A stretch of 64,000 nt of DNA, taken from assembly GCF_053078305.1 (NCBI RefSeq), contig NZ_CP166879.1; one strand, 5' to 3'. How positions within the stretch are numbered: the first letter of the stretch is position 1; the number at the start of each line of letters is the position of its first letter. The translations under genes were made by a program, and so were the position numbers. Below, one piece after another: positions 1 to 64,000 of the stretch. The notes below the pieces were generated by a model that worked only from the letters and a program-made list of their open reading frames with translations, was not told where the DNA came from and did not search any database.

Positions 1-1203
1 GAGTTTTTGGGTGAGAAAGCCGCTTATGTTGCTGGCTGGATGTACTTCATCAACTGGGCGATGACGGGGATTGTTGATATTACCGCCGTCGCTCTGTATA
101 TGCATTACTGGGGTGCGTTTGGCGGCGTGCCGCAGTGGGTCTTTGCGCTCGCTGCACTTACCATCGTTGGCACCATGAATATGATCGGTGTGAAATGGTT
201 TGCGGAGATGGAGTTCTGGTTTGCGCTTATTAAAGTGCTCGCCATTGTGACCTTTTTGGTCGTGGGTACAGTGTTCCTCGGTAGTGGTCAGCCGCTGGAT
301 GGCAACACCACTGGCTTTCATTTAATCACCGATAATGGCGGCTTCTTCCCCCACGGTTTGCTGCCTGCGCTGGTGTTGATTCAGGGCGTAGTGTTTGCTT
401 TTGCCTCCATTGAAATGGTGGGTACAGCTGCCGGAGAATGTAAAGATCCGCAGACCATGGTGCCTAAAGCGATTAACAGTGTGATTTGGCGTATTGGCCT
501 GTTTTACGTCGGCTCCGTGGTGTTGCTGGTTATGTTATTGCCGTGGAGCGCGTATCAGGCGGGGCAAAGTCCGTTCGTGACGTTTTTCTCTAAACTGGGT
601 GTGCCATATATCGGCAGCATTATGAACATTGTGGTGCTGACCGCTGCCCTCTCCAGCCTGAATTCAGGTCTGTACTGCACCGGACGTATTCTGCGCTCAA
701 TGGCGATGGGCGGTTCCGCACCGAGTTTTATGGCGAAAATGAGTCGTCAGCATGTGCCGTATGCCGGGATTCTGGCGACACTGGTTGTGTATGTCGTCGG
801 CGTATTCCTCAACTATCTGGTGCCGTCGCGCGTATTTGAGATTGTGTTGAACTTCGCGTCGCTGGGAATCATCGCTTCATGGGCGTTTATCATCGTGTGC
901 CAGATGCGCCTGCGTAAAGCGATTAAAGCAGGCAAAGCAGCGGATGTCAGTTTTAAACTGCCTGGCGCGCCCTTCACTTCCTGGCTGACATTACTGTTTT
1001 TACTGAGTGTCCTTGTGCTGATGGCGTTCGATTACCCGAACGGGACTTATACTATCGCGGCGCTGCCGATTATCGGTATTCTGCTGGTTATAGGCTGGTT
1101 TGGTGTGCGCAAACGCGTTGCTGAAATTCACAGCACTGCGCCAGTCGTCGAGGAAGATGAAGAAAAACAGGAAATTGTGTTTAAGCCTGAAACGGCGAGC
1201 TAA
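1..1203 (+). CDS. ansP: L-asparagine permease (APC-family amino-acid permease), 5' end cut by window edge
   Basis: Reading frame of ORF 7..1203 stays open back to base 1 (the TTG at 7 is not a real start); polytopic hydrophobic translation ending EEDEEKQEIVFKPETAS; recognised as C-terminal ~400 aa of AnsP. Confidence 0.9.
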   Translation, partial: EFLGEKAAYVAGWMYFINWAMTGIVDITAVALYMHYWGAFGGVPQWVFALAALTIVGTMNMIGVKWFAEMEFWFALIKVLAIVTFLVVGTVFLGSGQPLDGNTTGFHLITDNGGFFPHGLLPALVLIQGVVFAFASIEMVGTAAGECKDPQTMVPKAINSVIWRIGLFYVGSVVLLVMLLPWSAYQAGQSPFVTFFSKLGVPYIGSIMNIVVLTAALSSLNSGLYCTGRILRSMAMGGSAPSFMAKMSRQHVPYAGILATLVVYVVGVFLNYLVPSRVFEIVLNFASLGIIASWAFIIVCQMRLRKAIKAGKAADVSFKLPGAPFTSWLTLLFLLSVLVLMAFDYPNGTYTIAALPIIGILLVIGWFGVRKRVAEIHSTAPVVEEDEEKQEIVFKPETAS

Positions 1204-1211
1204 TTGCAAAA

Positions 1212-1234
1212 TTGCCCGGCTACGTGCCGGGCAA
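1212..1234. terminator. Hairpin between convergent ansP and yncE (putative bidirectional intrinsic terminator)
   Basis: Perfect 9-bp inverted repeat ttgcccggc/gccgggcaa with 5-nt loop, A-run on one side and T-rich on the other; 9 bp after ansP stop. Confidence 0.5.
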
Positions 1235-1315
1235 ATTTAGATTACTGACGAAGGTGTCGCATGCGGCGTGATAAAAGTCAGGCAAGTCTCTCCGTTTTCA
1301 CCCTCGCCATATCTA

Positions 1316-2377
1316 TTACAGCGCAATACGAATCACATCGTCTGGCTGGGTAGCTTCCTGCTGTTTAGTGGATTTTTGTTTCACACTGACATACAGCGTT
1401 TTGCCATCGGCAGACAGCGCCAGGCTGTTCGGATGAGTCGGCGTATCGAACGTTTTCACCACTTTATAGCTTTTCGCGTCAATCACACTGACTTTACCTG
1501 CCTGACGATGCGTTACGTAGGCTTCATTACGCGCTGGGTTAAACAGCACAGCCAGTGATTCCGGTGCCGCAACCTTCGCCAGAATATTGCCATTACGGGT
1601 ATCGACCACTAACACTTCTGCGGCTTTAGAATCGGTGATAAATGCACGCTGCCTGGCGGTATCAAGGCTAATGTTGATAAAGAAGTGCTCTTTGCCGTCA
1701 TCCAGCAGCTTTTTACGGCTGAGGATTTTATTGTCGGCGGTGTCGATGGTAATCAATTCGCCGTCAGCGTTAGTGGTGTAAAGACGTTTGCCTTTGCTAT
1801 CCAGCGCCAGACCGGTACTCATTTTACCGGTGTTCTGGATGGCGGTTTTCAGTTTGATATTCTCGCCATCAACGACCCAAATCACGCTCTCTTTACCAAT
1901 ACCACTGATGTAAACGGTGTTCGTGGCATCATCAGCTACCAGCTCACGCGGTTGCAGCGGGCGCACCTCTTCCGTGCGCTTACGATCATCCAGCACCAGA
2001 CGGCCTTTCACTTCGCCCGTTTTGGCATCTATCGCCGTGACCGCGCTGTTTACGGTGTTACCAAACCACAACGTCTGAGTCGTGTTATTGATGGTGGCAC
2101 CAAACGGCTTGAGATCGTTATGGATCGCCTGCGTCACTTCCAGAGTGACCGGATCAAGACGATAAACCACGCCACCTTTATCCAGTTTGCGGCTTTGCGA
2201 AGTGGCGAGCCACAGCGCGTTTTCTTGCTGGCTATAAGCCATTTCGTAGGCACCTTTACCTACCGCTTTACGCAGCATTTCTTCTGCGGCCTGCGTACTG
2301 AATGATGAAGCAACAAGCAATGAACCTAACAGTAATGAACCACGCAGGCGCGATGAAAACAGATGACGTAAATGCAT
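1316..2377 (-). CDS. yncE: Periplasmic PQQ-like beta-propeller protein YncE
   Basis: 353-aa ORF; N-terminal signal peptide (LLLGSLLVASSFSTQAAEE); recognised as YncE. Confidence 0.9.
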   Translation of the reverse strand: MHLRHLFSSRLRGSLLLGSLLVASSFSTQAAEEMLRKAVGKGAYEMAYSQQENALWLATSQSRKLDKGGVVYRLDPVTLEVTQAIHNDLKPFGATINNTTQTLWFGNTVNSAVTAIDAKTGEVKGRLVLDDRKRTEEVRPLQPRELVADDATNTVYISGIGKESVIWVVDGENIKLKTAIQNTGKMSTGLALDSKGKRLYTTNADGELITIDTADNKILSRKKLLDDGKEHFFINISLDTARQRAFITDSKAAEVLVVDTRNGNILAKVAAPESLAVLFNPARNEAYVTHRQAGKVSVIDAKSYKVVKTFDTPTHPNSLALSADGKTLYVSVKQKSTKQQEATQPDDVIRIAL

Positions 2378-2461
2378 GACGACTCCCTTTGATGAACCGA
2401 TATTTTTGCTGCTTCACAATGCTTCGCTAAGCGTAATCATCGTTACGCTCTTGTTATAAAT

Positions 2462-2480
2462 GGGAATGGTAATCATTATT
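2462..2480. promoter_or_regulatory. Putative Fur box in yncE/yncD divergent promoter region
   Basis: gggaatggtaatcattatt matches about 15/19 of Fur consensus GATAATGATAATCATTATC; sits between an iron-associated gene pair (yncE, TonB-dependent receptor yncD). Confidence 0.4.
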
Positions 2481-2618
2481 TTCTCAAATGTGGAGCATTT
2501 CTTGCCGTTACGACTACAATTTTCTCAATTACTTAACGTATTGTGCCGTTTCATTTTCCATAAATTTACAATTTCATTACCATGACGGCGTTTTCCCATT
2601 CTTAACCTGGCTTTTTTC

Positions 2619-4721
2619 ATGAAGATTTTTTCCGTCCGACAGACCGTTTTGCCCGCCCTGCTTGTCCTTTCCCCCGTTGTTTTTGCCGCTGATGAACAGA
2701 CCATGATTGTCAGTGCCGCGCCGCAGGTGGTTTCAGAACTGGATACCCCTGCAGCAGTAAGCGTGGTGGATGGCGAGGAGATGCGCCTGGCAACACCGCG
2801 CATTAACTTGTCCGAATCACTGACCGGCGTGCCTGGTTTGCAGGTACAAAACCGGCAGAACTATGCGCAAGATTTACAGCTGTCGATTCGCGGATTTGGC
2901 TCCCGTTCCACTTACGGAATTCGCGGTATTCGCCTGTATGTGGACGGTATTCCCGCCACCATGCCCGACGGGCAAGGGCAAACATCCAACATCGATTTAA
3001 GCAGTGTGCAAAATGTGGAAGTGCTGCGTGGCCCCTTCTCTGCCCTGTATGGCAACGCGTCTGGCGGTGTAATGAATGTCACCACCCAGACCGGACAACA
3101 GCCACCAACCATTGAAGCCAGTAGTTACTACGGCAGTTTTGGCAGCTGGCGCTATGGGCTGAAAGCAACGGGCGCAACGGGAGACGGCACACAGCCCGGC
3201 GATGTTGATTACACCGTCTCAACCACGCGTTTTACGACCCACGGCTATCGTGACCATAGTGGCGCACAGAAAAATTTAGCCAATGCCAAACTGGGCGTAC
3301 GCATTGATGAAGCCAGCAAATTAAGCCTGATTTTCAATAGTGTGGATATCAAAGCAGATGACCCGGGTGGGCTAACCAAAGCAGAATGGAAGGCGAATCC
3401 ACAACAAGCGCCTCGTGCAGAACAGTACGACACGCGAAAAACCATCAAGCAAACTCAGGCTGGGTTGCGCTATGAACGTAGCCTGAGTTCGCGGGATGAT
3501 ATGAGTGTGATGATGTATGCCGGAGAGCGAGAAACGACCCAGTACCAGTCAATACCCATGGCGCCACAACTTAACCCGTCACATGCGGGCGGCGTGATTA
3601 CCCTGCAACGCCATTACCAGGGAATAGACAGCCGCTGGACACACCGTGGTGAACTGGGCGTTCCGGTCACGTTCACTACCGGCCTGAACTACGAAAACAT
3701 GAGTGAAAACCGCAAGGGCTACAATAACTTCCGCCTGAATAGCGGCATGCCGGAGTACGGGCAAAAAGGTGAGTTGCGTCGCGACGAACGCAATCTGATG
3801 TGGAACATCGATCCCTATTTACAGACGCAGTGGCAGCTGAGCGAAAAACTGTCGCTGGATGCTGGCGTGCGCTACAGCTCCGTGTGGTTTGATTCCAACG
3901 ACCATTACGTTACTCCGGGTAACGGCGATGACAGCGGTGATGCCAGTTATCACAAATGGCTACCAGCCGGATCGTTAAAATATGCAATGACCGATGCCTG
4001 GAATATCTATCTGGCAGCCGGGCGTGGTTTTGAAACGCCGACGATTAATGAGCTGTCTTATCGCGCTGATGGGCAAAGCGGTATGAACTTTGGTTTAAAA
4101 CCATCCACCAACGATACAATTGAGATCGGCAGTAAAACGCGTATTGGTGATGGGCTGCTTAGTCTCGCATTGTTCCAGACCGACACCGATGATGAAATTG
4201 TTGTCGATAGCAGTAGCGGTGGGCGTACGACTTACAAAAATGCTGGAAAGACCCGTCGTCAAGGCGCTGAACTGGCATGGGATCAACGTTTCGCGGGAGA
4301 TTTTCGCGTAAACGCGTCCTGGACCTGGCTTGATGCGACCTATCGCAGCAATGTTTGCAATGAACAGGATTGTAACGGTAATCGGATGCCAGGGATCGCC
4401 CGTAATATGGGCTTTGCGTCGATAGGTTATGTACCGGAAGATGGCTGGTATGCAGGCACGGAAGCGCGTTATATGGGCGATATTATGGCAGATGATGAAA
4501 ATACGGCCAAGGCGCCGTCTTATACTCTCATCGGCTTATTCACCGGGTATAAATACAATTACCACAATTTAACTGTGGATTTATTTGGTCGTGTCGATAA
4601 TTTATTCGATAAAGAATACGTTGGTTCTGTCATTGTCAATGAGTCAAACGGGCGATATTACGAACCTGCGCCCGGACGAAATTATGGTGTCGGCGTGAAT
4701 ATCGCATGGCGATTTGAGTAA
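2619..4721 (+). CDS. yncD: TonB-dependent outer-membrane receptor
   Basis: 700-aa ORF; signal peptide MKIFSVRQTVLPALLVLSPVVFA; plug/barrel-type sequence with aromatic-rich C-terminus; recognised as YncD. Confidence 0.92.
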   Translation: MKIFSVRQTVLPALLVLSPVVFAADEQTMIVSAAPQVVSELDTPAAVSVVDGEEMRLATPRINLSESLTGVPGLQVQNRQNYAQDLQLSIRGFGSRSTYGIRGIRLYVDGIPATMPDGQGQTSNIDLSSVQNVEVLRGPFSALYGNASGGVMNVTTQTGQQPPTIEASSYYGSFGSWRYGLKATGATGDGTQPGDVDYTVSTTRFTTHGYRDHSGAQKNLANAKLGVRIDEASKLSLIFNSVDIKADDPGGLTKAEWKANPQQAPRAEQYDTRKTIKQTQAGLRYERSLSSRDDMSVMMYAGERETTQYQSIPMAPQLNPSHAGGVITLQRHYQGIDSRWTHRGELGVPVTFTTGLNYENMSENRKGYNNFRLNSGMPEYGQKGELRRDERNLMWNIDPYLQTQWQLSEKLSLDAGVRYSSVWFDSNDHYVTPGNGDDSGDASYHKWLPAGSLKYAMTDAWNIYLAAGRGFETPTINELSYRADGQSGMNFGLKPSTNDTIEIGSKTRIGDGLLSLALFQTDTDDEIVVDSSSGGRTTYKNAGKTRRQGAELAWDQRFAGDFRVNASWTWLDATYRSNVCNEQDCNGNRMPGIARNMGFASIGYVPEDGWYAGTEARYMGDIMADDENTAKAPSYTLIGLFTGYKYNYHNLTVDLFGRVDNLFDKEYVGSVIVNESNGRYYEPAPGRNYGVGVNIAWRFE

Positions 4722-4730
4722 TTACCTTGA

Positions 4731-4750
4731 TGCCCGGTATTTGCCGGGCA
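4731..4750. terminator. Hairpin between convergent yncD and mcbR
   Basis: tgcccgg-tatt-tgccgggca inverted repeat followed by ttta; 10 bp after yncD stop. Confidence 0.45.
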
Positions 4751-4756
4751 TTTACT

Positions 4757-5422
4757 TTAACGATTGTATTGCTGGTATAAAATAGCAATATTTTGTTGCA
4801 TAATTTCAGCAAGACAATGTCTGCATCCCTCTTTGTCTTTTGCTTTTAACGCAGCGAGTAACAGATGATAGTTTTCTATATGCTCCCGTAATTCCGCTGG
4901 ATTAATCGCTTCATAGAGATAATGTAAACCAGGTCCCATCCTGACCCACAGTTGCTCAATCATCTCACACAGGATGGGCATATTTGAGCGATGATAAATC
5001 GCTAAGCGAAATAGCCTGTTTACATTAATGATTTGTTCCATGTCGCCCTTTTCTTGCGCCTGCTGTAATTTCTCGAGCAATTCCTGGAGTTCCGCCAGGT
5101 CTTGCGGGGTGAGGTTTTCAACAGCCAGAGCAACTGCCATTAATTCCAGTTCGTAGCGGATCCGATTGATTTCGTCTAATTGACGTTTCCCCACTTCCGG
5201 AACTGTAAATGCTTGCGCTGGTGCGACAGAAAGCGCATTCACCGAAACCAGACGTAATAATGCTTCACGCACAGGTGTAATACTCATACCTAATTGCTCC
5301 GCCAGATTTTTAGTAATCAGGCGTGCGCCAGGTTTTAGTGCGCCAATACTAAGCTGATGTTTCAGGTCGTTCTCAACCTGCAGAGTCAAACTGACATGTT
5401 TCATTTTTTCCGTTCCAGGCAT
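4757..5422 (-). CDS. mcbR: GntR-family transcriptional regulator McbR (YncC)
   Basis: ORF 4757..5479; start trimmed to internal Met (MPGTEKMKHVSL...) giving 221 aa; N-terminal GntR HTH (ITKNLAEQLGMSITPVREALLRL). Confidence 0.88.
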   Translation of the reverse strand: MPGTEKMKHVSLTLQVENDLKHQLSIGALKPGARLITKNLAEQLGMSITPVREALLRLVSVNALSVAPAQAFTVPEVGKRQLDEINRIRYELELMAVALAVENLTPQDLAELQELLEKLQQAQEKGDMEQIINVNRLFRLAIYHRSNMPILCEMIEQLWVRMGPGLHYLYEAINPAELREHIENYHLLLAALKAKDKEGCRHCLAEIMQQNIAILYQQYNR

Positions 5423-5619
5423 TTTAATTCCTTCGCGTGTTTTCTGTCCAACCCTGCCTGCATGGCAGAAGGAATTCACCTGGTGTATTAAAGTGAATAA
5501 TCATAAACCACTCACCTTTGTTGTTATTAGCAGCAGAACAATGATGTGGTTAGTTAATTAAAGCTGAAAATAAGCTTTTTGCCTGGATTTTTATGGCGGC
5601 TTACGCCGCCGTTGAAACT

Positions 5620-6657
5620 TTAATCATCACCCGCCACGCGGATCACCACTTTGCCGAAGTTTTTACCCTTCAGCAGGCCGATAAACGTCTGTGGCGCATT
5701 CTCTAAACCGTCAGTAATTTCTTCGCGGTAGTGGATTTTATCCTCTTTCACCCATTGCCCCATCTCCTTCTGAAACTCATGGATGCGGTGACCATAATCC
5801 TGAGCGATAATAAACCCTTGCAAGCGAATACGTTTTTTCAGCACCGTTGCCATCAACAGGGGTAAACGATCCGGACCGGGTGGTAGCTCTGTAGCGTTAT
5901 AGCTGCTCACTAAGCCACAAACGGGAATGCGCGCAGATGTATTAAGTAATGGTAGCACTGCATCAAATACCTTACCGCCCACGTTTTCATAATAGATATC
6001 AATACCTTTTGGGCACGCTTTCGCCAGTTGTTCGGCAAAATCGTCCGCGTGGTGATCAAGGCAAACATCGAAGCCTAACACCTCGGTAGCATGGCGGCAT
6101 TTTTCCGCGCCACCGGCTACCCCCACCACTCTGCAACCTTTAAGTTTGCCGATTTGCCCCACCGTCGCCCCCACTGGTCCTGTCGCCGCAGCTACCACCA
6201 ACGTTTCGCCCTCTTTAGGCTGACCGATATCCAGCAGCCCCATATAAGCGGTAAAGCCTGGCATCCCCAGCACACCCAGCGACCACGATGGATTTTGCGG
6301 ATGATCGCCAAGTTTCACCAGATCATCACCACTGGATATGTCATAGTCCTGCCATCCACTGTAGCCCAGCACCCAGTCGCCAGGCTGATAATCAGGATGA
6401 TTCGACTTCACGACACGGCTCACCGTACCGCCGACCATCACGCCGCCAATATCAACCGGCGGTGAATAAGATGGCTCATCGCTCATACGTCCACGCATAT
6501 ACGGGTCCAGGGACAAATAAACTGTGCGCAGTAACACCTGTCCTTCACCCGGTGTGGCGACATCATCTTCTTCAAGACGGAAATTCTCCGGAACCGGTGC
6601 GCCATGCGGACGCGAGGCCAGAACCCAACGTCGATTACGCTGCTTTTGTTGCCCCAT
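5620..6657 (-). CDS. curA: NADPH-dependent curcumin/dihydrocurcumin reductase (MDR-family oxidoreductase)
   Basis: ORF 5620..6750; start trimmed to MGQQKQRNRR (345 aa); nucleotide-binding motif AAATGPVGATVGQIGK. Confidence 0.88.
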   Translation of the reverse strand: MGQQKQRNRRWVLASRPHGAPVPENFRLEEDDVATPGEGQVLLRTVYLSLDPYMRGRMSDEPSYSPPVDIGGVMVGGTVSRVVKSNHPDYQPGDWVLGYSGWQDYDISSGDDLVKLGDHPQNPSWSLGVLGMPGFTAYMGLLDIGQPKEGETLVVAAATGPVGATVGQIGKLKGCRVVGVAGGAEKCRHATEVLGFDVCLDHHADDFAEQLAKACPKGIDIYYENVGGKVFDAVLPLLNTSARIPVCGLVSSYNATELPPGPDRLPLLMATVLKKRIRLQGFIIAQDYGHRIHEFQKEMGQWVKEDKIHYREEITDGLENAPQTFIGLLKGKNFGKVVIRVAGDD

Positions 6658-6837
6658 AATGCTCTCCTGTGCTTTTGGCATGAATCCATCAATAGTAGCA
6701 GGCTCACGGGATTGGTTTTGTTTGCAGCCGTCACATCCCCTCTGCAACACGCAATAATTTCATCGAGGAATCCGTTGCTTCGGGCTGTTTTCGATAGTAT
6801 TGATAACATCATCATCATTATTTTATTGAGGCCAGAC

Positions 6838-7356
6838 ATGTCCATCCGTTTTGCCCGCAAAGCCGACTGTGCTGCCATTGCGGAAATTTATAACCACGCC
6901 GTGTTGTATACGGCGGCTATCTGGAATGACCAAACGGTGGATGCAGATAACCGCATTGCCTGGTTTGAAGCGCGGACCATAGCAGGTTATCCGGTGCTGG
7001 TAAGTGAAGAAGATGGCGTAGTGACGGGATATGCCTCATTTGGCGACTGGCGTAGTTTCGATGGTTTTCGCCATACCGTGGAACATTCGGTTTATGTCCA
7101 TCCCGATCATCAGGGCAAAGGTCTGGGGCGTAAATTGTTAAGCCGATTGATTGATGAAGCGCGGGATTGCGGGAAGCATGTCATGGTCGCCGGGATCGAA
7201 TCGCAAAATCAGGCCTCGCTGCATCTGCACCAGTCGCTGGGATTTGTCGTCACCGCACAAATGCCGCAGGTGGGCACTAAATTTGGGCGCTGGCTGGATC
7301 TGACATTTATGCAGTTGCAACTCGACGAACGCACTGAACCGGACGCGATTGGATGA
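6838..7356 (+). CDS. mnaT: GNAT-family N-acyltransferase MnaT (YncA)
   Basis: In-frame ATG at 6838 (MSIRFARKADCAAIAEIYNH) within ORF 6604..7356; GNAT fold motifs; 172 aa. Confidence 0.88.
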   Translation: MSIRFARKADCAAIAEIYNHAVLYTAAIWNDQTVDADNRIAWFEARTIAGYPVLVSEEDGVVTGYASFGDWRSFDGFRHTVEHSVYVHPDHQGKGLGRKLLSRLIDEARDCGKHVMVAGIESQNQASLHLHQSLGFVVTAQMPQVGTKFGRWLDLTFMQLQLDERTEPDAIG

Positions 7357-7802
7357 ATCAGTCGCTCACCCTTGCCTTTTTGATTGCCGCCGGAATTGGT
7401 CTGGTAGTCCAGAACACGCTGATGGTTCGCATCACCCAGACCTCCTCTACCATTCTCATCGCCATGTTGCTGAACTCACTGGTGGGGATTGTGCTCTTTG
7501 TTTCTATTTTATGGTTTAAACAAGGTATGGCGGGGTTTGGCGAACTGGTGTCCAGCGTGCGCTGGTGGACACTTATACCTGGCTTGCTGGGATCGTTTTT
7601 TGTCTTCGCCAGTATCAGCGGATATCAGAATGTGGGAGCGGCGACAACTATTGCAGTACTGGTCGCCAGCCAGCTGATTGGCGGTCTGGTTCTGGATATC
7701 TTCCGCAGTCATGGCGTACCACTACGGGCGTTGTTCGGCCCAATTTGTGGCGCAATTTTACTTGTGGTTGGCGCCTGGTTGGTAGCCAGACGCTCATTTT
7801 AA
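7353..7802 (+). CDS. ydcZ: Inner-membrane protein YdcZ (DMT-like, DUF606)
   Basis: 149-aa hydrophobic ORF; start overlaps mnaT stop (ATGA). Confidence 0.85.
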   Translation: MNQSLTLAFLIAAGIGLVVQNTLMVRITQTSSTILIAMLLNSLVGIVLFVSILWFKQGMAGFGELVSSVRWWTLIPGLLGSFFVFASISGYQNVGAATTIAVLVASQLIGGLVLDIFRSHGVPLRALFGPICGAILLVVGAWLVARRSF

Positions 7803-8036
7803 TCACAGGATGGTGCCGCCTTTGGTTAACTGTTCATGGCGCGCTTCCATATCTTCTTTATGCTTGCGACCGTGATGAGCAATAGCGGTGCGCAAACGCT
7901 GCTGCTGGGTGTAGCGATCTTCCCGACTTAACTCCGCGTCATCGCTCAGGGCGATTAATAATTCGTTCATATGGGCAATGACGCTCTCTTCAATCGCGGC
8001 ATCCACACGCGCGATGACTTCATCCAGATGCGACAT
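7803..8036 (-). CDS. ydcY: Small protein YdcY (DUF2526)
   Basis: 77-aa ORF, recognised sequence MSHLDEVIARVDAAIEES. Confidence 0.8.
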   Translation of the reverse strand: MSHLDEVIARVDAAIEESVIAHMNELLIALSDDAELSREDRYTQQQRLRTAIAHHGRKHKEDMEARHEQLTKGGTIL

Positions 8037-8121
8037 ACTTTCTCCTTAGCCACTTGTGAAATTTATCGATTCATCCAAATGATATAAGTCTGCGTGGTGC
8101 CGTCAAGCCAGTGAGTAAGAT

Positions 8122-8295
8122 TTAAAACAGTGAAAACAACAGCGCCACCGGGAAACTCATCGGCCATGTTGCCCCCACCAGAAAGGCGCTTAAGAAACGG
8201 ATGCGTTTCTTATCGTGAGAAAGAAACCAAGTGATAAGAAATGCGATTGCTGCCATAACCGCATAAAAAACAAGCATGTGTTGATAGAGAGACAT
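8122..8295 (-). CDS. ortT: Small membrane toxin-like protein OrtT (YdcX)
   Basis: ORF 8122..8343 trimmed to MSLYQHMLVFYAVMAAIAFLITWFL (57 aa, two TM segments). Confidence 0.8.
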   Translation of the reverse strand: MSLYQHMLVFYAVMAAIAFLITWFLSHDKKRIRFLSAFLVGATWPMSFPVALLFSLF

Positions 8296-8489
8296 GTACG
8301 GGCGTCCAGCCAGATGAATAAAACGCGCGCAAATATGCGTCATTTTTTGACGTACATCAAGTTTTTTAACCGGTTTGAGAAAAAAACATCAAACAGCAAC
8401 TTGCCCTTATCCATCTTCAGAATGAGTATTATTGCGGATTTTCTTAACCCGTACTATACACATAGGGGCAATGATAAAAGGTGGCAAAA

Positions 8490-8585
8490 ATGAATGTTTC
8501 CAGTAGAACTGTAGTACTGATAAATGTCTTTGCTGCTGTTGGTTTGTTTACTCTTATCTCTATGAGATTTGGCTGGTTTATTTGA
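8490..8585 (+). CDS. yncL: Small single-TM protein YncL (31 aa)
   Basis: Below the 60-aa ORF-track cutoff; ATG at 8490 preceded by SD aaaggtgg; translation MNVSSRTVVLINVFAAVGLFTLISMRFGWFI; recognised as YncL. Confidence 0.75.
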   Translation: MNVSSRTVVLINVFAAVGLFTLISMRFGWFI

Positions 8586-8607
8586 TGTAGTGATTTTGCA
8601 CGCAGCA

Positions 8608-8642
8608 CGTACTGTCAGAGAAATCAGTGCTCTGACAGTACG
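8608..8642. repeat. Perfect 13-bp inverted repeat (hairpin) downstream of yncL and patD
   Basis: cgtactgtcagag-aaatcagtg-ctctgacagtacg; no adjacent T-tract on either strand. Confidence 0.6.
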
Positions 8643-8681
8643 CAAGATCATCTCATACTCTTACGATCTGCAATATTATCC

Positions 8682-10106
8682 TTAATGTTTAACCATGACG
8701 TGGCGGACGACGGTGTAATCCTCCAGCCCATAAAGTGACATATCCTTGCCGTAACCAGAAAGTTTCTGCCCACCGTGCGGCATTTCACTTACCAGCATGA
8801 AATGGGTATTGACCCAGGTACAACCATATTGCAGCCGTGCACTGACGCGATGCGCCCTGCCCACATCTTTCGTCCATACCGAAGATGCAAGTCCGTACTG
8901 GCTGTCATTCGCCCAGTTCACCACCTGTTCTTCGTTGTCGAAGAGCGTAACACTCACTACTGGACCAAATACCTCTTTTTGCACGATGGCATCGTCCTGT
9001 AATGCGCCAGCCAGCAGCGTCGGCGCATAGTAATAGCCATTACCCTTGCGCTTTTCACCGCCAGTGATCACTTTGATGTGCCCTGTCGCTTTCGCCTCTT
9101 CTACTGCCTTGCTGACGCGTTCGAGATGCGCCAGCGAGCTTAAAGGTCCAAGCTCCGTAGACTCGTCATCCGGCGCACCAGATTTTAACGTTGCCACCGC
9201 AGCACCCAGTTTTTCCACCAGCGTATCGTAAATGCCTTTTTGCGCGTAGATCCGACAAGCCGCAGTACAATCCTGTCCAGCATTGTAATAGCCAAATGTA
9301 CGTACACCTTCGACCACTGCTTCAATATCCGCATCATCAAAAACAATCACTGGCGCTTTGCCACCAAGTTCCATATGAGTACGCTTAATGGACGGCGCGG
9401 TATGGCTGATGATGTGCTCGCCGGTGGCGATAGAGCCCGTCAGCGACACCATCCGCACTTTAGGATGTCCGGTCAGCGGATCGCCCACGGTTTTGCCTCT
9501 GCCAAACAGTACGTTAATCACGCCTGCCGGGAAGATATCTTTCGCCAGCTCTGCCAACTTCAACGCGGTCAGCGGGGTAATTTCTGATGGTTTAAGCACT
9601 ACGCAGTTCCCTGCCGCCAGCGCCGGAGCCAGTTTCCACGCTGCCATCATCAGCGGATAATTCCACGGTGCGATAGAAGCCACGACCCCCAACGGATCGC
9701 GACGGATCATCGAAGTATGACCTTCAAGATATTCACCTGCCGCCAGACCATTCAGACAGCGCGCCGCACCCGCGAAAAAGCGAAAAACATCGACAATCGC
9801 CGGGATTTCATCATTGAACGCACTATGCAGCGGTTTGCCACAATTACGGGACTCCAGTTCGGCAAAAACCTGACCATTTTCTTCGATAACATCAGCCAGT
9901 TTCAGCAGACATTCCGCACGCACTTTCGGCGTGGTTTGCCCCCATTCGGCAAATGCTGCATCTGCCGCGCGCACAGCAGCATCGACCTGCTCTGCGGATG
10001 CCTCGGCAATCTCCAGTAAAACGTCCCCCGTTGCCGGATTATAGACAGGCTGTTTTTCCCCTTCGCCGCTAACCAGTTCTCCGTTAATCAGTAACTTATG
10101 TTGCAT
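8682..10106 (-). CDS. patD: Gamma-aminobutyraldehyde dehydrogenase (aldehyde dehydrogenase family)
   Basis: 474-aa ORF; ALDH motifs MELGGKAP and catalytic-Cys region GQDCTAACR. Confidence 0.92.
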
Positions 10107-10127
10107 AGCATATTCCTGTATCAGTGG

Positions 10128-10922
10128 TTATTGACCATTGTCGCCTTCGCGGGTTAGCCACCAGGCCCCCAGGATCGGCAAGGTTGTTACCAACATAACC
10201 AGCAGTGCCACCACGTTAGTTACCGGTACATCACGCGGTCGCCCAAGCTGATTGAGCAACCACAACGGTAACGTTCGTTCATGACCTGCCGTAAAGGTCG
10301 TAACGATGATTTCATCGAACGACAAGGCAAACGCCAGCATTCCTCCTGCCAGTAACGCCGAACTGAGATTCGGCAACACTACGTAGCGGAAGGTTTGCCA
10401 GCCATTGGCCCCAAGATCCATTGACGCCTCAACCAGACTCCACGAGGTGCGGCGAAAACGGGCGATGACATTGTTAAACACCACCACTACGCAAAAAGTC
10501 GCATGGCCGACCACGATGGTGAAAAATCCCGGCTCCAGATTGATGGTTTTAAAAGCGGTTAATAGCGCCAGACCAGTGACAATGCCCGGCAGCGCAATGG
10601 GCAGCAGCAGTAACAGCGAAATGGCGTTTTTGCCGAAAAAGTCTCGTCGCCACAGCGCGGCAGCTGCAAGCGTCCCTAACACCAGCGCGATTAATGTCGC
10701 CAGCGCCGCCACTTTAAGTGACAGTGTCACGGCATCAAGAATATCACTACGCTGTGCTGCCACGCTAAACCAGCGCAGCGTCAGGCCTTGCGGTGGAAAA
10801 CTAAACGCCGCATCTTCAGTGTTAAACGCATAGGCGGCGATAATCAGGATAGGAAAATGTAGGAAAACTACGCCGCCCCAGGCCGCCAGTTTGAGGAAAA
10901 ACGGTGCGCGTTCAGAGTGCAT
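10128..10922 (-). CDS. ydcV: ABC transporter permease
   Basis: 264-aa polytopic ORF with ABC permease-type sequence; overlaps ydcU stop. Confidence 0.88.
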
Positions 10923-11853
10923 CGAACGCTCCCAGACGTTTCACGAACGCCAGGTACAGTGCGATGAGAACAATCGGCACCAGGGTGAATGCCGCCGCCA
11001 TCGGCATATTGCCAATCGCCCCCTGCTGGGAATAAACCATATTGCCGATAAAATATCCTGGAGGGCCAACCAGTTGCGGGACGATAAAATCACCCAGTGT
11101 GAGTGAGAAGGTAAAGATAGAGCCAGCGGCAATACCCGGGATCGCCAGCGGCAGCACCACATAGCGAAAGGTTTGTCGTGGACGTGCGCCGAGATCAGCT
11201 GACGCCTGCAACAATGACGGCGGCAAACGCTCAAGCGCCGCCTGCACGGGCAGGATCATGAACGGCAGCCAGATATAGAGAAACACCAGAAAGCGCCCCA
11301 GCCCGGAAGTTGACAGCGTATTGCCGCCCACCGCAGGTAATGTAAGGAACGCAGTCAGCAGTGGTTCCAGCCCCAGATGTTGTAAAAACCACTGAGCCAC
11401 GCCATCTTTTGCCAGCAATAACGTCCAGGCATAGGCTTTAACAATGTAGCTCGCCCACATCGGCAACATTACCGCGATATAAAAAAACGCTTTCATTTTT
11501 CCGCTGGTATAGCGCGCCATATACCACGCCATTGGAAAAGCCAGAATGGCGCTGGCGATAGTGACTGCCACAGCCATAGTCAGCGTGCGGAGAATGATGT
11601 CGTAATTTGCCGGATTAAACAGCGCACGGATGTTCGCCAGCGTCAGTTCCGGCGTTACCGACATGGTGAAATCGTCAAAGGTATAAAAGCCCTGCCATAA
11701 CAGCGTTAGCAGCGAGCCGAAATAGACAATGCCAAACCACATTAGCGGGCCAAGCAGCAGCAAAAACAGCCCCAGCCCCGGATTCCGCCAGAAGAAACCG
11801 GACACCTTACCCAGACCTGGACGTGAAGGTGATTGCAATACGTTCATCGCCAT
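10912..11853 (-). CDS. ydcU: ABC transporter permease
   Basis: 313-aa polytopic ORF; adjacent to ydcT. Confidence 0.88.
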
Positions 11854-12867
11854 TCACCTCTCCTCAACCAGCGGCACCATCACATCACGCGACCAGGAAA
11901 CCATCACCTGTTGTCCGGGCGTGAGCGTGGCAGGCAGTTCTTCGCCTGTCATATTGGCCTGACTCACCAGCAGTTTTTCACCGCCGTTCAATTTCAGTTC
12001 AAAACGAGTTGCCGCGCCCTGATATTGCACCGCCTGGATCGTGCCATTGGCCTGCAGTTCACCTGGGGTGTTGAGACGGATATGTTCCGGTCGTAGTGCG
12101 AAGCTTCCCGTCATGCCACAAAGTTTCTCTGCCATCAGTCCATCAAAAACATTCGATGTCCCAACGAATCCGGCAACAAACGGCGTGCGCGGGCGCATAT
12201 AGAGATCGCGCGGGGAATCGACCTGCTCAATGCGTCCATTATTGAAAACCGCCACACGATCGGACATCGATAACGCTTCGCCCTGATCGTGGGTAACGAA
12301 GATAAAAGTGATACCGAGAGACTGTTGCAGTTTTTTCAGTTCCAGCTGCATCTGCTCACGCAATTTGAGATCCAGTGCGCCGAGCGGTTCATCCAACAGC
12401 AATACGCGCGGTTCATTCACCAATGCTCTGGCGATAGCAACCCGCTGGCGCTGACCACCAGAAAGTTGTGACGGTTTACGTTGCCGTACAAACCCCAACG
12501 CCACTTTCTCCAGCGCCTCTTGCGCCATTGCGTGCCGCTGCTTTTTATTCACGCCTTTGACCATCAGCCCATAGGCGACGTTGTCAAGAATCGACATATG
12601 CGGAAATAGCGCGTAGTCCTGAAAGACAGTATTCACGTCCCGCTCCCACGGTGGCAGATTGCTGGCGGGTTTACCAAAGATAGAGATAGCCCCGCCGGAA
12701 AGCTGTTCGAAGCCAGCAATCAGGCGCAGGCAGGTGGTTTTGCCGGAGCCGGACGGCCCCAGCATAGAGAAGAACTCACCATCTTTTATCGCAATACTGA
12801 CGCCATCTACTGCGCGCACGTCACCGTACAACCGCGAGACGTTGTCAAACTCCACTGCGTACGTCAT
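11854..12867 (-). CDS. ydcT: ABC transporter ATP-binding protein
   Basis: ORF 11854..12924 trimmed to MTYAVEFDNV (337 aa); Walker A GPSGSGKTT, ABC signature LSGGQRQRVAIARAL, Walker B LLLDEP. Confidence 0.9.
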   Translation of the reverse strand: MTYAVEFDNVSRLYGDVRAVDGVSIAIKDGEFFSMLGPSGSGKTTCLRLIAGFEQLSGGAISIFGKPASNLPPWERDVNTVFQDYALFPHMSILDNVAYGLMVKGVNKKQRHAMAQEALEKVALGFVRQRKPSQLSGGQRQRVAIARALVNEPRVLLLDEPLGALDLKLREQMQLELKKLQQSLGITFIFVTHDQGEALSMSDRVAVFNNGRIEQVDSPRDLYMRPRTPFVAGFVGTSNVFDGLMAEKLCGMTGSFALRPEHIRLNTPGELQANGTIQAVQYQGAATRFELKLNGGEKLLVSQANMTGEELPATLTPGQQVMVSWSRDVMVPLVEER

Positions 12868-12884
12868 AAAGCACCCCAGCGAAG

Positions 12885-14030
12885 TTAGCGACCGCCCATA
12901 ATGGCAATGTAATCCTGCGTCCAACGACTGTAGGGAACAAACTTGCCCCCTTCTGCTATAGGCGTTTTCCAGAAGGCGATTTTGTCGAAATAGTTAAAAC
13001 CGTTGGTTTCACAACCTTTTTCGCCTAATAACGGACTGGCTTTACACCCTTCCGGCACTACCGGTAACGAGCCAAACCAGGCCGCCACATCGCCCTGCAC
13101 TTTTGGCGTTAATGACCAGTTCATCCATTTGTAGGCGCAAACCGGATGTTTCGCTTCGCTATGTAGCATGGTGGTGTCAGCCCAACCGGTAACGCCCTCC
13201 TTCGGGAAAACGGTAGCGACAGGCTGACCTTCGGCTTTCAAGGCGTTGGCCTGATAGGGCCAGGCACTGGAAGCGACCACACCCTCGTTTTTGAAATCGC
13301 TCATTTGCACGGTAGTGTCATGCCAGTAGCGATGGATCAAACTATGTTGATCACGCAGCACTTTCAGCACCGCCTGGTACTGTTCTTCGGTGAGTTGATA
13401 CGGATCGCTGATGCCCAACTGCGGCTGAGTGGCTTTAACGAACAACGCAGCGTCCGCAATGTAGATAGGGCCATCATAAGCCTGAACGCGGCCTTTATTG
13501 CTCTTGCCGTCCGGCAGATTCTGCTCAACAAAAACCACTTGCCAGCTATCCGGCGGCGTCGGGAAGGTTTTAGTGTTGTACATCAGCAGGTTCGGCCCCC
13601 ATTGGTAAGGTGTACCGTAAACTTTGCCGCCAACGTTAAACCAGTCGCCTTTAACCACGCGCGGATCGAGCGTTTTCCAGTTGGGAATCAATGCGGTATT
13701 AATCGGCTGCACGCGTTTACCCATAATCAAACGCAGCGAGGCATCGCCGGACGCCGTGACCAGATCGTAACCTCCTTTGGTCATCAGGCTGACCATTTCA
13801 TCGGAAGTCGCCGCAGTTTTCACATTCACCGCGCAGCCTGTCTCTTTTTCGAATTGCTTTACCCAGTCGTATTGTTTATCAGTTTGTCCGCGTTCGATAT
13901 ATCCCGGCCAGGCGATAATATCCAGTCGCCCTTCCGGTTTATCTAAATTGGTAGGAGGTTCGGCGGCGTGAGCGGTCATTATTGTCATGCTGAGCGCACA
14001 CAGGCTGCTGCGGGCAAATGTCTTGCTCAT
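12885..14030 (-). CDS. ydcS: Periplasmic substrate-binding protein (polyamine-type ABC system)
   Basis: 381-aa ORF with signal peptide MSKTFARSSLCALSMTIMTAHA. Confidence 0.9.
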   Translation of the reverse strand: MSKTFARSSLCALSMTIMTAHAAEPPTNLDKPEGRLDIIAWPGYIERGQTDKQYDWVKQFEKETGCAVNVKTAATSDEMVSLMTKGGYDLVTASGDASLRLIMGKRVQPINTALIPNWKTLDPRVVKGDWFNVGGKVYGTPYQWGPNLLMYNTKTFPTPPDSWQVVFVEQNLPDGKSNKGRVQAYDGPIYIADAALFVKATQPQLGISDPYQLTEEQYQAVLKVLRDQHSLIHRYWHDTTVQMSDFKNEGVVASSAWPYQANALKAEGQPVATVFPKEGVTGWADTTMLHSEAKHPVCAYKWMNWSLTPKVQGDVAAWFGSLPVVPEGCKASPLLGEKGCETNGFNYFDKIAFWKTPIAEGGKFVPYSRWTQDYIAIMGGR

Positions 14031-14274
14031 AATGTCTTACTCCTGTCGTAATTAATTGTTCAGCCGCCGTGCCGTAAAAATATCTCCTTGTTTAACCATA
14101 GACGGCGGCTTGCAGGCACACCTTCGCCCCTGAGAAAATTTAATCAGGTTGTGAGCTACCGCGCATTATGCCGTCTGTAAGGTTATCTTCTGGAGTATAG
14201 ACAAGGAGTTAGGAAATATGACTGCTATTCGAAATTCATATTACCCAATCTAAGAGGAATTAAATTAAACGCTA

Positions 14275-15681
14275 TTACAGCCGTTCTTGAATAAGTTTGC
14301 CTAATTGTTTTACCGCCTGTTCTTCACGTTCTCCCCACTGCCACGCGGTATTAAAACGAAAAAAACGTGACCAGTTTTCACCGGTAGAAAACATTTTACC
14401 CGGCGCAATACTGATATGATGCGTCAGTGCCGCCAGGCTCAATTCGCCGGCATCTAACGGCTCGGGGAGCTCCAGCCAGAGAAAATAACCGCTGTCATTA
14501 TGATGAATTTTCACTTCCGCAGGCAGATAACGCAGCAGTGCCTGCCAGGCACGTTGTTTACGTTCCGCAAGCTGGCGACGCAGGCGACGAAGATGGGCGT
14601 CGTATCGGCGCGTGGAAAGGTAATCCACCAGCGCAAGCTGCATCGGTGAGCTGGTGGAAAGCGTACTCATCAACTGCAAGCGTTGAATTTTACGTGCATG
14701 TTTTCCGGCGGCGACCCAACCAATACGAAAACCAGGCACCAGACATTTCGAAAACGAAGAGCAATGCAAAACGCCATCGTGGCGATCCCACGCTTTCGCA
14801 GGCAGCGGTTTTTCCCGTCCAAAATAAAGTTCGCTGTAAACGTCATCTTCAATCAGCGTTACGTTGTACTGATTGAGTAACGCCACCAGTTTTGCTTTTT
14901 TTTGCGGCGTTAAGGTAAATCCGAGTGGGTTCTGGCTATTAGTCATCAGCCAGCACGCTTTCACCGGATACTCCTGCAACGCCAGTTCCAGCGCCTGAAG
15001 ATCGATCCCTTCTTTAACATCCGTCGCTACCGATAACGCTTTCAGCCGTAGCCGTTCCAGCGCCTGCAACGCGCCATAGAAACAAGGATTCTCTACTATC
15101 ACCCAATCGCCCGGTTCAGTTACCGCTTGCAAACTGAGGTTTAATGCTTCTAACGCCCCGGCAGTGATGACAATTTCATCAGGAGAAATGGTGATGCCCT
15201 GTAAGGCATAGCGACGAGCAATAGCCTGACGCAGTTCTGCGTTTCCTGGCGGTAAGTTTTCAATCACACTCATCGCTGTGGCGGTTTTGCTTACCTGCGC
15301 CAGCGAGCGGTTTAGTTGTTGGAGGGGGAAAAGTCGCGGGTCGGGAAAGGCCGAGGCAAACGGAACGACCGACGGATCGCGACTGGCCTGCAACATATCA
15401 AAAATATAAGTGTTGATATCGACTGCTTCATCTCGAGTGACTGGAATGACTGGCACTTTCGGCATTTTTATTGCCTGTGGCGCAACGTAATAACCCGACT
15501 GCGGTCGTGCGATAATATATCCCTGACTTTCGAGCAACTGATAGGCATGGCTGACAGTCATAAAGCTCATGCCAGAAAGCGCCACCTGGTCACGCAACGA
15601 AGGCAAACGATCGCCGGGTTGCCAGATACCCGACGCAATCTGCTCGCGTAATTGTTCTGCAAGCTGCTGGTATTTTTTCAT
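14275..15681 (-). CDS. ydcR: MocR-family regulator (GntR HTH fused to aminotransferase-like domain)
   Basis: 468-aa ORF; N-terminal HTH (LPSLRDQVALSGMSFMTVSHAYQLL) and large PLP-fold C-terminal domain. Confidence 0.88.
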   Translation of the reverse strand: MKKYQQLAEQLREQIASGIWQPGDRLPSLRDQVALSGMSFMTVSHAYQLLESQGYIIARPQSGYYVAPQAIKMPKVPVIPVTRDEAVDINTYIFDMLQASRDPSVVPFASAFPDPRLFPLQQLNRSLAQVSKTATAMSVIENLPPGNAELRQAIARRYALQGITISPDEIVITAGALEALNLSLQAVTEPGDWVIVENPCFYGALQALERLRLKALSVATDVKEGIDLQALELALQEYPVKACWLMTNSQNPLGFTLTPQKKAKLVALLNQYNVTLIEDDVYSELYFGREKPLPAKAWDRHDGVLHCSSFSKCLVPGFRIGWVAAGKHARKIQRLQLMSTLSTSSPMQLALVDYLSTRRYDAHLRRLRRQLAERKQRAWQALLRYLPAEVKIHHNDSGYFLWLELPEPLDAGELSLAALTHHISIAPGKMFSTGENWSRFFRFNTAWQWGEREEQAVKQLGKLIQERL

Positions 15682-15759
15682 TATCGAATCGTAATTATGT
15701 GCAGATGATTCGGCAGTCTATATCAGTTGTTAAAAATGACAACTTTTCGTTAACTGTAA

Positions 15760-16176
<417 letters not shown>

Positions 16177-16221
16177 AATTTCGACTGTCTCTCGCATGTC
16201 ATTAACCTTTTTAATTGGCGA

Positions 16222-16398
16222 TTAACTCAAACCGAGTTGTTTCAGGATTGCTTTACGCAATGGTTCTTTAATCTCATCGCAGGGGTGACGCGGCATGACA
16301 CTGCGCATCCCATGAAACCTGAGTTTCAAATGGTTGCTGCCATTCGCTACATCGACGCCCTGAGATTCGAGCCAACGTCTGAACTCGCTTTGTTTCAC
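16222..16398 (-). CDS. hicA: HicA mRNA-interferase toxin (type II TA), GTG start
   Basis: Missed by ORF track (58 aa); hand translation of minus strand gives VKQSEFRRWLESQGVDVANGSNHLKLRFHGMRSVMPRHPCDEIKEPLRKAILKQLGLS; SD GGGAGG 5 nt upstream of GTG. Confidence 0.85.
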   Translation of the reverse strand: MKQSEFRRWLESQGVDVANGSNHLKLRFHGMRSVMPRHPCDEIKEPLRKAILKQLGLS

Positions 16399-16430
16399 AT
16401 CGCCTCCCTGCCGCTGAGTATATCAACAAA

Positions 16431-16448
16431 GTAAACATTTGTGTTTAC
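16431..16448. promoter_or_regulatory. Palindrome in hicAB promoter region (candidate operator)
   Basis: Perfect 7-bp inverted repeat GTAAACA-tttg-TGTTTAC about 35-50 bp upstream of hicA start; TATACT -10-like hexamer nearby on minus strand. Confidence 0.3.
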
Positions 16449-16619
16449 CTCCGTGCGTAATTTGCTCGAAAATAGCAATAAATCGCCGCAACGGCAGAAT
16501 GCAATGCAAAATCAGGAAGGAAGATTCCAGAATTTCTTTGCGCTAATTTGCAAAACTGAATAATAACCTAAAGAAACTATCGGCATCATAGCGGCAAAAG
16601 GTAAGAAAAAGGTGGCAGG

Positions 16620-16850
16620 ATGTTTACGAAGGCGTTATCGGTTGTCTTATTAACGTGTGCGCTGTTCTCAGGACAACTCATGGCAGGGCACAAAGGACAT
16701 GAATTTGTGTGGGTAAAGAATGTGGATCATCAGCTGCGTCATGAAGCGGACAGCGATGAATTGCGTGCTGTGGCGGAAGAGTCGGCGGAAGGTTTGCGCG
16801 AGCATTTTTACTGGCAAAAATCGCGCAAACCAGAAGCGGGACAACGTTGA
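16620..16850 (+). CDS. yncJ: Small secreted protein YncJ
   Basis: 76-aa ORF with signal peptide MFTKALSVVLLTCALFSGQLMA. Confidence 0.85.
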   Translation: MFTKALSVVLLTCALFSGQLMAGHKGHEFVWVKNVDHQLRHEADSDELRAVAEESAEGLREHFYWQKSRKPEAGQR

Positions 16851-16857
16851 GTCGTTT

Positions 16858-16893
16858 GATGCCGGATGCGGCGTAACGCCTTACCCGGCAGGC
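16858..16893. repeat. REP (repetitive extragenic palindromic) element
   Basis: gccggatgcggcgtaacgccttacccggc matches the E. coli REP consensus family; lies just after yncJ stop. Confidence 0.65.
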
Positions 16894-16941
16894 AATATCA
16901 TGCAGATTCAATGAGTGGTGAGTAACCAGAAAACTGGCGTT

Positions 16942-18903
16942 TTACCCTTTTCGCTTCGGCAATGTTTTCAGCAGCTCATCCGGACTTACGGATGCCACTA
17001 CGCTTCCCGGTAAAGGCATTTTCAGTATGTGATTTTTGATTTTGCCAATGACGTGCATCTCGCATGGGCGGCAATCAAACTTTAGCGTTAATACTTCATC
17101 GCCGTTAACCAGTTGCATTGGCGTAGCCTTCCAGCTTTTGATATTGCCTTTCGCTTGTTTCGGGCACAGATTAAAGGCAAAGCGCAGACAATGCTTGGTG
17201 ATCATCACCGGGACTTCGCCCTTCTCTTCATGTGCCTCATACGCCGCGTCAATCAGCTGCACACCATAGCGATGATAAAATTCACGTGCTTTCTGGTTGT
17301 AAACGTTCGCGAGGAAACTCAGATGCGTTTGCGGATAAACCGGCGCAGGATCAGCAACCGGTTTACGGCTGCCGCGCTGGTAACTGGCAAGACGCGCAGC
17401 ATCCAGCATGTCAGCAGCTTCACGGCGGAACTGGTTTAACAGACTGTTTGGTACAAACAGCGCCCCCGGCAAATTAATTTGCACATCGCGGGCGTAATAG
17501 ATGGTTTGCCCCAGTTTTGCCAGACCCTCCTTCAGATTGTTCATTGCTTTTTCGGCGTTATTGGCTTCGTCGAACTGCCCATCCAGCGTATGCGTGATGC
17601 TGACCCCCTCTTCACTGGTGAGGGTCAGAATCAATTGTTCCTGCCAACCGCCCAGTTCAATGTCTACCGCCACCCGACGTTCGCTGGAGGTTTTTGTCAG
17701 TGCCTGCTGCCAGTTATGATCAAGATTACGGTTTAGTGGGTGATGCGGGCGAATTTTGTGCAAATCTGCTGGCATTTCATTGGGCCAGACGCGGTACTGA
17801 TTTTCTCCGGTTTTCTCGACCGTATTGGCACGAAAACCGACGACTTCACGTTTAATCAACACGTTCAGGCCATCGCCATTTGCCAGTGGATCGGTAACGG
17901 CAACATCGAGATGATCTTTCGCCACTTTCAATACTTCACCCACCGGCAGGCCGATAAATTTCGGCGAATCGAACGCGCCAATATCGCCTTTACGGGCATT
18001 CACAAAATAATCTGTGCTACCACGATGGAAAGTCTTTTCCGTCGATGGAACAAAGAAATGTTCAGTACGACCTGATGAAGCGCGCGTCAGATCGCCACGT
18101 TCTTCAATAATGGCATCCAGCATCTGGCGATAATGGGCGGTGATATTCTTCACGTAGCTCATATCTTTGTAACGCCCTTCAATCTTGAAGGAGCGTACGC
18201 CAGCATCAATCAGCGCGCCGAGGTTGGCAGTCTGATCGTTATCTTTCATCGACAGCAGATGTTTTTCATAGGAAACCACCCGCCCCTGATCGTCTTTCAA
18301 AGTGTATGGCAAACGGCACGCCTGCGAGCAATCGCCACGGTTGGCGCTACGCCCTGTTTGCGCATGAGAAATGTAGCACTGACCCGAATAGGCCACGCAC
18401 AGTGCGCCATGAATAAAGAATTCAATGGTCGCGTCCGTGGCCTGGTGAATCGCGCGGATCTGATCAAGATTCAGCTCTCGCGCCAGCACAATCTGCGTGA
18501 AGCCAACATCAGAGAGGAACTTCGCTTTTTCTACTGTACGAATGTCGCACTGCGTACTGGCGTGCAGTTCAATCGGCGGAATATCAAGTTCCAGAATCCC
18601 CATATCCTGAACAATCAGCGCATCGACACCGGTCTGGTAGAGGTCAGTAATCAGCCGTTGCGCGGGTTCCAGCTCATCATCATGCAAAATGGTGTTAAGC
18701 GTGACGAAAATTTTTGCACCATAACGATGGGCAAACGGCACCAGCTCGGCAATATCTTTCAGGCTATTACTGGCATTATGACGGGCACCAAAACCAGGGC
18801 CGCCGATATAAACAGCATCGGCACCGTGCAAAATAGCTTCGCGGGCAATGGCGGCATCGCGTGCCGGGCTTAACAGTTCAAGTCGATGAGAAGATACGGT
18901 CAC
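16942..18903 (-). CDS. rlhA: Peptidase-U32-family protein RlhA (YdcP; 23S rRNA hydroxycytidine synthase)
   Basis: ORF 16942..18945 (GTG at 18945); start set at second in-frame GTG (VTVSSHRLELLSPA) to match my recalled 653-aa length; start uncertain by 14 codons. Confidence 0.85.
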   Translation of the reverse strand: MTVSSHRLELLSPARDAAIAREAILHGADAVYIGGPGFGARHNASNSLKDIAELVPFAHRYGAKIFVTLNTILHDDELEPAQRLITDLYQTGVDALIVQDMGILELDIPPIELHASTQCDIRTVEKAKFLSDVGFTQIVLARELNLDQIRAIHQATDATIEFFIHGALCVAYSGQCYISHAQTGRSANRGDCSQACRLPYTLKDDQGRVVSYEKHLLSMKDNDQTANLGALIDAGVRSFKIEGRYKDMSYVKNITAHYRQMLDAIIEERGDLTRASSGRTEHFFVPSTEKTFHRGSTDYFVNARKGDIGAFDSPKFIGLPVGEVLKVAKDHLDVAVTDPLANGDGLNVLIKREVVGFRANTVEKTGENQYRVWPNEMPADLHKIRPHHPLNRNLDHNWQQALTKTSSERRVAVDIELGGWQEQLILTLTSEEGVSITHTLDGQFDEANNAEKAMNNLKEGLAKLGQTIYYARDVQINLPGALFVPNSLLNQFRREAADMLDAARLASYQRGSRKPVADPAPVYPQTHLSFLANVYNQKAREFYHRYGVQLIDAAYEAHEEKGEVPVMITKHCLRFAFNLCPKQAKGNIKSWKATPMQLVNGDEVLTLKFDCRPCEMHVIGKIKNHILKMPLPGSVVASVSPDELLKTLPKRKG

Positions 18904-18975
18904 ATTCTTATCCAGTAGCTGAAAAATGGCGGCTATTTTAGCCACAAGCGCGACGTTGCGAAATAGTTTTCCCGC

Positions 18976-19512
18976 TTAACTGCGCGGGTAATGGATGAGG
19001 GAATGAAAATGTACGGTTTGCTCCCCACCATTACGATAGATATGCGTGACGTCTGCAGCAAATCGAACGCCTTCCCCACAATTAAGGCTCTGCCATTCAC
19101 CATCAACGCACAGATCAAGTTGTCCATCAATGACGACGACATGTTCGATTACCCCCTTCTCATGGGGCGTCGATTCGCTTATTGCACCGGGTGCCATCTG
19201 AATCGAGAAGTGTTCAAAGCAGAGTTGTGGATCATAAGGAAACAGCGAAATGATCACCATCGCCTGCTGTTGTGGATCATAAACTGAAGGCGTAGCGGAC
19301 TGTGGCGGAGAAATAAATGTCGAAAATGGCACGTTCAACCCAGTGGCAATTTTCCATAATGTCGCGACCGTCGGGCTGGACTCATTACGCTCAATCTGTC
19401 CTAACATTGCTTTAGAAACGCCCGTCGCTTCTGCCAGTCGCGAAAGACTCCAGCCGCGCTGCTGACGTAGTTGTTTAAGTGTGGTGGATAAAAAGCGAGC
19501 GAGATTTTCCAT
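18976..19512 (-). CDS. ydcN: XRE-family HTH regulator with C-terminal cupin domain
   Basis: 178-aa ORF; HTH LKQLRQQRGWSLSRLAEATGVSKAMLGQIERNES. Confidence 0.88.
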   Translation of the reverse strand: MENLARFLSTTLKQLRQQRGWSLSRLAEATGVSKAMLGQIERNESSPTVATLWKIATGLNVPFSTFISPPQSATPSVYDPQQQAMVIISLFPYDPQLCFEHFSIQMAPGAISESTPHEKGVIEHVVVIDGQLDLCVDGEWQSLNCGEGVRFAADVTHIYRNGGEQTVHFHSLIHYPRS

Positions 19513-19603
19513 GCGACTCCTCCGGCAAAACGGAAGTTTATCACTTGTGCGTTATAACGGACAAATGCTACGGTGCCTGTACGCTATAACGCACGAGGTG
19601 ACT

Positions 19604-20779
19604 ATGCGTCTGTTTTCTGTTCCCCCACCCACGCTACTGGCGGGGTTTCTGGCGGTATTAATTGGCTACGCCAGTTCAGCGGCAATAATCTGGCAAGCAG
19701 CGATTGTCGCCGGAGCCACCACTGCACAAATCTCTGGCTGGATGACGGCGCTGGGGCTGGCAATGGGCGTCAGTACGCTGACTCTGACATTATGGTATCG
19801 CGTACCTGTTCTCACCGCATGGTCAACGCCTGGCGCGGCTTTGTTGGTCACCGGATTGCAGGGACTAACACTTAACGAAGCCATCGGCGTTTTTATTGTC
19901 ACCAACGCGTTAATAGTCCTCTGCGGCATAACGGGACTCTTTGCTCGTCTGATGCGCATTATTCCGCACTCGCTTGCGGCGGCAATGCTTGCCGGGATTT
20001 TATTACGCTTTGGTTTACAGGCGTTTGCCAGTCTGGACGGTCAATTTACGTTGTGTGGAAGTATGTTGCTGGTATGGCTGGCAACCAAGGCCGTTGCGCC
20101 GCGCTATGCGGTAATTGCCGCGATGATTATTGGGATCGTGATCGTTATCGCGCAAGGTGACGTTGTCACAACTGATGTTGTCTTTAAACCCGTTCTCCCC
20201 ACTTATATTACCCCTGATTTTTCGTTTGCTCACAGCCTGAGCGTTGCACTCCCCCTTTTTCTGGTGACGATGGCATCGCAAAACGCACCGGGTATCGCAG
20301 CAATGAAAGCAGCCGGGTATTCGGCTCCTGTTTCGCCATTAATTGTATTTACTGGATTGCTGGCACTGGTTTTTTCCCCTTTCGGCGTTTATTCCGTCGG
20401 TATTGCGGCAATCACCGCGGCTATTTGCCAAAGCCCGGAAGCGCATCCGGATAAAGATCAACGTTGGCTGGCAGCTGCCGTTGCAGGCATTTTTTATTTG
20501 ATCGCAGGTCTGTTTGGTAGTGCTATTACCGGGATGATGGCTGCCCTGCCCGTAAGTTGGATCCAGATGCTGGCAGGTCTGGCGCTGTTAAGTACCATTA
20601 GCGGCAGTTTGTATCAGGCGCTGCATAATGAGCGTGAGCGAGACGCGGCGGTGGTGGCATTTCTGGTAACGGCAAGTGGATTGACGCTGGTCGGGATTGG
20701 TTCTGCGTTCTGGGGATTAATTGCCGGAGGCGTTTGTTACGTGGTGTTGAATTTAATCGCTGACAGAAACCGATATTGA
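19604..20779 (+). CDS. ydcO: BenE-family inner-membrane transporter
   Basis: ORF 19481..20779; start set at ATG 19604 (MRLFSVPPPTLLAGF) preceded by gaggtg SD; 391 aa, polytopic. Confidence 0.85.
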   Translation: MRLFSVPPPTLLAGFLAVLIGYASSAAIIWQAAIVAGATTAQISGWMTALGLAMGVSTLTLTLWYRVPVLTAWSTPGAALLVTGLQGLTLNEAIGVFIVTNALIVLCGITGLFARLMRIIPHSLAAAMLAGILLRFGLQAFASLDGQFTLCGSMLLVWLATKAVAPRYAVIAAMIIGIVIVIAQGDVVTTDVVFKPVLPTYITPDFSFAHSLSVALPLFLVTMASQNAPGIAAMKAAGYSAPVSPLIVFTGLLALVFSPFGVYSVGIAAITAAICQSPEAHPDKDQRWLAAAVAGIFYLIAGLFGSAITGMMAALPVSWIQMLAGLALLSTISGSLYQALHNERERDAAVVAFLVTASGLTLVGIGSAFWGLIAGGVCYVVLNLIADRNRY

Positions 20780-22525
20780 CATCCTCCACGCCCTGAAGGA
20801 CGTGGATCCCTGCTACGTTCAGGCTGTCGCCTGAATCATTTCGGTGGGTTCCTGCTTCAACGGGCGGCCTGACTGCACCATCTCTCCACAGGCAAGAACG
20901 GCGTGCCCCGCCGCTAAAATGTTACGAGCGCCATTTACATCGGCGTTCGCTGTATATCCACATACCTGGCATCTGAATTTACTTTGTGACAGGCGGTTCT
21001 CTTTCGCTGTATGACCACAGTACGCGCAACGCTGGCTTGTATACGCTGGCGGAACAGCAAGCACCTGACCGCCACGCCAGAGCTGCTTGTACTCAAGCTG
21101 GCGGCGCATTTCATACCAGCCCTGATCCAGTATCGAACGGTTTAAACCTGATTTTGCCCGGACATTGCGCCCCGGCTGGCTGACCGTACCCGCTGCTGAC
21201 TTTGACATGTTGCTGACCTTCAAATCCTCAATGACTATCATTGCGTGGTTTTTGCTGACGGCCGTTGTGACTTTGTGAAGGTAGTCCCTGCGGATATTTG
21301 CGATACAGGAATGCAGTCGCTGTATTTTGCGTTTCTGCTTCTGCCAGTTGTTGCTGAATTTGACCTTGCGGCTTAACTGTCGCTGAAGTCTCGCCAGCGT
21401 CTTCTGGTTTTTCTGAAAACTGTTTACAGGCTCAAAGACTGTGCCATCTGACAGCGTGGCGAGTTTAGCCACGCCAGCATCCAGCCCGACCATTGATGCT
21501 GAAGGGTGAGCCGGAGTGGATACTTCACTTTCTGTCTGAATACTGATGTACCACTTACCGCAGGACTGGCTGACAGTGACATTTTTCACAACACCCGTGA
21601 CCTGACGGCTATTCCGGTAGCGCATCCAGCCCAGTTTCGGCAGAAAAATACGGCTGTTTTCCTGATCGAGCTTAACGCCCTGCGGGTAGCGGAATGCATC
21701 ATTCTGTCCCCGCTTTTTGAATCGGGGAAAAGCAGCCCGCTTCCGGAAGAAGTTTTTGTAAGCCCGCTCAAGGTCTTTCAGTGACTGTTGCAATGGCTGT
21801 GAGGGAGAATCTTTAAGCCATTGCGTTTCAGTGGCATTTTTCCACTCAACCAGCCAGGAAGCCATTTTCCCGTAAGGGATGTATTTATTACCGGCCTCAT
21901 GATTCTCATTCTGACGTGCCAGAGCACGATTGAAAACGAAACGACATGCGCCTGCGAAGCGCCTCATTTCACACTCCTGTTGACCACCTGGTCTTAACTG
22001 GAATTTAAATGCCTGTAATCGTTTCACAGGTCAAATGATACTTTGGTCTGTGAAAAAAGAAACCGATATCCGGCGTGGAAGGCATTGTGTTTTCCTGATG
22101 CATGTTCACCTGGTCTTTGTCACCAGATACCGACGCCAGATTTTTGACCATGACGCGACAGAAAAACTACGCACTTACTTTTCAAATGTATGTGCTTATT
22201 TTGAAGCTGAACTGGTTGAAATGGATGGCGAACCAGATCACGTCCATTTGTTAATTAACTAACCTCCCAAACTGGCGATATCCAGTCTGGTAAACAGCCT
22301 CAAAGGCGTATCGGGTAGGTTACTGCGACGAGATCGACCAGATATTGCAGTCAGGTATTACTACAAAGGCGTTTTGTGGAGTCCTGGCTATTTTGCCAGT
22401 AGCTGCGGAGGTGCGCCAATATCCGCCATCCGTCAATACATTGAACAACAGCAAACACCTGGTCAGGTGGAAAACCGCGCCTTATATCCCCGCCCTGAAG
22501 GATGGGGTTTTACGGCGCACCGGAT
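20780..22525 (-). mobile_element. IS200/IS605-family insertion sequence (IS609-like), tnpA and tnpB divergent
   Basis: Divergent tnpB (20819..22027) and tnpA (22035..); subterminal imperfect hairpins sharing loop ccctgaagga near both ends (20785..20806 and about 22485..22505); no terminal inverted repeats, as expected for this family; boundaries approximate. Confidence 0.75.
20819..22027 (-). CDS. tnpB: TnpB (IS605 OrfB-family RNA-guided nuclease, OMEGA effector)
   Basis: 402-aa ORF; Ruv[17 protein letters not shown], Ruv[11 protein letters not shown], zinc finger CAYCGH...CQVCGY, Ruv[14 protein letters not shown] all present; N-terminus [13 protein letters not shown] typical of TnpB. Confidence 0.9.
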
Positions 22526-22541
22526 AAAAAGCGCCATCTAA
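22035..22541 (+). pseudogene. tnpA: IS200-type Y1 (HUH) transposase TnpA interrupted by in-frame TAA
   Basis: N-terminal 75 aa ends ...EPDHVHLLIN then TAA at 22260..22262; the same frame continues PPKLAISSLVNSLKGVSGRLLRR...SPGYFASSCGGAPISAIRQYIEQQQ, matching the TnpA C-terminal half; 3' boundary uncertain. Confidence 0.75.
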
Positions 22542-22550
22542 CGATGGCGC
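22526..22550 (-). terminator. Intrinsic terminator of ydcL
   Basis: gcgccatc-gtta-gatggcgc hairpin followed by T5 on minus strand, 9 bp after ydcL stop. Confidence 0.6.
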
Positions 22551-22558
22551 GTCTGGAA

Positions 22559-23227
22559 CTACTTTTTGTTAACGTCAAACATGGTGGCATCGGTCGCCAT
22601 GTCATCAATAACTTGTTTAATATTTTCGAAAGCCATTGGCGTACTTTCGTTATTCAGGTCTTTACCTTCGCCCTGACGAACGACTTTGATAACCGGTTTA
22701 TTAGTCGCTGCATCAATCAGCTCACCTTCAAAATAGAGGCGAGTATCCATGGTACGGTGGCCTGTAGCCATTTGCGTCCCCGCAACCACTAATGCAACAG
22801 GAACCACTTCATAGAATTGCAGCCCTTCTTTGCTGGTATCTACACCGGTAATGGCCCCACGGAAAATCAGACTACGCGGCCCAGCGGTGGTAACCACTGG
22901 TTTACGCTGCGCTATCGCTTCTTTCATTTCGGTGTTGGTATAGTTCAAAATTTTATCCAGAACTTTCTGCCCTACCTGGGTAGAAGGTTTTGGTACCGGA
23001 TAATAAGTGATTGGGTTCCAGACGATGCTGTCATATTTGCTTTGATCAAAACTCGGGTCTACCCAACGTAAAACAGGTTTACCTGTTGCTGAGGTTGTTT
23101 CTTTTAAATCAGAGTAATTGTTTAAAAAACCAGAATATTTATCTGGCTGGGTGATTTTAGAGGCACAACCAGACAGAGCCAACAAGCCGCATAAAGCTGC
23201 AACTTTCGCAAATGATGTGGTACGCAT
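22559..23227 (-). CDS. ydcL: Lipoprotein YdcL
   Basis: 222-aa ORF; lipobox LALSGC after signal peptide. Confidence 0.88.
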   Translation of the reverse strand: MRTTSFAKVAALCGLLALSGCASKITQPDKYSGFLNNYSDLKETTSATGKPVLRWVDPSFDQSKYDSIVWNPITYYPVPKPSTQVGQKVLDKILNYTNTEMKEAIAQRKPVVTTAGPRSLIFRGAITGVDTSKEGLQFYEVVPVALVVAGTQMATGHRTMDTRLYFEGELIDAATNKPVIKVVRQGEGKDLNNESTPMAFENIKQVIDDMATDATMFDVNKK

Positions 23228-23530
23228 GAATAGTTTCCTGAGATGATTATATTACTTTTTAAGTTATAGCAAAAAGCGCCGCTTCGTGTTGTGGCAAAAA
23301 AAGTGTTGGTGAAAATAAATTTTTTTAGCCCCTTTTCAGACGACATAGTCAATGCCGCAAAAGGGGCTAAGTCAATCATCAGTAGTTAAATTTCAGTAAG
23401 TTAAGCTGCTAAAAAACTTCGACTACTGTGATTAATTTCACATCCCTTCGATAAAAAATATGCTTACCGAAAAGAAGGACAGTAAACCATCTCAGCGTGG
23501 GGAATTTTCACGCGCTTTGTTCTTACCGGG

Positions 23531-24124
23531 TCATTTTTTACGTGCCAGCATCGTGGCGAAACGCAGTTTAATACGATTACCGTTGGCGTCGGTGCGGTGC
23601 AGCTCGCCGACGTCTTCATTGTATTTCACCATCTCCCAGCCTTCGTAATATCGACGTAATTCTCCCTCTTTGAAGGCAAACGGGAAGCCGACGGTACATG
23701 GATAATCAGCGGTATCCATCGCCGCCACAATCAGGTTGTAACCGCCAGGTTTAGTGCAACGTTGCATATTGGCAATCAGCCCTGGGATGGTTTTAGCCTC
23801 AAGGAACATCAGCACCACAGTCGAAAGAATAAAATCGTACTGTCCAGCAAATGTGAGGTTATTCAGATCAACGACCCGGGTGTGTAAATTATCCAGATTT
23901 TCAATAGATTTAATGCGCTCGACGTTGGCGATACTCATGGCATTTTTATCCCATGCGTCAACATCATAACCATTGGCTGCCAGGTAAAGACTGTTACGAC
24001 CATTGCCACAGCCCAGATCCAGCGTTTTACCCGGTTTAACCACTTTCACCGCTTCCAGTACTTCAGAGTGTGTGCGGGTTAATTCATATTTATCAGTAAA
24101 ATAATTTTCGTCACGAATGATCAT
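23531..24124 (-). CDS. tehB: Tellurite resistance SAM-dependent methyltransferase
   Basis: 197-aa ORF; SAM-binding motif [15 protein letters not shown]; overlaps tehA stop. Confidence 0.92.
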
Positions 24125-25113
24125 TCTTTGTCCTCTGCTTTCATTAAAACGGCGCGCTCGGTTCTGACTAACAATTTTCCCTGCATCAGAAGCGCAAAAG
24201 TACGGATGAGCAGTATTGCAATAATAAAATTGGTAAAGATAAACAGCGGCACCGCCAGCGTATGGAAAAATCCATTATCGCTGCCACTCCCCAGATGCAA
24301 ACCGGTGGTTGCCAGTGCAGATACGCCGAACGAGAAACTCCAGAATGAAGCATTAAATGGCTGGGAGAGATACCAGGGCATCAGACGTAGCATAAACAGC
24401 AGTTGCAGCAGTCCATAACCGAAAAGCATTTTCGCCAGCGTGTCACCCTCGCCGCCGTTGACGCTCAGCCAGGCACTACAGGCCACCAGCGCAGGAGCGA
24501 GTTGAATGCCGAGTGATGTCCGCAGTGCCGTGGGTAATTCTCCCGAACTGCGCAGACGCTGCAAGATCACCGGTTCAAGGCTTAGCCATGAGAAAACGCC
24601 TGCGCCTAAAAACACCAGACCGGCGTCGGTGTAGCCCAACGCACCACAGGCCATTGCGCTGATAAAGTTGTTGGCAACTGTCGGCAGATACAGTCCAGGC
24701 GTGGTAGCTTCTTCAGGGTGAGATCCGCGCCATAATCCCGCAGTTTGCCAGGCGGCATAAGCCAGTTGCACCACGACACCAAAACTGAACAGGCACACCG
24801 CCAGTGGGCGAAACCACGGAACAAAACCAATCGCCACCAGCATCGTCGTTGCCGGAAACAAACTCACAAAACTGCTCAGCACTGGATGGCGAACTTCCGC
24901 CAGCACGCTATGCGGAAAGCGTATGAGTCGGGTAATAAATGCGCTAGTCAATAATCCCCAGATGATCATCGCCAGAATCACCAGCCCATCCCCTAACCAG
25001 TGGCTGACCTGCCAAACCTGGCTGGCATAGCGCCAGGCAAATCCCATCCCTATCGTCCCCAACACAATACCAAAGTAGCCTGCCGGCAAATTGAGCACTT
25101 TATCGCTCTGCAT
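24121..25113 (-). CDS. tehA: Tellurite-resistance/dicarboxylate-transporter (TDT) family membrane protein
   Basis: ORF 24121..25221 trimmed to [19 protein letters not shown] (330 aa); polytopic. Confidence 0.9.
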
Positions 25114-25236
25114 CTTCTTACTCATTTTGTTTAATTTATAAAGTATATTTGAAATGCATTTTATGGAATTTTCTCGAGCATAGCCAGAGCCGCAGAATTT
25201 GCTACGGTTATAGTAAGTCACCTGTGGGAAAACGCT

Positions 25237-26217
25237 ATGCGCAAATATCGTCTAAGTGAAGAACAGCGAGCCTTTAGTTATCGGGATGATGGCACTAAAA
25301 AAAGTGTGTTATTACGGCAGATTATCGCCATGAGCGATTTTAACGATGTGATAGCAGGAACCGCTGGCGGCTGGATCGATCGCGAAACGGTGTTAGCACA
25401 GGAAGGAAATTGCTGGATTTACGACCAGAATGCTATTGCGTTCGGCGGAGCGGTGATTTCCGGTAATACGCGCATCACCGGCACCAGCGTGCTGTGGGGA
25501 GAGGTTTACGCAACGGATAATGTCTGGATCGATAATAGTGAAATCAGCCAGGGTGCATATATAAGTGACAGTGTCACCATTCATGACTCACTGGTTTGCG
25601 GGCAATGTAGAATATTTGGTCACGCCTTAATTAATCAACATTCTATGATCGTCGCAGCACAAGGCTTAACGCCCGACCATCAACTCCTGCTACAAATTTA
25701 TGATCGCGCAAGGATTAGCGCCTCGCGTATTGTCCACCAGGCACAAATTTATGGCGATGCCGTCGTCCGGTATGCTTTTATTGAACATCGCGCCGAAGTT
25801 TTTGATTTTGCCAGTATTGAAGGTAATGAAGAGAACAACGTCTGGCTATGCGATTGCGCTAAAGTCTACGGTCACGCGCAGGTGAAAGCTGGCATAGAAG
25901 AAGATGCCATTCCGACGGTTCATTACAGTTCGCAGGTGGCGGAATATGCCATTGTGGAAGGTAATTGTGTGTTAAAACATCATGTCTTGATTGGCGGAAA
26001 TGCCGTGGTACGTGGCGGACCGATTCTGCTCGACGAGCACGTTGTAATACAAGGTAAGAGCCGTATTACAGGTGCGGTGATAATTGAAAACCATGTGGAG
26101 TTAACCGACCACGCCGTCGTTGAAGCCTTTGATGGCGACACGGTTCATGTCCGTGGTCCAAAAGTCATTAACGGCGAGGAGCGCATTACGCGAACGCTGC
26201 TGGCAGGGTTATTGTGA
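25237..26217 (+). CDS. ydcK: Uncharacterised protein YdcK (left-handed beta-helix / hexapeptide-repeat-like)
   Basis: 326-aa ORF; repeated short hydrophobic-Gly periodic segments. Confidence 0.85.
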
Positions 26218-26748
26218 ATCGATAATACGCGCGTATAAGTTCACATCATCATAGGCATCATTCAGGAACTCAGCCTGTTTCAGGCAACCTTCAAGGATAA
26301 AACCATTGCGCAAAGCGACCTGGTTGCTTTGCGGATTGTCCACCCGACATTTGATCACGAAGCGTCTAAGTTCACCAGACTGGGCGTAATGATGAATCAG
26401 TGCCTGCAGCGCCTGAGAAATGATCCCCTGCCCCTGATGAGATTCGTCCAGCCAGTAGCCGATTTCAGCGGTTTTGTTCAGTGGTTCAATACGATTAAAC
26501 GAGATAACGCCGATAAGTTCATCTTCTTTGAAAATCATGAACATTTTGGCATAGCCGCGTTGATGCAACATCACATTACCCTGCACCGTTTTTCGCGTGT
26601 CCTCTTCACTCTGAACGAACTGCGGCCAGTTTAGCGACTGCTGTAACCAGGTTTTATTTTTACAGATTAACTGATAAAGAGGAGTGACGTGATTTTCTGC
26701 AACAGCATGTAATTCAAGTGATTCGCTTACTTTTATCGTTTCAGTCAT
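26209..26748 (-). CDS. rimL: Ribosomal protein bL12 serine N-acetyltransferase (GNAT)
   Basis: ORF 26209..26763 trimmed to [16 protein letters not shown] (179 aa); 3' end overlaps ydcK on opposite strand. Confidence 0.88.
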
Positions 26749-26775
26749 CTTATCTCCAGTCAATCCATGCAGTTG

Positions 26776-26802
26776 TTAAAAAAGCCGCCTGGCTGGCGGC
26801 TT
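26776..26802 (-). terminator. Intrinsic terminator of ydcH
   Basis: Minus strand reads gccgccagccaggcggc followed by T6; 9 bp after ydcH stop. Confidence 0.65.
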
Positions 26803-26810
26803 AGGAAAGT

Positions 26811-27035
26811 TTACACCTCTTTGACGCTCTCATGCTGCAGGATTTTGAGCATCTCATCTTTTAACTGTAGCTTTTGTTTTTTCATGCGGACCACTTCCGC
26901 ATTGTACCCTCGACCGTCGGAACCTTCCTTTCTGGCAATTTCATGATCAAGTTTATTGTGTTTATCGAACAAGGACATAAAGCGAGGATTTTCGTTTTTC
27001 AGACGGGATATTAAATCTCGATATTCTGGAAACAT
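26811..27035 (-). CDS. ydcH: Small protein YdcH (DUF465)
   Basis: ORF 26811..27041 trimmed to MFPEYRDLISRLKNENPRF (74 aa). Confidence 0.8.
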   Translation of the reverse strand: MFPEYRDLISRLKNENPRFMSLFDKHNKLDHEIARKEGSDGRGYNAEVVRMKKQKLQLKDEMLKILQHESVKEV

Positions 27036-27174
27036 ACGCACTCCCTGTTAGTGGCTGACAAGGTGTATCTGAAATACACACCATCAGATTACTCATTTAA
27101 CTTAGGGAAAAATGCGAGCGGGATCGTGTTTAACCAGACGGCACCTCCCGAAGAAGGTGCCGAAGAAAAAACGA

Positions 27175-28830
27175 TTAACTCATCACGCGGTCGTCAACAT
27201 ACTGACGTTTATCCGGCGCTGGCGGGAAATACTGATACAGCCATGTTTCACTGATAGCGTCCCCCTGACAACGCAGATACATCCGCATATCGACCGGATC
27301 AGTGGAGTCCGAAGTCGGATACCAGTCAAACTGAATACGATAACCATCAATGGGTTCAATATAGAGAATTTCGATTTGCTTCGCTTCCCCACTGGAAAGC
27401 GTAATCACCGGCTCAATGCCTTTTGGTGCGGCAGCTTTCAGATCACCACCAACGAAATCGACGGCAAAACGACGCGCCCATTTTTCGGGATAGTGTTCAC
27501 CTGGCGCCCAACCTTCCGGGAAACCGCCCATGCCGGTACGCGTCGCCATAACGCGCGCTAATGGGCAATGAACAGGCGGTTGCGCACTCCAGTACAGACG
27601 ATACTGGAATGCAAACTCATCACCCGCTTTTACAGCTTTTTCTGGCTGCCAGAAGCAGACAATGTTATCCAGCGTTTCGCCCGTTGTTGGGATTTCCATC
27701 AGGCCGATGGTGCCCTTACCCCACTTGTTACGCGGTTCCACCCACAGACTTGGGCGTTTGTTATACCAGCCCATGATGTCCTGATAATGGGAGAAGTCAC
27801 GATCCAGTTGCAATAAACCAAACCCTTTCGGGTTGTTGTCGGTGTAAGCATTGAACTGCAATTTTTGCGGATTATTCAGCGGACGGCAAATCCACTCGCC
27901 GTTGCCCCGCCACATGGACAGACGATCAGAGTCATGAATTTGCGGATGAATGGTGTCGCACATCCGACGTTCATTAGTACCGCAGCTGAACATACTGGTC
28001 ATCGGCGCAATGCCCAGCTGTTTAATGTCTTTGCGCGCATACAGGTGATTTTCCACATCCATAATCACCTGACTTTTCTCACAATGGATAGTGAACTTAT
28101 AGGCACCAGTAATACTGGCGCTATCGAGCAACGCATAAACGGTAAAGGTAGTTGCCCCCGGTTTTACCGTATCAAACCAGAAGGCGGTAAAGTCGGGGAA
28201 TTCTTCTTTACTGTCGGTGTAAGTGTCGATCGCCAGGCCGCGAGCCGACAAACCGTATTGATATGTGTCATCAACGGCGCGGAAATAACTCGCACCGAGG
28301 AATGATACTACATCACGACGCGCCAGTTCGGGGGCTTTAAACACGCGAAAACCGGCAAAGCCGAGATCGCTTTGCCCTTCTAATTGTTTGGTATCAACAC
28401 CTGCATCGTTGTATTTGAACAACTCCGGGCGAAAGTGAATTTCACGCGCCAGATGTGTTGCTGGATCTACAGAAAACATACGAACGCGGCGACGGAATCC
28501 CATTCCCATATGGAAGAACTGAGCGTCCAGTTGACGGTTCTCAACGTTATGCCAGAGCGATTTTTCGGCGTCGTATTGAATACTGTTATAAGCCTGCGGC
28601 GTCATTGTCGCCAGCGTGTCAGGTAACGGACGAGGCGCACCACGCCACGCTGTTTGCGCTAAGTCGTGCGCCATTGACTGTAGAATGGAGAAGTCAAAAC
28701 GCTGGGTTTGCCCGTCGGCAATATCAGAATCTGCCGCGAATGCCGCCTGAGAAAAAAGAGAAGCAATGCCGCTGGTACCGCACACGGCGGCCATAGCCAT
28801 TGAACCTTTAATAAATCGTCTACGATCCAT
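27175..28830 (-). CDS. opgD: Glucans biosynthesis protein D (osmoregulated periplasmic glucan)
   Basis: 551-aa ORF; twin-arginine signal [32 protein letters not shown]. Confidence 0.92.
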
Positions 28831-29054
28831 ACCTGAAAGTGAGTCCTTCTGGTGTTGTGAATGGTCCCGCGCTGGTCGTTTTCAGCGGCAAGAAAGTGCT
28901 TATTTATGACCGCTCACTCTAGACAATATTTATTAATAATCCAATTGTTGAACTCAGAGAATATGCATAAATCGGCAATTTTTTTATGTCGATGGGATGA
29001 GCCTGATTCGTTTGTAAAATCAGGCAAATTTTTGCAAAGGCGGATGGTCAGAAT

Positions 29055-30398
29055 TTAAAGCAAACCACAGCGACGTTTACTGCGTTCTTCCGCTTCCTGA
29101 TAAAGCTGGAACTCATCCAAAACCGGACAACCCAACGCCTGCTCAAATGCTTCGCGACTGGCATTACCGTGGCTGCGTGCCTGCGTTTCATTACCCAGAT
29201 TTGACTGGAAGATCCCCGCCGCGCTAACGGGCAAGAAATCTTCATAGGTAATGGGTTGCGCCGCGACCCAACCACGTTCAATTAAGGGTTGTGGATCGTC
29301 TCCGGGATGAATCGCCTGACGATGCGCCTCACCCGAAGGCGTCAGACGGTACCGGAACCATGCCAGCCCTTGCTGACGCATTAAAAACTCACTGTCAGGA
29401 AAAGTGCGGAAGGTTTCCTGTAAATGCATTTGGTGAGTGAGATTATCCTGCCCGGTTCCAGCGTTACGCAGAAGATCATCATACAGTTGTCGCCCTTTCG
29501 GCGTTAATGCCACGCCACGCTGCTCAATTTCACCAAAGCGCGCAGTATGCGTGCCCTGTTTCTGCCCCGCAAACAACACCGTCTCTTCCAGTGCTTTAAA
29601 GCTGGTCTGGCGTAGTAAAATCGGTACCTCGCGGCGCGGCGGCCCTTCGATCAGAATTTTTGGTTCAATTCCGCATTCAGGCATCATCGACTGCACCCGG
29701 TCAATATCCAGCGTACGTGGCGTCAGATGGTTGATATGGCATCCAGGAAAACAGACCACATCAGCAATCAACCGATGTTCGTTGTGCAAGGCGCGATAGG
29801 TTTCGTCATCTACCGTTGCTGACTGGTGCCAGCGAAACGTTTCCAGGGCCTCCTGCACAAACTCCTGTGCCTGTGTTTCGTTAAAACCGCCCTGCTGCTC
29901 ATATTCCTCTAACAGTTGTCGACAACGTGGGGTGAAGATATCGCGCTGACGCAGAATCTCCGCCGCTTTCTGGCGCAAAATTTCGTTCTCGATAAGCTCA
30001 AGGCGGAGTAAGGAGGTAAAAACGCGGAAGGGATTACGCGCCAGAGAAGCATCATCAATGGGCCGAAATGCTGTCGAATGTACCGGCCCCCCTGCCTGCG
30101 AGAGATCGTAATAGCTCACCGGGTACATCCCCATAATGGCAAACATCCGCCGAAGAGTAGCAAGCTCTTGTGCAGTCCCAACGCGAATCGCCCCATGACG
30201 TTCAACATTCAGCCGCGCCAGCTCGTCTGCATTTACCATTTTTTCGTGCAGTTGAGGATTGTTTTCCAGCACAGCCAGATTCACATCAGCTACCAGTTCC
30301 AGCAGCGTGCCATATTGCGGAACTTCTTGCTGGTACATGGCTGACATTGCCTGCGAAAACTGTTCCCGAATCTCATCCGCCGTGATGCTGTTCGCCAT
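29055..30398 (-). CDS. ydcJ: DUF1338-family protein YdcJ (homolog of 2-oxoadipate dioxygenase/decarboxylase HglS)
   Basis: 447-aa ORF recognised as YdcJ; family assignment is from memory. Confidence 0.85.
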   Translation of the reverse strand: MANSITADEIREQFSQAMSAMYQQEVPQYGTLLELVADVNLAVLENNPQLHEKMVNADELARLNVERHGAIRVGTAQELATLRRMFAIMGMYPVSYYDLSQAGGPVHSTAFRPIDDASLARNPFRVFTSLLRLELIENEILRQKAAEILRQRDIFTPRCRQLLEEYEQQGGFNETQAQEFVQEALETFRWHQSATVDDETYRALHNEHRLIADVVCFPGCHINHLTPRTLDIDRVQSMMPECGIEPKILIEGPPRREVPILLRQTSFKALEETVLFAGQKQGTHTARFGEIEQRGVALTPKGRQLYDDLLRNAGTGQDNLTHQMHLQETFRTFPDSEFLMRQQGLAWFRYRLTPSGEAHRQAIHPGDDPQPLIERGWVAAQPITYEDFLPVSAAGIFQSNLGNETQARSHGNASREAFEQALGCPVLDEFQLYQEAEERSKRRCGLL

Positions 30399-30614
30399 AG
30401 TGTCTGCCTCCAGTGGTCAGTAATCTGGAGTGTAGGTAACCGCATTCACTCTGGCGGGAAGAATTTACAAACTGTGATCTCGCCGCGAAAACATCAATAT
30501 TATCCATTTTGCTGTAACATAATTGCTTTAATTGTTAATAATATTTTGCAATCAAGTTATCATAATCAAACAACTTCACTTGTCAGCGACACCGCTTCGT
30601 TTTTAACATCGCTT

Positions 30615-31538
30615 ATGGAAAAAAATAGTCTGTTTAGTCAGCGCATCCGTTTGCGCCACCTTCATACATTCGTAGCTGTCGCACAACAAGGAACTTTGGG
30701 GCGCGCGGCTGAAACCCTTAATTTGAGTCAACCTGCGCTCTCTAAGACATTGAATGAACTGGAGCAACTGACGGGCGCTCGCTTGTTTGAGCGTGGTCGT
30801 CAGGGGGCGCAACTTACCTTACCCGGCGAACAATTTTTAACGCATGCAGTCAGAGTTCTTGACGCCATCAACACTGCCGGACAGTCGCTTCATCGTAAAG
30901 AAGGTCCTAATAATGATGTCGTCAGGGTTGGTGCACTACCTACTGCGGCACTGGGGATATTACCTTCGGTTATAGGTCAGTTTCATCAGCAACAAAAAGA
31001 GACGACCTTGCAAGTTGCGACAATGAGTAACCCTATGATTCTGGCGGGTTTGAAAACCGGGGAAATCGATATCGGCATTGGTCGGATGTCAGATCCTGAA
31101 CTGATGACCGGGCTTAATTACGAACTGCTGTTTCTTGAATCGCTGAAGCTGGTTGTCCGCCCTAATCACCCGCTACTTCAGGAGAACGTAACGCTAAGCC
31201 GGGTGCTGGAATGGCCGGTCGTTGTATCACCAGAAGGCACTGCGCCACGCCAGCATTCAGATGCATTAGTGCAGAGCCAGGGATGTAAAATTCCTTCGGG
31301 TTGTATCGAAACGCTGTCTGCTTCGCTATCCCGTCAACTTACGGTTGAATACGATTACGTGTGGTTTGTCCCTTCTGGCGCTGTAAAAGACGACCTGCGT
31401 CATGCCACGCTGGTGGCCCTGCCTGTTCCGGGACATGGTGCAGGCGAACCGATTGGAATACTGACCCGCGTAGATGCGACGTTCTCTTCTGGTTGCCAGT
31501 TGATGATTAACGCTATTCGAAAATCAATGCCGTTCTGA
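30615..31538 (+). CDS. ydcI: LysR-family transcriptional regulator
   Basis: ORF 30474..31538; start set at ATG 30615 (MEKNSLFSQRIRLRHLHTF); LysR HTH LRHLHTFVAVAQQGTLGRAAETLNLSQPALSKTLNELE; 307 aa. Confidence 0.88.
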   Translation: MEKNSLFSQRIRLRHLHTFVAVAQQGTLGRAAETLNLSQPALSKTLNELEQLTGARLFERGRQGAQLTLPGEQFLTHAVRVLDAINTAGQSLHRKEGPNNDVVRVGALPTAALGILPSVIGQFHQQQKETTLQVATMSNPMILAGLKTGEIDIGIGRMSDPELMTGLNYELLFLESLKLVVRPNHPLLQENVTLSRVLEWPVVVSPEGTAPRQHSDALVQSQGCKIPSGCIETLSASLSRQLTVEYDYVWFVPSGAVKDDLRHATLVALPVPGHGAGEPIGILTRVDATFSSGCQLMINAIRKSMPF

Positions 31539-31544
31539 AAGGTG

Positions 31545-31564
31545 AAGGGATCTGTCGATCCCTC
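31545..31564. terminator. Weak hairpin between convergent ydcI and trg
   Basis: gggatc-tgtc-gatccc inverted repeat then T-rich ttgaacatttt. Confidence 0.3.
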
Positions 31565-31575
31565 CTTGAACATTT

Positions 31576-33216
31576 TCACACCGTAGCGAAACTAACTGGT
31601 TTACCAACTCCGCGAGGTTCTGCCAACACAGATTGTTTGTTCAGACGGAATACGTCCACCGCCTCAGTTAATCGTGCCGCCTGTTCTTCAAGGGACACCG
31701 CCGCTGCTGAGGCCTCTTCTACCAGAGAAGCATTCTGTTGCGTCACCTTATCCATTTCAGAAATCGCCTGGCTAACCTGAGTTATGCCTCTACTTTGCTC
31801 ATCCGAGGCGGCGGCGATTTCCTGCATGATATGTGTGACACTCGCGACGGCATCAACAATAGTGCTCATGGTTTTCCCGGCCGTTGCCACCTCATCCGAT
31901 CCCAGGTCAATTAACCTGACTGATTCACTGATCAAGCCTTCAATCTCTTTCGCCGCCTGGGCGCTGCGGCTTGCGAGTGTCCGTACTTCGCTGGCGACAA
32001 CGGCAAATCCACGCCCTTGCTCACCCGCTCGCGCAGCTTCAACGGCAGCATTCAGTGCCAGAATATTCGTCTGGAAAGCAATACTGTTGATGACGGCGGT
32101 GATCTCAGAAATTTTCTTCGAACTCGTGGAGATAGCGCCCATCGTTTTTACTACACCGGAAACCGTCTGCCCGCCATCGCTGGCTTTAATAGAAGCCTCT
32201 TGCGCCAGTTTACTGGCATAATGCGCGTTATCCGCATTCTGTTTCACCGTCGCAGTGAGTTGCTCCATGCTGGCGGCAGTTTGTTCAATTGCCGCCGCTT
32301 GTTCTTCGGTGCGAGATGAAAGGTCCGCATTGCCAGCGGAAATTTCGCTGGTGCCACGATAAATCTCTTCCGCGCCCTGTCGAACAGTCCCTACTGTCAT
32401 CCCCAGTGAATGCTGCATTTGCTGTAAATGACGACTTAAGCGACCGATTTCATTACGACCCGCCGGTTCATCATTCATCGTCAGATCGCCACTGGCGATT
32501 TTTTCAATCCGTTGTGCGGCATGTTGCAGTGGACGAATGACGATCCGACGTAGCACCATAAATGTTATCAGCGTCATGACCAGGGCAAGCACAAACGCGC
32601 CAATCATAAACATCCCACCCAGGCTGGTGCGCTGATGGGCCAGTTCCGCCAGTTGGTTGGCTCTGGTGCTACGTATCTTAACGGCTTTGTTCAAAATATC
32701 GGTATAAGCATTATCCAGCGTTCGGATCTGCTCACTTTCATGATTGATAATCGCTTCAAACATGCCATTTTTGGCATATTTCATCATAGGTTGCATACCC
32801 GTGATATAAGCCTGGAAGCGTTGATTTAATTCAGTGTCGAGGGCTTCATCAGCAGGTGTTTTCACCGGCCTATTCTGATAAGCACGATAACCTTGCTGCG
32901 ACTGTTTAATCTCCGATTCGGCTTGCGCAATATTTCGCTTCATTGCTTCCATTTCCGCAATACGACTCGCAGCCCCGGCCTGAATCATATTGATCCGGGC
33001 TGAACGCAAAAAATCTGAACTGTTCGCTAACCCGGTCCGAATCTCAATCTCCGCAGTAACATCACGCTGATCGCGATCGGCCTGCCAGAGGAAATAGCCA
33101 GCCAGGGCTGAACTTAATGCGAATAGAACTAAGATACCGCCTAGAATGCAGGCAAATAACGGAACCAACCTGATGTGATGCAAAAAACCTAATCGCTGTG
33201 AGGGAGTTGTATTCAT
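31576..33216 (-). CDS. trg: Methyl-accepting chemotaxis protein III (ribose/galactose sensor)
   Basis: 546-aa ORF; two TM segments, HAMP, conserved MCP signalling region ([28 protein letters not shown]). Confidence 0.93.
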
Positions 33217-33497
33217 TACCGTTGTCTCTCGTCCAGGTTTACTCCTGATAGAAAGTCATCGGCATTTGACGGTAATTACTTACGACTAAAAGCCTCTTTG
33301 CGTCACATTTTTACAACAATTATTGCAGAGAAGATTAATGCTATTGGAATGAAGAGAGTAACGAATGGCTAAACCGAATGACGAAAAATTCTGGAAAACA
33401 GCACGCAATTTCGTGAAGTGATTATTTCGTCCCTAAGGAAACCTCATAGGATGCCTGCGGGTGCCTGAGACTTTCTGTTTTCAGGCTAACCGGGAAT

Positions 33498-33546
33498 CAG
33501 AAAGACGAAGGCCCCGACCGATATTTCTATCAACCGAGGCCAACGA

Positions 33547-33558
<12 letters not shown>
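33498..33558 (-). ncRNA. sokB: SokB antisense RNA (type I antitoxin), approximate
   Basis: Minus-strand promoter: -35 TTGCCG, 17-bp spacer, -10 TAAGAT (plus coords 33588..33593 and 33565..33570); transcript would be antisense to mokB start and end at a hairpin followed by U-rich UUCGUCUUUCUG; ends not mapped. Confidence 0.5.
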
Positions 33559-33754
<196 letters not shown>

Positions 33755-33825
33755 GGGCAAGCGCGGGGATTTTCCCCGCGCATCTGACTAGCAGATTCAT
33801 TTTCTCATGGCACCCCTTTTACACT

Positions 33826-33999
33826 TCAGTTAGTGCATGTTTTTTTCGATGCACTAATAGAACCATCATTACAGACAAATTTGCCGCCTGCCGTACAGTG
33901 TGAGATCCCCCCTTTCGAACCAGAACAGGGTTTGCGCCCGGCATCGGCATAAAAGGAAACAAGCGCTCCCATAAACAAAATAAGTGCCAGTTTTTTCAT
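33826..33999 (-). CDS. ydcA: Small Cys-rich secreted protein YdcA
   Basis: 57-aa ORF MKKLALILFMGALVSFYADAGRKPCSGSKGGISHCTAGGKFVCNDGSISASKKTCTN; SD ggaggtt upstream; missed by ORF track. Confidence 0.8.
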   Translation of the reverse strand: MKKLALILFMGALVSFYADAGRKPCSGSKGGISHCTAGGKFVCNDGSISASKKTCTN

Positions 34000-34193
34000 A
34001 TAACCTCCATGGTTTATCGAATCTTATGTTCGATTTGAACGTTATACGCTGGTTTATTTTGATACCGTTGATGAGATCAAAGATCGGGTGAATTGATTAA
34101 AAATAAGCCAGATGGACGTATGGGCAAGGATTATGGTTTTATTTGTCATACAAATAAATATAATAGGCGCTTCCGATGTAGACCCGTATTCTT

Positions 34194-34234
34194 CGCCTGT
34201 ACCACGGGTCGGTTTTAGTACAGGCGTTTTCTTT
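34194..34234 (+). terminator. Hairpin plus T-tract in ydcA-cybB intergenic region (terminator-like, plus-strand polarity)
   Basis: 9-bp stem cgcctgtac/gtacaggcg with 15-nt loop followed by ttttcttt on plus strand; alternative stem gacccgt/acgggtc. Confidence 0.35.
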
Positions 34235-34243
34235 AAATATCCT

Positions 34244-34774
34244 TCAGGAACGTTTACGCGGCATCATGCGTAGAAGTGTGTTGTCCTTCCAGAAATAGTG
34301 GTGTGCCAGTGCAGCCGCAGCGTGCAAACCGATGACAAAATATCCCAGATTCGCCAGCGTTTCATGCCACGACTTTAAGCTATCTACCCGTTCGAAATTG
34401 GCCTCTGAAGCGTAAGGCATCGTCAAACCAAACGCAAACCACGGGTTGCCTCGGTTATACATCATCACCAAACCAATCACTGGCAGCGCAATAAACAGGA
34501 GATAAATCACCAAATGTCCCAAATGCGCCAGTCCCGTCATCATCGGTTTTGGCTTAGGTATAATCGGCGGGGTTGGGTATTTCAGCCTTAACAAAAGACG
34601 AACGACCATCAGCACGAGAATTGATATGCCGCAGGAAACATGAATCATGTTGATGAGTGGCCGATCGCTACGTGGGAAGAAACCCCGAAACTCCATTGCG
34701 CAATACGCTGCGATAACCAGCAAAAAGACCAGCCAGTGAATGCTGATTTGTAACCTTGAGTATTTATTTTCCAT
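34244..34774 (-). CDS. cybB: Cytochrome b561
   Basis: ORF 34244..34810 trimmed to MENKYSRLQISIHWLVFLL (176 aa); polytopic with conserved His. Confidence 0.9.
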   Translation of the reverse strand: MENKYSRLQISIHWLVFLLVIAAYCAMEFRGFFPRSDRPLINMIHVSCGISILVLMVVRLLLRLKYPTPPIIPKPKPMMTGLAHLGHLVIYLLFIALPVIGLVMMYNRGNPWFAFGLTMPYASEANFERVDSLKSWHETLANLGYFVIGLHAAAALAHHYFWKDNTLLRMMPRKRS

Positions 34775-34962
34775 AACATTTCCTGCTTTAACATAATTTT
34801 CCGTTAACATAACGGGCTTTTCTCAAAATTTCATTAAATATTGTTCACCCGTTTTCAGTACGTTACGTTTCACTGTAAGAATGGAGATTGCCCATCCCGC
34901 CATCCTGGTCTAAGCCTGGAAAGGATCAATTTTCATCCGAACGTTCCTGACAGGAGAAAACC

Positions 34963-35964
34963 ATGAGTAAAGTTGGTATTAACGGTTTTGGTCGTATCGG
35001 TCGACTGGTGTTGCGTCGATTACTTGAAGTCAAAAGCAACATAGACGTTGTCGCTATTAATGATCTCACTTCTCCAAAAATTCTCGCCTACCTGCTGAAA
35101 CATGATTCAAACTACGGACCGTTCCCCTGGAGCGTTGATTTTACGGAAGATTCACTTATCGTTAATGGGAAAAGTATCGCGGTTTACGCCGAAAAAGAGG
35201 CTAAAAATATTCCGTGGAAAGCGAAAGGTGCAGAAATCATTGTCGAATGTACTGGCTTTTATACCTCCGCCGAGAAATCGCAGGCGCATCTCGATGCTGG
35301 CGCGAAGAAGGTGTTGATTTCCGCCCCTGCCGGTGAAATGAAAACTATCGTTTATAACGTCAATGACGACACTCTGGATGGCAACGATACCATTGTTTCC
35401 GTGGCGTCATGCACCACTAACTGCCTTGCGCCGATGGCCAAAGCCTTGCATGACAGTTTCGGGATAGAAGTCGGCACGATGACGACCATTCATGCCTATA
35501 CTGGCACCCAGTCACTGGTGGATGGCCCGCGTGGTAAAGATTTACGTGCTTCACGCGCCGCGGCAGAAAATATCATTCCCCACACTACGGGCGCGGCAAA
35601 AGCCATTGGTCTGGTGATCCCGGAACTGAGCGGCAAACTGAAAGGTCATGCGCAACGCGTGCCGGTGAAAACAGGTTCGGTCACTGAACTGGTATCGATT
35701 CTCGGAAAAAAAGTGACTGCCGAAGAGGTGAATAACGCACTTAAACAAGCAACCACCAATAACGAGTCATTTGGTTATACCGATGAAGAAATAGTCTCTT
35801 CCGATATCATTGGCAGCCATTTCGGTTCGGTGTTTGATGCCACGCAAACGGAAATTACCGCCGTGGGCGATTTACAACTGGTGAAAACGGTCGCCTGGTA
35901 CGATAACGAATATGGCTTCGTCACGCAGCTTATTCGCACCCTCGAAAAATTCGCTAAACTCTGA
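34963..35964 (+). CDS. gapC: Glyceraldehyde-3-phosphate dehydrogenase (intact GapC)
   Basis: 333-aa uninterrupted ORF; NAD-binding [10 protein letters not shown]; active-site [10 protein letters not shown]. Confidence 0.92.
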
Positions 35965-35972
35965 CGCGCACA

Positions 35973-36000
35973 GGCGGAGGAAAAAACCTCCGCCTCTTTC
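35973..36000. terminator. Terminator between convergent gapC and aldA
   Basis: ggcggagg-aaaaaa-cctccgcc hairpin followed by tctttc. Confidence 0.6.
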
Positions 36001-36005
36001 ACTCA

Positions 36006-37445
36006 TTAAGACTGTAAATAAACCACCTGGGTCTGCAGATATTCATGCAGGCCATGTTTACCATCTGCGCCGCCAATACCGGATTTACGCCATCCGGCGT
36101 GGAAGCCTTGCATAGCTTCGAAGTTTTCACGGTTGATGTAAGTTTCACCAAACTTCAGCCCTTTAATGGCTTTCATCGCGACGTTCAGATTTTGGGTATA
36201 GATTGATGAGGTCAGGCCGTAATCACTGTCATTAGCCATTGAGATAGCATCTTCCAGCGTGTCAAATGCGACTACCGGCAGAACCGGGCCAAAGGTTTCC
36301 TCATGCATAATCGACATTTCCTGGCGAACATCCAGCAGCAATGTCGGCGGATAATAATATCCTTTCCCCTCTACCGCTTTGCCACCCAACGCCACTCTCG
36401 CCCCTTCTTCTACTGCGCGCGCCACTTTTTGCTCGACCCTTTCCAGCGCCGCGGCGTTAATCAACGGCCCCATCGCAATGTCGTTGCGTTCAGCGGGGTT
36501 ACCAAATTGAACCGCCTGCATCGCTTCACCCAGCCGATTGACGAACTGATCATAAATGCCTTTCTGTACATAAACACGTTCTGCACAGTTACACACTTGC
36601 CCACTATTAATGACGCGTGAATCAACGATGGCTTTGACTGCCAGTTCAAGATCGGCATCGTCCATTACGATAGCTGGTGCTTTACCCCCCAGTTCCAGGC
36701 ACACTTTGGTGATGTTTTTCGCCGCAGTCGCCATGATCTTCTCACCTGCAGAGACGCTGCCTGTCATACTGACCATTGCGACCTTTGGGTTACCCGCCAG
36801 TTCTTGCCCAACGGTTTCACCACGCCCCAGAACAAGGTTAAACACGCCGCGCGGAAGGCCTATTTCATCGACGATTTTGGCGAATGCAATCGCATTGTTT
36901 GGCGTAAATTCACTGGGTTTAATGACGATGGTATTACCGGTCAAAAGAGCGGGAGCCATTTTGCGGGCAATGAGGAAGAACGGGAAGTTCCACGGCAGAA
37001 TGCCGGTAGTCACACCAAGCGCACGTTTAAACAGAAGAATATTTTCTCCTGGACGATCGCTTTGAATAATCTCGCCCTCGTAACGCCGTGCCCACTCCGC
37101 CATGTAATCGATATAGTCGGCAGTAAAAGCCACTTCGACTTCAGCCAGCTGCTGGATCTTGCCCCCTTCTTCAACAATCAGCGCACTGATTTCACTGGCG
37201 CGTTCGCGGATCCCGGCGGAGATTTTGCGCAACCAACTGGCGCGTTCAATAGCAGGCAACGCTTCCCATTCTGGTTGTGCACGTTCTGCTGCATCGATTG
37301 CCTTACGGGCATCCTCGGCCTGACCATCGGGTATGCGGGAAATGACAGCCTCTGTAGCAGGGTTTACCACATCAATCCATGCGTCTCCACGCCAGGTAAC
37401 AAACTGTCCATCGATATACATAGGATGTTGAACGGGTACTGACAT
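36006..37445 (-). CDS. aldA: Lactaldehyde/glycolaldehyde dehydrogenase (NAD+)
   Basis: 479-aa ORF; ALDH motifs LELGGKAP and GQVCNCAER. Confidence 0.93.
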   Translation of the reverse strand: MSVPVQHPMYIDGQFVTWRGDAWIDVVNPATEAVISRIPDGQAEDARKAIDAAERAQPEWEALPAIERASWLRKISAGIRERASEISALIVEEGGKIQQLAEVEVAFTADYIDYMAEWARRYEGEIIQSDRPGENILLFKRALGVTTGILPWNFPFFLIARKMAPALLTGNTIVIKPSEFTPNNAIAFAKIVDEIGLPRGVFNLVLGRGETVGQELAGNPKVAMVSMTGSVSAGEKIMATAAKNITKVCLELGGKAPAIVMDDADLELAVKAIVDSRVINSGQVCNCAERVYVQKGIYDQFVNRLGEAMQAVQFGNPAERNDIAMGPLINAAALERVEQKVARAVEEGARVALGGKAVEGKGYYYPPTLLLDVRQEMSIMHEETFGPVLPVVAFDTLEDAISMANDSDYGLTSSIYTQNLNVAMKAIKGLKFGETYINRENFEAMQGFHAGWRKSGIGGADGKHGLHEYLQTQVVYLQS

Positions 37446-37641
37446 GGGCGACTCCTGTGATTTATATGTTTGTTTTCGGTGAATGCATTGTTAATTAACA
37501 TCAATCATCAGAGAGACGGCATCGCGAAAGGACAATTCTGTGAAGGGCTTCATAAAAACAAGTGTAAAAGGAATAAAAGGCAGAAATAAAAGTCAGGAGT
37601 CATGCCCGTTTGCAAACAAGTGGTTCACAAACGGGCAATTT

Positions 37642-38442
37642 TTAACGTAACGAGCGACTTTCCATCGCCTCGATGAGCACCGCATCGTGTTTCAGCGTTT
37701 GCCATGCATGGATGACTTCTGCCGGAAAATCAACGTGAACGATAAAATCTCGCCCGCGGGGACCGTAGCCATCGCTATCATCGCGTAAACGCGGCAGCTC
37801 GCCAGTGAGTAGTGAGAGATAACGCTCAACCGGCCATAATCCTTGTAACTGATTAATAAAGATTACACTGTCTGCGTTATTTCCTAACTGAGGAACGAAT
37901 CCGGGATAACTTAACCAGCGTGGTGCATCGGGATTGTCCCCGGTCATACGGCGGAACGTCGCCATCGTGCGCCGCTGCATGGTGGGGTCCTGTACAACGA
38001 TAGCTGTGTGAACTCGTTCTACGGCCTGATTCAATAGCGCGATGCTAAAGCGTGCGTTTTCACCGCAGTTTGTTGACTGGTCTTCAATCCAGATTTTTTC
38101 ATGCGGAATATGCCAGAACTGATGAGCGATATCCGCCAGGATGGTCGCTTCTGCTCTGCCAGTGGTGCGGATAGTGTTGTAGTGCGGATGCTGTGCGATG
38201 GCGCTATACAAAAAAGTGGTCGAGTGACCGATACCACCACTAATCAGTAAAGGAATTTGCTGATCGCGAGCAATCTTACATGCCGCATCGATAGTCGGCA
38301 TAACCGCATTTCCTGCAAGTATGACGCAATCAGCCTGATACGGCACCTCACCGGAGAAATCATCCTGCGCCAGCCACTGTCCGATAACATTTATGGCATC
38401 TATAGTTGCCGTCGAAAGCGTCGGAAACGGGGTAATGTTCAT
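37642..38442 (-). CDS. ydcF: DUF218-domain protein YdcF
   Basis: 266-aa ORF recognised as YdcF. Confidence 0.85.
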
Positions 38443-38655
38443 GGTTCCTCCTTATCGTTCCCTTAAGAATACTGCGTGAGATAATAGTGAGAAGCGGAGC
38501 ACTCTGAAAGGAGGATGTCGTATTTCCTTAACCGCCACTCCGCAAGCCTGACATATCTTTTAAGGAAATGCTGTAGATAAACATTATTCATCTTGCAGCA
38601 GAGAATTGTATTTTTCTGAATTCCTGAATTTTTGCCCTTACCGTTTTAGAATTAA

Positions 38656-38689
38656 TAAAAAACCCGGCGCTAAATGCTTACCGGGTTTT
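38656..38689 (-). terminator. Intrinsic terminator of hrpA
   Basis: Minus strand: aaacccgg...ccgggtttttt hairpin with T-run, about 25 bp after hrpA stop. Confidence 0.55.
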
Positions 38690-38713
38690 ATATTTATCAG
38701 GCAAATAGCCGCG

Positions 38714-41700
38714 TTAACCGCTAATTTGCTCCATCGCCTGCAAAATACGCTTATCTGAAATCGGATAAGGTGTACCGAGTTGTTGGGCAAAATAGCTGAC
38801 GCGCAGCTCTTCTATCATCCAGCGGATCTCTTTCACGTCTTCATCCTCACGACGTGCGGGCGGAAGTTTGTTGATCCATTGCTGCCACGCCTGCTGGACG
38901 TTTTCGACTTTCAGCATCTGTGCACGGTCGCGATGTGGATCAATCGCCAGTTTTTCCAGTCGTTTTTCAATCGCCTGCAAATATCGCAGCGTGTCGCCCA
39001 GCCGTTTGAAGCCGTTACCAGTCACAAAACCGCGATACACCAACCCGCCCATCTGCGCTTTAATATCAGAAAGCCCCAGCGCCATGGTCATATCCACCCG
39101 CCCTTTCAGACGTTTGTTGATATTGAACACTGCCGTAAGAATTTGCTCGACCTGCTTCGCAATATCCACCACCGTGTCATTCAGTTCGGCGCGCACTTTT
39201 TCATGCAGCGCAGCAAAGCCTTCTTCCGTCCAGACCGGGCCACCATTGGCGTCGATCAGTTGATCCACACCGCAGGAGATACAGTCGTCTATCAACTCCA
39301 GCACTTTGCCATACGGGTTAAAGTACAGTCCAAGCTTGGCTTTGTTTGGTAACTTCTCATGCAAATACTTGATCGGCGATGGAATATTTAGCAGCAGTAG
39401 ACGGCGAAGACCGTTCCACATTGCCTGCTTTTGTTCCAGCGGATTATCAAACAGTTTGATCGCCACGCTGTCGCGCTCATCCACCAGCGCTGGCCACGCC
39501 TTCACTTTGTAGTTGCCACGCTTCTGCTCGTAGCTTTCCGGCAGTTGTCCAAAGCTCCAGATATGTAAGCCGCTCTGCTCGATACCGTCATCCGCCACCG
39601 CAGATAGCGTTTCCTGCACTTTGCCTTTCAGCGCATCTTTCAGATCTTGTAGCGAGCGTCCTTCTTTTAGCTTCTTGTTTTTGTCATCCACCACGCGGAA
39701 GGTGATTTTCAGGTGATCGGGCACCTGATCCCAGTGCCAGTCTTCGCGGTCAACGGTAACGCCGGTCATCCGCCGTAACTCGCGCTCAAGGCTGTCGAGC
39801 AACGGTAACTCCAGCGGTTTGACGCGGCCTAAAAACGCTTCAGCGTAGTTTGGCGCGGGCACAAAATTACGGCGTACCGGTTTCGGCAACGATTTAATCA
39901 GAGCAATCACCAGTTCGCGGCGCAGACCAGGGATCTGCCATTCAAACCCGCTTTCCTCAACCTGGTTAAGTAACGGCAGCGGAATATGTACGGTCACACC
40001 GTCCGCGTCCGCGCCTGGCTCAAACTGATAGCTCAAACGCAGCTTGAGATTGCCCTGATGCCAGAAGTTCGGATAATCCAGCTTGCTGATCTTTTCCGCC
40101 CCTTCTTTGATCAACATGCTCTTTTCAAAGTTGAGCAAATCAGGCGTTTCGCGGCTGACTTTTTTCCACCAACTGTCGAAGTGACGAGCGGAGATTACAT
40201 CGTGGCTGATGCGCTGGTCGTAGAACTCAAACAACGTTTCGTCATCAACCAGAATATCGCGGCGACGTGATTTGTGTTCCAGCTCTTCCACTTCGGCCCG
40301 CAGTTTCAGGTTTTCACGGAAGAATGCGTGACGCGTCTGCCAGTCACCTTCCACCAGCGCGTGGCGAATAAAGAGTTCACGACATAACGCCGGATCGATC
40401 TGGCTGTAGTTGACCTTGCGCGCGGCAACAATCGGCAAACCATAAACGGTGACTTTTTCCGTTGCCATCACCGCGCCCTGCGCCCGTTCCCAGTGCGGTT
40501 CGCTGTAGGTACGTTTAATCAAATGCTGAGCGACGGGTTCCACCCATTCTGGATCGATGCGTGCCGCAATACGTCCCCACAGGCGGCTGGTTTCTACCAG
40601 TTCCGCCACCATTACCCATTTCGGCGGTTTTTTGAATAAACCAGAACCGGGGAAGATGGAGAAACGCGCGTTACGTGCGCCGGTATATTCTTGTTTATCG
40701 GCATCTTTCATGCCGATATGGGAAAGCAACCCCGTCAGCAACGCAATGTGAATTTCACGATACTCCGCCGGTTCGCTGTTCACCGGAATGCCGAGTTCTT
40801 TCACCACCTGGCGCAACTGGGTGTAGATATCCTGCCATTCGCGCACGCGCAGATAGTTGAGATAATCGGTACGACACAGGCGACGGAAGGCGTTGGAAGA
40901 AAGCGCCTTTTGCTGCTCGCCAAGATAATTCCACAGATTCACAAACGCGAGGAAGTCAGACTCTTTGTCGTGGAAGCGACGATGTTTTTCGTCCGATGCC
41001 TGCTGTTTGTCTATCGGACGTTCGCGCGGATCCTGAATGGAGAGCGCGGACGTGATAATCATCGCCTCACGCACGCAGCCATGTTTTTGCGCTTCCAGCA
41101 CCATACGCGCCAGACGTGGGTCGACAGGCAACTGCGAGAGCTGGCGACCGAGCGGCGTCAGTTTATAGGCGCTGGCCTGTTCATCAGTGGTGATCGCGCC
41201 CAGCTCTTCGAGCAGACGCACGCCATCCTGGATATTGCGTTTATCCGGTGCTTCGACAAACGGGAACGCAGCGATATCGCCCAGCCCCAGCGCGGTCATC
41301 TGCAAAATAACCGAGGCCAGGTTGGTACGCAGAATTTCCGGGTCGGTAAACTCCGGGCGCGAGAGGAAATCGTCTTCGGAATAGAGACGAATACAGATCC
41401 CTTCGGACACACGACCACAGCGGCCTTTACGCTGATTGGCAGACGCCTGCGAAATGGGCTCAATCGGCAAACGCTGCACTTTGGTGCGATAGCTGTAGCG
41501 GCTGATACGCGCCGTACCGGGGTCGATAACGTATTTAATCCCCGGTACAGTCAGCGAGGTTTCCGCGACGTTGGTCGCCAGCACAATGCGTCGCCCGCTG
41601 TGCGACTGGAACACGCGGTTCTGTTCGCTATTCGAAAGCCGCGCATAAAGCGGCAAGATTTCGGTATGGCGTAAGTTCAGCTTGTTCAGCGCATCGGCGG

Positions 41701-42616
41701 TATCGCGAATTTCCCGCTCGCCGCTCATAAAGATCAGAATGTCGCCGGGGCTTTCCTGGCTTAGTTCGTCTACGGCGTCAAAAATCGCCTGCAACTGATC
41801 GCGCTCGGTGTCATCGGCTTCTTCAACAATCGGGCGATAGCGCACTTCCACCGGATAGGTCCGACCGGAGACTTCAATAATCGGCGCATTATTAAAGTGG
41901 CGCGAAAAGCGTTCCGGGTCGATAGTCGCGGAAGTGATAATGATTTTTAGGTCAGGACGCCGCGGCAGCAACTCTTTCAAATAGCCGAGCAGAAAATCGA
42001 TATTCAGGCTGCGTTCGTGCGCTTCGTCAATAATGATGGTGTCGTACTGCATCAGCAGGCGGTCTTGCTGGATCTCCGCCAGCAGGATACCGTCGGTCAT
42101 CAGCTTGACCATCGTGTTATCACTTACGTGATCGCTGAAACGCACTTTGTAACCGATGCAACCGCCCGGCTCCGTTTTCAGCTCTTCCGCAATACGGTTC
42201 GCCACCGTTCTTGCCGCCAGGCGACGCGGCTGGGTATGGCCGATCAGCCCTTTAATCCCGCGCCCCAGCTCCATACAGATTTTCGGTAACTGAGTCGTTT
42301 TACCAGAACCCGTTTCCCCGGCGACGATCACCACCTGGTGATCACGAATCGCTTCGAGAATGTCCTGCTTTTTCTGACTAACCGGTAAATTGTCAGGATA
42401 AGTAATTTCCGGTCGTGCCGCTTCACGCAGCAGGACTTTCCCTGCCGCCTGGTCAATCTCTTTCGCCATCTCCTGGAAAATGGCCTGTTGTGCATCAGGA
42501 TTTTTAACCTTCTTCACGCCGTGCAGACGGCGAGAAAAACGCAGTCTGTCACGCAGCATCAGCGAATCCAGCCGCTGCTGCAAGGCCGTAAAGGTCAATT
42601 TTTGTTGTTCTGTCAT
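38714..42616 (-). CDS. hrpA: ATP-dependent RNA helicase HrpA (DEAH-box)
   Basis: 1300-aa ORF; Walker A GETGSGKTT, DEAH box IIIDEAHERSL. Confidence 0.95.
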   Translation of the reverse strand: MTEQQKLTFTALQQRLDSLMLRDRLRFSRRLHGVKKVKNPDAQQAIFQEMAKEIDQAAGKVLLREAARPEITYPDNLPVSQKKQDILEAIRDHQVVIVAGETGSGKTTQLPKICMELGRGIKGLIGHTQPRRLAARTVANRIAEELKTEPGGCIGYKVRFSDHVSDNTMVKLMTDGILLAEIQQDRLLMQYDTIIIDEAHERSLNIDFLLGYLKELLPRRPDLKIIITSATIDPERFSRHFNNAPIIEVSGRTYPVEVRYRPIVEEADDTERDQLQAIFDAVDELSQESPGDILIFMSGEREIRDTADALNKLNLRHTEILPLYARLSNSEQNRVFQSHSGRRIVLATNVAETSLTVPGIKYVIDPGTARISRYSYRTKVQRLPIEPISQASANQRKGRCGRVSEGICIRLYSEDDFLSRPEFTDPEILRTNLASVILQMTALGLGDIAAFPFVEAPDKRNIQDGVRLLEELGAITTDEQASAYKLTPLGRQLSQLPVDPRLARMVLEAQKHGCVREAMIITSALSIQDPRERPIDKQQASDEKHRRFHDKESDFLAFVNLWNYLGEQQKALSSNAFRRLCRTDYLNYLRVREWQDIYTQLRQVVKELGIPVNSEPAEYREIHIALLTGLLSHIGMKDADKQEYTGARNARFSIFPGSGLFKKPPKWVMVAELVETSRLWGRIAARIDPEWVEPVAQHLIKRTYSEPHWERAQGAVMATEKVTVYGLPIVAARKVNYSQIDPALCRELFIRHALVEGDWQTRHAFFRENLKLRAEVEELEHKSRRRDILVDDETLFEFYDQRISHDVISARHFDSWWKKVSRETPDLLNFEKSMLIKEGAEKISKLDYPNFWHQGNLKLRLSYQFEPGADADGVTVHIPLPLLNQVEESGFEWQIPGLRRELVIALIKSLPKPVRRNFVPAPNYAEAFLGRVKPLELPLLDSLERELRRMTGVTVDREDWHWDQVPDHLKITFRVVDDKNKKLKEGRSLQDLKDALKGKVQETLSAVADDGIEQSGLHIWSFGQLPESYEQKRGNYKVKAWPALVDERDSVAIKLFDNPLEQKQAMWNGLRRLLLLNIPSPIKYLHEKLPNKAKLGLYFNPYGKVLELIDDCISCGVDQLIDANGGPVWTEEGFAALHEKVRAELNDTVVDIAKQVEQILTAVFNINKRLKGRVDMTMALGLSDIKAQMGGLVYRGFVTGNGFKRLGDTLRYLQAIEKRLEKLAIDPHRDRAQMLKVENVQQAWQQWINKLPPARREDEDVKEIRWMIEELRVSYFAQQLGTPYPISDKRILQAMEQISG

Positions 42617-42807
42617 AACGTTAGTGGGCAGTAGTCTGCCTGATTAATTTTCTTTGAAATGATAGATATAGAGTACCACATCGCGGCTTTCTATGCGTTG
42701 TTCAATAAATTCGAACATAGGCTTCGATTTATTGCGCTATCTCTGTGGCAGGATTGTGAATAAAGTGTCAACAAGCAACGGGGCATCGCCCATTCAAATA
42801 TCCATAA

Positions 42808-43422
<615 letters not shown>

Positions 43423-43436
43423 CCGGACACGATCTT

Positions 43437-43463
43437 GATGTGGACTGTAGTTCAGTCCACATC
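43437..43463. terminator. 11-bp-stem hairpin between convergent azoR and ynbD
   Basis: gatgtggactg-tagtt-cagtccacatc; weak T-tract. Confidence 0.4.
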
Positions 43464-43472
43464 TCAATCCAC

Positions 43473-46536
<3,064 letters not shown>

Positions 46537-46551
46537 TTTCTCTATTTTCCT

Positions 46552-47448
46552 TCAGTAACAGCAGTAGCGAATAAAATAAAAAAATACCGGAGCGGTGAAA
46601 ATTAATGAGTCAATCCTGTCAAGGAGTCCGCCATGTCCTGGTAATAGTTTTCCGCTATCTTTAACACCCACATCTCGTTTGACGGCTGACATCACTACAT
46701 CGCCGCAAAAACCACTAATACCAATTAACAAACCCGCTAATAATGCCTGTAATGTATTTAGCGGTGTCAGCAACGGTCCAATAATCAGTGACGCAATCAT
46801 GGTGGTGATTACGCCCCCCACCAGACCTTCCAGCGTTTTTCCCGGGCTGACTTTGGGGACCACTTTTCTTCTGCCGCAGGATTTCCCCCATAAATACTGT
46901 GCAATATCGTTTGACTCTGTTAACGCCAAAAGAAATAACACCAGTAACGCCCCGCCCTGGGTATTTGTGGTTGGCAACATTAATAACCAGGCGGCATGAC
47001 TCAAGGCGAAAACGGTCATTATCCAGCCCCAAAAAATGGCGCTCACGGTATGCAGAAAACCGGAGGTATCACCTACTAAAACTCGCCAGGTGGTTAATAT
47101 CAGAAACCCAGCCAAAGGTATAAATAACAGAAACAGCTCAAAGCAATTAAAACCGATAAGCAAATAGTTAAGAGGAATAACCCAATATAACCAACGCGGA
47201 AAATGTACGGATATAAGCGTACAATATTCTTTCAATGCCAGAAAACTTATCAGCGCAAAAAACGTCAACGTCATCCAGCGTGGACCTGAAATCACCAGTG
47301 AAAAACAAATGACGATACCCCACCAGGTACGAATACGTAATGTAACTTCATCCTCTTTTCTCTCCGGTAACCGCCATACCCGAAAACGGTTTATCAGCGT
47401 TGCTAAAATTAACAACGCGAAAAGTGTTGCCAGAGATTTTTCCAGCAT
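46552..47448 (-). CDS. ynbB: CDP-diglyceride synthetase-like (CdsA-family) membrane protein
   Basis: 298-aa polytopic ORF; C-terminal CdsA signature SAVKRDVGVKDSGKLLPGHGGLLDRIDS. Confidence 0.85.
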   Translation of the reverse strand: MLEKSLATLFALLILATLINRFRVWRLPERKEDEVTLRIRTWWGIVICFSLVISGPRWMTLTFFALISFLALKEYCTLISVHFPRWLYWVIPLNYLLIGFNCFELFLLFIPLAGFLILTTWRVLVGDTSGFLHTVSAIFWGWIMTVFALSHAAWLLMLPTTNTQGGALLVLFLLALTESNDIAQYLWGKSCGRRKVVPKVSPGKTLEGLVGGVITTMIASLIIGPLLTPLNTLQALLAGLLIGISGFCGDVVMSAVKRDVGVKDSGKLLPGHGGLLDRIDSLIFTAPVFFYFIRYCCY

Positions 47449-48053
47449 TATCTTTCAGCACTCATCAGGAGCACACTCCGACAACGATTAATCGCAGTCC
47501 AGATAAGCAGAATTGAAGCAATGCCCCATAAAAGATTATTCCATTGCATCCACTGTGGATAAATGGCAACGGCCAGCCCCCACAACCCAAATATTAACGC
47601 ACGATCGCTTTTGCCGAATGGACCGGCATAACTGCGAATACCGTTAATCGTCTGCGCGAGTAAACCGCAAAACTCAGTCAATATGGTGAAAAATAACATG
47701 AGTATTACGAGTGATGCGTTACTTTCTGGTAAAAATAAAAACGGTAAATAGAGCGCAATATCGGAAATAACATCGCCAGTTTCATTCAAAATCGCCCCCA
47801 GACGTGTTTGCAGATTGCACTCACGCGCCAACATGCCATCCAGCGCATTGAGTGCCATACGGATAAAAAGCACGATGGGCAATAGCAAAAAGAGGATGGG
47901 TTGTGCGACCAACATCAACAGCAATCCGGTAATAAGAGAAAGCGCCAGTGCAGCAAGAGTGATGTGATTCGCTGTAACATGGTGCTTATAAAGCCAAAAC
48001 ATCGTCGGCCTTAACAGCGACTGAAAGAGCGGTTTTATCTGGTAGAGCGTCAT
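47448..48053 (-). CDS. ynbA: CDP-alcohol phosphatidyltransferase-family membrane protein
   Basis: ORF 47448..48059 trimmed to MTLYQIKPLF (201 aa); motif region ALDGMLAR...G...D...D; stop overlaps ynbB start. Confidence 0.85.
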   Translation of the reverse strand: MTLYQIKPLFQSLLRPTMFWLYKHHVTANHITLAALALSLITGLLLMLVAQPILFLLLPIVLFIRMALNALDGMLARECNLQTRLGAILNETGDVISDIALYLPFLFLPESNASLVILMLFFTILTEFCGLLAQTINGIRSYAGPFGKSDRALIFGLWGLAVAIYPQWMQWNNLLWGIASILLIWTAINRCRSVLLMSAER

Positions 48054-48222
48054 TATCAATCCTTGATAATTCGGTTTGCGCTATGGTGCATCAATTCCCC
48101 TGACGGAGATATCGCAACACGACGCTTCATTAAAAATTCAGAATATATCAAGGTATTGGGGACTCACTGTCAGGAATGATTATCCCAATAAATCAAGTGG
48201 TTAAAAATTATTACGCTGTTAT

Positions 48223-50529
48223 TCAATACAACTCATCAAGTTTTCTCATCGCTTGTTCCCGTATTGCGCGCGTCTTACCGTTAAGCGCCAGCTGGCGAAC
48301 TAAATCCAGTTCAGGGTTAACAAGCTCTAACGCCAGCAAAGGATCACGTTTCAGCCTCGCCTTTAATACATCAACTGGAAAACGGGGATTATTCATCGCC
48401 ACAATCCACCACTCGGGATCAATTTCTGCCGCCAGTACTGCAGGCGGTGTGTGGCGGTTGTTAAGTGCGCCGAACTTGAAAAATGTGAGATTGCTTTTCG
48501 CCAGTGTACTCCACCATATACGATCCGGTTGTTTTGCCAGTACATCCAGTTGTGCTAACGCATCGGGGTCTAGTGCATAATAAACACGTAACGCTTCGTT
48601 AACCTGCGCACGGGAACTGTTTTCCTGCCTCAGAAAAAACTTCGCCCAAATATCATTGCGTGGCGTGTTTTGCTGTAATTCCTTGAGAACAACAGCGGGT
48701 AAATTATCCCAACTAATTAATGCTCTCTCTAAAAAGTCCCAGTCGTCCGAACGTATCAGAGAGGTGGCATTTAATAGCATCTGGTCATCAACTTCACCGT
48801 AGCTGATAAGCTCAGACAAAATCATATCAGCGCTGGTTTCATATGCATCTGAATCTGCTTTGGGATTATTTTTCCGATGCGATAAAGCACGTTGCCAAAT
48901 TTTTTGTTTCATCGACGTGCTCAGATACTGATTTTTCGCCAGATTACTCCACCCCTCAGGATCGTTGAAACGTGTCAATAACCGTTGTAAAGCAGCGTCA
49001 GAGTGAATTATCTGCATATCCCGACAGCAAAAGTAGGCAGGGGATTTTTTCTCCATCCTTTTAACAAAATTAAACTGTAAGTTATCTGGCAACGCTAAAA
49101 ATAACGCACCTATTAGATCATCGTCATTCTCGAATTTTTGGTATAAATATACTGCTATTTTGTCACTCTCTTGTGGCGTCATCCGCAACAATTGACCATG
49201 GTGTTTCATCTCTGCCAGCTTTAACGCTAAGCTTGTGACAACATCGTTTGATGAATCGTTCGCCAACTGCATTGCCTGATTGTAGGTGAGTTGTCCTCCA
49301 GCACCGACCTGACGAATAGAGGAATCATCACTGCGGATATAGCCATCAATAATGGATTCGGGCAATAACCACGCATCTTTATAAAGCTCCTGAATGATCA
49401 TATCCCAATCTCTTTTCGCCAGAGTCATGACGATATCCAGAGGGAGATTTTCACGTAGCGCAAGATTCAACGGACCGACACCATCAGGTAGATGACTCAT
49501 TCGCGTCATTATTTCGACAGAGAGCGGTTCACGGTCGAGCAACCCCAGAACAACAGGCTGGTAACCCAATTGCTGATCGGTCAACTCCAGAATCTCATTG
49601 TCAGGCATATATCTCGCCATACTTGCAATCGTTTGTCCATCATTGCTATTAATAAGTTGTTTGCGTAGGTTAGCTGAAATTCCTTTAAGCCTTGGGAGAG
49701 TTCGCATTATGGCAAGATCAAATGTCGCAATATCTCGTCCTTCAAATGCAGCAACGTTGCCTTCATCCAGCATTTGCAATTCCTGCACTAACTCAGGAGA
49801 AGGCTTAGGGCGAAACAGCGCTTCTTTTTTCATCTGATTACAGACATTCCCTGCCATGCGAATATTGCTTCGCTTAAAAATTTCTTTCAGAGCATCTTCA
49901 TCATTTATTAGACCCCAATAATATGCATCAGGATTTATTATCTTCAACGCTTTTTTGACATTTTCAGTGTCATTTTTATCACTCGCACGGACCATGAATT
50001 CACTATTTGTCGAAGACGCAACAACAGGTGCAATTATGTCATTGATAAATATCCCACGCGCATTAATACTCCCCTTAATCGTAGACGGATTATCGTAATA
50101 TGAGTCGATAAATACCAGTCCACTTGCATTTATCGAACCGGTAATTAACAGTGGTGAATCCGTAACTATATTCGTTGCCGTCACGTTACCGAGAATAACC
50201 CATGGATTAGAAAGAGAGAAAGTGGAAATATTACCTTTGACTGTCAAATTGCCAAGAACAATCAATTTTTGATTACTCTCTATATTACCTTCTACCACTA
50301 AATCGCCACGATGCACTTTCCAGTCCGATGCAGATAAACCGAAGGGGACAAGATTCACGCTACTGTTGATAGCTTGTTCAACTTGTTGTTTATCTTCAGC
50401 GGTAGCCGCAGAAAAAAATGGTTCAATATCAACTGCATTTGCAACACATCGAAGTTCCGCCTGTACTGGAAGACTCAGCATAAACAGGGGGAGTAAACCT
50501 ATCCAGCTGCAAATCCTGGGCTTAAACAT
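48223..50529 (-). CDS. ydbD: Large secreted protein of unknown function YdbD
   Basis: ORF 48223..50535 trimmed to MFKPRICSWIGLLPLFMLSLPVQA (signal peptide); 768 aa. Confidence 0.85.
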   Translation of the reverse strand: MFKPRICSWIGLLPLFMLSLPVQAELRCVANAVDIEPFFSAATAEDKQQVEQAINSSVNLVPFGLSASDWKVHRGDLVVEGNIESNQKLIVLGNLTVKGNISTFSLSNPWVILGNVTATNIVTDSPLLITGSINASGLVFIDSYYDNPSTIKGSINARGIFINDIIAPVVASSTNSEFMVRASDKNDTENVKKALKIINPDAYYWGLINDEDALKEIFKRSNIRMAGNVCNQMKKEALFRPKPSPELVQELQMLDEGNVAAFEGRDIATFDLAIMRTLPRLKGISANLRKQLINSNDGQTIASMARYMPDNEILELTDQQLGYQPVVLGLLDREPLSVEIMTRMSHLPDGVGPLNLALRENLPLDIVMTLAKRDWDMIIQELYKDAWLLPESIIDGYIRSDDSSIRQVGAGGQLTYNQAMQLANDSSNDVVTSLALKLAEMKHHGQLLRMTPQESDKIAVYLYQKFENDDDLIGALFLALPDNLQFNFVKRMEKKSPAYFCCRDMQIIHSDAALQRLLTRFNDPEGWSNLAKNQYLSTSMKQKIWQRALSHRKNNPKADSDAYETSADMILSELISYGEVDDQMLLNATSLIRSDDWDFLERALISWDNLPAVVLKELQQNTPRNDIWAKFFLRQENSSRAQVNEALRVYYALDPDALAQLDVLAKQPDRIWWSTLAKSNLTFFKFGALNNRHTPPAVLAAEIDPEWWIVAMNNPRFPVDVLKARLKRDPLLALELVNPELDLVRQLALNGKTRAIREQAMRKLDELY

Positions 50530-50545
50530 ATGCACTCCATGCCAT

Positions 50546-50584
50546 TAAAAAAGAAACAAAAGGGAAATGCATCTTTCCCTTTTG
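50546..50584 (-). terminator. Intrinsic terminator of pdxI (ydbC)
   Basis: Minus strand: aaagggaaa-gatgca-tttcccttt hairpin then gtttctttttt. Confidence 0.55.
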
Positions 50585-50592
50585 TATATTCG

Positions 50593-51453
50593 TTATTCTC
50601 GCGAAATACCATCCAACGTAGACAACACTTCCTCAGAAAGATGCAATTTTTCAGCAGCCATATTCTCCCGTAAATGCGCAACAGAAGACGTCCCTGGGAT
50701 CAGCAAAATATTCGGTGAACGTTGTAACAGCCACGCCAGCGCCACCTGCATTGGTGTTGCACCCAGGCTCGCAGCAACATCGGAAAGCGTGGAAGATTGC
50801 AGCGGCGTAAAGCCCCCGAGCGGAAAGAACGGCACGTAGGCAATGCCGTCACGAGCCAAAGCTTCAATCATTGCGTCATCAGCACGATGAGCAATGTTGT
50901 ATTCGTTCTGCACACAGACGATTTCGGCAATCTTGCGCGCCTCTGCAACCTGCGTCGGTGTGACGTTGCTCAGGCCAATATGTTTTACCAGGCCTTGTTG
51001 TTGCATCTCTGCCAGCACGGTCAGGCTGGCTTCAATCGATCCTTCCGCCGGGCCATGACCATCCCCCATCATCACGCGCAGGTTAACCACATCCAGTATG
51101 TCCAGGCCGAGATTACGTAGATTATCGTGTACCGCTTTTTGCAGCTCTGCCGGAGAAAATGCGGGCAACCAGGATGCGTCCTCTCCACGCCGCGCACCAA
51201 TTTTAGTGACAATTGTCAGATCGTCAGAGTAAGGATAAAGCGCTTCGCGGATAATCTGATTGGTGACGTGCGGACCATAAAAGTCGCTGGTATCAATGTG
51301 ATTGACGCCCAATGCCAGCGCCTCACGCAGCACGGTTATAGCGACGTGGCGATCTCTTGGGGGGCCAAAAACCCCAGGACCTGCCAGTTGCATCGCGCCA
51401 TAACCAAGACGGTTAACGGATTTTGTACCGAGAGTAAATGTATTGCTGCTCAT
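50593..51453 (-). CDS. pdxI: Aldo-keto reductase (pyridoxine 4-dehydrogenase PdxI / YdbC)
   Basis: 286-aa ORF with AKR-family sequence (GYGAMQLAG..., IDTSDFYG). Confidence 0.88.
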   Translation of the reverse strand: MSSNTFTLGTKSVNRLGYGAMQLAGPGVFGPPRDRHVAITVLREALALGVNHIDTSDFYGPHVTNQIIREALYPYSDDLTIVTKIGARRGEDASWLPAFSPAELQKAVHDNLRNLGLDILDVVNLRVMMGDGHGPAEGSIEASLTVLAEMQQQGLVKHIGLSNVTPTQVAEARKIAEIVCVQNEYNIAHRADDAMIEALARDGIAYVPFFPLGGFTPLQSSTLSDVAASLGATPMQVALAWLLQRSPNILLIPGTSSVAHLRENMAAEKLHLSEEVLSTLDGISRE

Positions 51454-51619
51454 CGCACCCTGCCCTGTAATAAAACGGATTAAGAAAAATCAGTATAGAA
51501 ACGAAAAGAGATAAATAATGCGAAGGCGTAAACAAGATTTCTGGATGAGTAGCACTATTGTCCTGAAAGACACCAAAACATTAGACAGCAAAAGATAAGT
51601 CAAGCGTCGCATCCGGCAA

Positions 51620-51650
51620 TAAAAAACCGCAACCTGTATCAGCGTTGCGG
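51620..51650 (-). terminator. Intrinsic terminator of ydbA
   Basis: Minus strand: ccgcaac-gctgatacag-gttgcgg hairpin followed by ttttttatt; about 20 bp after ydbA stop; a REP-like half-site gcgtcgcatccggca lies adjacent. Confidence 0.6.
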
Positions 51651-51672
51651 TTTGTGTATCACATGCTAAAAA

Positions 51673-54600
51673 TTAGAACGTTTTCTTAAAGTTCAGCATC
51701 ACGCCTTTGTCGCTGATGCCGTCCTCTTTCCAGTGATACGCATCCAGATTCAGCGAACTTTCTTTGCTACTGTACTTCACGCCGACGCTCGCCAGGCTGT
51801 TGATACCGCCGCCCTTCTGACCGTCATCGACGTTAAAGTGCTGGCTGCCTGCCCCTGCAAGGCTTGCCGTGCGCTGGCTCTTGCTGTAGCTCAGGTTCGG
51901 CCCGCCTTCCAGCGTCGCATTCGCGCTCCAGCCGCCTTTCCCTGCGTAGTCCAGTTTCAGCCCGACGATGCTGTCCACCGCCGTTTCGCTGCCGCTGTTC
52001 ATGCTCAGGTTAAAGTCTCCGGCATTGCGCTCCTGATAGCCGCCTTCCAGCGTGTGACGCAGTTTCACTCCGGCGTACGGGGTGATTTTCAGCCCTTCGC
52101 GCGGTTCAAAGGTTTTTGCCCCTTCGCTGCGGAACTCCAGGTACTGCTGTTTCACATCCGTGTCTGCCGTTTTGCTGACGTCGCCGTAAGCCACCGAGCG
52201 GCTGCTGTCGAGGTTATGCACGTCATAGCGCAGGGCGTTGTTCCAGTTCATCCCGTTGTCGAAGAACATCTGGTGCTTCAGGCCGAAGAACTGGCTGTAA
52301 CCACCGGTTACGCCGTTGTCGCCCGCTTTCTGCGCACCGTCGCCATCCAGACGGGCGATACCGTACTCCAGACTCAGGCTCTGGCTTTCGCTCAGGTCAA
52401 CGGTTTTACGCAACGCCAGCATGTCGTACTCGGTGTTATTTCCGAGTTCAGCACGCGGGTCGCCTTTCGCCACCACGTTAAACGCCAGACCGTTGCCCAT
52501 CTTCGGCGCGGCGTCCGCCAGCATGCTGAAGCGGTTGCTCAGCACGCGCGCCTCGCGGAATACCGTGGTTGCCTGGCTGCCGCTCACCTGCTTCAGGGCG
52601 CTGTTCAGTTCGGCAGTAGTGCCGACGTTCAGGCTGGTATACAGCTCGTTGTTGGTGTAACCCGCATCCAGTGCCTTCGCCACATCGTTCACCGAAGCAT
52701 CGGTCGCCACATCGGTGTAGGCGTTTTTGCTCATGGTGACGTCAACGTTGCCGCTGGCATCGGTGCTGCCTTTGGCGGTCCACACCACAGACGTTGAGGT
52801 GATGGCATCGGCGTCGGTCAGGTTGCTGCCTTCCACCACGTTGTCGAAACTGACCGTGGTGTCTGCCGTACCGGCGGCGAAACCGGTGTTGATCCCGACA
52901 CCGTTCATGCTGGCGTTGTTGACCTTGAGCTTACCGGCGCTGCCGTCAACGTTGGTACCGACCACATAACCGTTGAGGTTGTTGCTACCGCTGCCAGTCG
53001 CATCTCCCCCTGTTGTTACGCCACCAGAACTGGTGTTCGGCACTTCCGGCAACGTGTAGTCGGTGTAATGCACTTCGGTATTATTACCGTTGTTGCCGTT
53101 CACCCCTTCCACGTTCACGCTGTCGCCCTGCTTAATCAACCCGGAACCGGTCACGCCATCGGCAATCACCACGGTACCGTTGTTAACGATATGGCCTTGT
53201 GTTCCCAACACACTGAATGCAAAGGAATCGTTAGCATAGATATTAATCGTGCCGTTGTTCTCGATCACCGCGTCTGCGGTAGCGTTGGCATCCAGTTGCA
53301 TACCAATTAACCCGGTATCGGTGGTACCTTCGGTGCCGAGATTGATAACGCCGTTGTTAACCAGTTGTGCGTTTTTATCACCTTCCATCGCCACGGCATT
53401 GTTGCCGCTGATGTTCATCACGCCATCGTTGAGGGCAACATAGTTGTTGTGGGTGAATTTAACTGCGCTGGCGTTGTCTTTATCGAAGTTAATCACCCCG
53501 CCATCCTGGTTCCACAGGAAGGCATCGCTTTCTGTCGCACCAGCGGTACTTACCGCCACAGTGACTTTCGCATCCACCACGCCCTTGTTAATAAACTGGC
53601 TGGCGCCGTCGTCATAGTGAATAGCGCCCGCGCCAAGTGCGGCATCCAGCGTCATTTCACCGGTGTTATATAACGTGGCGTTAGCATTGCTTCCCTGGAA
53701 GCGAATGGCGTTTTTACTGTTATCAAGGATGAGCTTGCCGCTGTTGTTGAACGTTGATTGGTCGTCAATATCCAGCGTCCCGGCATTGTTATTTTCATCC
53801 TGATAACCCATTTTCCAGGTCCCCGCGTTATTCACCACCGCAGAGTTATAGAGAATGGCACCTTTACGCGCCTCGCCGCCTGCAAGGTTATTGAATACCG
53901 CATCGCCCTGAGCGTTAACGCGCGCCGACGCAATACCGCTGTTATTCACCGTACCATCGTGAAGTTGTAAAGTTGACAGGGAACCGGTGTTATTAATTAC
54001 CGCGTTGCTGTTTTTCTCAATTTTTACGACGTCATTAAGCGTTCCGTTGTTATTGAAGGTTCCTCCTTCCAGAGTCACCGTGTTCAATACACCTTCATTG
54101 GTTAACGCACCGCCTTCATTCACGACGATGGCTGAGCTAATGGTTCCGCTCGACTCGTTAACCAGCGCACCATTTTCGAGTATCCTGATCGTTCCATTTT
54201 TAACAGCACCCGCACTGGTGACATCCCCGTTGATAATCGCACCTGACGATAATAATACGGTCTCACCCGCAGAACTTAATACATCGCCATCATCATATAA
54301 ATCGGCAATATAATTATCCGTTGGATTATATTCATCGGCCCCCTGGCAAACGCCAAAGGTACAAATTGTGCCATAGTTGATAATAAGCCCAGTGCCATCG
54401 TTATAGAATGCCTGACCATTTTCCGCGTTAATGTTGATTACGCCTGTCTGGTCATTAATGGCGGTGCCTTCGTGATAAACCGCCATGCCGACGAGTTTAT
54501 TCACACCGAGAGAATCGTTGTAATTTTCATTTTTCTCCAGGTTGATGGTTCCCTGGTTAATGACCGTGTTGGTATTACCATACGCCGCCATCCCCGCACC

Positions 54601-57528
54601 CGCGTTGTAGACGGTAATCACACCATTCTCGTGGTTGGTAGACGTCGCTTTGGTTAATGCTCCATAGTAAGCATCGGTTCCCGAAGCCATTCCCACACCG
54701 AAATCTTTCGCCGTGCTATTTGCGATGTTATTACGCAGCGATGTTTCATCATTTTCATCGACCCACAGCGTATCCAGGGTGATTTGCCCTTCGTTATCCG
54801 CGGTTGATTTATCGATAGCCAACATCCCCACGCTGCCACGACCATACATCTCAATAATGCCCGTTTCGCCGTTCAGAATGGATGACGAGTAGCTGGCAAG
54901 CATACCTGTCAAACCTAATGCTCTGTTATTGAAAGAGGTACCGTCAGACAAGTTCCACTCTGCCGGATAATTCAGCACGCTGTGCTGATTCATCATTTTG
55001 GTGGTCAAGGTGCCATTGTTAACGCCAATCCCCCCGTATTCAACATCGAAGACTTTTGGTGCCGGGTCGGTACCAAAATCGTACATCGCCAGGCCAATGG
55101 ATCCGTTATTGATGACCGTTGAATCTTTATTCCAGGCAGCCGCAAAACCGATATTTTTCAGTTCAACTTCACCGTTATTGGTCGCCTTCGCACCAGAATC
55201 AATACTAATGGTGGATAACGCTACACGATAATAATAAGTGAAAGAATCCACATCACTCATATCAAACGTTGCGTCAGCGCCAATCTCCAGCTCCGCGCCA
55301 TGGCTCAACTGAATGAGATTTTCGAACCCCAGCGGGAACTCGCCGCTGATGGTTGACTCACCATTCAGGTAGACCGAGGAATGCCCATCAACGTTAATAA
55401 GCGGTGTGTCTCCGATACCACGACGAGATGCGGCAGGTTTTGAGCCATCATCCATGACATTTTTTTCACCGACAAAATGAACACCGCCATTAAGCGTAAA
55501 GGTATTGTCATCGCCAGCAATAACAATACCCGCAATGTGTTCCTGAGCACCGTCGTAACTCGCATAGGAACGCGACGTGGTTTCACTATCAGCAACAACG
55601 GTTAACTGACCATCCAGCGTGACGTCGTTGTTGTCACCGCTGATATTTACCCCGGTTGAGGGATTAAAGAAGTAAGGCTGCGCATTATCGGCTTTCTGAT
55701 CTTTATCAACCAGAATACTGCCCGCTATTTCGATAGTATTACCATCACCCGAAACATTAACACCTGTCGCTTCTTGCCCTGTCACATTCAGCCCATAAGT
55801 CGACAGCGTCATGTTGTTATTATCGCCAGAGACATCAAGACCGGTGGAGAAATCCCCAACGTCTAACCCGCCCGCAAGTGAAATATTGGCTTTATCCCCT
55901 GCAACGCTGACACCGGTTCCGGCGTTGGTCGCGGTAATATCACCGACGTTAACAAATGTCGCATTATTACCGTCGATCTGAATGCCGATTGCATTTTCAC
56001 CTGTAGCGGCCTGGCCAACATTGAGGTCGCCCATGTTGATCACGCTGACGCCATCACCATCAAGCAGCATGCCAATAGAGTTATCTTCGATGACCGTAAT
56101 ATTACCTTTGTTGCTAACGAACGTATCATTGCCGTCAACGTCAATACCGTGCGCACCACCGCTTACGTATAAGTCGCCTTCCTGTTTGATGGTGGCACCG
56201 TCACCGACAATTTTCGAGCCAGTGGAATTCTCACCGTCAACGCTCATGGTACCTTGATTATCGACCCGCGCATTATCGCCATTGATAAGGCTACCCGTAC
56301 CACCATTGGTGATGGTCGAGTCGCCCGCAGTGTTCAGCGTAGCATTATCGCCATTGATGATTACTGCGGTACCGCCGTCAACTTCCGTCTCGCCGTTGTT
56401 ATTGATAGTGATATCGTCACCAGTAAGGATACCAACGACCGAACCCTCGCCGATGGCGGTCGTTTTACCGTCGTTGTTGAGGGTGATGTTGTCACCCTCA
56501 ACCGTCATGACAGTACCGCCATTCAGCGCCGTATTGCCGCCCTGATCGGTGATGATCGCATTACCAAAATCAATCGCAGTTCCGGTTGTGCCATCAACAA
56601 CGACACCGGCCTCTTTAGTGATATGGATGAGCCCATCATCGTCGTAGCTCCAGGTGATGCCACCTGCCGTATTTACGCCATCAAAGATGACGGTGTTGCT
56701 GTCGTCATGGACTGTCCAGCCCTTGACTATCGTCGTCAGGCCATCAGGCGCGGTTAAGGTGTAACTCCCATCGGCATTTTGGCTGTAGGTAAAGGTGGTT
56801 TCGCGAATTTTGACGGTTTTCGCGTCCTGATCCCAGGTTACGTCATTTTTATAGACGACAGGATCGTGTTTAACCGGGGTATCGCCACCATCGTCTGGCG
56901 GAACAGGCGTATCACCGCCGTCGTCTGGAACTGGCGTATCACCGCCATCATCTGGTGGAACCGGCGTATCACCGCCGTCATCTGGTGGAACCGGCGTATC
57001 ACCGCCGTCATCTGGCGGAACTGGCGTATCACCGCCGTCATCTGGCGGAACTGGCGTATCACCGCCGTCATCTGGCGGAACCGGCGTATCATCGCCGTCA
57101 TCTGGCGGAACTGGCGTATCACCGCCGTCATCTGGCGGAACTGGCGTATCACCGCCGTCATCTGGCGGAACCGGCGTATCACCGCCGTCGTCTGGCGGAA
57201 CAGGCGTATCACCGCCATCATCCGGAACTGGGGAGTTATTATGGTGGTGATTGTCATCGTCACTTAAGGTATATATAGCAATTCCCGTAGCTACTGCAGC
57301 AAGACCTGCAGCTGCCCATGGTAAAACTGCACTATCTTTATTTTCTCTGCACTCCGCGGATAAATTTTCTAGCTGCTCTTTGCTCAGGGAATGAATATTT
57401 GCCGGACATGTTATCTTACTGGACTTACGTGTTTTTTCGGTTGAGTCGGGTATTGAAGTATCCGCAGCCCATGTCTGGCTACTTAACGCCATGGCAACAC
57501 AAACAGACAATAATTTTTTCCTTTGCAT
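51673..57528 (-). CDS. ydbA: Giant AIDA-like autotransporter (type Va) YdbA, intact
   Basis: ORF 51673..57567; start set at ATG 57528 (MQRKKLLSVCVAMALSSQTWA signal peptide, SD aagga 8 nt upstream); Pro/Asp-rich repeats, long Gly/Asn/Thr-rich passenger, C-terminal beta-barrel ending ...LNFKKTF. Confidence 0.88.
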   Translation of the reverse strand: MQRKKLLSVCVAMALSSQTWAADTSIPDSTEKTRKSSKITCPANIHSLSKEQLENLSAECRENKDSAVLPWAAAGLAAVATGIAIYTLSDDDNHHHNNSPVPDDGGDTPVPPDDGGDTPVPPDDGGDTPVPPDDGGDTPVPPDDGDDTPVPPDDGGDTPVPPDDGGDTPVPPDDGGDTPVPPDDGGDTPVPPDDGGDTPVPDDGGDTPVPPDDGGDTPVKHDPVVYKNDVTWDQDAKTVKIRETTFTYSQNADGSYTLTAPDGLTTIVKGWTVHDDSNTVIFDGVNTAGGITWSYDDDGLIHITKEAGVVVDGTTGTAIDFGNAIITDQGGNTALNGGTVMTVEGDNITLNNDGKTTAIGEGSVVGILTGDDITINNNGETEVDGGTAVIINGDNATLNTAGDSTITNGGTGSLINGDNARVDNQGTMSVDGENSTGSKIVGDGATIKQEGDLYVSGGAHGIDVDGNDTFVSNKGNITVIEDNSIGMLLDGDGVSVINMGDLNVGQAATGENAIGIQIDGNNATFVNVGDITATNAGTGVSVAGDKANISLAGGLDVGDFSTGLDVSGDNNNMTLSTYGLNVTGQEATGVNVSGDGNTIEIAGSILVDKDQKADNAQPYFFNPSTGVNISGDNNDVTLDGQLTVVADSETTSRSYASYDGAQEHIAGIVIAGDDNTFTLNGGVHFVGEKNVMDDGSKPAASRRGIGDTPLINVDGHSSVYLNGESTISGEFPLGFENLIQLSHGAELEIGADATFDMSDVDSFTYYYRVALSTISIDSGAKATNNGEVELKNIGFAAAWNKDSTVINNGSIGLAMYDFGTDPAPKVFDVEYGGIGVNNGTLTTKMMNQHSVLNYPAEWNLSDGTSFNNRALGLTGMLASYSSSILNGETGIIEMYGRGSVGMLAIDKSTADNEGQITLDTLWVDENDETSLRNNIANSTAKDFGVGMASGTDAYYGALTKATSTNHENGVITVYNAGAGMAAYGNTNTVINQGTINLEKNENYNDSLGVNKLVGMAVYHEGTAINDQTGVININAENGQAFYNDGTGLIINYGTICTFGVCQGADEYNPTDNYIADLYDDGDVLSSAGETVLLSSGAIINGDVTSAGAVKNGTIRILENGALVNESSGTISSAIVVNEGGALTNEGVLNTVTLEGGTFNNNGTLNDVVKIEKNSNAVINNTGSLSTLQLHDGTVNNSGIASARVNAQGDAVFNNLAGGEARKGAILYNSAVVNNAGTWKMGYQDENNNAGTLDIDDQSTFNNSGKLILDNSKNAIRFQGSNANATLYNTGEMTLDAALGAGAIHYDDGASQFINKGVVDAKVTVAVSTAGATESDAFLWNQDGGVINFDKDNASAVKFTHNNYVALNDGVMNISGNNAVAMEGDKNAQLVNNGVINLGTEGTTDTGLIGMQLDANATADAVIENNGTINIYANDSFAFSVLGTQGHIVNNGTVVIADGVTGSGLIKQGDSVNVEGVNGNNGNNTEVHYTDYTLPEVPNTSSGGVTTGGDATGSGSNNLNGYVVGTNVDGSAGKLKVNNASMNGVGINTGFAAGTADTTVSFDNVVEGSNLTDADAITSTSVVWTAKGSTDASGNVDVTMSKNAYTDVATDASVNDVAKALDAGYTNNELYTSLNVGTTAELNSALKQVSGSQATTVFREARVLSNRFSMLADAAPKMGNGLAFNVVAKGDPRAELGNNTEYDMLALRKTVDLSESQSLSLEYGIARLDGDGAQKAGDNGVTGGYSQFFGLKHQMFFDNGMNWNNALRYDVHNLDSSRSVAYGDVSKTADTDVKQQYLEFRSEGAKTFEPREGLKITPYAGVKLRHTLEGGYQERNAGDFNLSMNSGSETAVDSIVGLKLDYAGKGGWSANATLEGGPNLSYSKSQRTASLAGAGSQHFNVDDGQKGGGINSLASVGVKYSSKESSLNLDAYHWKEDGISDKGVMLNFKKTF
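56877..57228. repeat. 27-bp coding tandem repeat, about 12 copies, encoding P(P)DDGGDTPV
   Basis: Near-identical 27-nt units (ccgccgtcatctggcggaaccggcgtatcac and variants) visible directly; one 24-nt unit and one G-to-D variant; generates artefactual ORFs on the opposite strand and other frames. Confidence 0.9.
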
Positions 57529-57935
57529 ATAAAATTCCTTAGATCTAGACCGTGCGTAACAAGCCATGCAGAATTTGAAGATAAATCGTAGTAAATATTC
57601 ATAGTGAAATAAGCAATAAAGAAATGCTTATATAATTCACAAAATCAATATTAAAATCAGGCAAGTAAAAGCATACAAAAAAACAGTTGATGGAATTATA
57701 TTCCACAAAAAACTCACTTCAATCTAAAAATTAACGACAAAAAACAAAAACACACTAATAATTCATTGACGCTGCATATATATTTTGTGATTACATATAT
57801 ATTGGTAATGATTTGTTATTTAAGGGAAGGATATATAAGGTTTTTGTAGAAATACCCACGGTAATTAAGCATGCTAACGTCAGTTTAAATACTGTAAAAG
57901 ATCATTAATAGATACATTTTGTAGCCAACTATAAT

Positions 57936-58262
57936 TTATTTGCGCAACCATTTACCATTAATTCCCTGAACATATTGCCCCGACTTCGCGCGAGCAACAA
58001 GCTTTTGTCCAGCCAGTTTGGCTATCTCTTTAGTGGATACATTATTTTGCTTTGCCAGTTGTTGGTAACTATGGTTACGAGCTTCATTAATATCTTTTAC
58101 TAATGCCTGTGTTTCGGCATCCGTTTGTAGCGCCACCAGGTAACCGTTAAGCGTTTCACCTACCCGCCCCTGACTTCTGGCTTCGTTCAGGGTTAAAGCC
58201 ATTGCACTGTCGCTCATCAGGCCAATGGCCCATACAGCTATGAGTAATGTTCTTTTCATCAT
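57936..58262 (-). CDS. ydbL: Periplasmic DUF1318 protein YdbL
   Basis: ORF 57936..58340 trimmed to MMKRTLLIAVWAIGLMSDSAMA (signal peptide); 108 aa. Confidence 0.82.
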   Translation of the reverse strand: MMKRTLLIAVWAIGLMSDSAMALTLNEARSQGRVGETLNGYLVALQTDAETQALVKDINEARNHSYQQLAKQNNVSTKEIAKLAGQKLVARAKSGQYVQGINGKWLRK

Positions 58263-58266
58263 CACC

Positions 58267-58452
58267 TCAAAATAGATCGCTACGGGTTTTGAGCAGGTCT
58301 TCAACGTCCTTATCCGCTTTAATGATGATTTCATGCTCAATTTTAACGTTCATATTAATGGTGATTGGCTCTTTCGGCGCAGCTACTTCAATGCGAGGCG
58401 TGCAACCAACCAACATAAAAGAGGACGCAAACGCGGCTATCACTATTTTCAT
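58267..58452 (-). CDS. ynbE: Lipoprotein YnbE
   Basis: 61-aa ORF; lipobox MLVGC; start overlaps ydbH stop (ATGA). Confidence 0.85.
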   Translation of the reverse strand: MKIVIAAFASSFMLVGCTPRIEVAAPKEPITINMNVKIEHEIIIKADKDVEDLLKTRSDLF

Positions 58453-61088
58453 TGTTTTTCCTCACACTCTTTTCCTGATGGGCAGCCAGTTTCCGGTAGC
58501 TGGGCATTCTGCTCCAACCATGCCTGGAGATTATCGCCAAAGCGTAAACTGCGCCACAGCGTAAAAATATTCTCTTCATGATGGTAATTAAGGTTTACCG
58601 TACCGCTTTTACCATCAACGCGACTGGTACCTGTAATGTTGGCCTGCATGGTTAATAAACCGAGATTATCTAAATTAATATTTGTCGATGAACGGCTAAT
58701 TTCCATATAGCGCAACCAGTTAATTGCTGAACCCGCAGTCATATTGTCTTTCACCACCGCATCTGCGGTGTCTTTATCCAGCCGCAAGGTCATTGGCCCG
58801 CTATTTGCCAGCCAACCATCTTTCACTATCCATTTTTCATTGTTCAGCCATAGTGGCAAGGCCCCACTGAATGCCCCGGACATGGCAAATTGTTTCGGAT
58901 TGACGGCGCTAACCAGTTCGCTGGATGAGAGATTATTCAGCCGCAACAGCGCCGGGTCATGTTGCGGCATACGTAATTGTTTCATCAGCACGTTACCGCC
59001 TAACACATCGACGCTAACATCAGTCAACAGCAATGGTTCTTCTTCAGTCCACGGATAACGCCCTTGCAAATCAGCCGTAATATTTTTCGCTGTCACCAGA
59101 TTAATCACTTCGGCAATTCGCAACGTAACGGGGCCGCGAGTCCCCAGATGCCAGGCTCCATCGGCAAAACGGAAAGGCAGGACAAAATCGACACCGTTAA
59201 CCTGATTATCTGACATCCAGGCACTACCGCCTTTCAACACGCCGTGTCCTCCCGCGCGGAATCCTTGTTCAGGCGCAGCAGAAAATGCAACCTGAGCATA
59301 CAGTTCACCATCGCGTAAGTTCATCTTCCAGTCGGGTGGCACCAGCGGCTGGAATACAGTCAGTGATTGTTTAGGCCACCAGGCGTTACCGCGCAGACGA
59401 ATACCGTCCCAGCGACCATTTACCCGAACCGGGCCAATCTCACCAGCATGTAAATCGCCTTTAAAGAGGAAATACGTCGGATCGCGCCCATCGACGCTAA
59501 ATTTTAAGGTTGATGGCGGTAACACACTGCCGCCAGTGAACAGCGTTTGCCCGGCGTCCAGTGACAGCGCGCCGCTGAAGGAGGGATGCTGTGCGTCACG
59601 TACCCAGACGACGGGCTTGTCGAGAATTAATCGCGGCTTTTCTACCGTCATCGTACCGTATTGTAACTGGTCGAAACCGGTGGAGAGATCGGTCAGCGTA
59701 ATCGTGCTGTCATGCCACTCACCTTTTCCTGCGACATCCCAGGTGGCATTCATCGGTGTAAAACTCCCTTTTCCCCAGTAGCGCCACTGCCAGCGGCCAG
59801 CGTCAGGGAGAAAATCATTCGCCAGCCCATCCATATGCAGCACGAAATCGCCCAGTTCATTTTCATGCGCCTGCAAAATGGCCTGCAAACGTCCGTCAAC
59901 ACCACGTTGGGTGACTTTTACACCCGCTAAAGGCCAGCGGATTTCATCGATGTCCAGCGAATCGATGACTCTTCCCTTTGAACGAAGTAACGCGCCTGGC
60001 TCAAAGGTCAGCGTTGGGTCAGACAGACTTCCACTTACCTGCGCAGGTAAACGGGCATATAAAATGAGGTCCGCCTGTTTCGCTTCACCGGTCAGCTGCA
60101 GAGGCAGCTGGCTGTTATCCATGCTTAATTTTCCTGGGCCAAAATTAAGCACCGCGTTGCCTTTACCCGCTTGCCCCTGGGTCAGCACACTAAGTCGTCC
60201 GCTGATCAGAGCGTTCTCAAGCCCTGCCTGCCAGTTGTCGACTTTGACACCCAGTCGGCCACTCAAAGGAAAACCTGCATACGGCCAGCTCCAGCGACCA
60301 TCGCTTACGGTCAATTGTTGACGCGTAATTTGCCACGGCAAATCGAGCAACGGATCGCCGTTATCCCGTGCCAGCACAATCAATTGCCCGCTATTCTCCT
60401 GCCAGTCCAGCTCGGCATCTACCAGTGACGGTTCCTGCGGCAAGTTTAACGTCGCAGTAGCATGACCACTTACAGGAAGTCCATCCGGCACGAGCGGCAT
60501 AGTAAATTCCCCCACCAGTTTAACCGGCGGCTGATTTTCAAACGCGACGACATCCAGTTCGCTGACTGTAAGTTGTTGCCCTTTCAGCTGGCCTTGAAAT
60601 TTAACTTTTTCGCCCTGATAACGCAGTTGCTGGATATCGGAGGTTAATGCGAGAGAGAGTTTTCCCTGCCATTCCTGCCAGGGAGAAAAAATCAGTTTAT
60701 CGATATTGATCCAGGTGTTAGGCAGCATGGACTGCCATTGCGCGAGGGTTTTTGGAGCAGCTGGCGATTGCTCCGTCTGCGGCAATTTCGCCAGACAAGC
60801 AGAATCAAGTTCTACCGTGCCGACGTTCAATAACCAGCGGCTCGGATGTGAAAGGCTGGCGTTGGTGATATGCGCAAGCTGACAATCTCCCACCAGATAA
60901 CGGAGATCGGGAATGATTAAACCTTTACGCGTAATGCGTGGGCTTTCATCTAATGCAATACGTGTCCCGAGCGGTAGCCAGATGCCCGCCAGCGTGGGAA
61001 CCCACAGCCCGAGCGTCATCAGCAGCGTCAACGGCACAAGAATAATCAGTAATAACAGCGCGAGAACGGCTTTATATTTACCCAGCAT
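58449..61088 (-). CDS. ydbH: AsmA-like protein YdbH (TamB/YhdP paralog)
   Basis: 879-aa ORF with N-terminal TM anchor MLGKYKAVLALLLLIILVPLTLLM. Confidence 0.9.
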   Translation of the reverse strand: MLGKYKAVLALLLLIILVPLTLLMTLGLWVPTLAGIWLPLGTRIALDESPRITRKGLIIPDLRYLVGDCQLAHITNASLSHPSRWLLNVGTVELDSACLAKLPQTEQSPAAPKTLAQWQSMLPNTWINIDKLIFSPWQEWQGKLSLALTSDIQQLRYQGEKVKFQGQLKGQQLTVSELDVVAFENQPPVKLVGEFTMPLVPDGLPVSGHATATLNLPQEPSLVDAELDWQENSGQLIVLARDNGDPLLDLPWQITRQQLTVSDGRWSWPYAGFPLSGRLGVKVDNWQAGLENALISGRLSVLTQGQAGKGNAVLNFGPGKLSMDNSQLPLQLTGEAKQADLILYARLPAQVSGSLSDPTLTFEPGALLRSKGRVIDSLDIDEIRWPLAGVKVTQRGVDGRLQAILQAHENELGDFVLHMDGLANDFLPDAGRWQWRYWGKGSFTPMNATWDVAGKGEWHDSTITLTDLSTGFDQLQYGTMTVEKPRLILDKPVVWVRDAQHPSFSGALSLDAGQTLFTGGSVLPPSTLKFSVDGRDPTYFLFKGDLHAGEIGPVRVNGRWDGIRLRGNAWWPKQSLTVFQPLVPPDWKMNLRDGELYAQVAFSAAPEQGFRAGGHGVLKGGSAWMSDNQVNGVDFVLPFRFADGAWHLGTRGPVTLRIAEVINLVTAKNITADLQGRYPWTEEEPLLLTDVSVDVLGGNVLMKQLRMPQHDPALLRLNNLSSSELVSAVNPKQFAMSGAFSGALPLWLNNEKWIVKDGWLANSGPMTLRLDKDTADAVVKDNMTAGSAINWLRYMEISRSSTNINLDNLGLLTMQANITGTSRVDGKSGTVNLNYHHEENIFTLWRSLRFGDNLQAWLEQNAQLPETGCPSGKECEEKQ

Positions 61089-61295
61089 GGGTAGTTAATA
61101 TCCTGATTTAGCGAAAAATTAAGCATTCAATACGGGTATTGTGGCATGTTTAACCGTTCAGTTGAAGGTTGCGCCTACACTAAGCATAGTTGTTGATGAA
61201 TTTTTCAATATCGCCATAGCTTTCAATTAAATTTGAAATTTTGTAAAATATTTTAAGTGGCTTAAATGTGATTCAACATCACTGGAGAAAGTCTT

Positions 61296-62285
61296 ATGAA
61301 ACTCGCCGTTTATAGCACAAAACAGTACGACAAGAAGTACCTGCAACAGGTGAACGAGTCCTTTGGCTTTGAGCTGGAATTTTTTGACTTTCTGCTGACG
61401 GAAAAAACCGCTAAAACTGCCAATGGCTGCGAAGCGGTATGTATTTTCGTAAACGATGACGGCAGCCGCCCGGTGCTGGAAGAGCTGAAAAAGCACGGCG
61501 TTAAATATATCGCCCTGCGCTGTGCCGGTTTCAATAACGTCGACCTTGACGCGGCAAAAGAACTGGGGCTGAAAGTAGTCCGTGTTCCAGCCTATGATCC
61601 AGAGGCCGTTGCTGAACACGCCATCGGTATGATGATGACGCTGAACCGCCGTATTCACCGCGCGTATCAGCGTACCCGTGACGCTAACTTCTCTCTGGAA
61701 GGTCTGACCGGCTTTACTATGTATGGCAAAACGGCAGGCGTTATCGGTACCGGTAAAATCGGTGTGGCGATGCTGCGCATTCTGAAAGGTTTTGGTATGC
61801 GTCTGCTGGCGTTCGATCCGTATCCAAGTGCAGCGGCGCTGGAACTCGGTGTGGAGTATGTCGATCTGCCAACCCTGTTCTCTGAATCAGACGTTATCTC
61901 TCTGCACTGCCCGCTGACACCGGAAAACTACCATCTGTTGAACGAAGCCGCCTTCGATCAGATGAAAAATGGCGTGATGATCGTCAATACCAGTCGCGGT
62001 GCATTGATTGATTCTCAGGCAGCAATTGAAGCGCTGAAAAATCAGAAAATTGGTTCGTTGGGTATGGACGTGTATGAGAACGAACGCGATCTGTTCTTTG
62101 AAGATAAATCCAACGACGTAATTCAGGATGACGTATTCCGTCGCCTGTCTGCCTGCCACAACGTGCTGTTTACCGGGCACCAGGCATTCCTGACAGCAGA
62201 AGCTCTGACCAGTATTTCTCAGACTACGCTGCAAAACTTAAGCAATCTGGAAAAAGGCGAAACCTGCCCGAACGAACTGGTTTAA
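61296..62285 (+). CDS. ldhA: Fermentative D-lactate dehydrogenase (NAD-dependent)
   Basis: 329-aa ORF; NAD-binding GVIGTGKIGVA; D-2-hydroxyacid dehydrogenase family. Confidence 0.95.
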   Translation: MKLAVYSTKQYDKKYLQQVNESFGFELEFFDFLLTEKTAKTANGCEAVCIFVNDDGSRPVLEELKKHGVKYIALRCAGFNNVDLDAAKELGLKVVRVPAYDPEAVAEHAIGMMMTLNRRIHRAYQRTRDANFSLEGLTGFTMYGKTAGVIGTGKIGVAMLRILKGFGMRLLAFDPYPSAAALELGVEYVDLPTLFSESDVISLHCPLTPENYHLLNEAAFDQMKNGVMIVNTSRGALIDSQAAIEALKNQKIGSLGMDVYENERDLFFEDKSNDVIQDDVFRRLSACHNVLFTGHQAFLTAEALTSISQTTLQNLSNLEKGETCPNELV

Positions 62286-62292
62286 TCTTGCC

Positions 62293-62315
62293 GCTCCCCT
62301 GCATTTCAGGGGAGC
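62293..62315 (+). terminator. Hairpin downstream of ldhA
   Basis: gctcccctg-cattt-caggggagc, 8 bp after ldhA stop; weak T-tract. Confidence 0.4.
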
Positions 62316-62395
62316 TGATTCAGATAATCCCCAATGACCTTTCATTCTCTATTCTTAAAATAGTCCTGAGTCAGAAACTGTAATTGAGAACCACA

Positions 62396-62818
62396 ATGAA
62401 GAAAGTAGCCGCGTTTGTTGCGCTAAGCCTGCTGATGGCGGGATGTGTAAGTAATGACAAAATTGCTGTTACGCCAGAACAGCTACAGCATCATCGCTTT
62501 GTGCTGGAAAGCGTAAACGGTAAGCCCGTGACCAGCGATAAAAATCCGCCAGAAATCAGCTTTGGTGAAAAAATGATGATTTCCGGCAGCATGTGTAACC
62601 GCTTTAGCGGTGAAGGCAAACTGTCTAATGGTGAACTGACAGCCAAAGGGCTGGCAATGACCCGTATGATGTGCGCTAACCCGCAGCTTAATGAACTCGA
62701 TAACACCATTAGCGAAATGCTGAAAGAAGGTGCACAAGTGGATCTGACCGCGAACCAGTTAACGCTGGCGACCGCGAAACAGACATTAACTTATAAGCTG
62801 GCGGATTTAATGAATTAA
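62396..62818 (+). CDS. hslJ: Heat-shock lipoprotein HslJ (META domain)
   Basis: ORF 62384..62818; start set at MKKVAAFVALSLLMAGC (lipobox); 140 aa. Confidence 0.88.
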   Translation: MKKVAAFVALSLLMAGCVSNDKIAVTPEQLQHHRFVLESVNGKPVTSDKNPPEISFGEKMMISGSMCNRFSGEGKLSNGELTAKGLAMTRMMCANPQLNELDNTISEMLKEGAQVDLTANQLTLATAKQTLTYKLADLMN

Positions 62819-63081
62819 TAGCTGCCACAGCTCCCGGCGGCAAGTGACTGTTCGCTACAGCGTTTGCCGTTGGGTAATGCACACATCCCAATCGCCGTAC
62901 CATCCAGTTGACGGGCTACAGAAAGCGAACCGCCGATCATTGCGCAATTTGCTTCTCCACTACTGGACATCGACGCTTTTAAACCTGGCGCTACGTGCGC
63001 CGCAGTCGCCTGCTGAACAGGCTCACTACTACACGCCGACAACAATAAAGCGGCACACCCTACCCAAAACGCTGCTCGCAT
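62815..63081 (-). CDS. ydbJ: DUF333 lipoprotein-like small protein YdbJ
   Basis: 88-aa ORF with signal peptide and lipobox LLLSAC; 3' end overlaps hslJ stop. Confidence 0.82.
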   Translation of the reverse strand: MRAAFWVGCAALLLSACSSEPVQQATAAHVAPGLKASMSSSGEANCAMIGGSLSVARQLDGTAIGMCALPNGKRCSEQSLAAGSCGSY

Positions 63082-63345
63082 CTTTTCTTCCTCTGATCTT
63101 CAAGCCAAACGACACCGCCATAAATAATAGGCAGCACAGAGGGCGACGTCGAGAGCTGTCCTGAGCGTTGCCCCGCATTTTTACTTTTTTATGGCTATTT
63201 TTTTGCCCTCTGTTTGATCAAAACATTCATTACGCTGATGTGGGGGACACAAAAGCGAAAATGCAGAAGAAAGCCATTTGCTAAAATTGAAGGATTACTA
63301 CTGGGCGCGCAGCAATTTCGTGCGCCCCTCATTTGCGCAATGTAA

Positions 63346-64000
<655 letters not shown>

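Follow-up and report, generated by a model that had tools for sequence, protein, structure and literature searches.

We analysed a 64,000-nt window of contig NZ_CP166879.1 (assembly GCF_053078305.1), to which all coordinates refer. The convergent genes ydcO (19481–20779, plus strand) and ydcL (22559–23227, minus strand) are separated here by a complete 1748-bp copy of IS609 (20776–22523, minus strand), an IS200/IS605 family element with divergent tnpA and tnpB that was delimited by empty-site alignment and by the ends of other copies. The minus strand of the window corresponds to the active top strand of the element. The termini are unrelated when read directly (CCGGTGCG... and ...GGATGTCAA), so that terminal inverted repeats are absent. 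Judged by nucleotide identity, the element is the already catalogued Escherichia coli IS609 (insQ/insP): it is 98–99% identical to RefSeq copies annotated as insQ or IS609-family tnpA in K-12-type and O157:H7 strains, and the figure for the O157 copy, in which PGAP calls tnpA 'IS609 family', is 98.0% over 1753 bp. IS609 occupies the same ydcO–ydcL position in K-12 derivatives (99.1% identity for K-12), and the nearest allele is that of strain DSM 103246 (99.9%). What is new for IS609 is limited to the base-exact ends and the insertion through the ydcO stop codon.

The two genes of the element differ in condition. tnpB (insQ; 20819–22027, minus strand) is intact and encodes 402 amino acids, an assignment based on Pfam, NCBIfam and structure matches. 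tnpA (insP; 22035–22466, plus strand) is a pseudogene with an in-frame TAA at 22260–22262 (Y76, TAT>TAA), a lesion distinct from that of the K-12 allele, which has its own stop at codon 96. Compared with the intact 143-amino-acid O157 copy, the native TAG is also changed to CAG at 22464–22466, which extends the frame to a TAA at 22539–22541, in the loop of the ydcL terminator, as the first-pass annotation had noted. Both halves of the broken frame match Pfam Y1_Tnp (positions 1–58 and 60–121 of 121), and the intact O157 TnpA matches NCBIfam transpos_IS200 (NF033573, 145.7 bits) and the TnpA structures of IS608 and ISDra2 (2a6m, E = 7e-19). With tnpA in this state, autonomous movement or excision of the window copy would not be expected.

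Insertion through the ydcO stop codon

The ends were set with two empty-site alleles (PA45B and ATCC 25922), which read ...ACCGATA|ATAAAAAGCGCC... at the junction. The empty site equals the left flank plus the right flank exactly, with no target-site duplication, and the position of the junction is unambiguous because the bases on either side differ at both junctions. The ten occupied alleles examined all have this junction, as do all split matches listed; in a megablast search with the empty-site query, all six split matches among the 12 matches listed broke at query position 126|127. Comparison with strains lacking the element, which the first-pass annotation had proposed as a way to define the exact ends and target motif, thus yields both and corrects the coordinates to 20776–22523; the start had previously been placed at 20780, 4 bp off the position given by the empty-site alleles (20776).

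On the ydcO side, the element separates the second and third bases of the TAA stop codon. The empty allele ends in AAC CGA TAA and the occupied allele in AAC CGA TAT TGA, in which T20776 and the TGA at 20777–20779 are element bases, the TGA being drawn from the terminal TCAA of the element. The remodelled end (20774–20779, plus strand) therefore comprises a tyrosine codon with its last base from the insertion sequence and a stop codon wholly within it, and the ydcO product now ends ...R-Y-stop. The coding sequence measures 1212 nt without the insertion and 1215 nt with it, and the annotation of occupied genomes reflects the 3 extra nucleotides. The earlier description of a right end touching the ydcO stop was correct as to contact, but the stop is contained in the element rather than merely abutting it.

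On the ydcL side, distances from the left end (22523) are 2 bp to the T-tract of the ydcL terminator, 7 bp to its stem and 35 bp to the ydcL stop codon, in agreement with the earlier placement within a few base pairs of the terminator. This intrinsic terminator (22526–22550, minus strand; stem 22531–22538/22543–22550, T-tract 22526–22530) is host DNA outside the element, folds at −10.3 kcal/mol (z = −4.4) and is unchanged in the empty alleles. The element had been described as flush against both gene ends, which holds for the convergent location and for ydcO, but not for ydcL, from which it is separated by 35 bp with the terminator in between.

Target choice and the transposition mode

The unduplicated target, which is also the transposon-adjacent motif (TAM), is 5′-TTTAT (22524–22528, minus strand) and overlaps the end of the ydcL T-tract. 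TTTAT adjoins the left end and ...GTCAA forms the right terminus at all four independent E. coli sites, of which the other three comprise two intragenic insertions (in TetR-family and DUF3251 genes) and one in the hslO–yhgE gap. Relatives in other species have TTTAT or TTTAC as the target with unrelated flanks, and the right terminus is kept in 63 of 67 relatives, with flanks that are random beyond GTCAA.

Similar imperfect subterminal hairpins lie on the same strand at both ends. In the left end (22467–22523, minus strand; defined by DNA folds and target/guide covariation), the hairpin CCCCATCC-TTCA-GGGCGGGG (22488–22507, minus strand) is preceded by an AAAA guide tetranucleotide (22508–22511). 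It folds at −10.5 kcal/mol here, as opposed to −18.0 kcal/mol in the O157 copy: the window copy has an A–C mismatch from a G>A change, a candidate inactivating lesion that also occurs in the closest relatives (Escherichia sp. and Citrobacter), and the O157 copy has one additional outer-stem base pair. The right hairpin TCCACGTCC-TTCA-GGGCGTGGA (20785–20806, minus strand; 9 bp, −7.7 kcal/mol) is followed by the nine bases 20776–20784, which end in the cleavage site TCAA. The last base of the target (T or C) covaries with the last base of the guide tetranucleotide (A or G) in approximately 15 of 17 relatives, as expected if the cleavage site is read by an internal guide tetranucleotide according to the CL/GL rule of IS608 (PMC3201880).

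Like IS608 of Helicobacter pylori, IS609 has a Y1 HUH TnpA, a subterminal hairpin at each end and a TCAA right end, and it inserts 3′ of a short target that is not duplicated. Both have a guide tetranucleotide 5′ of the left hairpin (AAAG in IS608, AAAA/AAAG here; PMC3201880), and the spacing is similar (19 and 10 in IS608 as counted in PMC3201880, 16 nt and 9 nt here). They differ in target (TTAC in IS608, TT(T)AT in IS609) and in gene arrangement, tnpA and tnpB being co-directional and overlapping in IS608 but divergent in IS609, with tnpA inactive in the window copy. The GC skew of the window plus strand is negative throughout (cumulative −0.76), which places the IS609 top strand on the G-rich strand, that is, the lagging-strand template; this agrees with the IS200/IS605 rule, as a single case that is consistent with the rule and not proof of it. 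The clean empty site, the shared TTTAT and GTCAA, the same-strand hairpins and the lagging-strand template together support the first-pass proposal of single-strand peel-and-paste transposition without target duplication.

The element lies directly 3′ of a stable hairpin and T-tract, and transposases of the IS200/IS605 family bind single-stranded hairpins, so that insertion might have been steered by the structure of the terminator and not by a short sequence motif. We regard such steering as extremely improbable, given that the other three E. coli sites (two within coding sequences and one in hslO–yhgE) share just TTTAT, that the TTTAT/TTTAC sites of relatives have unrelated flanks and that the last target base covaries with an internal guide base. 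Terminator-directed targeting was accordingly rejected, TTTAT alone being common to the other sites; on the motif comparison, the proximity to the terminator is incidental to TTTAT. By the motif-directed route, the TnpA Y1 transposase would have inserted a single-stranded circular IS609 3′ of 5′-TTTAT on the lagging-strand template. As the motif is formed by the end of the terminator T-tract overlapping the ydcO TAA, insertion would have split the stop codon, and the terminal TCAA of the element would have supplied a replacement TGA after one added tyrosine.

TnpB and a predicted guide RNA

InsQ has the Pfam domains OrfB_IS605 and Cas12f1-like_TNB, scores 380.6 bits against NCBIfam guided_TnpB (NF040570; cut-off, 100) and matches the ISDra2 TnpB structures 8bf8, 8exa and 8h1j over its full length (E = 2.7e-55). 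The RuvC residues (D183/E267/D363) and zinc-finger cysteines (C334/C337/C353/C356) are present. A sigma-70 scan of the region gave one match, which scored below the shuffle mean, leaving both tnpB and tnpA without a credible promoter.

The 3′ end of tnpB and the right end (20776–20914, minus strand) are predicted from covariation to encode an omega/right-end RNA scaffold of seven helices. RNAalifold, applied to an alignment of 24 sequences with the same architecture, gave 34 pairs, 18 of which are compensatory; pairing was 96.6%, compared with 40–54% in slid controls, and none of 500 shuffles reached the observed values. Three of the helices lie inside the tnpB coding region, beyond the subterminal hairpin of the type recognized by the IS608 transposase. 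When all 61 right-end tails were folded together, RNAalifold recovered almost no structure, because inserted hairpins in the beta-proteobacterial relatives disrupt the MAFFT alignment. In Rfam, the RNA matched RAGATH-18, HgcC and sot0042 at 25.4, 22.2 and 17 bits (gathering thresholds of 44.9, 50 and 88), and no match reached the gathering threshold of its family. The IS609 RNA is thus not a member of these families by Rfam criteria (17–25 versus 45–88 bits), although the three sub-threshold matches are coherent, all falling on the minus strand over the tnpB 3′ end and right end, and it shares with these families a UUCA-loop hairpin and a CCUGU...GCAGG closing stem. RAGATH-18, HgcC and sot0042 RNAs have been linked to tnpB 3′ ends (PMC4615843, PMC11061315), and sense-overlapping transcripts at tnpB 3′ ends have been reported from RNA sequencing of E. 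coli K-12 (PMC4615843). The K-12-derived genomes listed have a single matching place, which makes the IS609 at the window locus their only copy.

IS609 shares with ISDra2 of Deinococcus radiodurans full-length TnpB homology and a structured RNA region that covers the 3′ end of tnpB together with the right end; in IS609, both this RNA and its activity are predicted. A flank-derived guide and a TAM identical to the transposase target would also be shared (PMC8612924). The TAM (TTGAT in ISDra2, TTTAT in IS609) and the gene order differ. On the TnpB model (PMC8612924), the predicted guide segment is 16–20 nt of flanking DNA (20756–20775, minus strand; 5′-UAUCGGUUUCUGUCAG...) and lies antisense to the final codons of ydcO. 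If IS609 behaves like ISDra2 and Geobacillus elements, transcripts reading through the right end for approximately 16–20 nt into ydcO antisense sequence would supply this guide. The first-pass annotation had predicted that read-out transcription would be antisense to ydcO; this is correct by geometry, and such read-out would be an expected part of a TnpB guide RNA. TTTAT followed by the 20-nt flank (TTTAT-TATCGGTTTCTGTCAG) is present in the empty allele (PA45B) and absent from the window. Provided that the RNA is expressed and InsQ is an active nuclease, the preserved InsQ and its RNA would cut only the TTTAT-flanked empty site, and recombination at the cut site would restore IS609 if it were ever excised, a putative homing role. 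Functionally, it is the tnpB/guide-RNA module of the element that matters.

Persistence of tnpB without tnpA

We compared ten diverse alleles at the locus. tnpA (432 bp) has been inactivated independently at least four times in these strains, whereas tnpB is intact in all ten, with no disrupting lesion in 1209 bp; if lesions fall in proportion to length, the chance of all four falling in tnpA is approximately 0.005. The pN/pS ratio is 0.29–0.34 for tnpB and approximately 0.9 for tnpA, a contrast based on 37 and 20 SNPs, respectively, with significance not established. Variation is nearly absent from the right end and the 3′ region of tnpB (one SNP in 142 nt). Synonymous diversity in tnpB (0.028) is similar to that of the flanking genes (0.021–0.024), which implies that the copy and the compared lineages are of equal age. 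Approximately 62% of complete E. coli genomes are occupied at the locus (~3,400 genomes), with 2044 of 5416 empty by the empty-site query. A count of 4310 genomes with ≥80% coverage was rejected as a measure of occupancy, as IS609 elsewhere (O157) also reaches 90% coverage.

Taken as a whole, the window very probably holds a resident, non-autonomous IS609 copy that inserted at TTTAT, lost tnpA to decay and kept tnpB and its structured RNA. Vertical inheritance would account for the presence of the copy in roughly 60% of E. coli genomes, with repeated decay of tnpA. As tnpA is dead, homing would have no target unless TnpA acted in trans, so that the apparent constraint on tnpB is not fully explained.

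Supply of TnpA in trans by another IS609 copy would keep the window copy mobile through usable ends, and TnpB homing would then stay under selection. The window copy retains a hairpin and a cleavage site at each end, E. coli has copies with intact tnpA (for example, in O157), the TAA nonsense codon of the window copy recurs in a copy elsewhere (L005), and tnpB is apparently constrained. Continued mobility is nonetheless unlikely: K-12-type genomes have no second copy and still have an intact tnpB, the left hairpin has a mismatch (with its fold weakened relative to O157, from −18.0 to −10.5 kcal/mol) and the one junction recurs in all occupied alleles examined and all split matches listed. Alternatively, the copy could be an inert, decaying remnant in which tnpB is intact merely because too little time has elapsed. 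The low diversity (~3% variable sites) fits such a remnant, as does the small number of SNPs behind a pN/pS contrast that is not shown to be significant. We think this quite unlikely, as the synonymous diversity of tnpB makes the copy as old as the lineages and as zero lesions in tnpB stand against four independent lesions in the shorter tnpA.

A further possibility is that the host has co-opted InsQ and its RNA for a function of its own, either regulation of ydcO by the antisense guide or action on other targets. This would accord with the retention of tnpB in ten of ten alleles in which tnpA was broken four times, with the single SNP in the right end/tnpB 3′ region and with the existence of domesticated TnpB relatives (10.1101/2023.11.30.569447). 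Domestication is very improbable, however, because in the occupied allele the guide match is preceded by GTCAA and not TTTAT, so that no TAM-licensed binding would be expected, and because the insertion is missing from approximately 38% of E. coli genomes. The RuvC triad of InsQ is also intact, whereas the known domesticated TnpB regulators are, to our knowledge, nuclease-dead.

By outcome, this is an ordinary known element of low interest, and its value is mostly one of annotation hygiene: the annotated ydcO stop codon and last residue of K-12-type strains come from an insertion sequence. We also raise, as a doubtful and speculative proposal, that most E. coli lineages carry a fixed, transposase-less TnpB/guide-RNA module under purifying selection. 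If so, InsQ would have a role independent of its own TnpA, for which protection of the locus, partnering with the TnpA of other copies and a host function at the ydcO 3′ end would be candidates. With ~3,400 occupied genomes, the locus could serve as a genetically tractable natural experiment on the persistence of tnpB without its transposase.

Boundaries of the element and its effect on the flanking genes

The element between ydcO (19481–20779, + strand; BenE-family transporter) and ydcL (22559–23227, − strand; DUF3313 lipoprotein) carries a 402-aa TnpB gene (tnpB; 20819–22027, − strand) and an interrupted IS200-type TnpA frame (tnpA; 22035 onward, + strand). On the basis of its sequence, it is the already known insertion sequence IS609, given the identical order ydcO, insQ (tnpB), tnpA (pseudogene), ydcL in K-12-type genomes in RefSeq and the label 'IS609 family' on tnpA of the O157:H7 copy. 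For ydcO, PGAP uses three different start codons across genomes (CDS of 1176, 1215 and 1230 nt), and its longest open reading frame in the window is 1299 nt (5′ end region, 19481–19680).

Two genomes without the element, PA45B and ATCC 25922, have the empty-site sequence ...GACAGAAACCGATA|ATAAAAAGCGCCATC..., with which the occupied allele agrees through 20775 and again from 22524. The element therefore spans 20776–22523 (1748 bp) with no target duplication, and its ends are unambiguous because the bases flanking both junctions differ; its top strand is the window minus strand, on which the sequence across the junctions is GCGCTTTTTAT|CCGGTGCGCC...(element)...GGATGTCAA|TATCGGTTTC. The first-pass annotation, which had proposed this comparison for defining the ends and the target motif, was right in essentials, both in observation and in interpretation: insertion without target duplication is borne out by both empty alleles, and the right end does touch ydcO, but lies 4 bp deeper into the gene than was stated, and the element contains the ydcO stop. 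Its description of an element flush with both genes holds for ydcO, which is even overlapped, but not for ydcL, whose stop lies 35 bp from the left end. The intervening ydcL terminator stem-loop (22531–22550; −10.3 kcal/mol, z = −4.4) is left whole; the target motif, TTTAT, is the tail of its T-tract, and terminator proximity is a by-product of this motif. The ydcO 3′ end reads AAC CGA TAA in the empty and AAC CGA TAT TGA in the occupied allele, so the insertion point lies between stop-codon bases 2 and 3; ydcO gains one Tyr, its annotated CDS is 3 nt longer where the locus is occupied, and its replacement TGA is complementary to the element's terminal TCA(A).

Identical termini, with TTTAT adjoining the left end, were found at three more E. 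coli sites (within a TetR-family gene between ytfB and yjfZ, within a DUF3251 gene near nrdR, and between hslO and yhgE), and 63 relatives in other species are conserved exactly as far as GTCAA, with random bases beyond. As in IS608 (PMC3201880), both ends have TTCA-loop hairpins, left cleavage falls 3′ of a target that is not part of the element, right cleavage follows TCAA 9 nt past the hairpin, and a guide tetranucleotide lies directly 5′ of the left hairpin. Among relatives, a target-final T pairs with AAAA and a target-final C with AAAG in ~15/17 cases, a covariation matching the IS608 base-pairing rule (TTAC with AAAG; PMC3201880). By GC skew the top strand is on the lagging-strand template, which fits the expectation for the family (PMC8612924, PMC5027513). 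The left-end hairpin (22488–22507) is CCCCATCC in 10/10 ydcO–ydcL alleles versus CCCCGTCC in other E. coli copies, and its predicted single-strand fold weakens from −18.0 (O157 copy) to −10.5 kcal/mol (ydcO–ydcL copy), a drop that includes a second difference, in the outer stem, in the O157 copy. This A variant may be tolerated, since the closest relatives, in Escherichia sp. MOD1 and Citrobacter amalonaticus, also carry it.

The tnpA lesions

Judged from its reading frame, the window copy is transposase-dead. Relative to the intact O157 tnpA (143 codons, terminal TAG aligning with 22464–22466), it has TAT>TAA at 22260–22262 and TAG>CAG at 22464–22466; through the latter, the frame crosses the left end to a TAA at 22539–22541 in the terminator loop, in agreement with the earlier claim that an extended TnpA frame enters the ydcL terminator. 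Across ten diverse ydcO–ydcL alleles the stop loss is universal and the inactivating lesions vary by lineage: TAA at codon 76 (window, L008–L010), a stop at codon 96 (K-12, L012), a 5-bp deletion (L009, L010), a 1-bp deletion (L013–L015) or nothing besides stop loss (L011). The tnpB GTG (22027) and tnpA ATG (22035) starts are divergent and 7 bp apart (22028–22034), so each promoter must sit within the opposite gene; a simple sigma-70 scan found none for either.

The copy in the DUF3251 gene of E. coli strain 54214 (L005:601–2354) has both TAT>TAA and TAG>CAG and, unlike the window copy, a G-type left-end hairpin, a combination suggesting either that a dead copy was mobilised in trans or that copies have undergone gene conversion with one another.

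Predicted right-end RNA scaffold and guide

Alignment of 24 relatives (58–94% protein identity) gave a consensus structure for the ~140 top-strand nt that lead up to the right end (RNAalifold: 34 pairs, 18 with compensatory changes, −46.9 kcal/mol). Pairing was 96.6% versus 40–54% with partners slid, a figure somewhat favoured because the structure came from the same alignment; doubly changed pairs numbered 18 versus 3–6 in slid controls, and 0/500 shuffles reached the observed values. Three helices fall within the coding sequence of tnpB, past the subterminal hairpin recognised by the IS608 transposase (PMC3201880), which points to a role at the RNA level. Rfam gave sub-threshold matches only, all on the scaffold's strand, to HgcC (E = 0.055), RAGATH-18 (E = 0.18) and sot0042 (E = 0.37), families tied to tnpB 3′ ends (PMC4615843; PMC11061315). 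Transcripts overlapping the tnpB 3′ end in sense were reported from E. coli K-12 RNA-seq in 2015 (PMC4615843); the listed K-12-derived genomes (DH5a, DH1Ec169 and Sel(0 hit star)) have one matching place each, so the ydcO–ydcL copy is their only one.

Beta-proteobacterial relatives (for example, L043, L053, L052 and L075) have added hairpins (A2 columns 60–86 and 191–275) in the right-end hairpin loop and in the RAGATH-18-like stem; with insertions at two fixed points, the scaffold tolerates modular expansion there. In an Alcaligenaceae metagenome relative (L083:2690–3100), a group II intron (Rfam RF02001, 101 bits; RF01998, 45.9 bits) splits the right end just past ...GGGGAGGATGT and would destroy the 3′ end of this copy's guide RNA.

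In the TnpB model, the RNA terminates 16–20 nt past the right end (Karvelis et al. PMC8612924; Meers et al. 10.1101/2023.03.14.532601), and the predicted guide would be 5′-UAUCGGUUUCUGUCAG..., antisense to the final ydcO codons. TTTAT plus the guide sequence occurs in the empty allele and nowhere within the window, suggesting that the TnpB–RNA complex would cut only the vacated site.

Prevalence and tnpB conservation

A 300-bp empty-site query, which hits two places in the median genome, was unbroken in 2044 of 5416 matching genomes and, among the matches listed, all split ones break exactly at the insertion point, from which we infer that ydcO–ydcL is occupied in about 62% of the complete genomes of E. 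coli. In O157:H7 this site is empty and IS609 lies elsewhere; a published survey puts the share of E. coli genomes with divergent-type IS605 elements at 90.9% (PMC9956272).

The window TnpB scores 380 bits against the guided_TnpB profile, aligns along its entire length with ISDra2 TnpB structures (E = 2.7e-55) and retains the CxxC...CxxC zinc finger as well as D183/E267/D363. A 2057-bp contig of Streptomyces mutabilis JCM 4400 (L027), which encodes a TnpB sharing 81% identity with the enterobacterial one, is probably assembly contamination.

At ydcO–ydcL, tnpB is intact (402 aa) in 10/10 alleles. Site-based non-synonymous/synonymous ratios were 0.34 for tnpB (0.29 pairwise), about 0.9 for tnpA, 0.25 for ydcO and 0.05 for ydcL, and synonymous diversity in tnpB (0.028) is close to that in ydcO (0.021) and ydcL (0.024), so the copy has been resident for as long as the lineages have diverged. 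That 4/4 disruptions fall in the 432-bp tnpA and 0 in the 1209-bp tnpB has a chance of ~0.005 by our own calculation, which assumes disrupting mutations proportional to gene length. IS609 and its mechanism are already known and of low interest; the mildly interesting residue is a tnpA broken repeatedly, whereas the tnpB/RNA module is conserved at a fixed locus.

Follow-up and report, generated by a model that had tools for sequence, protein, structure and literature searches.

What does a stable hairpin do between tehB and ydcL, in a slot that holds intrinsic terminators in related genera, when it has no U-tract of its own? In the window (the whole 64-kb stretch of DNA analysed here), tehA, tehB and ydcL all lie on the minus strand, an orientation that the original prediction of the hairpin had left unremarked for tehB and ydcL. 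The coding sequence of tehB, the last gene of tehAB, runs over 23531..24124 and that of ydcL, a DUF3313 lipoprotein gene, over 22559..23227; both were located from the ORF list and RefSeq annotation, for tehB that of identical or near-identical loci. The window is E. coli DNA, and the spacer between the two genes is 100% identical to that of O157:H7 genomes. In the direction of transcription the tehB stop is followed by 160 nt, the hairpin, ~97-98 nt and then the ydcL ATG, and the hairpin itself spans the region ~98-143 nt before this ATG. A small ORF across the hairpin (85 aa, 23122-23379, minus strand) was considered and rejected: it is an out-of-frame overlap with ydcL, and in K-12 a 1-nt indel in the A-run shifts its frame.

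Structure and strand preference of the hairpin

The ORF list and the inverted-repeat search agree in placing the hairpin in the ydcL-tehB spacer, where it had been predicted. Its arms, at 23325-23336 (TTAGCCCCTTTT) and 23359-23370 (AAAAGGGGCTAA), are each 12 nt long and 100% complementary, and the distance measured between them is 22 nt, not the loop of about 24 nt first proposed; read on the minus strand, 23370..23359 (UUAGCCCCUUUU) forms the 5' arm and 23336..23325 (AAAAGGGGCUAA) the 3' arm. The 10-bp stem originally described (agcccctttt/aaaaggggct) is real as a core, although it lies at 23327-23336 and 23359-23368, not at 23328-23371, and is part of a longer helix. Inverted-repeat search and RNA folding both give a perfect 12-bp outer stem, which holds five G-C pairs, and the whole stem-loop occupies 23325..23370 on the minus strand. 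The hairpin is real and exceeds chance: perfect 12-bp inverted repeats with a gap of 3-40 nt occur at three loci in the window, the hairpin included, against a mean of 0.27 hits for such twelve-mers in 100 dinucleotide shuffles. The only other short-gap perfect inverted repeats of at least 12 bp in the window are a 13-bp repeat at 8608-8642 (CGTACTGTCAGAG / CTCTGACAGTACG) without an adjacent T-run, and one at 50556-50585, where AAAAGGGAAA-tgcatc-TTTCCCTTTT is followed by GTATATT and has A-rich sequence upstream, a terminator-like look.

Folded as RNA, a 71-nt segment gives -26.4 kcal/mol (z -6.3) for the minus strand and -19.3 kcal/mol (z -4.4) for the plus strand, and none of 200 shuffles folded as well on either strand. 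In the minus-strand RNA the 22 nt between the arms form a 7-bp inner stem (23340..23358; MFE and centroid structures), a feature missing from the original prediction, in which GCGGCAU (23358..23352) pairs with AUGUCGU (23346..23340), two of the pairs being G-U. With this stem formed, the apical loop is UGACU (5 nt, 23351..23347) and a bulge of 3 nt, CUG, remains at 23339..23337; the loop has 5 nt only when the G-U-containing inner stem is present, and otherwise 22 nt separate the perfect arms. The fold prediction forms the inner stem in minus-strand RNA only. The difference of ~7 kcal/mol between the strands arises because the G-U pairs of the inner stem become A-C mismatches on the plus strand.

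The tail that follows the hairpin on the minus strand (23306..23324, AAAAA UUUAUUUUCACCAA) was defined from the sequence, the per-locus tail composition and the alignment. The sense-strand sequence after the hairpin reads A7, then UUUAUUUU (full tail AAAAAUUUAUUUUCACC); the tail AAAAAUUUAU has two T in its first 8 nt and no U-tract 0-2 nt from the stem. On the plus strand, the T-run reported upstream of the stem is indeed there, at 23320-23326, with 23325-23326 paired in the stem. The A-run reported downstream of it is absent: the plus-strand sequence past the stem is GTCAATCATCAG, and the sole run of A is formed by the AAAA within the 3' arm. A terminator consensus scan called no terminator at the hairpin on either strand, which bears out the original view that this is not a canonical terminator, and found no terminator-like site on the minus strand of the tehB-ydcL spacer. 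The hairpin is like an intrinsic terminator in being GC-rich, in its place on the sense strand 160 nt past the tehB stop and in occupying the same slot as true terminators. It departs from that class, in which ~5 or more U are found within 8 nt, 0-2 nt past the stem, by having no U-tract; the apical loop of intrinsic terminators is ~3-8 nt, against 22 nt between the arms here, or 5 nt with the inner stem.

In the 40 nt past the hairpin there are 10 C and 2 G, the highest excess of C over G in the local profile. The stretch is suggestive of a rut site. It overlaps motifs upstream of ydcL that are conserved even in genera with a canonical terminator, and may instead be ydcL promoter DNA.

Copy number and selection for pairing

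Blastn (word size 11) located the 61-nt hairpin element as a single copy in 5406 of 5426 complete E. coli genomes (median of one place per genome over the 5406), and no annotated feature lies under it in E. coli genomes. We therefore rejected a REP/MITE-like repeat, in agreement with the original opinion that the element is not REP-like. The hairpin does share with REP/BIME sequences an intergenic location between co-oriented genes and a possible capacity to stabilise upstream mRNA, but those occur in many copies with a common consensus, whereas this one is single-copy and its arms are not repeated elsewhere. A search of the window for other copies of the stem found none: the arm has two exact matches, which are the two arms, and the 61-nt element likewise has no further copy. 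Searching Rfam 15 over 23000-23700 at a permissive E-value gave no match at the gathering score and only chance-level hits, the best overlapping ones scoring 9-23 bits against gathering thresholds of 37-86, with E-values of 0.24 to 8.

An IS609 (IS200/IS605-family) remnant lies just past ydcL at 20819-22262, with an intact insQ/tnpB ORF of 402 aa and a truncated tnpA. The K-12 annotation has the same IS609 arrangement; in the O157:H7 genome with the 100% identical spacer, ydcO adjoins ydcL and there is no IS. We considered whether the hairpin is an IS609/IS200-605 end and rejected this, since ydcL separates the remnant from the hairpin and the O157 genome without the IS still has the hairpin. 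The E. coli strain FCI1 (NZ_CM172811.1) has ~35 extra spacer nt in which parts of the 5' half of the hairpin are duplicated (GCCCCTTTTTCGGCA... repeated), through either slippage at the hairpin or an assembly artefact. In the E. coli strain E66 (NZ_CM173951.1), the tehB stop is followed after 52 nt by IS1 copies, and the locus has neither the hairpin nor ydcL.

Identity within E. coli is ~95-99% for the hairpin and for the spacer as a whole, and conservation at the species level therefore says nothing special about it. No pair shows a double compensatory change within Escherichia (eight sequences). Changes compatible with wobble pairing on the sense strand do occur, namely a U-G at the stem base in K-12 and a C-to-U in one other locus (L006), and several Escherichia sequences have a non-pairing stem cell (GG, CA, UU or AC). 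The hairpin is kept in E. albertii and in cryptic Escherichia lineages.

The conservation that the original prediction had raised as a question takes the form of a base-paired hairpin at the same position in Escherichia, Citrobacter and Salmonella arizonae/diarizonae, with compensatory changes. A joint MAFFT alignment of Escherichia and Citrobacter was structurally inconsistent and RNAalifold returned no consensus for it; the clades were analysed separately. For 15 Citrobacter and Salmonella sequences, in which the hairpin differs in sequence from that of Escherichia and retains its pairing, RNAalifold gave a 10-bp helix with nine of the ten pairs changed on both sides and pairing kept. Paired cells make up 93.3% of this helix, a share that drops to 26-51% if the 3' partners are shifted by 1-3 columns. 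Not one of 500 shuffles reached the value seen for the paired fraction, for the count of covarying pairs or for the covariation score. Pairing in the sister genera is under selection. The non-Watson-Crick cells of the same helix comprise 17 G-U and 3 A-C; since each G-U pair in sense RNA corresponds to an A-C mismatch in antisense RNA, this excess marks the sense strand, and pairing is maintained for sense-strand RNA, not for antisense RNA or a symmetric DNA duplex. The sense strand also folds more stably than the antisense strand in all Escherichia and in most Citrobacter/Salmonella sequences. The 5' halves of the Escherichia and Citrobacter hairpins are partially similar (CTTAGCCCCTTTTGCGGCAT against CTTAACTCTTTCTGCGTTCAGCAT), and we regard the two hairpins as putative equivalents on the strength of position and partial sequence similarity, which falls short of proof.

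The hairpin slot and the ydcL promoter region

Scanning with the YdcL protein, one genome per species, yielded 80 loci, and at each we located the single hairpin of greatest stability in the interval -185 to -60 relative to the ydcL ATG. In most of the 80, ~95-105 nt separate the 3' end of this hairpin from the ATG. It is a canonical terminator in many Enterobacter, Leclercia, Raoultella, Yokenella and Trabulsiella loci, with a GC-rich stem and 4-7 T in the next 8 nt (for example, GCTGCCCGCCATCATGGCGGGCAGT then TTTTTTTT in the ydcL slot). Escherichia and most Citrobacter/Salmonella loci have an A-rich tail past the hairpin (3-7 A, at most 3 T), the Salmonella loci concerned being arizonae/diarizonae; in Citrobacter/Salmonella the A-rich tail runs into TTGTGC, with no U-run. 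Part of the tail (AAAUUU...) aligns with a motif upstream of ydcL that reads AAATTGTGC / AATTTGTGC elsewhere and AAATTTATT in E. coli. As the motif is present upstream of ydcL even where a T-run terminator occurs, the Escherichia/Citrobacter hairpins are truly without a U-tract and do not have a displaced one.

The gene preceding ydcL varies. It is tehB in Escherichia (gap ~300 nt; 174 nt in Escherichia sp. MOD1-EC7003), in Citrobacter and Salmonella arizonae/diarizonae (~150-175 nt) and in several further genera, and a different gene in Enterobacter, Leclercia, Raoultella and others, in one locus (L031) a 532-aa ORF. Between the tehB stop and the hairpin, in the 3' UTR of tehB, there is a segment of ~128 nt (23401-23528, minus strand) which is present in E. 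coli, E. albertii and two other Escherichia lineages, is partly deleted in L006 and is absent from MOD1-EC7003, Citrobacter and Salmonella, where the hairpin lies ~40 nt past tehB. The segment has one copy per E. coli genome and is predicted to be fairly structured (-36.6 kcal/mol, z -2.65). Inside it the scan found a plus-strand promoter-like site, TTCACA-16-TATGCT (23437-23464), antisense to tehB, and ~30 nt past this site there is a terminator-like hairpin at 23495-23513 on the plus strand with the tail GCTTTGTTCT. Together these could specify a tiny antisense transcript, or they could be a chance pairing.

Two candidate -10 elements for ydcL, read from the sequence and from the alignment across genera, lie downstream of the hairpin within 23246..23268 on the minus strand. 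The first, GCTATAAC, contains TATAAC at 23268..23263 and is the E. coli form of a block, TTTGCTAT(A/T)..., which is conserved across genera ~40 nt before the ydcL ATG. The second is a perfect TATAAT at 23251..23246 that follows GCTATAAC and is specific to E. coli. Genomic SELEX places an RpoS-holoenzyme peak in the tehB-ydcL spacer (PMC5493296), and ydcL is reported to be lower in a rob mutant (PMC7537768). We infer from these observations that the likely ydcL promoter is downstream of the hairpin, which would put the hairpin in the tehAB transcript and outside the ydcL 5' UTR. Between the hairpin and the -10 region there is also a tandem 17-nt direct repeat (23286-23319; TTTATTTTCACCAACAC / TTTTTTTGCCACAACAC on the minus strand), the second copy of which belongs to a motif, TTTTTTGYCACAAC, found upstream of ydcL in Enterobacter, Klebsiella, Raoultella, Kluyvera and others; this motif may be a regulator binding site or a core promoter element. 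No convincing match to a marbox, a CRP site or matS was seen by eye within the hairpin or near it.

Proposed role of the hairpin

We suggest that the hairpin is the 3' stem-loop of the tehAB mRNA, a factor-dependent transcript end and exonuclease barrier upstream of the ydcL promoter, and put the probability of this at roughly 55%. It would then be a structure of the sense (minus) strand RNA in the tehA-tehB 3' untranslated region, filling the slot ~100 nt before the ydcL ATG in which many related genera have an intrinsic terminator for the gene preceding ydcL. RNA polymerase would pass through the hairpin or pause at it, and tehAB transcription would stop a little further downstream, where the sequence is rich in C and poor in G, either through a factor (Rho) or by an inefficient process. 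Such an RNA end would fall near position 23325 of the window on the minus strand, estimated at ~1,502,110-1,502,120 on the + strand of MG1655 (U00096.3). Exonucleases acting 3'-to-5' would trim the RNA back to the base of the stem-loop, which would define and protect the steady-state 3' end of the tehAB mRNA and insulate the ydcL promoter region from upstream transcription. We favour this assignment because the fold beats shuffled sequences and does so better on the sense strand, because tehB, hairpin and ydcL are co-oriented with the hairpin between the tehB stop and the ydcL -10 block, because canonical terminators hold the same slot in many loci of other genera, and because the Citrobacter/Salmonella helix covaries, with a G-U excess that points to sense RNA. 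Against it, the E. coli hairpin is no more conserved than its spacer, Escherichia has no double changes, and some pairs are broken.

There is a precedent for such an end. Rho-dependent transcripts of E. coli are reported to have precise steady-state 3' ends directly after stable stem-loops with no U-rich sequence behind them; such a stem-loop shields the RNA from PNPase and RNase II, and the rut sites are found a short way further on (Dar & Sorek 2018, PMC6061677). The tehAB hairpin resembles this class in being stable, in lying past the last gene of a transcription unit, in having no U-rich stretch and in being followed by C-rich, G-poor sequence. Our hairpin is assigned to the class by anatomy, and an RNA 3' end at the hairpin, like any dependence on Rho, is a proposal. 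Among the published data searched, we found no 3'-end, TSS, operon or Rho-inhibition data for tehB/ydcL, and a search for tehB with bicyclomycin found nothing relevant.

The hairpin might instead be an intercistronic element of a tehA-tehB-ydcL co-transcript. Polymerase would read through it, and the stem-loop would be a barrier that affects processing or stability, for instance once RNase E has cut the AU-rich tail, stabilising tehAB and uncoupling its level from that of ydcL. The three co-oriented genes, the tehB-ydcL synteny in many genera, the lack of a U-tract, the A/U-rich single-stranded tail after the hairpin and the selection for pairing in the sister clade all fit with this. The TTTGCTAT... 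block, the E. coli TATAAT and the RpoS-holoenzyme peak, however, suggest a separate ydcL promoter downstream of the hairpin, and the canonical terminator in the same slot of many genera implies that read-through is not ancestral. We consider the co-transcript unlikely.

Somewhat more doubtful is a weak, non-canonical intrinsic terminator that would give partial, Rho-free termination, either with the stem alone or in an extended form. The hairpin is the positional equivalent of the canonical terminators of other genera, and the MFE fold of the 71-nt sense RNA has an extra 4-bp extension in which an upstream GAUU pairs with a downstream AAUU, bringing UAUUUUC next to the structure. The extension, however, consists of four weak pairs across a 3x3 internal loop, no U-tract lies 0-2 nt from the stable stem, the consensus scan has no match, and the Citrobacter/Salmonella tails continue into TTGTGC, not a U-run.

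It is improbable, in our judgement, that the hairpin is simply the decaying relic of an intrinsic terminator, with its U-tract lost and little present function in E. coli. The full terminator at the same position in many other genera, conservation in E. coli at the spacer background without double compensatory changes, and the rare strains with stem mismatches or a local duplication would agree with decay. Compensatory substitution, however, clearly keeps the Citrobacter/Salmonella pairing, also in the absence of a U-tract, and the stem, a perfect 12 bp in E. coli, persists in E. albertii and the cryptic lineages of Escherichia.

The arrangement of hairpin, A-rich tail and AAATT(G/T) motif is kept in Escherichia, Citrobacter and Salmonella arizonae/diarizonae. 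One might see in this U-tract-less hairpin, its tail and the motif a dedicated regulatory device, either a conditional switch of read-through or processing by which expression of ydcL, an envelope lipoprotein gene, is coupled to tehAB transcription, or a type of terminator that lacks a U-tract and requires a specific factor; we give this idea little credence. Least credible of all is an element that works as DNA, a cruciform or palindromic operator that binds a dimeric regulator and sits ~60-120 bp upstream of the likely ydcL promoter. Expression of ydcL does respond to regulators, as the rob effect and the RpoS peak indicate, but dimeric regulators do not typically use 12-bp half-sites 22 bp apart. 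Escherichia and Citrobacter/Salmonella have different arms, which covary within the second group while complementarity stays, the opposite of the conserved half-sites of a sequence-specific operator, and the G-U excess is strand-specific and lacks the symmetry of a duplex.

Should the hairpin be confirmed as the 3' stem-loop of the tehAB mRNA, the E. coli map would gain another 3' stem-loop of the U-tract-less kind, and it would be clear where the tehAB transcript ends and how far upstream the ydcL promoter region reaches. Beyond annotation the hairpin would matter little, as an ordinary transcript-end element that had previously gone unannotated. It would also be a small example of a transcript-end structure that is kept by compensatory change while the mechanism of termination apparently changes between genera.

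Follow-up and report, generated by a model that had tools for sequence, protein, structure and literature searches.

Whether a LysR-type regulator gene that lies back-to-back with an enzyme gene also controls it is the question raised by ydcI and ydcJ of E. coli. In the window, that is the whole stretch of 64,000 nucleotides analysed here (contig NZ_CP166879.1, assembly GCF_053078305.1), the first-pass annotation had described ydcI (LysR) and ydcJ (DUF1338) as divergent over 216 bp and had taken them for a classic pair of inducible regulator and single enzyme. The layout held, since open reading frames, coordinates and families all agree with it; the regulatory relationship required a comparison of the locus with its relatives.

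The gene pair and the enzyme

The ydcJ gene, named hglS in RefSeq, is a 447-aa open reading frame on the minus strand with exact coordinates 29055–30398, and ydcI, which keeps its name there, encodes 307 aa on the plus strand (30615–31538, counted from the ATG). The AT-rich spacer between them (30399–30614) has 216 bp and 38% GC; the divergent orientation and the short common spacer are those of a classic LysR pair. The flanking genes are opgD and trg. A longer call for ydcI, of 354 aa from a GTG at 30474, was rejected as over-extended, because every orthologue aligns from the ATG at 30615, and an Rfam scan of 28700–31800 at E ≤ 1 matched nothing. The locus is present at a coverage of at least 80% in 5405 of 5426 complete E. 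coli genomes, and ydcJ/hglS and ydcI are two well-known core genes of this species; the pair as first described restates known annotation, and YdcI is already the subject of several papers.

The assignment of YdcJ to the DUF1338/HglS family was borne out by the Pfam profile PF07063 HGLS (534.5 bits against a cut-off of 25, profile positions 1–386 of 386 covered) and by the NCBIfam HglS equivalog NF049974, which it passes with 738.4 bits against a cut-off of 550. The protein shares 59% identity over its full length with P. putida HglS (6W1G), and 5 of its 447 residues are different in PDB 2RJB, the solved structure of Shigella YdcJ. The metal-binding residues, whose loss on alignment had been named as the refutation of the family call, are all retained: H68, H224 and E290 align with the Fe(II)-binding triad His70/His226/Glu294 of HglS, and the substrate residues R72, V391 and S392 with Arg74, Val402 and Ser403 (triad, specificity Arg74 and Val402-Ser403 loop numbered as in the text of PMC7286885). 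A set of 30 diverse homologues showed no exception at H68 or H224 and kept both R72 and E290 in at least 90%. In PMC7286885, structure 2RJB is described as a conserved VOC fold and YdcJ, judged from its near-identity to this structure, has the same fold. Moreover, the text of Thompson et al. 2020 (PMC7286885) reports that E. coli YdcJ turns 2-oxoadipate into 2-hydroxyglutarate in vitro, as followed by LC-MS, with 'identical activity to HglS', and states that no route to 2-oxoadipate is known in E. coli. The earlier remark that the E. coli substrate is not established is thus superseded, 2-oxoadipate having been published as the in-vitro substrate in that article, and the enzyme call is correct and already known, both reaction and structure being in the literature.

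The lineage of YdcI and its operator

YdcI is of LysR type, with an HTH_1 domain (PF00126, 69.4 bits, residues 13–72) and a LysR_substrate domain (PF03466, 121.2 bits, residues 99–304). Its best family by far was TIGR02424, the PcaQ equivalog, with 287.9 bits in a full-length alignment against 136 for the next family. This is 16 bits short of the trusted cut-off of 303.8, and we therefore file YdcI as PcaQ-like and not as a certified PcaQ, and infer the orthology. The orthologues of Klebsiella (295.4), Raoultella (299.6), Pseudocitrobacter (299.5) and Pantoea (283.6) also align over the full length, and those adjoining pcaHG reach 295–300 bits, with any other family at 140 or below. Comparison with relatives suggests that YdcI descends from a regulator of the protocatechuate pathway of PcaQ type, the target genes of which are absent from E. 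coli: no protocatechuate catabolic gene lies beside ydcI in the window, and pcaHG was found in no natural complete E. coli genome.

The relatives were taken from the matches listed, among 600 candidates in a genome scan and the top 120 in a list of homologues. In all 33 Enterobacterales loci examined, with the exception of Erwinia mallotivora, ydcI adjoins hglS. In seven loci among these matches (Klebsiella, Raoultella, two Pseudocitrobacter, Kluyvera, Cedecea and RIT691), equivalogs of pcaH and pcaG stand between the two genes, in the order hglS, diverging from pcaH-pcaG-ydcI, with a PcaQ box in the hglS-pcaH spacer. At the position of pcaHG in those loci, Pantoea and Mixta carry a PcaK-like transporter gene; in Pantoea, where it would encode an aromatic-acid transporter, this gene is the next one upstream of hglS and has the same orientation. 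Downstream of hglS, about two thirds of the Enterobacterales loci have a carboxylesterase gene, and some carry a gene for a quinate-family PQQ dehydrogenase beside ydcI. Genes for lysine, pipecolate or 2-aminoadipate metabolism (AmaA-, AmaB- and YdiJ-like) accompany hglS in other phyla; none was found near it in the Enterobacterales loci examined. Outside this order, hglS often has a divergent LysR neighbour, and the LysR partners in other phyla are GcvA-type, a family different from that of YdcI.

The published PcaQ consensus is ATAAC-N5-GTTAT (PMC3572157). Upstream of hglS, the box cATAAy-N5-GTTATg is matched at 10/10 positions in 8 loci and at 9/10 in a further 8, and its distance from the gene is 114 to 133 bp throughout; the boxes of Klebsiella and Raoultella are also 10/10. 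In 384 kb of scanned Enterobacterales loci, all seven 10/10 matches fell at this site, among the matches listed. The arms are conserved in related loci, whereas spacer and flanks of the box are not. Where pcaHG is present, the box stands about 100 to 115 bp from the start codon of pcaH, a distance that would be suitable for activating pcaHG. It is kept as well in 9 loci without pcaHG, two of which (L025 and L026) have perfect boxes with differing spacer bases, and this retention suggests that some role remains there, possibly in regulating hglS or ydcI. Measured from the inferred start of hglS, however, the box is about 100 bp away, against about −65 for a classic LysR site, and its position spreads over 19 bp among loci without helical phasing.

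In E. coli, the ydcI/ydcJ spacer holds no box of 8/10 or better, the best having 7/10, and no LysR site at the fixed position of about −65 before a target promoter was found at the pair. A remnant right arm, ATTATG (30518–30523, minus strand), aligns with the GTTATG arm in 16 loci, while the left arm is missing in Escherichia. Two further boxes of 9/10 were set aside as chance: one within ydcI (30959), at which synonymous positions are not conserved in orthologues, and one at 53670, within a 1964-aa open reading frame.

The box is enriched upstream of genes published as in-vivo targets of YdcI. Gao et al. 2018, who combined ChIP-exo with RNA-seq, describe a multi-gene regulon, with 18 ChIP-exo sites, that covers gltA and proton symporters; their main text nowhere names ydcJ. 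The upstream regions of five published targets contain 5 boxes of at least 9/10 in 2558 bp, against 0.18 expected, and none of 2000 shuffles reached 5; upstream of gltP, one of these targets, the box is perfect (ATAACAAATGGTTAT). It has been reported, moreover, that the phenotypes of YdcI are broad: ydcI is the persistence gene hipQ, it is recurrently mutated, adaptively, under repeated starvation, and it affects acid resistance.

In Agrobacterium, the inducer of PcaQ is beta-carboxy-cis,cis-muconate or gamma-carboxymuconolactone. We put forward tentatively, at somewhat less than even odds, that YdcI is an orphaned PcaQ which still recognises ATAAC-N5-GTTAT and has been rewired onto gltA, gltP, lldP and dtpA, that its effector is a tri- or dicarboxylate like beta-carboxy-cis,cis-muconate, and that, of the structural genes in the ancestral cluster, hglS alone is left.

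Separate modules in the spacer

Alignments of 19 to 33 Enterobacterales spacers divide the intergenic region into an hglS-proximal and a ydcI-proximal module. On the hglS side, a candidate −10 element, C-TACACT (30429–30435, minus strand, −37 to −31 from the ATG), was recognised in a 26-species alignment, in which the T, the A and the final T of the hexamer are invariant and the middle bases vary; no recognisable −35 goes with it in the E. coli sequence. Its C at −13 resembles the sigma-S −10 consensus, and a transcript from this element would be expected to start near 30421. Further upstream, the scan of upstream regions found the conserved block GATCACA-N6-AAATTCTTCC (30457–30479, minus strand, −81 to −59 from the ATG). 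In 29 of 34 scanned Enterobacterales upstream regions, 76 to 83 bp separate GATCACA from the ATG of hglS, and in Erwinia mallotivora, where ydcI does not adjoin hglS, the distance is 98 bp; the motif is missing at one Citrobacter locus and at those of Klebsiella and Raoultella. When other genes insert upstream, the block travels with hglS. A full CRP site was rejected for this block, since conservation is confined to TCACA and the opposite half, in a manual reading of the alignment, matches 1/5 in E. coli.

On the ydcI side, a 19-species alignment delimits TGTTAATAATATTTTGC followed by the dyad GTTATC-N7-AACAAC (30533–30574), a candidate promoter and autoregulatory region of ydcI. Four relatives have the dyad in perfect form, GTTATC-N7-GATAAC, and the GATAAC arm is kept in 18 of 19 aligned species, Phytobacter having GTTAAC. 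This module overlaps promoter-like sequences on both strands (TTAATA-17-TATCAT, plus; CTGACA-16-TATGAT, minus) and stays by ydcI despite inserted pcaHG, pyrophosphatase or PcaK-like genes. Closer to the gene, a conserved promoter-like TTGTCA-18-TAACAT (30580–30609, plus strand) ends 5 nt before the ydcI ATG; its complementary blocks, ATGTTA and TGACAA, hardly vary, and no Shine-Dalgarno was found between it and the ATG. A ydcI transcript from this putative promoter would start near 30615, almost without a leader. In relatives, the two modules are 216 bp to 1.8 kb apart, with other genes between them, and they behave independently. Constitutive sigma-70 promoters and H-NS are recorded for this spacer in Shimada 2014.

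Searches without comparative data were uninformative, being at chance level. The proposed search of 30399–30614 for a LysR T-N11-A box gave 20 occurrences against 19.2 expected, and generic dyad searches gave many matches, also as expected by chance. The fold of a putative 173-nt ydcJ leader was ordinary (z = −0.9). A CTCCAG/CTGGAG hairpin over the ydcJ Shine-Dalgarno was rejected: 72% of cells pair, but covariation was no better than in shuffles (115/500), and the partner slid by +1 scored higher. If TACACT is the −10, the 5' arm of this hairpin would be mostly untranscribed.

With regard to timing, an O157:H7 study reported that ydcJ goes up 3.6-fold on entering stationary phase, and that ydcI rises alongside.

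Possible readings of the locus and known systems

We consider it probable that the locus consists of a known enzyme gene and an orphaned regulator gene of PcaQ lineage, adjacent mainly through shared ancestry. The enzyme HglS would carry out the Fe(II)- and O2-dependent conversion of 2-oxoadipate into D-2-hydroxyglutarate and CO2, established in vitro by others and matched by the sequence features confirmed here. A YdcI of ancestral type would act on pcaHG through the box in the hglS-pcaH spacer of relatives; with pcaHG and the left arm of the operator absent in Escherichia, ydcI would have been left back-to-back with hglS. In E. coli, hglS would be transcribed from its own conserved module (the TACACT −10 with the sigma-S-like C at −13, and GATCACA...AAATTCTTCC upstream), with induction at stationary entry, and ydcI, probably autoregulated, from a separate conserved module, while YdcI may act elsewhere, on genes with PcaQ-type boxes such as gltP, lldP, dtpA and gltA. 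Given the separate hglS module and a YdcI acting elsewhere, direct control of ydcJ by YdcI in E. coli is unproven, and the canonical site is lacking. Of the classic inducible pair claimed at first, the divergent genes and the 216-bp spacer stood; the remainder found no support in E. coli, where the spacer has no box of at least 8/10 and T-N11-A at chance, the modules are independent, and the regulator is of PcaQ type with a multi-gene regulon.

Some observations run counter to a relic: the box in the 9 loci without pcaHG, the adjacency of ydcI and hglS in all but one of the loci examined, and the joint rise of the two genes at stationary entry; a gain of pcaHG in some lineages, instead of a loss in Escherichia, would do so too, and is discussed below as the least probable case. 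It is unlikely, in our judgement, that E. coli YdcI is dedicated to ydcJ and controls it in response to an inducer, sensing 2-oxoadipate, 2-aminoadipate or D-2-hydroxyglutarate and governing a catabolic step of one enzyme. Such a role would agree with a divergent arrangement conserved across Enterobacterales, with a PcaQ-type box about 125 bp before hglS in many relatives, some of them without pcaHG, with the co-induction at the stationary transition, with the divergent LysR neighbour frequent outside Enterobacterales, and with the sensing of D-2-hydroxyglutarate by the LysR protein HgcR of P. putida. However, no box reaches 8/10 in the E. coli spacer, where the T-N11-A count equals chance; in relatives the box is placed about 100 bp, and not about 65, before the inferred hglS start, with the 19-bp variation and no helical phasing; the two promoter modules separate freely, the hglS-linked regulators of other phyla are GcvA-type, ydcJ goes unmentioned in the main text of the ChIP-exo study, and regulon and phenotypes of YdcI are broad.

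A still smaller probability was given to an adjacency that is functional and no relic, in which hglS is, or used to be, a member of the YdcI/PcaQ regulon and the enterobacterial enzyme serves the catabolism of aromatic or hydroaromatic acids and not of lysine. The upstream spacer common to hglS and pcaHG with the PcaQ box between them, the PcaK-like transporter gene directly before hglS on the same strand in Pantoea, the carboxylesterase downstream of hglS, found in about two thirds of the loci, the quinate-family PQQ dehydrogenase by some ydcI genes and the lack of AmaA-, AmaB- and YdiJ-like genes near hglS in this order all fit it. Nevertheless, no 3,4-cleavage step of the beta-ketoadipate pathway is known to give 2-oxoadipate; the enzyme still has the Arg specific for 2-oxoadipate together with the Val-Ser loop, and this compound is its substrate in vitro, and gene neighbourhood alone is weak evidence. 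Very improbable, finally, is that some Enterobacteriaceae gained pcaHG and the box beside a pre-existing ydcI-hglS pair, E. coli showing the ancestral state and YdcI never having regulated pca genes in the line leading to Escherichia. The PcaQ-model scores of YdcI in every lineage, among them Pantoea and E. coli (284–300, with at most 140 on other models), the persistence of the box in genomes lacking pcaHG, the remnant arm at the homologous E. coli position and the PcaQ boxes at E. coli YdcI targets argue against such a gain, even if many genera show the direct ydcI-hglS arrangement and pcaHG is missing from the locus in Erwiniaceae, the outgroup.

The reading of a known enzyme beside an orphaned regulator offers a handle on the site and ligand of YdcI, namely a candidate 15-bp box and PcaQ-type ligand candidates, for a protein relevant to acid resistance, persistence and mutation under repeated starvation. 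It raises the question whether the enterobacterial HglS works in lysine-type or in aromatic-acid-type metabolism, and it advises caution, as divergent adjacency alone is no ground for inferring that a regulator controls its neighbour.

Among known systems, the closest to YdcJ is HglS of P. putida (PP_5260; PDB 6W1G and 6W1H; DUF1338, VOC superfamily), with which it has in common 59% of its residues, the metal triad, the specificity Arg, the Val-Ser loop, the equivalog model and the reported reaction; but the hglS genes of P. putida and of many alpha-, beta- and gammaproteobacteria stand with D-lysine/2-aminoadipate genes and a GcvA-type LysR, none of which is near the E. coli gene. The lysine/glutarate branch csiD-lhgO-gabDTP of E. 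coli, under sigma-S and carbon starvation, resembles ydcJ in a stationary-induced formation of 2-hydroxyglutarate with similar timing, and differs in enzyme, stereochemistry (L-2-hydroxyglutarate) and locus; we would infer a regulation common to both from the −10 sequence only. HgcR (PP_4494, P. putida) is, like YdcI, a LysR protein tied to the branch of the HglS product, being a D-2-hydroxyglutarate-sensing activator of the D-2-hydroxyglutarate dehydrogenase gene; unlike ydcI, its gene lies beside that dehydrogenase gene and not beside hglS, and the family match of YdcI points to PcaQ. PcaQ itself, the LysR activator of protocatechuate genes in Agrobacterium, Sinorhizobium and Burkholderia, differs from YdcI in several respects: YdcI falls 16 bits below the cut-off, E. 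coli has neither pca genes nor an intact box at the locus, the enterobacterial ydcI follows pcaHG on the same strand and does not diverge from a pca operon, and the E. coli regulon, in the account of Gao et al. 2018, consists of gltA and proton symporters. PcaQ is by far the best family match of YdcI, the orthologues beside pcaHG have exactly the PcaQ operator, and the in-vivo targets in E. coli bear the same box.

The ydcI-hglS pair and its enzyme

The ydcJ gene, named hglS in RefSeq, lies on the minus strand at 29055..30398 (447 aa), and ydcI on the plus strand at 30615..31538 (307 aa); they are separated by a spacer of 216 bp (30399..30614, 38% GC) and flanked by opgD and trg. Profile scans assigned YdcJ to Pfam HGLS/DUF1338 (534 bits) and placed it above the NCBIfam HglS equivalog threshold (738 bits vs a cut-off of 550), and found HTH_1 and LysR substrate-binding domains in YdcI. 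Since ORF positions, spacer, family scans and RefSeq names all agree, the coordinates and gene calls of the first-pass annotation turned out to be exact. At a coverage of at least 80%, 5405 of 5426 complete E. coli genomes contain this stretch, with the genes named hglS and ydcI by RefSeq; the pair is a real, ordinary feature, annotated before, and its enzyme function is published. An ORF with a GTG start at 30474 lengthens ydcI to 354 aa (30474..30614), and this form is annotated in some public records, e.g., the E. coli B7A protein (P0151); it was rejected, as alignments of orthologues favour the 307-aa form starting at 30615.

Five residues set YdcJ apart from the Shigella YdcJ protein of the solved structure 2RJB, and its identity to P. 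putida HglS is 59%. In the latter, the metal ligands are His70, His226 and Glu294, Arg74 confers specificity, and Val402 and Ser403 contact the substrate (Thompson et al. 2020, PMC7286885). In the alignment, H68, H224, E290, R72, V391 and S392 of YdcJ are identical to all six, and H68 and H224 did not vary among 30 diverse homologues. E. coli YdcJ has been reported to form 2-hydroxyglutarate from 2-oxoadipate, and it "has identical activity to HglS"; whether E. coli has any route to 2-oxoadipate is left undecided there (PMC7286885). Thus, the equivalog score, the six matching residues, with the metal-binding H68, H224 and E290 all present, and the published activity bear out the earlier assignment to the DUF1338/HglS type. 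The accompanying remark that no substrate has been established still applies to the physiology, but no longer to the in vitro reaction. Several psyllid genome papers also name ydcJ.

Gene order and spacer modules in relatives

The HglS alignment, used to scan species-representative genomes, gave at least 80 loci. Among the loci listed, a YdcI orthologue (65–97% identity) lay divergently upstream of hglS at all those of Enterobacteriaceae and Erwiniaceae, except in Erwinia mallotivora, and none was found beside hglS in other orders. In Pseudocitrobacter (two loci), Kluyvera, Cedecea sulfonylureivorans and strain RIT691, and likewise in Klebsiella and Raoultella, found via their YdcI orthologues, pcaH and pcaG sit between ydcI and hglS, co-stranded with ydcI and divergent from hglS; these genes, for the subunits of protocatechuate 3,4-dioxygenase, each scored above their own equivalog threshold. 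In Pantoea and Mixta, the inserted gene shares the strand of hglS and encodes a PcaK-like aromatic-acid transporter; in Citrobacter, it encodes a pyrophosphatase. Among complete genomes, no natural E. coli carried pcaHG; the genes were found in four 'E. coli' genomes (strains JME64-JME67, matches H11-H14; ~70% identity to the Klebsiella genes), which look engineered, because their host field reads 'not applicable'. Many Enterobacteriaceae (loci L010, L013, L014, L023-L026, L069 and L084) have four additional genes between hglS and opgD, for a carboxylesterase, a second LysR, a methionine-aminotransferase-like protein and a periplasmic amino-acid-binding protein. All four are missing from E. 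coli; in carrier species, the methionine-aminotransferase-like product could supply a 2-oxoacid to HglS.

The aligned spacers contain two independent modules. The ydcI-proximal one, with ATGTTAAAAAC, TGACAAG, the dyad GTTRTY-N7-GATAAC and GCAAAATATTATTAACA, remains beside ydcI irrespective of inserted genes. The hglS-proximal one, with GATCACA, AAATTCTTCC and CTACACT at −81, −68 and −37, respectively, relative to the hglS ATG, tracks hglS, also when the transporter gene precedes it, as in Pantoea, and in the Erwinia genome that has no ydcI adjoining hglS. The distance of GATCACA and AAATTCTTCC (30457..30479) to hglS is nearly fixed across most Enterobacterales, also where hglS and ydcI are parted by other genes; of a CRP site, the GATCACA block has the TCACA half only. 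In the TACACT hexamer, 26 species share the first T, the A and the last T without exception and differ in the middle bases, a pattern characteristic of a −10 element, from which we infer a candidate hglS promoter. A C preceding the −10 hexamer, together with a missing −35 element, is reminiscent of sigma-S promoters. The candidate promoter resembles them in both respects, in agreement with the 3.6-fold rise of ydcJ reported for O157:H7 at stationary-phase entry.

On the opposite side (30580..30617), no Shine-Dalgarno sequence of ydcI was found and the conserved promoter-like sequence TTGTCA-18-TAACAT stops 5 nt short of the ATG, so that the ydcI mRNA may be leaderless or nearly so; if true, a link to the reported translational regulation of YdcI in acid is possible. 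A CTCCAG/CTGGAG pairing can form over the hglS ribosome-binding site (30399..30435); this hairpin was set aside, covariation support being absent. Published tables report that ydcJ is strongly affected when CsrB/CsrC are removed, and list a MazF ACA site 5 nt upstream of its start codon.

A PcaQ-type operator

PcaQ is a LysR activator of protocatechuate genes. It was the top NCBIfam model for YdcI, with 287.9 bits over the full length, the next family reaching 136; as the trusted cut-off is 303.8 bits, YdcI is classed by sequence as PcaQ-like, below the equivalog threshold. YdcI proteins from pcaHG-bearing genomes scored 295–300 bits. Between both modules, 16 related loci have cATAAy-N5-GTTATg, centred 114–133 bp upstream of hglS, with conserved arms and freely varying spacer and flanks; eight match in 10/10 arm bases and eight others in 9/10. 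All seven perfect boxes in 384 kb of scanned Enterobacterales loci lie at this site, and those of Klebsiella and Raoultella are perfect too. In pcaHG-bearing genomes, ~100–115 bp separate the box from the start codon of pcaH, and ~100 bp separate it from the hglS start inferred above. LysR sites usually lie near −65 of the target promoter, and the position is compatible with such a site at pcaH. The sequence equals the published PcaQ consensus ATAAC-N5-GTTAT, found upstream of pcaH in Burkholderia xenovorans (PMC3572157). The E. coli spacer contains no box of at least 8/10, and only a right-arm remnant (ATTATG, 30518..30523) at the homologous position. The T-N11-A pattern, which the first-pass annotation had proposed to look for, was uninformative, since it occurred 20 times vs 19.2 expected.

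The ChIP-exo study of YdcI reports 18 sites, repression of gltA, sites at nhaA, dtpA, lldP and gltP, and a motif of AT-rich inverted repeats spaced 7 nt (Gao et al. 2018). Read as ATAA-N7-TTAT, the box agrees with this motif. The K-12 upstream regions of these five targets (2558 bp) contain five boxes of at least 9/10, against a shuffle expectation of 0.18, and none of 2000 shuffles had five; the box upstream of gltP, ATAACAAATGGTTAT, is perfect. The yobA spacer has an 8/10 box. The K-12 gltA-sdhC spacer contains three boxes (8/10, 9/10 and 8/10) in a stretch of 127 bp (NC_000913.3 754996..755122; locus L086, 2497..2623), a group that may be the site of gltA repression by YdcI. YdcI has also been reported to act in acid survival, under translational and not transcriptional regulation, to be identical with the hipQ persistence locus, and to be repeatedly mutated under repeated starvation. 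No connection between YdcI and ydcJ was found in the published YdcI texts searched, nor were YdcI and PcaQ named together in the literature searched.

Origin of the divergent arrangement

The most economical reading is that YdcI would descend from, and be orthologous to, a PcaQ-type regulator of pcaHG; that Escherichia would have lost pcaHG, rather than relatives gained it, together with half of the operator; that the back-to-back position would be mostly inherited geography; and that hglS would be transcribed from its own promoter module, probably without direct control by YdcI in E. coli. The first-pass annotation had proposed an inducible regulator-enzyme pair, a regulatory interpretation that is only partly supported. 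Control of the neighbouring ydcJ by YdcI, to which we assign a lower probability, is favoured by three observations: the box is kept in genomes without pcaHG, perfect in two; the adjacency is almost universal in the order; and both genes rise at the stationary transition. In a third reading, drawn from the neighbourhood (pcaHG, the PcaK-like transporter, the carboxylesterase and a quinate-family dehydrogenase), hglS would be part of an aromatic-acid regulon; the 2-oxoadipate-specific residues retained in YdcJ speak against it.

The comparison with relatives yields a specific hypothesis for YdcI, that of an orphaned PcaQ, which is apparently unpublished; of modest interest as given, the finding would gain somewhat in weight if this hypothesis were confirmed. 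Outside Enterobacterales (loci L034, L037, L053, L054, L057-L062 and L068), hglS often has genes for an AmaA-like oxidase, an AmaB-like aldehyde dehydrogenase and a YdiJ-like D-2-hydroxyglutarate dehydrogenase close by, and a LysR gene usually adjoins it. This is a true lysine/2-aminoadipate cluster; its regulator is of the GcvA type, a family different from that of YdcI.

Follow-up and report, generated by a model that had tools for sequence, protein, structure and literature searches.

In the analyzed window, a 64-kb stretch of DNA, the spacer between the minus-strand genes ydcA (33826-33999) and cybB (34244-34774) contains a hairpin. Nine Watson-Crick pairs, formed by CGCCTGTAC (34194-34202) with GTACAGGCG (34218-34226), enclose a loop of 15 nt, and TTTTCTTT (34227-34234, plus strand) lies directly 3' of the stem. 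An earlier note on this DNA had described a 9-bp stem followed by ttttcttt in plus-strand polarity, with both flanking genes on the minus strand, and the sequence agrees with it on each of these points. The features of the locus are listed in Table 1.

Table 1. Positions in the window of rydC, its structural and control elements, and the convergent gene cybB
Feature	Position	Strand	Basis or remark
Perfect palindrome ATTTGTCATACAAAT, -29 to -15 of the rydC promoter (candidate YieP operator)	34141-34155	.	Motif match, conservation
Sigma-70 -10 box of rydC, TATAAT	34159-34164	+	Read from sequence; 5 nt before +1 (34170)
rydC gene, RydC sRNA of 64-65 nt	34170-34234	+	Rfam, MG1655 identity, Term-seq 3' ends
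Single-stranded 5' seed CUUCCGAUGUA, nt 1-11	34170-34180	+	Target-pairing role from literature
Whole stretch of the earlier note, GACCCGTATTCTTCGCCTGTACCACGGGTCGGTTTTAGTACAGGCGTTTTCTTT	34181-34234	+	Read from sequence
Helix S1, 5' arm GACCCGU, nt 12-18	34181-34187	+	Pairs with 34204-34210; Rfam consensus helix
Loop L1 AUUCUU, nt 19-24 (U23/U24 = 34192-34193)	34188-34193	+	Sequence; Hfq-rim contacts from Salmonella crystal structure
Helix S2 (terminator stem), 5' arm CGCCUGUAC, nt 25-33	34194-34202	+	Pairs with 34218-34226
Helix S1, 3' arm ACGGGUC, nt 35-41	34204-34210	+	Inside the terminator-hairpin loop
Second loop GGUUUUA, nt 42-48 (U46/U47 = 34215-34216)	34211-34217	+	Second Hfq-rim contact
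Helix S2, 3' arm GUACAGGCG, nt 49-57	34218-34226	+	Pairs with 34194-34202
U-rich tail UUUUCUU(U), nt 58-64/65	34227-34234	+	Termination point, Hfq proximal-face ligand
cybB, cytochrome b561 / superoxide oxidase, convergent	34244-34774	-	Stop codon 34244-34246, 9 nt past the RydC 3' end

Canonical intrinsic terminators were defined by a G+C-rich stem, a loop of 3 to 8 nt, and at least 5 U residues within the 8 nt that follow the stem. Against this definition, the hairpin has a stem of 9 bp with 6 G-C pairs and a tail in which 7 of 8 residues are U, whereas its loop measures 15 nt. It was not called by a consensus terminator scan because this loop exceeds the 8-nt limit of the scan. A 6-pair alternative at 34195-34209, which appeared in the output of the scan, was rejected as spurious.

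The plus-strand RNA of 34170-34236 was folded by a nested method, in which a pseudoknot cannot be represented. Both the minimum free energy (MFE) and the centroid structure corresponded to the 9-bp hairpin, at -14.4 and -13.8 kcal/mol, respectively. The fold energy of this 67-nt stretch was not beyond chance (z = -0.58), with 53 of 200 shuffled sequences folding equally well, so that the hairpin is not validated by energy alone. It is set apart from chance by an Rfam match, by compensatory changes in the stem, and by 3' ends mapped in Escherichia coli K-12 MG1655.

Identity and structure of RydC

A search of positions 32000-36500 against Rfam returned RF00505 (RydC RNA) at 34170-34233 on the plus strand. 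The score was 92.5 bits, compared to a gathering score of 48 (E = 3.7e-18), and the match spanned model positions 1 to 64 of 64. RydC is a known, well-studied Hfq-dependent regulatory RNA of E. coli with a length of 64 to 65 nt. In MG1655, the noncoding RNA gene rydC (b4597) is located at 1491442-1491506(-), between cybB and ydcA; coordinates were converted by subtracting the MG1655 coordinate from 1525676 to give the window position. From 34100 to 34260, the window was identical to the reverse complement of MG1655 at 160 of 161 positions, and the sole difference, at 34145, falls outside the RNA. The locus thus shares with K-12 all 65 nt of the RNA, the TATAAT promoter, both pseudoknot helices, the U-tail, and the location in the cybB-ydcA spacer, convergent with cybB; the 3' ends mapped in K-12 fall on the same bases. 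The RNA shows no difference, and the promoter differs at the single base 34145, which is G here and A in K-12.

The stretch from 33760 to 34300 was 100% identical to E. coli O157:H7 chromosomes, whose PGAP-annotated records carry no feature between cybB and the ydcA homologue. As rydC is unannotated in these records, a reader relying on the annotation of the flanking genes sees an orphan terminator. Of 5426 complete E. coli genomes, 5415 carried the gene, each in one copy, and no annotated feature lay under the rydC match among the matches listed. The earlier note had suggested an unannotated plus-strand small RNA within 34000..34235. It was correct as to a plus-strand small RNA, which is the known RydC with a promoter of its own and a start at 34170 rather than 34000. 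RydC, its pseudoknot, terminator, Hfq complex, targets, and repressor have all been published, and the locus offers nothing new for biology in this respect. The practical value lies in recognizing that automatic NCBI annotation omits rydC in the strains identical to the window, as in most genome records, so that an "orphan" plus-strand terminator is repeatedly rediscovered.

RydC folds as a pseudoknot with an exposed 5' seed, and disruption of helix 1 results in a half-life of about 2 min (PMC4337610). In the window, helix S1 is formed in DNA letters by GACCCGT (34181-34187) with ACGGGTC (34204-34210), and position 34181, at which the feature of the earlier note began, is its first base. Interlocking of S1 with S2 produces an H-type pseudoknot (nt 12-18/35-41 and 25-33/49-57). 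Computed separately, S1 is worth -10.5 kcal/mol and S2 -13.8 kcal/mol; for the nascent nt 1-48, S1 is also the MFE fold. The position of the S1 3' arm inside the terminator hairpin accounts for its unusually large "loop". Like the canonical terminators of Hfq-dependent small RNAs, that of RydC combines a G+C-rich stem with a U run that both signals release and binds Hfq at its proximal face. It differs from them in that their loop usually has 3 to 8 nt compared with 15 nt in RydC, where 7 loop nucleotides pair with an upstream segment and the stem is one helix of the pseudoknot, not a free hairpin. A functional terminator can therefore escape loop-limited consensus scanners when a pseudoknot helix occupies its loop.

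In the Salmonella RydC-Hfq crystal structure, U23/U24 and U46/U47 touch the Hfq rim; the U-rich tail and the hairpin together bring about Rho-independent termination, and the tail binds the Hfq proximal face (PMC4337610). The window sequence has each of these contacts: U23/U24, U46/U47, and the U-tail.

The earlier note had proposed Term-seq as a check on a plus-strand transcript. Such data have been published for the identical sequence of MG1655 and place plus-strand (window) ends at 34233 and 34234. They were taken from the curated lists in Supplementary file 1 of Adams et al. 2021 (PMC7815308), which cover three conditions. The 3' end at MG1655 1491443(-), equivalent to window position 34233, was recorded in LB at an OD of 0.4 with 1,254,845 average reads, and that at 1491442(-), equivalent to 34234, in LB at an OD of 2.0 with 2,396,595 reads (PMC7815308). 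Both were classed as primary for rydC, and both correspond to the last two U residues of the RydC tail. The file has a third entry starting with 149144 (PMC7815308). On either strand, no 3' end was listed from 1491450 to 1491999 (PMC7815308). A discrete transcript of about 64 nt that ends in the U-tail is thus supported by published MG1655 ends on identical sequence. It should be noted that the window strain is O157:H7-like and that the transcript data all derive from K-12 or Salmonella; the 3' ends, Hfq contacts, role of the pseudoknot in stability, targets, and repression by YieP have been established in the literature for identical or orthologous sequence.

To compare orthologues, genome contigs were scanned with the pattern CTTCCGATGTNNNNNNNNNTNCTTCGCC, which proved too strict in demanding T at RydC nt 20, and metagenomes with the pattern CTTCCGATGTAGRCCCGTB, built to exclude Escherichia. 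The genome-contig scan yielded 7 Escherichia loci, from E. albertii, E. whittamii, two other Escherichia species, and divergent E. coli lineages, along with 9 chance matches in unrelated phyla, a count close to expectation for a pattern with 18 specified bases. Among the matches of the metagenome scan, 5 were orthologues, falling into two sequence types (L021/L025/L026/L027 and L024), and 4 were due to chance. The resulting alignment comprised 9 distinct sequences representing few independent lineages, 3 of the 9 being from metagenome contigs, and the aligned structure was derived from one of the 9 sequences.

All 16 pairs of S1 and S2 were standard in each of the 9 distinct orthologues (100% of cells). 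Compensatory double changes were found in 4 of the 9 S2 pairs (G-C/A-U, U-A/C-G, A-U/G-C, and C-G/U-A). In a control in which the 3' partners were slid by 1 to 3 columns, 26 to 48% of cells paired and the double changes were nearly all lost. In S1, all 7 pairs were kept in 9/9 sequences, with one A-U/G-U variation and without compensatory change. The S1 5' arm is fixed by the metagenome retrieval pattern, and the comparison is therefore no independent test of this helix. The same limit applies to the seed CUUCCGAUGU: it was invariant in all orthologues, but both retrieval patterns included it. The Rfam consensus gives it in upper case. The second loop varied within Escherichia, reading GGTTTTA or TGGTTTA. 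Salmonella RydC, rebuilt from the primer table of PMC4337610, would have the S2 variant CGCCUGCGUC/GACGCAGGCG, in agreement with the metagenome type L024 (CGCCTGCGTC/GACGCAGGCG); it was left out of the alignment, one junction base being ambiguous.

Synteny was conserved as well. By tblastn, cybB was convergent with and just downstream of rydC in 11 of 11 orthologous loci, an arrangement that has been described (PMC11340327), and ydcA was found upstream of rydC only in some Escherichia. The identity, geometry, conservation with covariation, and synteny of rydC are plain from these comparisons. We consider it nearly certain that the hairpin is helix S2 of RydC and that, together with the U-tail, it constitutes the Rho-independent terminator of the transcript initiated at rydC's own promoter.

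Variation in the 3' part of the RNA was seen in the Escherichia lineages L005, L010, L011, and L014. Their tail is GCGCTTTCTTC compared with GCGTTTTCTTT, which leaves 3 rather than 4 residues in the first U run, and their second loop is TGGTTTA in place of GGTTTTA. The U-tail and the U46/U47 step both contact Hfq, so these lineages may differ in how stable RydC is or how efficiently its transcription terminates.

Promoter of rydC and a candidate YieP operator

The -10 box of rydC is a perfect TATAAT, and no recognizable -35 element lies upstream of it, in line with the published description of this promoter as having no obvious -35 (PMC11340327). A promoter scan that required both hexamers did not call it. 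The -10 box is abutted by the perfect palindrome listed in Table 1. Its reverse complement, ATTTGTATGACAAAT, fits the YieP motif atTTGTaTGAcaAAT, derived from ChIP-exo (PMC7642389), at 15 of 15 positions. Allowing up to one mismatch, 34141-34155 was the sole match to this motif in the 64-kb window. The palindrome was kept upstream of rydC in all of the Escherichia loci and metagenome orthologues retrieved, and the sequence farther upstream diverges.

Base 34145, the single difference from MG1655, lies within the palindrome. The G found here makes the palindrome perfect and the motif match 15/15, compared to 14/15 with the A of K-12; the K-12 mismatch falls on a low-information position of the motif, in the orientation matching the motif centre. 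Across E. coli, 2253 genomes were identical over 57 nt and 3025 showed 95 to 99% identity, bands too coarse to resolve a single base such as 34145.

YieP, a regulator of the GntR family, represses rydC transcription about 20-fold, and a rydC'-lacZ fusion is regulated by it (PMC11340327). According to the same study, no site is known in the promoter of rydC, and one published ChIP-exo regulon does not include the gene (PMC11340327); rydC and ydcA have been picked as candidate YieP targets (PMC7642389). Motif match and conservation suggest that 34141-34155 is probably the YieP operator, binding at this exact site being deduced from the sequence. A repressor bound from -29 to -15 would exclude RNA polymerase. 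The link between YieP and rydC is known, and the explicit placement of the operator alone may not have been stated before. The only mildly new point of the analysis is where exactly this perfect palindrome with the YieP motif sits on the core promoter of rydC.

In the mechanism that we propose, rydC has its own sigma-70 promoter (TATAAT at 34159-34164, +1 at 34170) and is read rightward from it, with YieP normally holding transcription low. In the emerging RNA, nt 12-18 would first pair with nt 35-41 to form S1, and nt 49-57 would next pair with nt 25-33, situated in the S1 loop, to complete the H-type pseudoknot. S2 followed by UUUUCUU(U) would then release RNA polymerase at 34233/34234. This cotranscriptional order, S1 and then S2 with release, is predicted from the geometry and the computed folds. 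The finished RNA reuses its 3' module, with the U-tail on the Hfq proximal face and the two loop UU steps on the rim. The compact pseudoknot shields RydC from decay and presents the single-stranded seed CUUCCGAUGUA for pairing with target mRNAs, by which cfa is activated and csgD, trpE, pheA, and yejABEF are repressed. The primary work on how RydC activates cfa and on conservation of the pseudoknot is that of Froehlich et al. 2013 (EMBO J).

Published work on these targets covers both modes of regulation. Translation of csgD is repressed by RydC, which pairs with the initiation region while Hfq assists partial unfolding; RydC regulates yejABEF as well (PMC3985669). Activation of cfa involves stabilization of the mRNA and counteraction of Rho (PMC11340327). 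Repression of trpE and pheA by RydC is modest (PMC11340327).

Possible read-through from hokB and the opposing cybB transcript

The hairpin could in principle serve a transcript other than RydC or none at all. The earlier note had considered that it could terminate read-through from hokB; hokB/mokB lie on the plus strand, about 430 nt upstream of the hairpin. Some read-through is conceivable, since hokB (33605-33754) is on the same strand and the hairpin right after it (33761-33781) has no U-tract. Against this explanation, a conserved TATAAT precedes the RydC 5' end by 5 nt, both the Rfam model and the gene annotated in MG1655 begin at 34170, and the rydC'-lacZ fusion responds to YieP (PMC11340327). 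In other genera, moreover, rydC retains its promoter and terminator though hokB and ydcA are absent upstream. With a promoter belonging to rydC and no other 3' end listed from 1491450 to 1491999, we regard termination of hokB read-through as the function of the hairpin as very unlikely; any such read-through reaching it would stop there only incidentally. That the hairpin is a functionless product of chance would agree with its fold energy, which is indistinguishable from that of shuffled sequence. This explanation was rejected, as it is already refuted by the Rfam match (E = 3.7e-18), the covariation in four compensatory pairs, the very strong mapped 3' ends, and the crystal structure of the orthologous RNA with Hfq, which leave it a practically negligible probability.

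The remaining explanation, also raised in the earlier note, is a bidirectional terminator that ends minus-strand cybB transcripts as well. Several features of the locus speak for it. Only 9 nt separate the cybB stop codon from the 3' end of RydC, which means that every complete mRNA of cybB must run into the hairpin, and the convergent arrangement of rydC and cybB is kept across loci. In minus-strand RNA, the stem takes an 11-pair form of -21.4 kcal/mol (z = -2.29), and the consensus scan found no other minus-strand terminator-like site between cybB and ydcA. Bidirectional intrinsic terminators likewise consist of one hairpin between convergent units, here 9 nt from the opposing stop codon. 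They are, however, marked by a U-tract on both strands and by 3' ends of both convergent transcripts, whereas the RydC hairpin has a U-tract on one side only and no listed cybB-strand end beyond it. After the minus-strand stem comes AAGAAUACGGGU, in which 2 of the first 8 nt are U, and the tail (AAGAATAC / AAGAATACGGGT) does not contain the defining U-tract. This tail is the complement of the pyrimidine-rich L1 and so is purine-rich in every orthologue. Under the three Term-seq conditions, in which cybB is poorly represented, no cybB-strand 3' end was listed downstream of the hairpin (1491450-1491999), and the sole cybB-sense end is weak, internal to the open reading frame (ORF), and positioned at 34260, before the hairpin. 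Termination of cybB by this hairpin, weak or condition-specific if it occurs, is thus unlikely in our judgment, and the reading of the hairpin as the terminator of RydC is retained.

The cybB-sense 3' end at MG1655 1491416(+), equivalent to window position 34260 on the minus strand, was recorded with 1,024 reads in LB at an OD of 2.0, and the curated lists contain no cybB 3' end past the stop codon (PMC7815308). This end is internal to cybB, 14 nt upstream of the stop codon, and falls within the loop formed by a small hairpin (34253-34274); RydC's 3' end on the other strand is 26 nt farther on. Processing, or collision with polymerases transcribing rydC, could account for it.

No terminator belonging to cybB precedes the hairpin, so any cybB mRNA extending past its stop codon includes a perfect antisense copy of RydC, 64 nt long. 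We rate it as unlikely that rydC and cybB act on each other, either in cis by polymerase collision or in trans by sponging or cleavage. In the cis version, collision of RNA polymerases might explain the weak end at 34260. In the trans version, the cybB 3' untranslated region could sponge RydC, or RydC could direct cleavage of the cybB mRNA. If true, superoxide-oxidase expression would be coupled to the RydC/cfa membrane response.

Three further observations were made in the neighborhood. On the strand opposite to hokB, the 22-aa ORF yncP (33732-33800, minus strand), annotated both in K-12 and by PGAP, overlaps the hokB 3' end and spans the GC-rich hairpin GCGCGGGGATTTTCCCCGCGC (33761-33781) located 3' of hokB. 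The Rfam model "sok antitoxin" (RF01794) matched 33459-33610 on the plus strand, that of mokB/hokB, with 109.7 bits, and coordinate conversion places MG1655 sokB (1492119-1492175, plus strand) at 33501-33557 on the minus strand of the window. As sokB and the match lie on different strands, RF01794 seems to fit the leader strand of the hok mRNA rather than the antisense RNA. Finally, gapC (34963-35964, plus strand), a pseudogene (b4493) in K-12 MG1655, is an intact ORF of 333 aa in the window, and O157:H7 records name it type I glyceraldehyde-3-phosphate dehydrogenase.

Follow-up and report, generated by a model that had tools for sequence, protein, structure and literature searches.

The window, by which we mean the whole 64,000-nucleotide stretch of contig NZ_CP166879.1 (assembly GCF_053078305.1) that was analysed, carries an intact gapC gene. 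Judging by its sequence, this is very likely an ordinary functional Escherichia coli allele, encoding an NAD-dependent phosphorylating glyceraldehyde-3-phosphate dehydrogenase (GAPDH). An earlier note on this DNA had claimed that the reading frame is uninterrupted over 333 codons. The listing of open reading frames (ORFs) gives exactly this frame (positions 34963 to 35964, plus strand), and direct reading of the sequence confirmed a single ORF from ATG to TGA, coding for an intact type I NAD-dependent GAPDH. The ATG is preceded at 6 nucleotides by a Shine-Dalgarno sequence, AGGAG (34952 to 34956, plus strand; read from the sequence), which showed no variation in a five-strain alignment of the upstream region. 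Some database entries give gapC a longer product of 383 amino acids. We rejected this version for the window, because the upstream frame contains in-frame stops there, and the ORF of 333 amino acids stands.

The disruption of gapC in K-12 MG1655, which the earlier note had also put forward, was borne out by the reference annotation and by an alignment. In NC_000913.3, gapC (b4493; formerly gapC_1, b1417, and gapC_2, b1416) carries a pseudogene annotation over 1001 bp (1489713 to 1490713). When aligned with the window, the K-12 copy was not intact: 12 substitutions and a deletion of 1 bp separate the two genes (98.7% nucleotide identity), and these differences include two disabling lesions. Codon 39 (35077 to 35079, plus strand) is AAA (Lys) in the window and TAA (stop) in K-12. 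The run of seven adenines at Gly248-Lys249-Lys250 (35706 to 35712, plus strand) is reduced to six in K-12, a −1 frameshift that changes GGA AAA AAA GTG into GGA AAA AAG TGA, with an immediate stop codon. K-12 gapC also carries the substitution R18G. The window gene has none of these three changes, although the upstream region and Shine-Dalgarno sequence of the two are nearly identical.

The history of these lesions can be read from the nearest intact allele found, that of strain 2 HS-C, which shows exactly three differences from K-12 gapC: C>G at nucleotide 52 (R18G), A>T at nucleotide 115 (K39stop), and the deleted A. There are no synonymous changes between the two. Each of the three derived changes in K-12 is damaging, with no synonymous one among them, a pattern that suggests a recent loss. 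The null allele of gapC found in K-12 and in its natural relatives combines R18G, K39stop, and the −1 frameshift, all of them derived. Metabolic engineers insert heterologous genes at the gapC site of K-12 (PMC11340173).

We then asked how common the K-12 lesions are in the species. A megablast search found gapC in 5417 of 5426 complete E. coli genomes, with a coverage of at least 80% in 5409. Lesion frequency was taken as the number of exact matches to K-12-specific sequences: the 61-mer with the TAA codon matched 1152 of the 5426 genomes and the 60-mer with the run of six adenines matched 1046. By this measure, the K-12 lesions are common to ~19 to 21% of complete E. coli genomes and about four fifths are without them. 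The openness of the frame was judged on 15 sampled alleles without the K-12 lesions, all of which had an open frame of 1002 bp, one of them with an ATA start. Evenly spaced sample rows of the lesion-carrying genomes (4.6 to 5.2 Mb) included isolates from dog, mink, pig, cattle, chicken, duck, wastewater, and patients, showing that the carriers are not solely laboratory strains. Two of them, the dog strain D4 and the mink strain 8GC from China, have gapC annotated as "frameshifted; internal stop"; over the 1001 positions of the K-12 pseudogene, D4 shows one difference and 8GC none. The K-12 null allele probably arose in nature, not through laboratory domestication, as a recent polymorphism that became fixed in a successful sub-lineage related to K-12. 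If this is true, gapC offers a clean natural experiment in which a metabolic gene tied to a particular niche, perhaps to survival outside the host, is being lost.

The same survey brought up some other unusual copies. The allele with the ATA start belongs to strain wlxctx60 (bear faeces), where the gene is nevertheless annotated as an intact coding sequence; to judge from this codon, it may be an independent loss or a case of lowered translation. In strain SCPM-O-B-7615 (raw milk), an IS1A element takes the place of four fifths of gapC, on its 3' side, and of the 3' end of aldA. Five of the matches in the 5426 genomes were on records labeled as plasmids, and some genomes had two copies.

In the window, gapC lies between cybB (cytochrome b561/superoxide oxidase; 34244 to 34774, minus strand), which is divergent, and aldA (aldehyde dehydrogenase A; 36006 to 37445, minus strand), which is convergent; both were identified by their ORFs and by synteny with K-12 and with the urinary isolate Combat11I9. 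Occupying the same slot between cybB and aldA as in K-12, and with 98.7% nucleotide identity to the K-12 gene, it is the orthologue of K-12 gapC. The divergent intergenic region between cybB and gapC (188 bp, 34775 to 34962) is the presumed site of the gapC promoter and has a mean column identity of 94% among five diverse strains, including K-12. A consensus promoter scan of positions 34700 to 36100 gave 2 promoter-like sites when 1.9 were expected, neither of them convincing for gapC, and upstream of the gene no sigma-70 consensus promoter rose above chance, with shuffled sequence as the control. Since such sites were no more numerous than in shuffled sequence, the position of the promoter is only inferred. 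Two RNA genes were identified with Rfam nearby: the sok antitoxin RNA of the hokB/sokB locus (33459 to 33610, plus strand; 109.7 bits) and the small RNA RydC (34170 to 34233, plus strand; 92.5 bits), the latter directly downstream of cybB, as in K-12.

On the other side, RNA folding revealed that the space where gapC and aldA converge holds a GC-rich hairpin of 9 bp, GGCGGAGG...CCTCCGCC (35972 to 35995). Its folding energy is −18.5 kcal/mol (z = −4.18), and none of 200 shuffled sequences was equally stable. The hairpin has a weak U tract (UCUUUCACU) and was not called by a terminator pattern scan of positions 34700 to 36100, but it is probably a terminator common to both genes. On this reading, gapC would form a single-gene unit, divergent from cybB and ending at the hairpin that it shares with aldA.

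What is known of its regulation comes mostly from K-12. A ChIP-seq peak of sigma-S RNA polymerase is located between gapC_1 and cybB (PMC4447067), gapC_1 is tabulated with genes that respond to RpoS or cAMP-CRP when carbon is limiting (PMC4512719), and CRP* up-regulates gapC (PMC2743635). Environment-specific expression of the gene, including in fresh water, is also reported in the literature. To judge from these publications, gapC is active chiefly when cells are not growing fast in the laboratory: in stationary phase (by sigma-S), under carbon limitation, and in fresh water. The most likely role of GapC is that of an auxiliary GAPDH for slow-growth, starvation, or extra-intestinal conditions, as suggested by its regulation in K-12 and by the expression in fresh water.

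The sampled alleles indicate that the protein has been kept for its function. Compared with the window gene, their dN/dS ranged from 0.018 to 0.070, with dS up to 0.195, and 68 of the 76 segregating sites fell at the third codon position. The low dN/dS and the third-position bias imply strong purifying selection on the GapC protein. Orthologues with 87 to 97% identity are present in E. albertii, Citrobacter, Trabulsiella, Klebsiella oxytoca, Klebsiella grimontii, Kluyvera, Yokenella, and others.

These data bear on the possibility that gapC is intact yet effectively silent, its frame being kept by recent ancestry and not by use. A cryptic gene of this kind would agree with the loss of gapC in a lineage that makes up around a fifth of complete genomes and still thrives in many hosts, with the independent hits by IS1 truncation and by the change of ATG to ATA at the start codon, and with the failure to find a sigma-70 consensus promoter above chance. 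Nevertheless, dN/dS values of about 0.02 to 0.07 at this level of synonymous divergence, combined with the concentration of changes at third positions, require long-term selection on the protein. The retention of orthologues over several enterobacterial genera, the binding of sigma-S polymerase at the K-12 promoter, the regulation of the transcript, and the environment-specific expression reported in the literature also speak against silence, and we regard it as very unlikely. A functional gapC under selection accounts better for these observations. The suggestion of the earlier note that this strain may express a second GAPDH next to gapA gains indirect support from the good Shine-Dalgarno sequence, the conservation of the upstream region among strains, the purifying selection, and the catalytic activity of a protein identical at 332 of 333 residues.

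The identity of the product was assigned with curated protein models. GapC matched NCBIfam TIGR01534 (type I GAPDH) with 447.7 bits, for a curated cut-off of 367.2 (E = 2.4e−134), over residues 3 to 325 of the protein and positions 1 to 330 of the 330 of the profile. It also contains the Pfam domains Gp_dh_N (PF00044, 124 bits) and Gp_dh_C (PF02800, 195 bits). The gapC ORF is hence not a chance frame, since TIGR01534 and both Pfam GAPDH domains match it. The NAD-binding and catalytic cysteine motifs that the earlier note had pointed out were all found: GFGRIGR at residues 8 to 14, AIND with Asp34, and SCTTNC with Cys150. The codon of the catalytic Cys150, within the last of these motifs, is TGC (35410 to 35412, plus strand), and that of the catalytic His177, placed by reading the motifs of the protein, is CAT (35491 to 35493, plus strand). 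An acidic residue of the Asp34 type at the end of the second beta strand favours NAD in GAPDH structures. The residues of the phosphate sites are present as well, namely, Thr180 (in TIHAYT), Arg198 (in RASR), Thr209-Gly210 (in TTGAAKA, residues 208 to 214), and Arg232 (in AQRVP). The functional roles given here to the cofactor and phosphate-site residues follow what is generally established for GAPDH structures, together with published work on the E. coli enzyme (PMC8615399).

More specific models rejected the protein. GapC scored 302.8 bits against the GapA equivalog (NF011954/PRK15425), which has a cut-off of 662; 277.5 and 280 bits against the two Epd models (TIGR01532 and NF010058, with cut-offs of 530.55 and 539 bits, respectively); and 306.5 bits against the ArsJ-associated GAPDH (NF033735, cut-off of 450 bits). 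There is no arsJ adjoining the gene, whose neighbours are cybB and aldA. An identity of GapC as Epd, as ArsJ-associated GAPDH, or as GapA is thus ruled out by the NCBIfam cut-offs.

GapC shares with the housekeeping enzyme GapA (b1779) the fold, the catalytic cysteine and histidine, and an NAD-dependent phosphorylating chemistry, but the two are only 47% identical, are encoded at separate loci, and, according to the literature, are regulated differently. The next-best matches of GapC in the PDB, after the E. coli entries, were GAPDHs of the Firmicute type: Staphylococcus aureus GapC1 (3K73), the Streptococcus enzymes 4QX6 and 5JYA, and the Bacillus stearothermophilus enzyme 1GD1. These matches were full length (E values of 1e−144 to 1e−91), but they come from other organisms and are clearly farther from GapC than the enterobacterial orthologues are. 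Their position as next-best matches fits a gapC of the "typical bacterial" type. Within Enterobacteriaceae, GapC is the second type I GAPDH, standing beside GapA, and the one of the "typical bacterial" kind.

For a nearly identical protein, the activity has been measured directly. The chains of PDB entries 7C5F, 7C5G to 7C5R, and 7C7K are identical to the window GapC at 332 of 333 residues, with N68D as the sole difference. They represent EcGAPDH1, the crystallised GapC of E. coli, which has C150 and H177 as in the window protein but carries Asp68 where the latter has Asn68; its first description is said to be that of Zhang et al. in 2020. The name EcGAPDH1 was given to this near-identical enzyme together with an apparent Km for glyceraldehyde-3-phosphate (G3P) of 0.73 mM and a very high turnover (PMC8615399), values that refer to the Asp68 allele only. 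The assays used G3P, NAD+, and phosphate (PMC8615399). The C150A mutant had no activity, while the activities of C150S and H177A were ~38,000-fold and ~8,000-fold lower, respectively, and the crystals captured the enzyme in complex with NAD, G3P, the thioacyl intermediate, and 1,3-bisphosphoglycerate (1,3-BPG) (PMC8615399). With kinetics, mutants, and crystal complexes published for EcGAPDH1, the mechanism is experimentally established for a protein essentially identical to the window GapC.

It is most improbable that GapC is instead a specialised, nonglycolytic paralogue, be it Epd-like, ArsJ-associated, NADP-dependent, or nonphosphorylating: E. coli does already have a GAPDH-like protein with a different substrate in Epd, and GapC gives sub-threshold matches to the Epd and ArsJ-associated models, but TIGR01534 alone passes while the Epd, ArsJ-associated, and GapA scores stay far under their curated cut-offs, the NAD-favouring Asp34 is present and an adjoining arsJ is not, and the enzyme that differs from it at one residue was active on G3P in assays containing NAD+ and phosphate, and its crystals include complexes with NAD, G3P, and 1,3-BPG. 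As a phosphorylating NAD-dependent GAPDH, the window GapC would act through an attack of Cys150 on G3P, with His177 assisting. A hydride would be transferred to NAD+, and phosphate would then cleave the thioacyl intermediate to release 1,3-BPG.

The single residue that separates the window protein from EcGAPDH1, Asn68, is shared with Combat11I9, and Asp is found at this position in all the other sampled alleles. GapA likewise has Asn at the aligned position, which makes an effect of Asn68 on the function of GapC unlikely as far as can be predicted from such a comparison. The gapC of Combat11I9 (WP_000048684.1) is 99.9% identical to that of the window at the nucleotide level and has the same protein, locus, and synteny. 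The window is collinear with the genome of this isolate apart from an insert of ~1.8 kb, present only in Combat11I9 of the two. This insert lies between hrpA and ydcF (corresponding to positions 38517 to 38656 of the window), carries four hypothetical genes, one of them frameshifted, and is absent from both the window and K-12.

The composition of gapC (48.3% GC; 49.7% GC at third codon positions) is close to that of the window (49.7% GC) and similar to that of the neighbouring genes. We considered and rejected a horizontal-transfer island, since the GC content is ordinary for the window and orthologues are spread through Enterobacteriaceae. One review terms gapC laterally acquired; any such transfer would be ancient.

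Much of this was already known: the gapC gene itself, its lesions in K-12, the activity of the enzyme, and its structure, and an intact gapC is the normal state in E. coli. RefSeq routinely labels the intact gene "type I glyceraldehyde-3-phosphate dehydrogenase." Espinosa-Urgel and Kolter reportedly showed in 1998, according to later summaries, that environmental isolates have an intact gapC and that laboratory strains carry mutations in it. A further paper (PMC1796617) names Espinosa-Urgel and Kolter, Mol Microbiol 1998, 28:325, as the primary reference. The small addition made here is that the K-12 null allele is probably a natural lineage polymorphism and occurs in about one in five complete genomes; its spread in natural isolates refines the common statement that laboratory strains gained the mutations. 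The intact gene being the norm in E. coli and the K-12 pseudogene the exception, the importance of the window allele lies mostly in correct annotation. Metabolic models based on K-12, and expectations drawn from gapA knockouts, may not transfer to wild strains with a second active GAPDH.

Other differences from K-12 and Combat11I9 were observed in the window. The homologue of ydbA, encoding an autotransporter, is an intact ORF of 1964 amino acids (51673 to 57567, minus strand), with tandem repeats of ~30 nucleotides at positions 56872 to 57225. In K-12, ydbA (b4492) is a pseudogene in three fragments, split by IS2D and IS30C, which makes it the second gene of the window that is intact here and broken in K-12. 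The paa cluster (paaK, paaX, and paaY) is directly upstream of ydbA in K-12 and is absent from this part of the window, as it is from the corresponding place in Combat11I9; feaRB and tynA are presumably also upstream of ydbA in K-12. In the window, the gap of ~880 bp between ydbA and ydbH (57568 to 58448) is filled by ydbL and ynbE. An insQ/TnpB-like ORF of the IS200/IS605 family is uninterrupted over 402 amino acids (20819 to 22027, minus strand), and the annotation of Combat11I9 flags internal stops in both tnpA and insQ.

Follow-up and report, generated by a model that had tools for sequence, protein, structure and literature searches.

A predicted type Va autotransporter of the BigA/YdbA family is intact at the ydbA locus and carries an O157-type passenger

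Introduction

Type Va autotransporters are exported along an established pathway, and the export steps that we propose below are taken from it. For the beta-helical type Va adhesins UpaB, pertactin, Ag43 and AIDA-I, we are not aware of any described counterpart of a head, a Pro-rich stalk or a BigA_N module. Salmonella BigA has been reported to combine a barrel of the NalP type with an AIDA-I-like passenger, and BigA-type autotransporters in general follow a 'mix-and-match' pattern (PMC3419190). The bigA gene also contains a variable-number tandem repeat (VNTR), used as the typing locus STTR3, which separates the signal peptide from the remainder of the protein (PMC5183578). In Escherichia coli phylogroup A, a survey found full-length ydbA in about 42% of the genomes (PMC4951805). 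The paaY/ydbA intergenic region of strain K-12 is among 78 'promoter islands' that are bound by RNA polymerase and H-NS and poorly transcribed (PMC3661553), and the K-12 ydbA transcript is higher in an rpoZ mutant (PMC5811629). Our literature searches found no functional study of either E. coli YdbA or Salmonella BigA.

Here, we analyzed a gene of this family within a 64-kb stretch of DNA, referred to as the window. Taken as a whole, we consider it quite probable that the gene represents an intact BigA/YdbA-family type Va autotransporter at the ydbA locus, likely an adhesin and probably repressed by H-NS.

Results

Reading frame and start codon

The ORF listing of the window contains a single frame on the minus strand (51673..57567), which would encode 1964 aa if begun at the first ATG. 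We prefer the start at 57528, which yields 1951 aa, because a Shine-Dalgarno sequence (AAGGA) is located 7 nt 5' of this codon, whereas the first ATG is not preceded by any. The 1951-aa translation exactly matches RefSeq WP_044192109.1 and GenBank KFD74254.1, and the 1964-aa form is absent from the protein database records searched. The single uninterrupted frame and the 1951-aa product are those of the initial annotation. The coordinates of all features are given in Table 1.

Table 1. Features of the gene and its upstream region (window coordinates).
Feature	Residues	Position	Strand	Basis
Complete CDS, predicted type Va autotransporter of the BigA/YdbA family, 1951 aa plus stop codon (51673-51675)	1-1951	51673..57528	-	exact WP_044192109.1 match
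AT-rich upstream intergenic region, 407 bp, 27% GC, with Shine-Dalgarno AAGGA (57536-57540)		57529..57935	-
Promoter-like site TTGAAG-16-TATAAT (sigma-70-like), the sole one		57722..57695	-	consensus match only
Sec-type signal peptide: MQRKK n-region, hydrophobic core, TWA/A cleavage motif	1-21	57466..57528	-	inspection
N-terminal head (about 78 residues)	22-99	57232..57465	-	16-sequence family alignment
In-frame 30-bp tandem repeat (VNTR), 12 x PVP(P)DDGGDT	100-217	56872..57231	-
BigA_N domain, Pfam PF25784	224-304	56617..56859	-	E 6.2e-32; AF2 pLDDT ~90
Passenger, Gly/Asn/Thr-rich, predicted right-handed beta-helix	305-1519	52972..56616	-
Gln1062 codon within passenger; TAG in O157:H7	1062	54343-54345	-
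BigA_beta sandwich domain, Pfam PF25783, passenger/translocator junction	1520-1603	52720..52971	-	E 5.7e-25; AF2 pLDDT 63-84
Linker	1604-1722	52363..52719	-
Putative pore-spanning helix ATTVFREARVLSNRFSMLADA inside linker	1653-1673	52510-52572	-	inferred; AF2 pLDDT <50
Autotransporter beta-barrel translocator, end ...VMLNFKKTF	1723-1951	51676..52362	-	PF03797, AF2, Foldseek

Domain architecture

The protein begins with a signal peptide that was recognized by inspection (MQRKK, LLSVCVAMALS, SQTWA/AD) and is conserved across the family (alignment A3). It has 21 residues and lacks an ESPR extension, and no ESPR Pfam match was obtained within residues 1-1100. We also considered the motif LSVC as a lipobox. 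This was rejected, as the cysteine is located 10 residues from the initiating methionine within the hydrophobic core, has Val at position -1, and is missing in several family members.

At the opposite end, the profile search identified the Pfam autotransporter beta-domain PF03797 at residues 1723-1922 (E 5.1e-18), and the protein terminates in an aromatic residue (Phe) typical of a beta-signal. The initial annotation had proposed a C-terminal barrel ending in Phe and named its absence in a profile search as a refutation; the domain was found. The C-terminal 470 aa were modeled with AF2 from 14 family sequences; the model was of moderate confidence (mean pLDDT 60.5) and displayed 12 long strands at model residues 218-468, which correspond to protein residues ~1699-1949. 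Within the barrel, pLDDT was ~53-89 per 10-residue block and higher in the N-terminal two-thirds. The best Foldseek matches of this model in the PDB were the translocators of AaaA, EstA, EspP, NalP and BrkA (E 2e-7 to 3e-5). PDB sequence searches with the C-terminal 475 aa and with the family profiles A2 and A3 returned nothing meaningful.

The region in between is rich in Gly, Asn and Thr (13.9%, 12.1% and 9.2%, respectively, in residues 305-1500) and exhibits a periodicity of 24-25 aa in residues 305-700 (z ~4 compared to shuffled sequences). Composition and repeat signal correspond to the Gly/Asn/Thr-rich passenger with beta-helix-like periodicity noted earlier, and a beta-helical passenger is predicted, as in type Va autotransporters. 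The structural neighbors nearest the N-terminal part, which was modeled to about residue 400, include SRRP, UpaB, PfbA and pertactin. Taken together, the domain content and the predicted folds fit a classical monomeric type Va autotransporter.

The presence of both BigA_N and BigA_beta places the protein in the BigA/YdbA family, and these domains and the autotransporter domain are shared with Salmonella BigA. Against the NCBIfam model for the Salmonella BigA equivalog (NF033178) the protein scored 1099 bits at a cut-off of 3400, with the C-terminal third as the best stretch. It is, therefore, a relative of BigA, but not its equivalog. There is no detectable sequence homology to UpaB, pertactin, Ag43 or AIDA-I; Pfam AIDA, pertactin or PATR domains had no match over the protein, and no PDB entry matched by sequence.

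A variable Pro/Asp repeat follows a conserved N-terminal head

The Pro/Asp-rich repeats of the initial annotation correspond to 12 copies of the decapeptide PVP(P)DDGGDT, for which TRF reported a 30-bp unit in 11.8 copies (91% matches, 56872-57222). Close homologs contain 2-13 copies and their protein length follows the number of repeats, which identifies the repeat as an in-frame VNTR, analogous to STTR3 in Salmonella bigA. As the 30-bp unit keeps the reading frame at any copy number, we discarded on/off phase variation through this repeat. No MLVA locus for it was identified in the literature searched by O157 locus tags.

Between signal peptide and repeat, an alignment of 16 family sequences with 30-50% identity revealed a conserved head in which C41, P42, L48, L56, C60, W71 and G75 are invariant. 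W71 and G75 begin a hydrophobic segment rich in Gly and Ala (residues 67-88, window 57265-57330) whose pattern, W-x3-GG-x-AA..., is kept in all 16 members, and which is followed by a patch rich in Asp, His and Gly (here DDDNHHHNN). The segment represents the most hydrophobic 19-mer of the protein (Kyte-Doolittle mean 1.86); across the 16 members its values are 1.5-2.08, mostly exceeding those of their own signal peptides. AF2 did not produce a usable model for residues 1-107 (pLDDT <50). The head module is narrowly distributed, with 62 representatives at 50% clustering among 1.84 billion proteins, and all organisms with names are Enterobacteriaceae (E. coli, E. albertii, Citrobacter, Enterobacter and [Enterobacter] lignolyticus). 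We found no paper addressing it.

The gene occupies the ydbA position and differs from K-12 in its passenger

The gene is flanked by ydbH-ynbE-ydbL on one side and by pdxI(ydbC)-ydbD-ynbABCD on the other, an arrangement also present in ES5 and O157:H7. On the pdxI-ydbD side, synteny extends to ES5, O157 and K-12. In K-12 the upstream neighbor is paaY; in the window it is ydbL, which is adjacent because the fea/tynA/paa cluster is absent. A functional link to ydbH-ynbE-ydbL was, therefore, rejected: the adjacency is due only to the missing fea/tynA/paa block, and in K-12 this position is taken by paa genes ending with paaY.

In an MG1655-derived RefSeq record, K-12 ydbA consists of two pseudogene fragments with IS2 and IS30 transposase genes between them, as stated in the initial annotation; this arrangement, ydbA_1/IS2/IS30/ydbA_2, corresponds to b1401-b1405. 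Rejoining the fragments gave a 2007-aa protein of the same architecture, and the IS junction corresponds, in the window protein, to approximately residue 786. Both proteins possess the signal peptide, the Cys pair, the hydrophobic segment, a DDDxHHH patch, a Pro-rich linker, BigA_N, the beta-helix, BigA_beta and the barrel. In K-12, however, the gene is interrupted and the linker is short and non-repetitive, compared to 12 decapeptide repeats here. The collinear alignment yielded 54% identity overall. Per 100-aa bin, identity was 87-97% in residues 1401-1951, but only 23-66% in residues 1-1400. At the DNA level, megablast against K-12 aligned only the last third (~85%). Adjacency to pdxI(ydbC)-ydbD and collinear homology identify the gene as the positional ortholog of ydbA. 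The earlier view of an intact ydbA holds with respect to position and architecture, but the gene is not simply the K-12 gene minus its insertions. Since the passenger has diverged while the last 550 aa are conserved, at least two strongly divergent alleles of the passenger exist at this locus, joined to a translocator that is conserved, in agreement with the 'mix-and-match' pattern of BigA-type autotransporters (PMC3419190).

The passenger allele is shared with O157:H7, where it is disrupted

Of 5426 complete E. coli genomes, 367 contained this allele class at a coverage of at least 80%, and most of the 60 best matches listed were O157:H7 or O55:H7. The O157:H7/O55:H7 gene resembles the one in the window in its flanks, in its near-identical upstream region and in its full-length protein sequence (94.6% aa identity). 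It has fewer repeats, however, and is split into ORFs of 1034 and 819 aa by one nucleotide substitution, CAG>TAG, in the codon that corresponds to Gln1062, whereas the window gene is intact. In these strains, the two parts are annotated as 'proline-rich domain-containing protein' and 'autotransporter outer membrane beta-barrel domain-containing protein'. On sequence grounds, what the window carries at ydbA is an intact copy of the other passenger allele, the one of the O157 type.

An 80-nt probe across the Gln1062 codon was found in 345 genomes; 25 were identical to the window and 320 had one mismatch, consistent with the O157 stop. Among the listed one-mismatch matches, all were O157-type strains or annotations of truncated fragments. 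Beyond the set of complete genomes, intact copies are abundant: the protein search recovered more than 100 distinct full-length variants (1844-1986 aa, 94-99% identity), and a single 90%-identity cluster has 1619 members. At the sensitivity of megablast, the coding sequence had no match in about half of the complete genomes. Together with the one-base difference in 320 of the 345 probe-positive genomes, this indicates that E. coli can dispense with the gene. In some genomes PGAP labels intact copies as pseudogene fragments, and pseudogene counts at the ydbA locus are unreliable for this reason.

The exact protein is already present in public databases and its intactness is not new. Given the RefSeq entry, the more than 100 full-length variants and the survey figure of about 42% for phylogroup A, we regard intactness as unremarkable.

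The protein evolves under purifying selection and by recombination

Five non-O157 alleles were retrieved from other genomes; all of them were intact, as is the window allele, and four of the five are annotated as a single CDS. We compared the codons of seven alleles of the class. In all 21 pairs, dN/dS was 0.05-0.12 at dS values of 0.05-0.25, and it was low in every region with enough substitutions. These values demonstrate that purifying selection has acted over the long term on the entire protein, the passenger included, and argue against decay of the gene.

The synonymous differences are unevenly distributed. Compared to the ES5 allele, no differences occur in residues 1-304 and 1604-1951, while dS is 0.115 in residues 305-900. 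Compared to the A16 allele, BigA_N is identical and dS is 0.34 in linker and barrel. This mosaic pattern shows that intragenic recombination is frequent.

The upstream region is exceptionally AT-rich

With 27% GC, the upstream region is as AT-rich as initially stated; its lowest 300-bp stretch (25.7% GC) is also the minimum of the entire window and deviates from the mean (49.7%, sd 5.1%) by 4.7 sd. The region is near-identical in ES5 and O157 and aligns only loosely with K-12. Matches to sigma-70-like promoters are no more common there than in shuffled sequence, and in fact fewer. Silencing of the window allele by H-NS is plausible from base composition and from analogy with the H-NS-bound paaY/ydbA region of K-12 (PMC3661553).

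Discussion

Following the established pathway, the 21-residue signal peptide would carry the protein through Sec, after which BAM would fold the C-terminal domain (~230 residues) into a 12-stranded barrel in the outer membrane. The beta-helical passenger of about 1200 residues would then be threaded to the surface with its C-terminal end first, leaving BigA_N, the variable Pro/Asp-rich stalk and the conserved head at the distal tip. Transcription probably starts within the AT-rich upstream region (27% GC), and H-NS probably represses it under laboratory conditions. Our analysis establishes that the gene is intact, which domains it encodes, how its alleles are related and that it is under purifying selection; the route of secretion, display at the surface, a role as an adhesin and control by H-NS are what we infer for this protein, and a surface adhesin or aggregation factor would be its most likely role.

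An intact frame may nevertheless be cryptic, that is, permanently silenced or decaying and devoid of a phenotype. In favor of this, the locus has decayed repeatedly, by IS2 and IS30 in K-12 and by a nonsense codon in O157/O55:H7, about half of the complete genomes show no coding-sequence match, and a high AT content upstream, as seen here, is typical of genes that H-NS silences (PMC3661553). However, dN/dS values of 0.05-0.12 at dS of at most 0.25 along the whole length, and more than 100 full-length variants whose main length variation is the in-frame repeat number, are difficult to reconcile with decay, and we regard a cryptic gene as unlikely, albeit a possibility of some weight. The passenger may also serve a purpose other than adhesion and act as a toxin, an enzyme, an ice- or polysaccharide-binding protein or in immune evasion. 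No catalytic Pfam or NCBIfam domain was identified across the 1951 aa, and the near structural neighbors include adhesins and autotransporter passengers, a comparison that covers the model to about residue 400 and weighs little either way. We consider such a role improbable and favor an adhesin.

A transmembrane-like segment after the signal peptide sits awkwardly with plain Sec translocation of the passenger. In a non-canonical topology, residues 67-88 would anchor the protein in the inner or a target membrane, with the N-terminus tethered or inserted via the Pro-rich stalk. That the segment is the most hydrophobic stretch of the protein, with similar values in all 16 members, is in line with such an anchor, and so is the extended Pro-rich linker next to it. 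Yet a stop-transfer helix behind a cleaved signal peptide would strand passenger and barrel in the cytoplasm, which does not go together with a conserved translocator. Being Ala/Gly-rich, the segment is also only marginally hydrophobic, both of its flanks are acidic, and AF2 gave no confident structure for it; furthermore, a stalk of 2-13 repeats among relatives speaks against a fixed spanning distance. Such an anchor appears quite improbable to us. As a stop-transfer helix would block export of the passenger, the segment is presumably translocated to the distal tip or only transiently active at the inner membrane.

The head combines a disulfide-capable CP...C motif, the Trp-initiated segment, an Asp/His patch and the variable Pro/Asp stalk. 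It is a rather speculative idea, to which we assign a low probability, that it represents an unrecognized functional module of one autotransporter family. It could be a tip that inserts into membranes or self-associates, or else a tether that holds the protein transiently at the inner membrane, as the extended signal peptide does in further autotransporters of very large size. Of all features described here, only this head might repay experiments.

For the strain, the gene adds one more intact, predicted surface protein to the repertoire, which means little in practice. The 30-bp VNTR is a potential typing marker akin to Salmonella STTR3. Presence/absence typing by the K-12 sequence is misleading, as the name 'ydbA' covers at least two highly divergent passenger alleles. 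Given the strong purifying selection and the odd conserved N-terminal head, the family is a reasonable target for autotransporter researchers.

Allelic variation at the ydbA locus

Codon-wise pairwise comparison of the window gene (51673-57528, minus strand) with the alleles at L001 (the ES5 locus) and L004-L007 (loci from other genomes) revealed a mosaic pattern of divergence, in which blocks without any difference lie directly beside blocks with dS values of 0.1-0.4, as for example between the window and strains ES5 or A16. Because identical blocks adjoin such divergent ones, the sequences indicate that intragenic recombination is frequent among ydbA alleles. In the O157:H7/O55:H7 lineage, the gene is split by a CAG>TAG change in the Gln1062 codon (window 54343-54345). 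An 80-mer spanning this codon was found in 345 complete genomes, with one mismatch in 320 and as an exact match to the window in 25; the latter include TR01, a strain labelled O157:H7.

Most of the length differences among close E. coli homologues are due to the copy number of a 30-bp in-frame VNTR, which ranges from 2 to 13 in these homologues. The Salmonella MLVA locus STTR3, located in bigA, is the analogue of this repeat (PMC5183578).

Features of the window and of the protein.
Feature	Position	Strand	Remarks
sok antitoxin RNA	33459-33610	+	Rfam gathering-level match, 110 bits
RydC sRNA	34170-34233	+	Rfam gathering-level match, 92 bits
ORF in 3' third of ydbA	51733-52797	+	antisense to the gene
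VNTR	56872-57222	-	12 copies
N-terminal head	57232-57465	-	residues 22-99, conserved family-wide

In the N-terminal head, the motif CP..L..L..C is accompanied by a transmembrane-like segment, which opens with Trp and is rich in Gly/Ala, and by the patch DDDNHHHNN; AF2 gave no confident model of the head. At the other end of the protein, some family members from other Enterobacteriaceae (P0138, P0154 and P0173) terminate in ...KKTFR and have no terminal aromatic residue, an ending that is unusual for an outer-membrane beta-signal.

Gene context and base composition

In K-12, the feaR-feaB-tynA-paa phenylacetate cluster is situated upstream of ydbA, with paa genes, paaY last, seen at that position. 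This cluster is absent from the ydbL/ydbA junction of the window (57529-57935), where ydbL is directly followed by ydbA, as it is in ES5, O157:H7, A16 and others among the loci compared. The GC content is 27% upstream, 43-51% in the mid-passenger and 56-63% in the 3' third (51700-53050). The long antisense ORFs in this third, one of them of 354 aa, are probably by-products of base composition and not genes. The matches to sok and RydC elsewhere in the window have no relation to the autotransporter gene.

Annotation of intact copies as pseudogenes

In RefSeq/PGAP, the ES5 ydbA locus is annotated as two 'incomplete' pseudogene fragments (L001 6409-9591 and 10978-12264), and 1504D004 and 1604D011 are annotated in the same way. 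Since the ES5 DNA contains a single uninterrupted ORF, identical in length to that of the window and encoding a protein 99.2% identical to the window protein, the split calls in ES5 look like an annotation artefact. Such an artefact at the ydbA locus would raise pseudogene counts.
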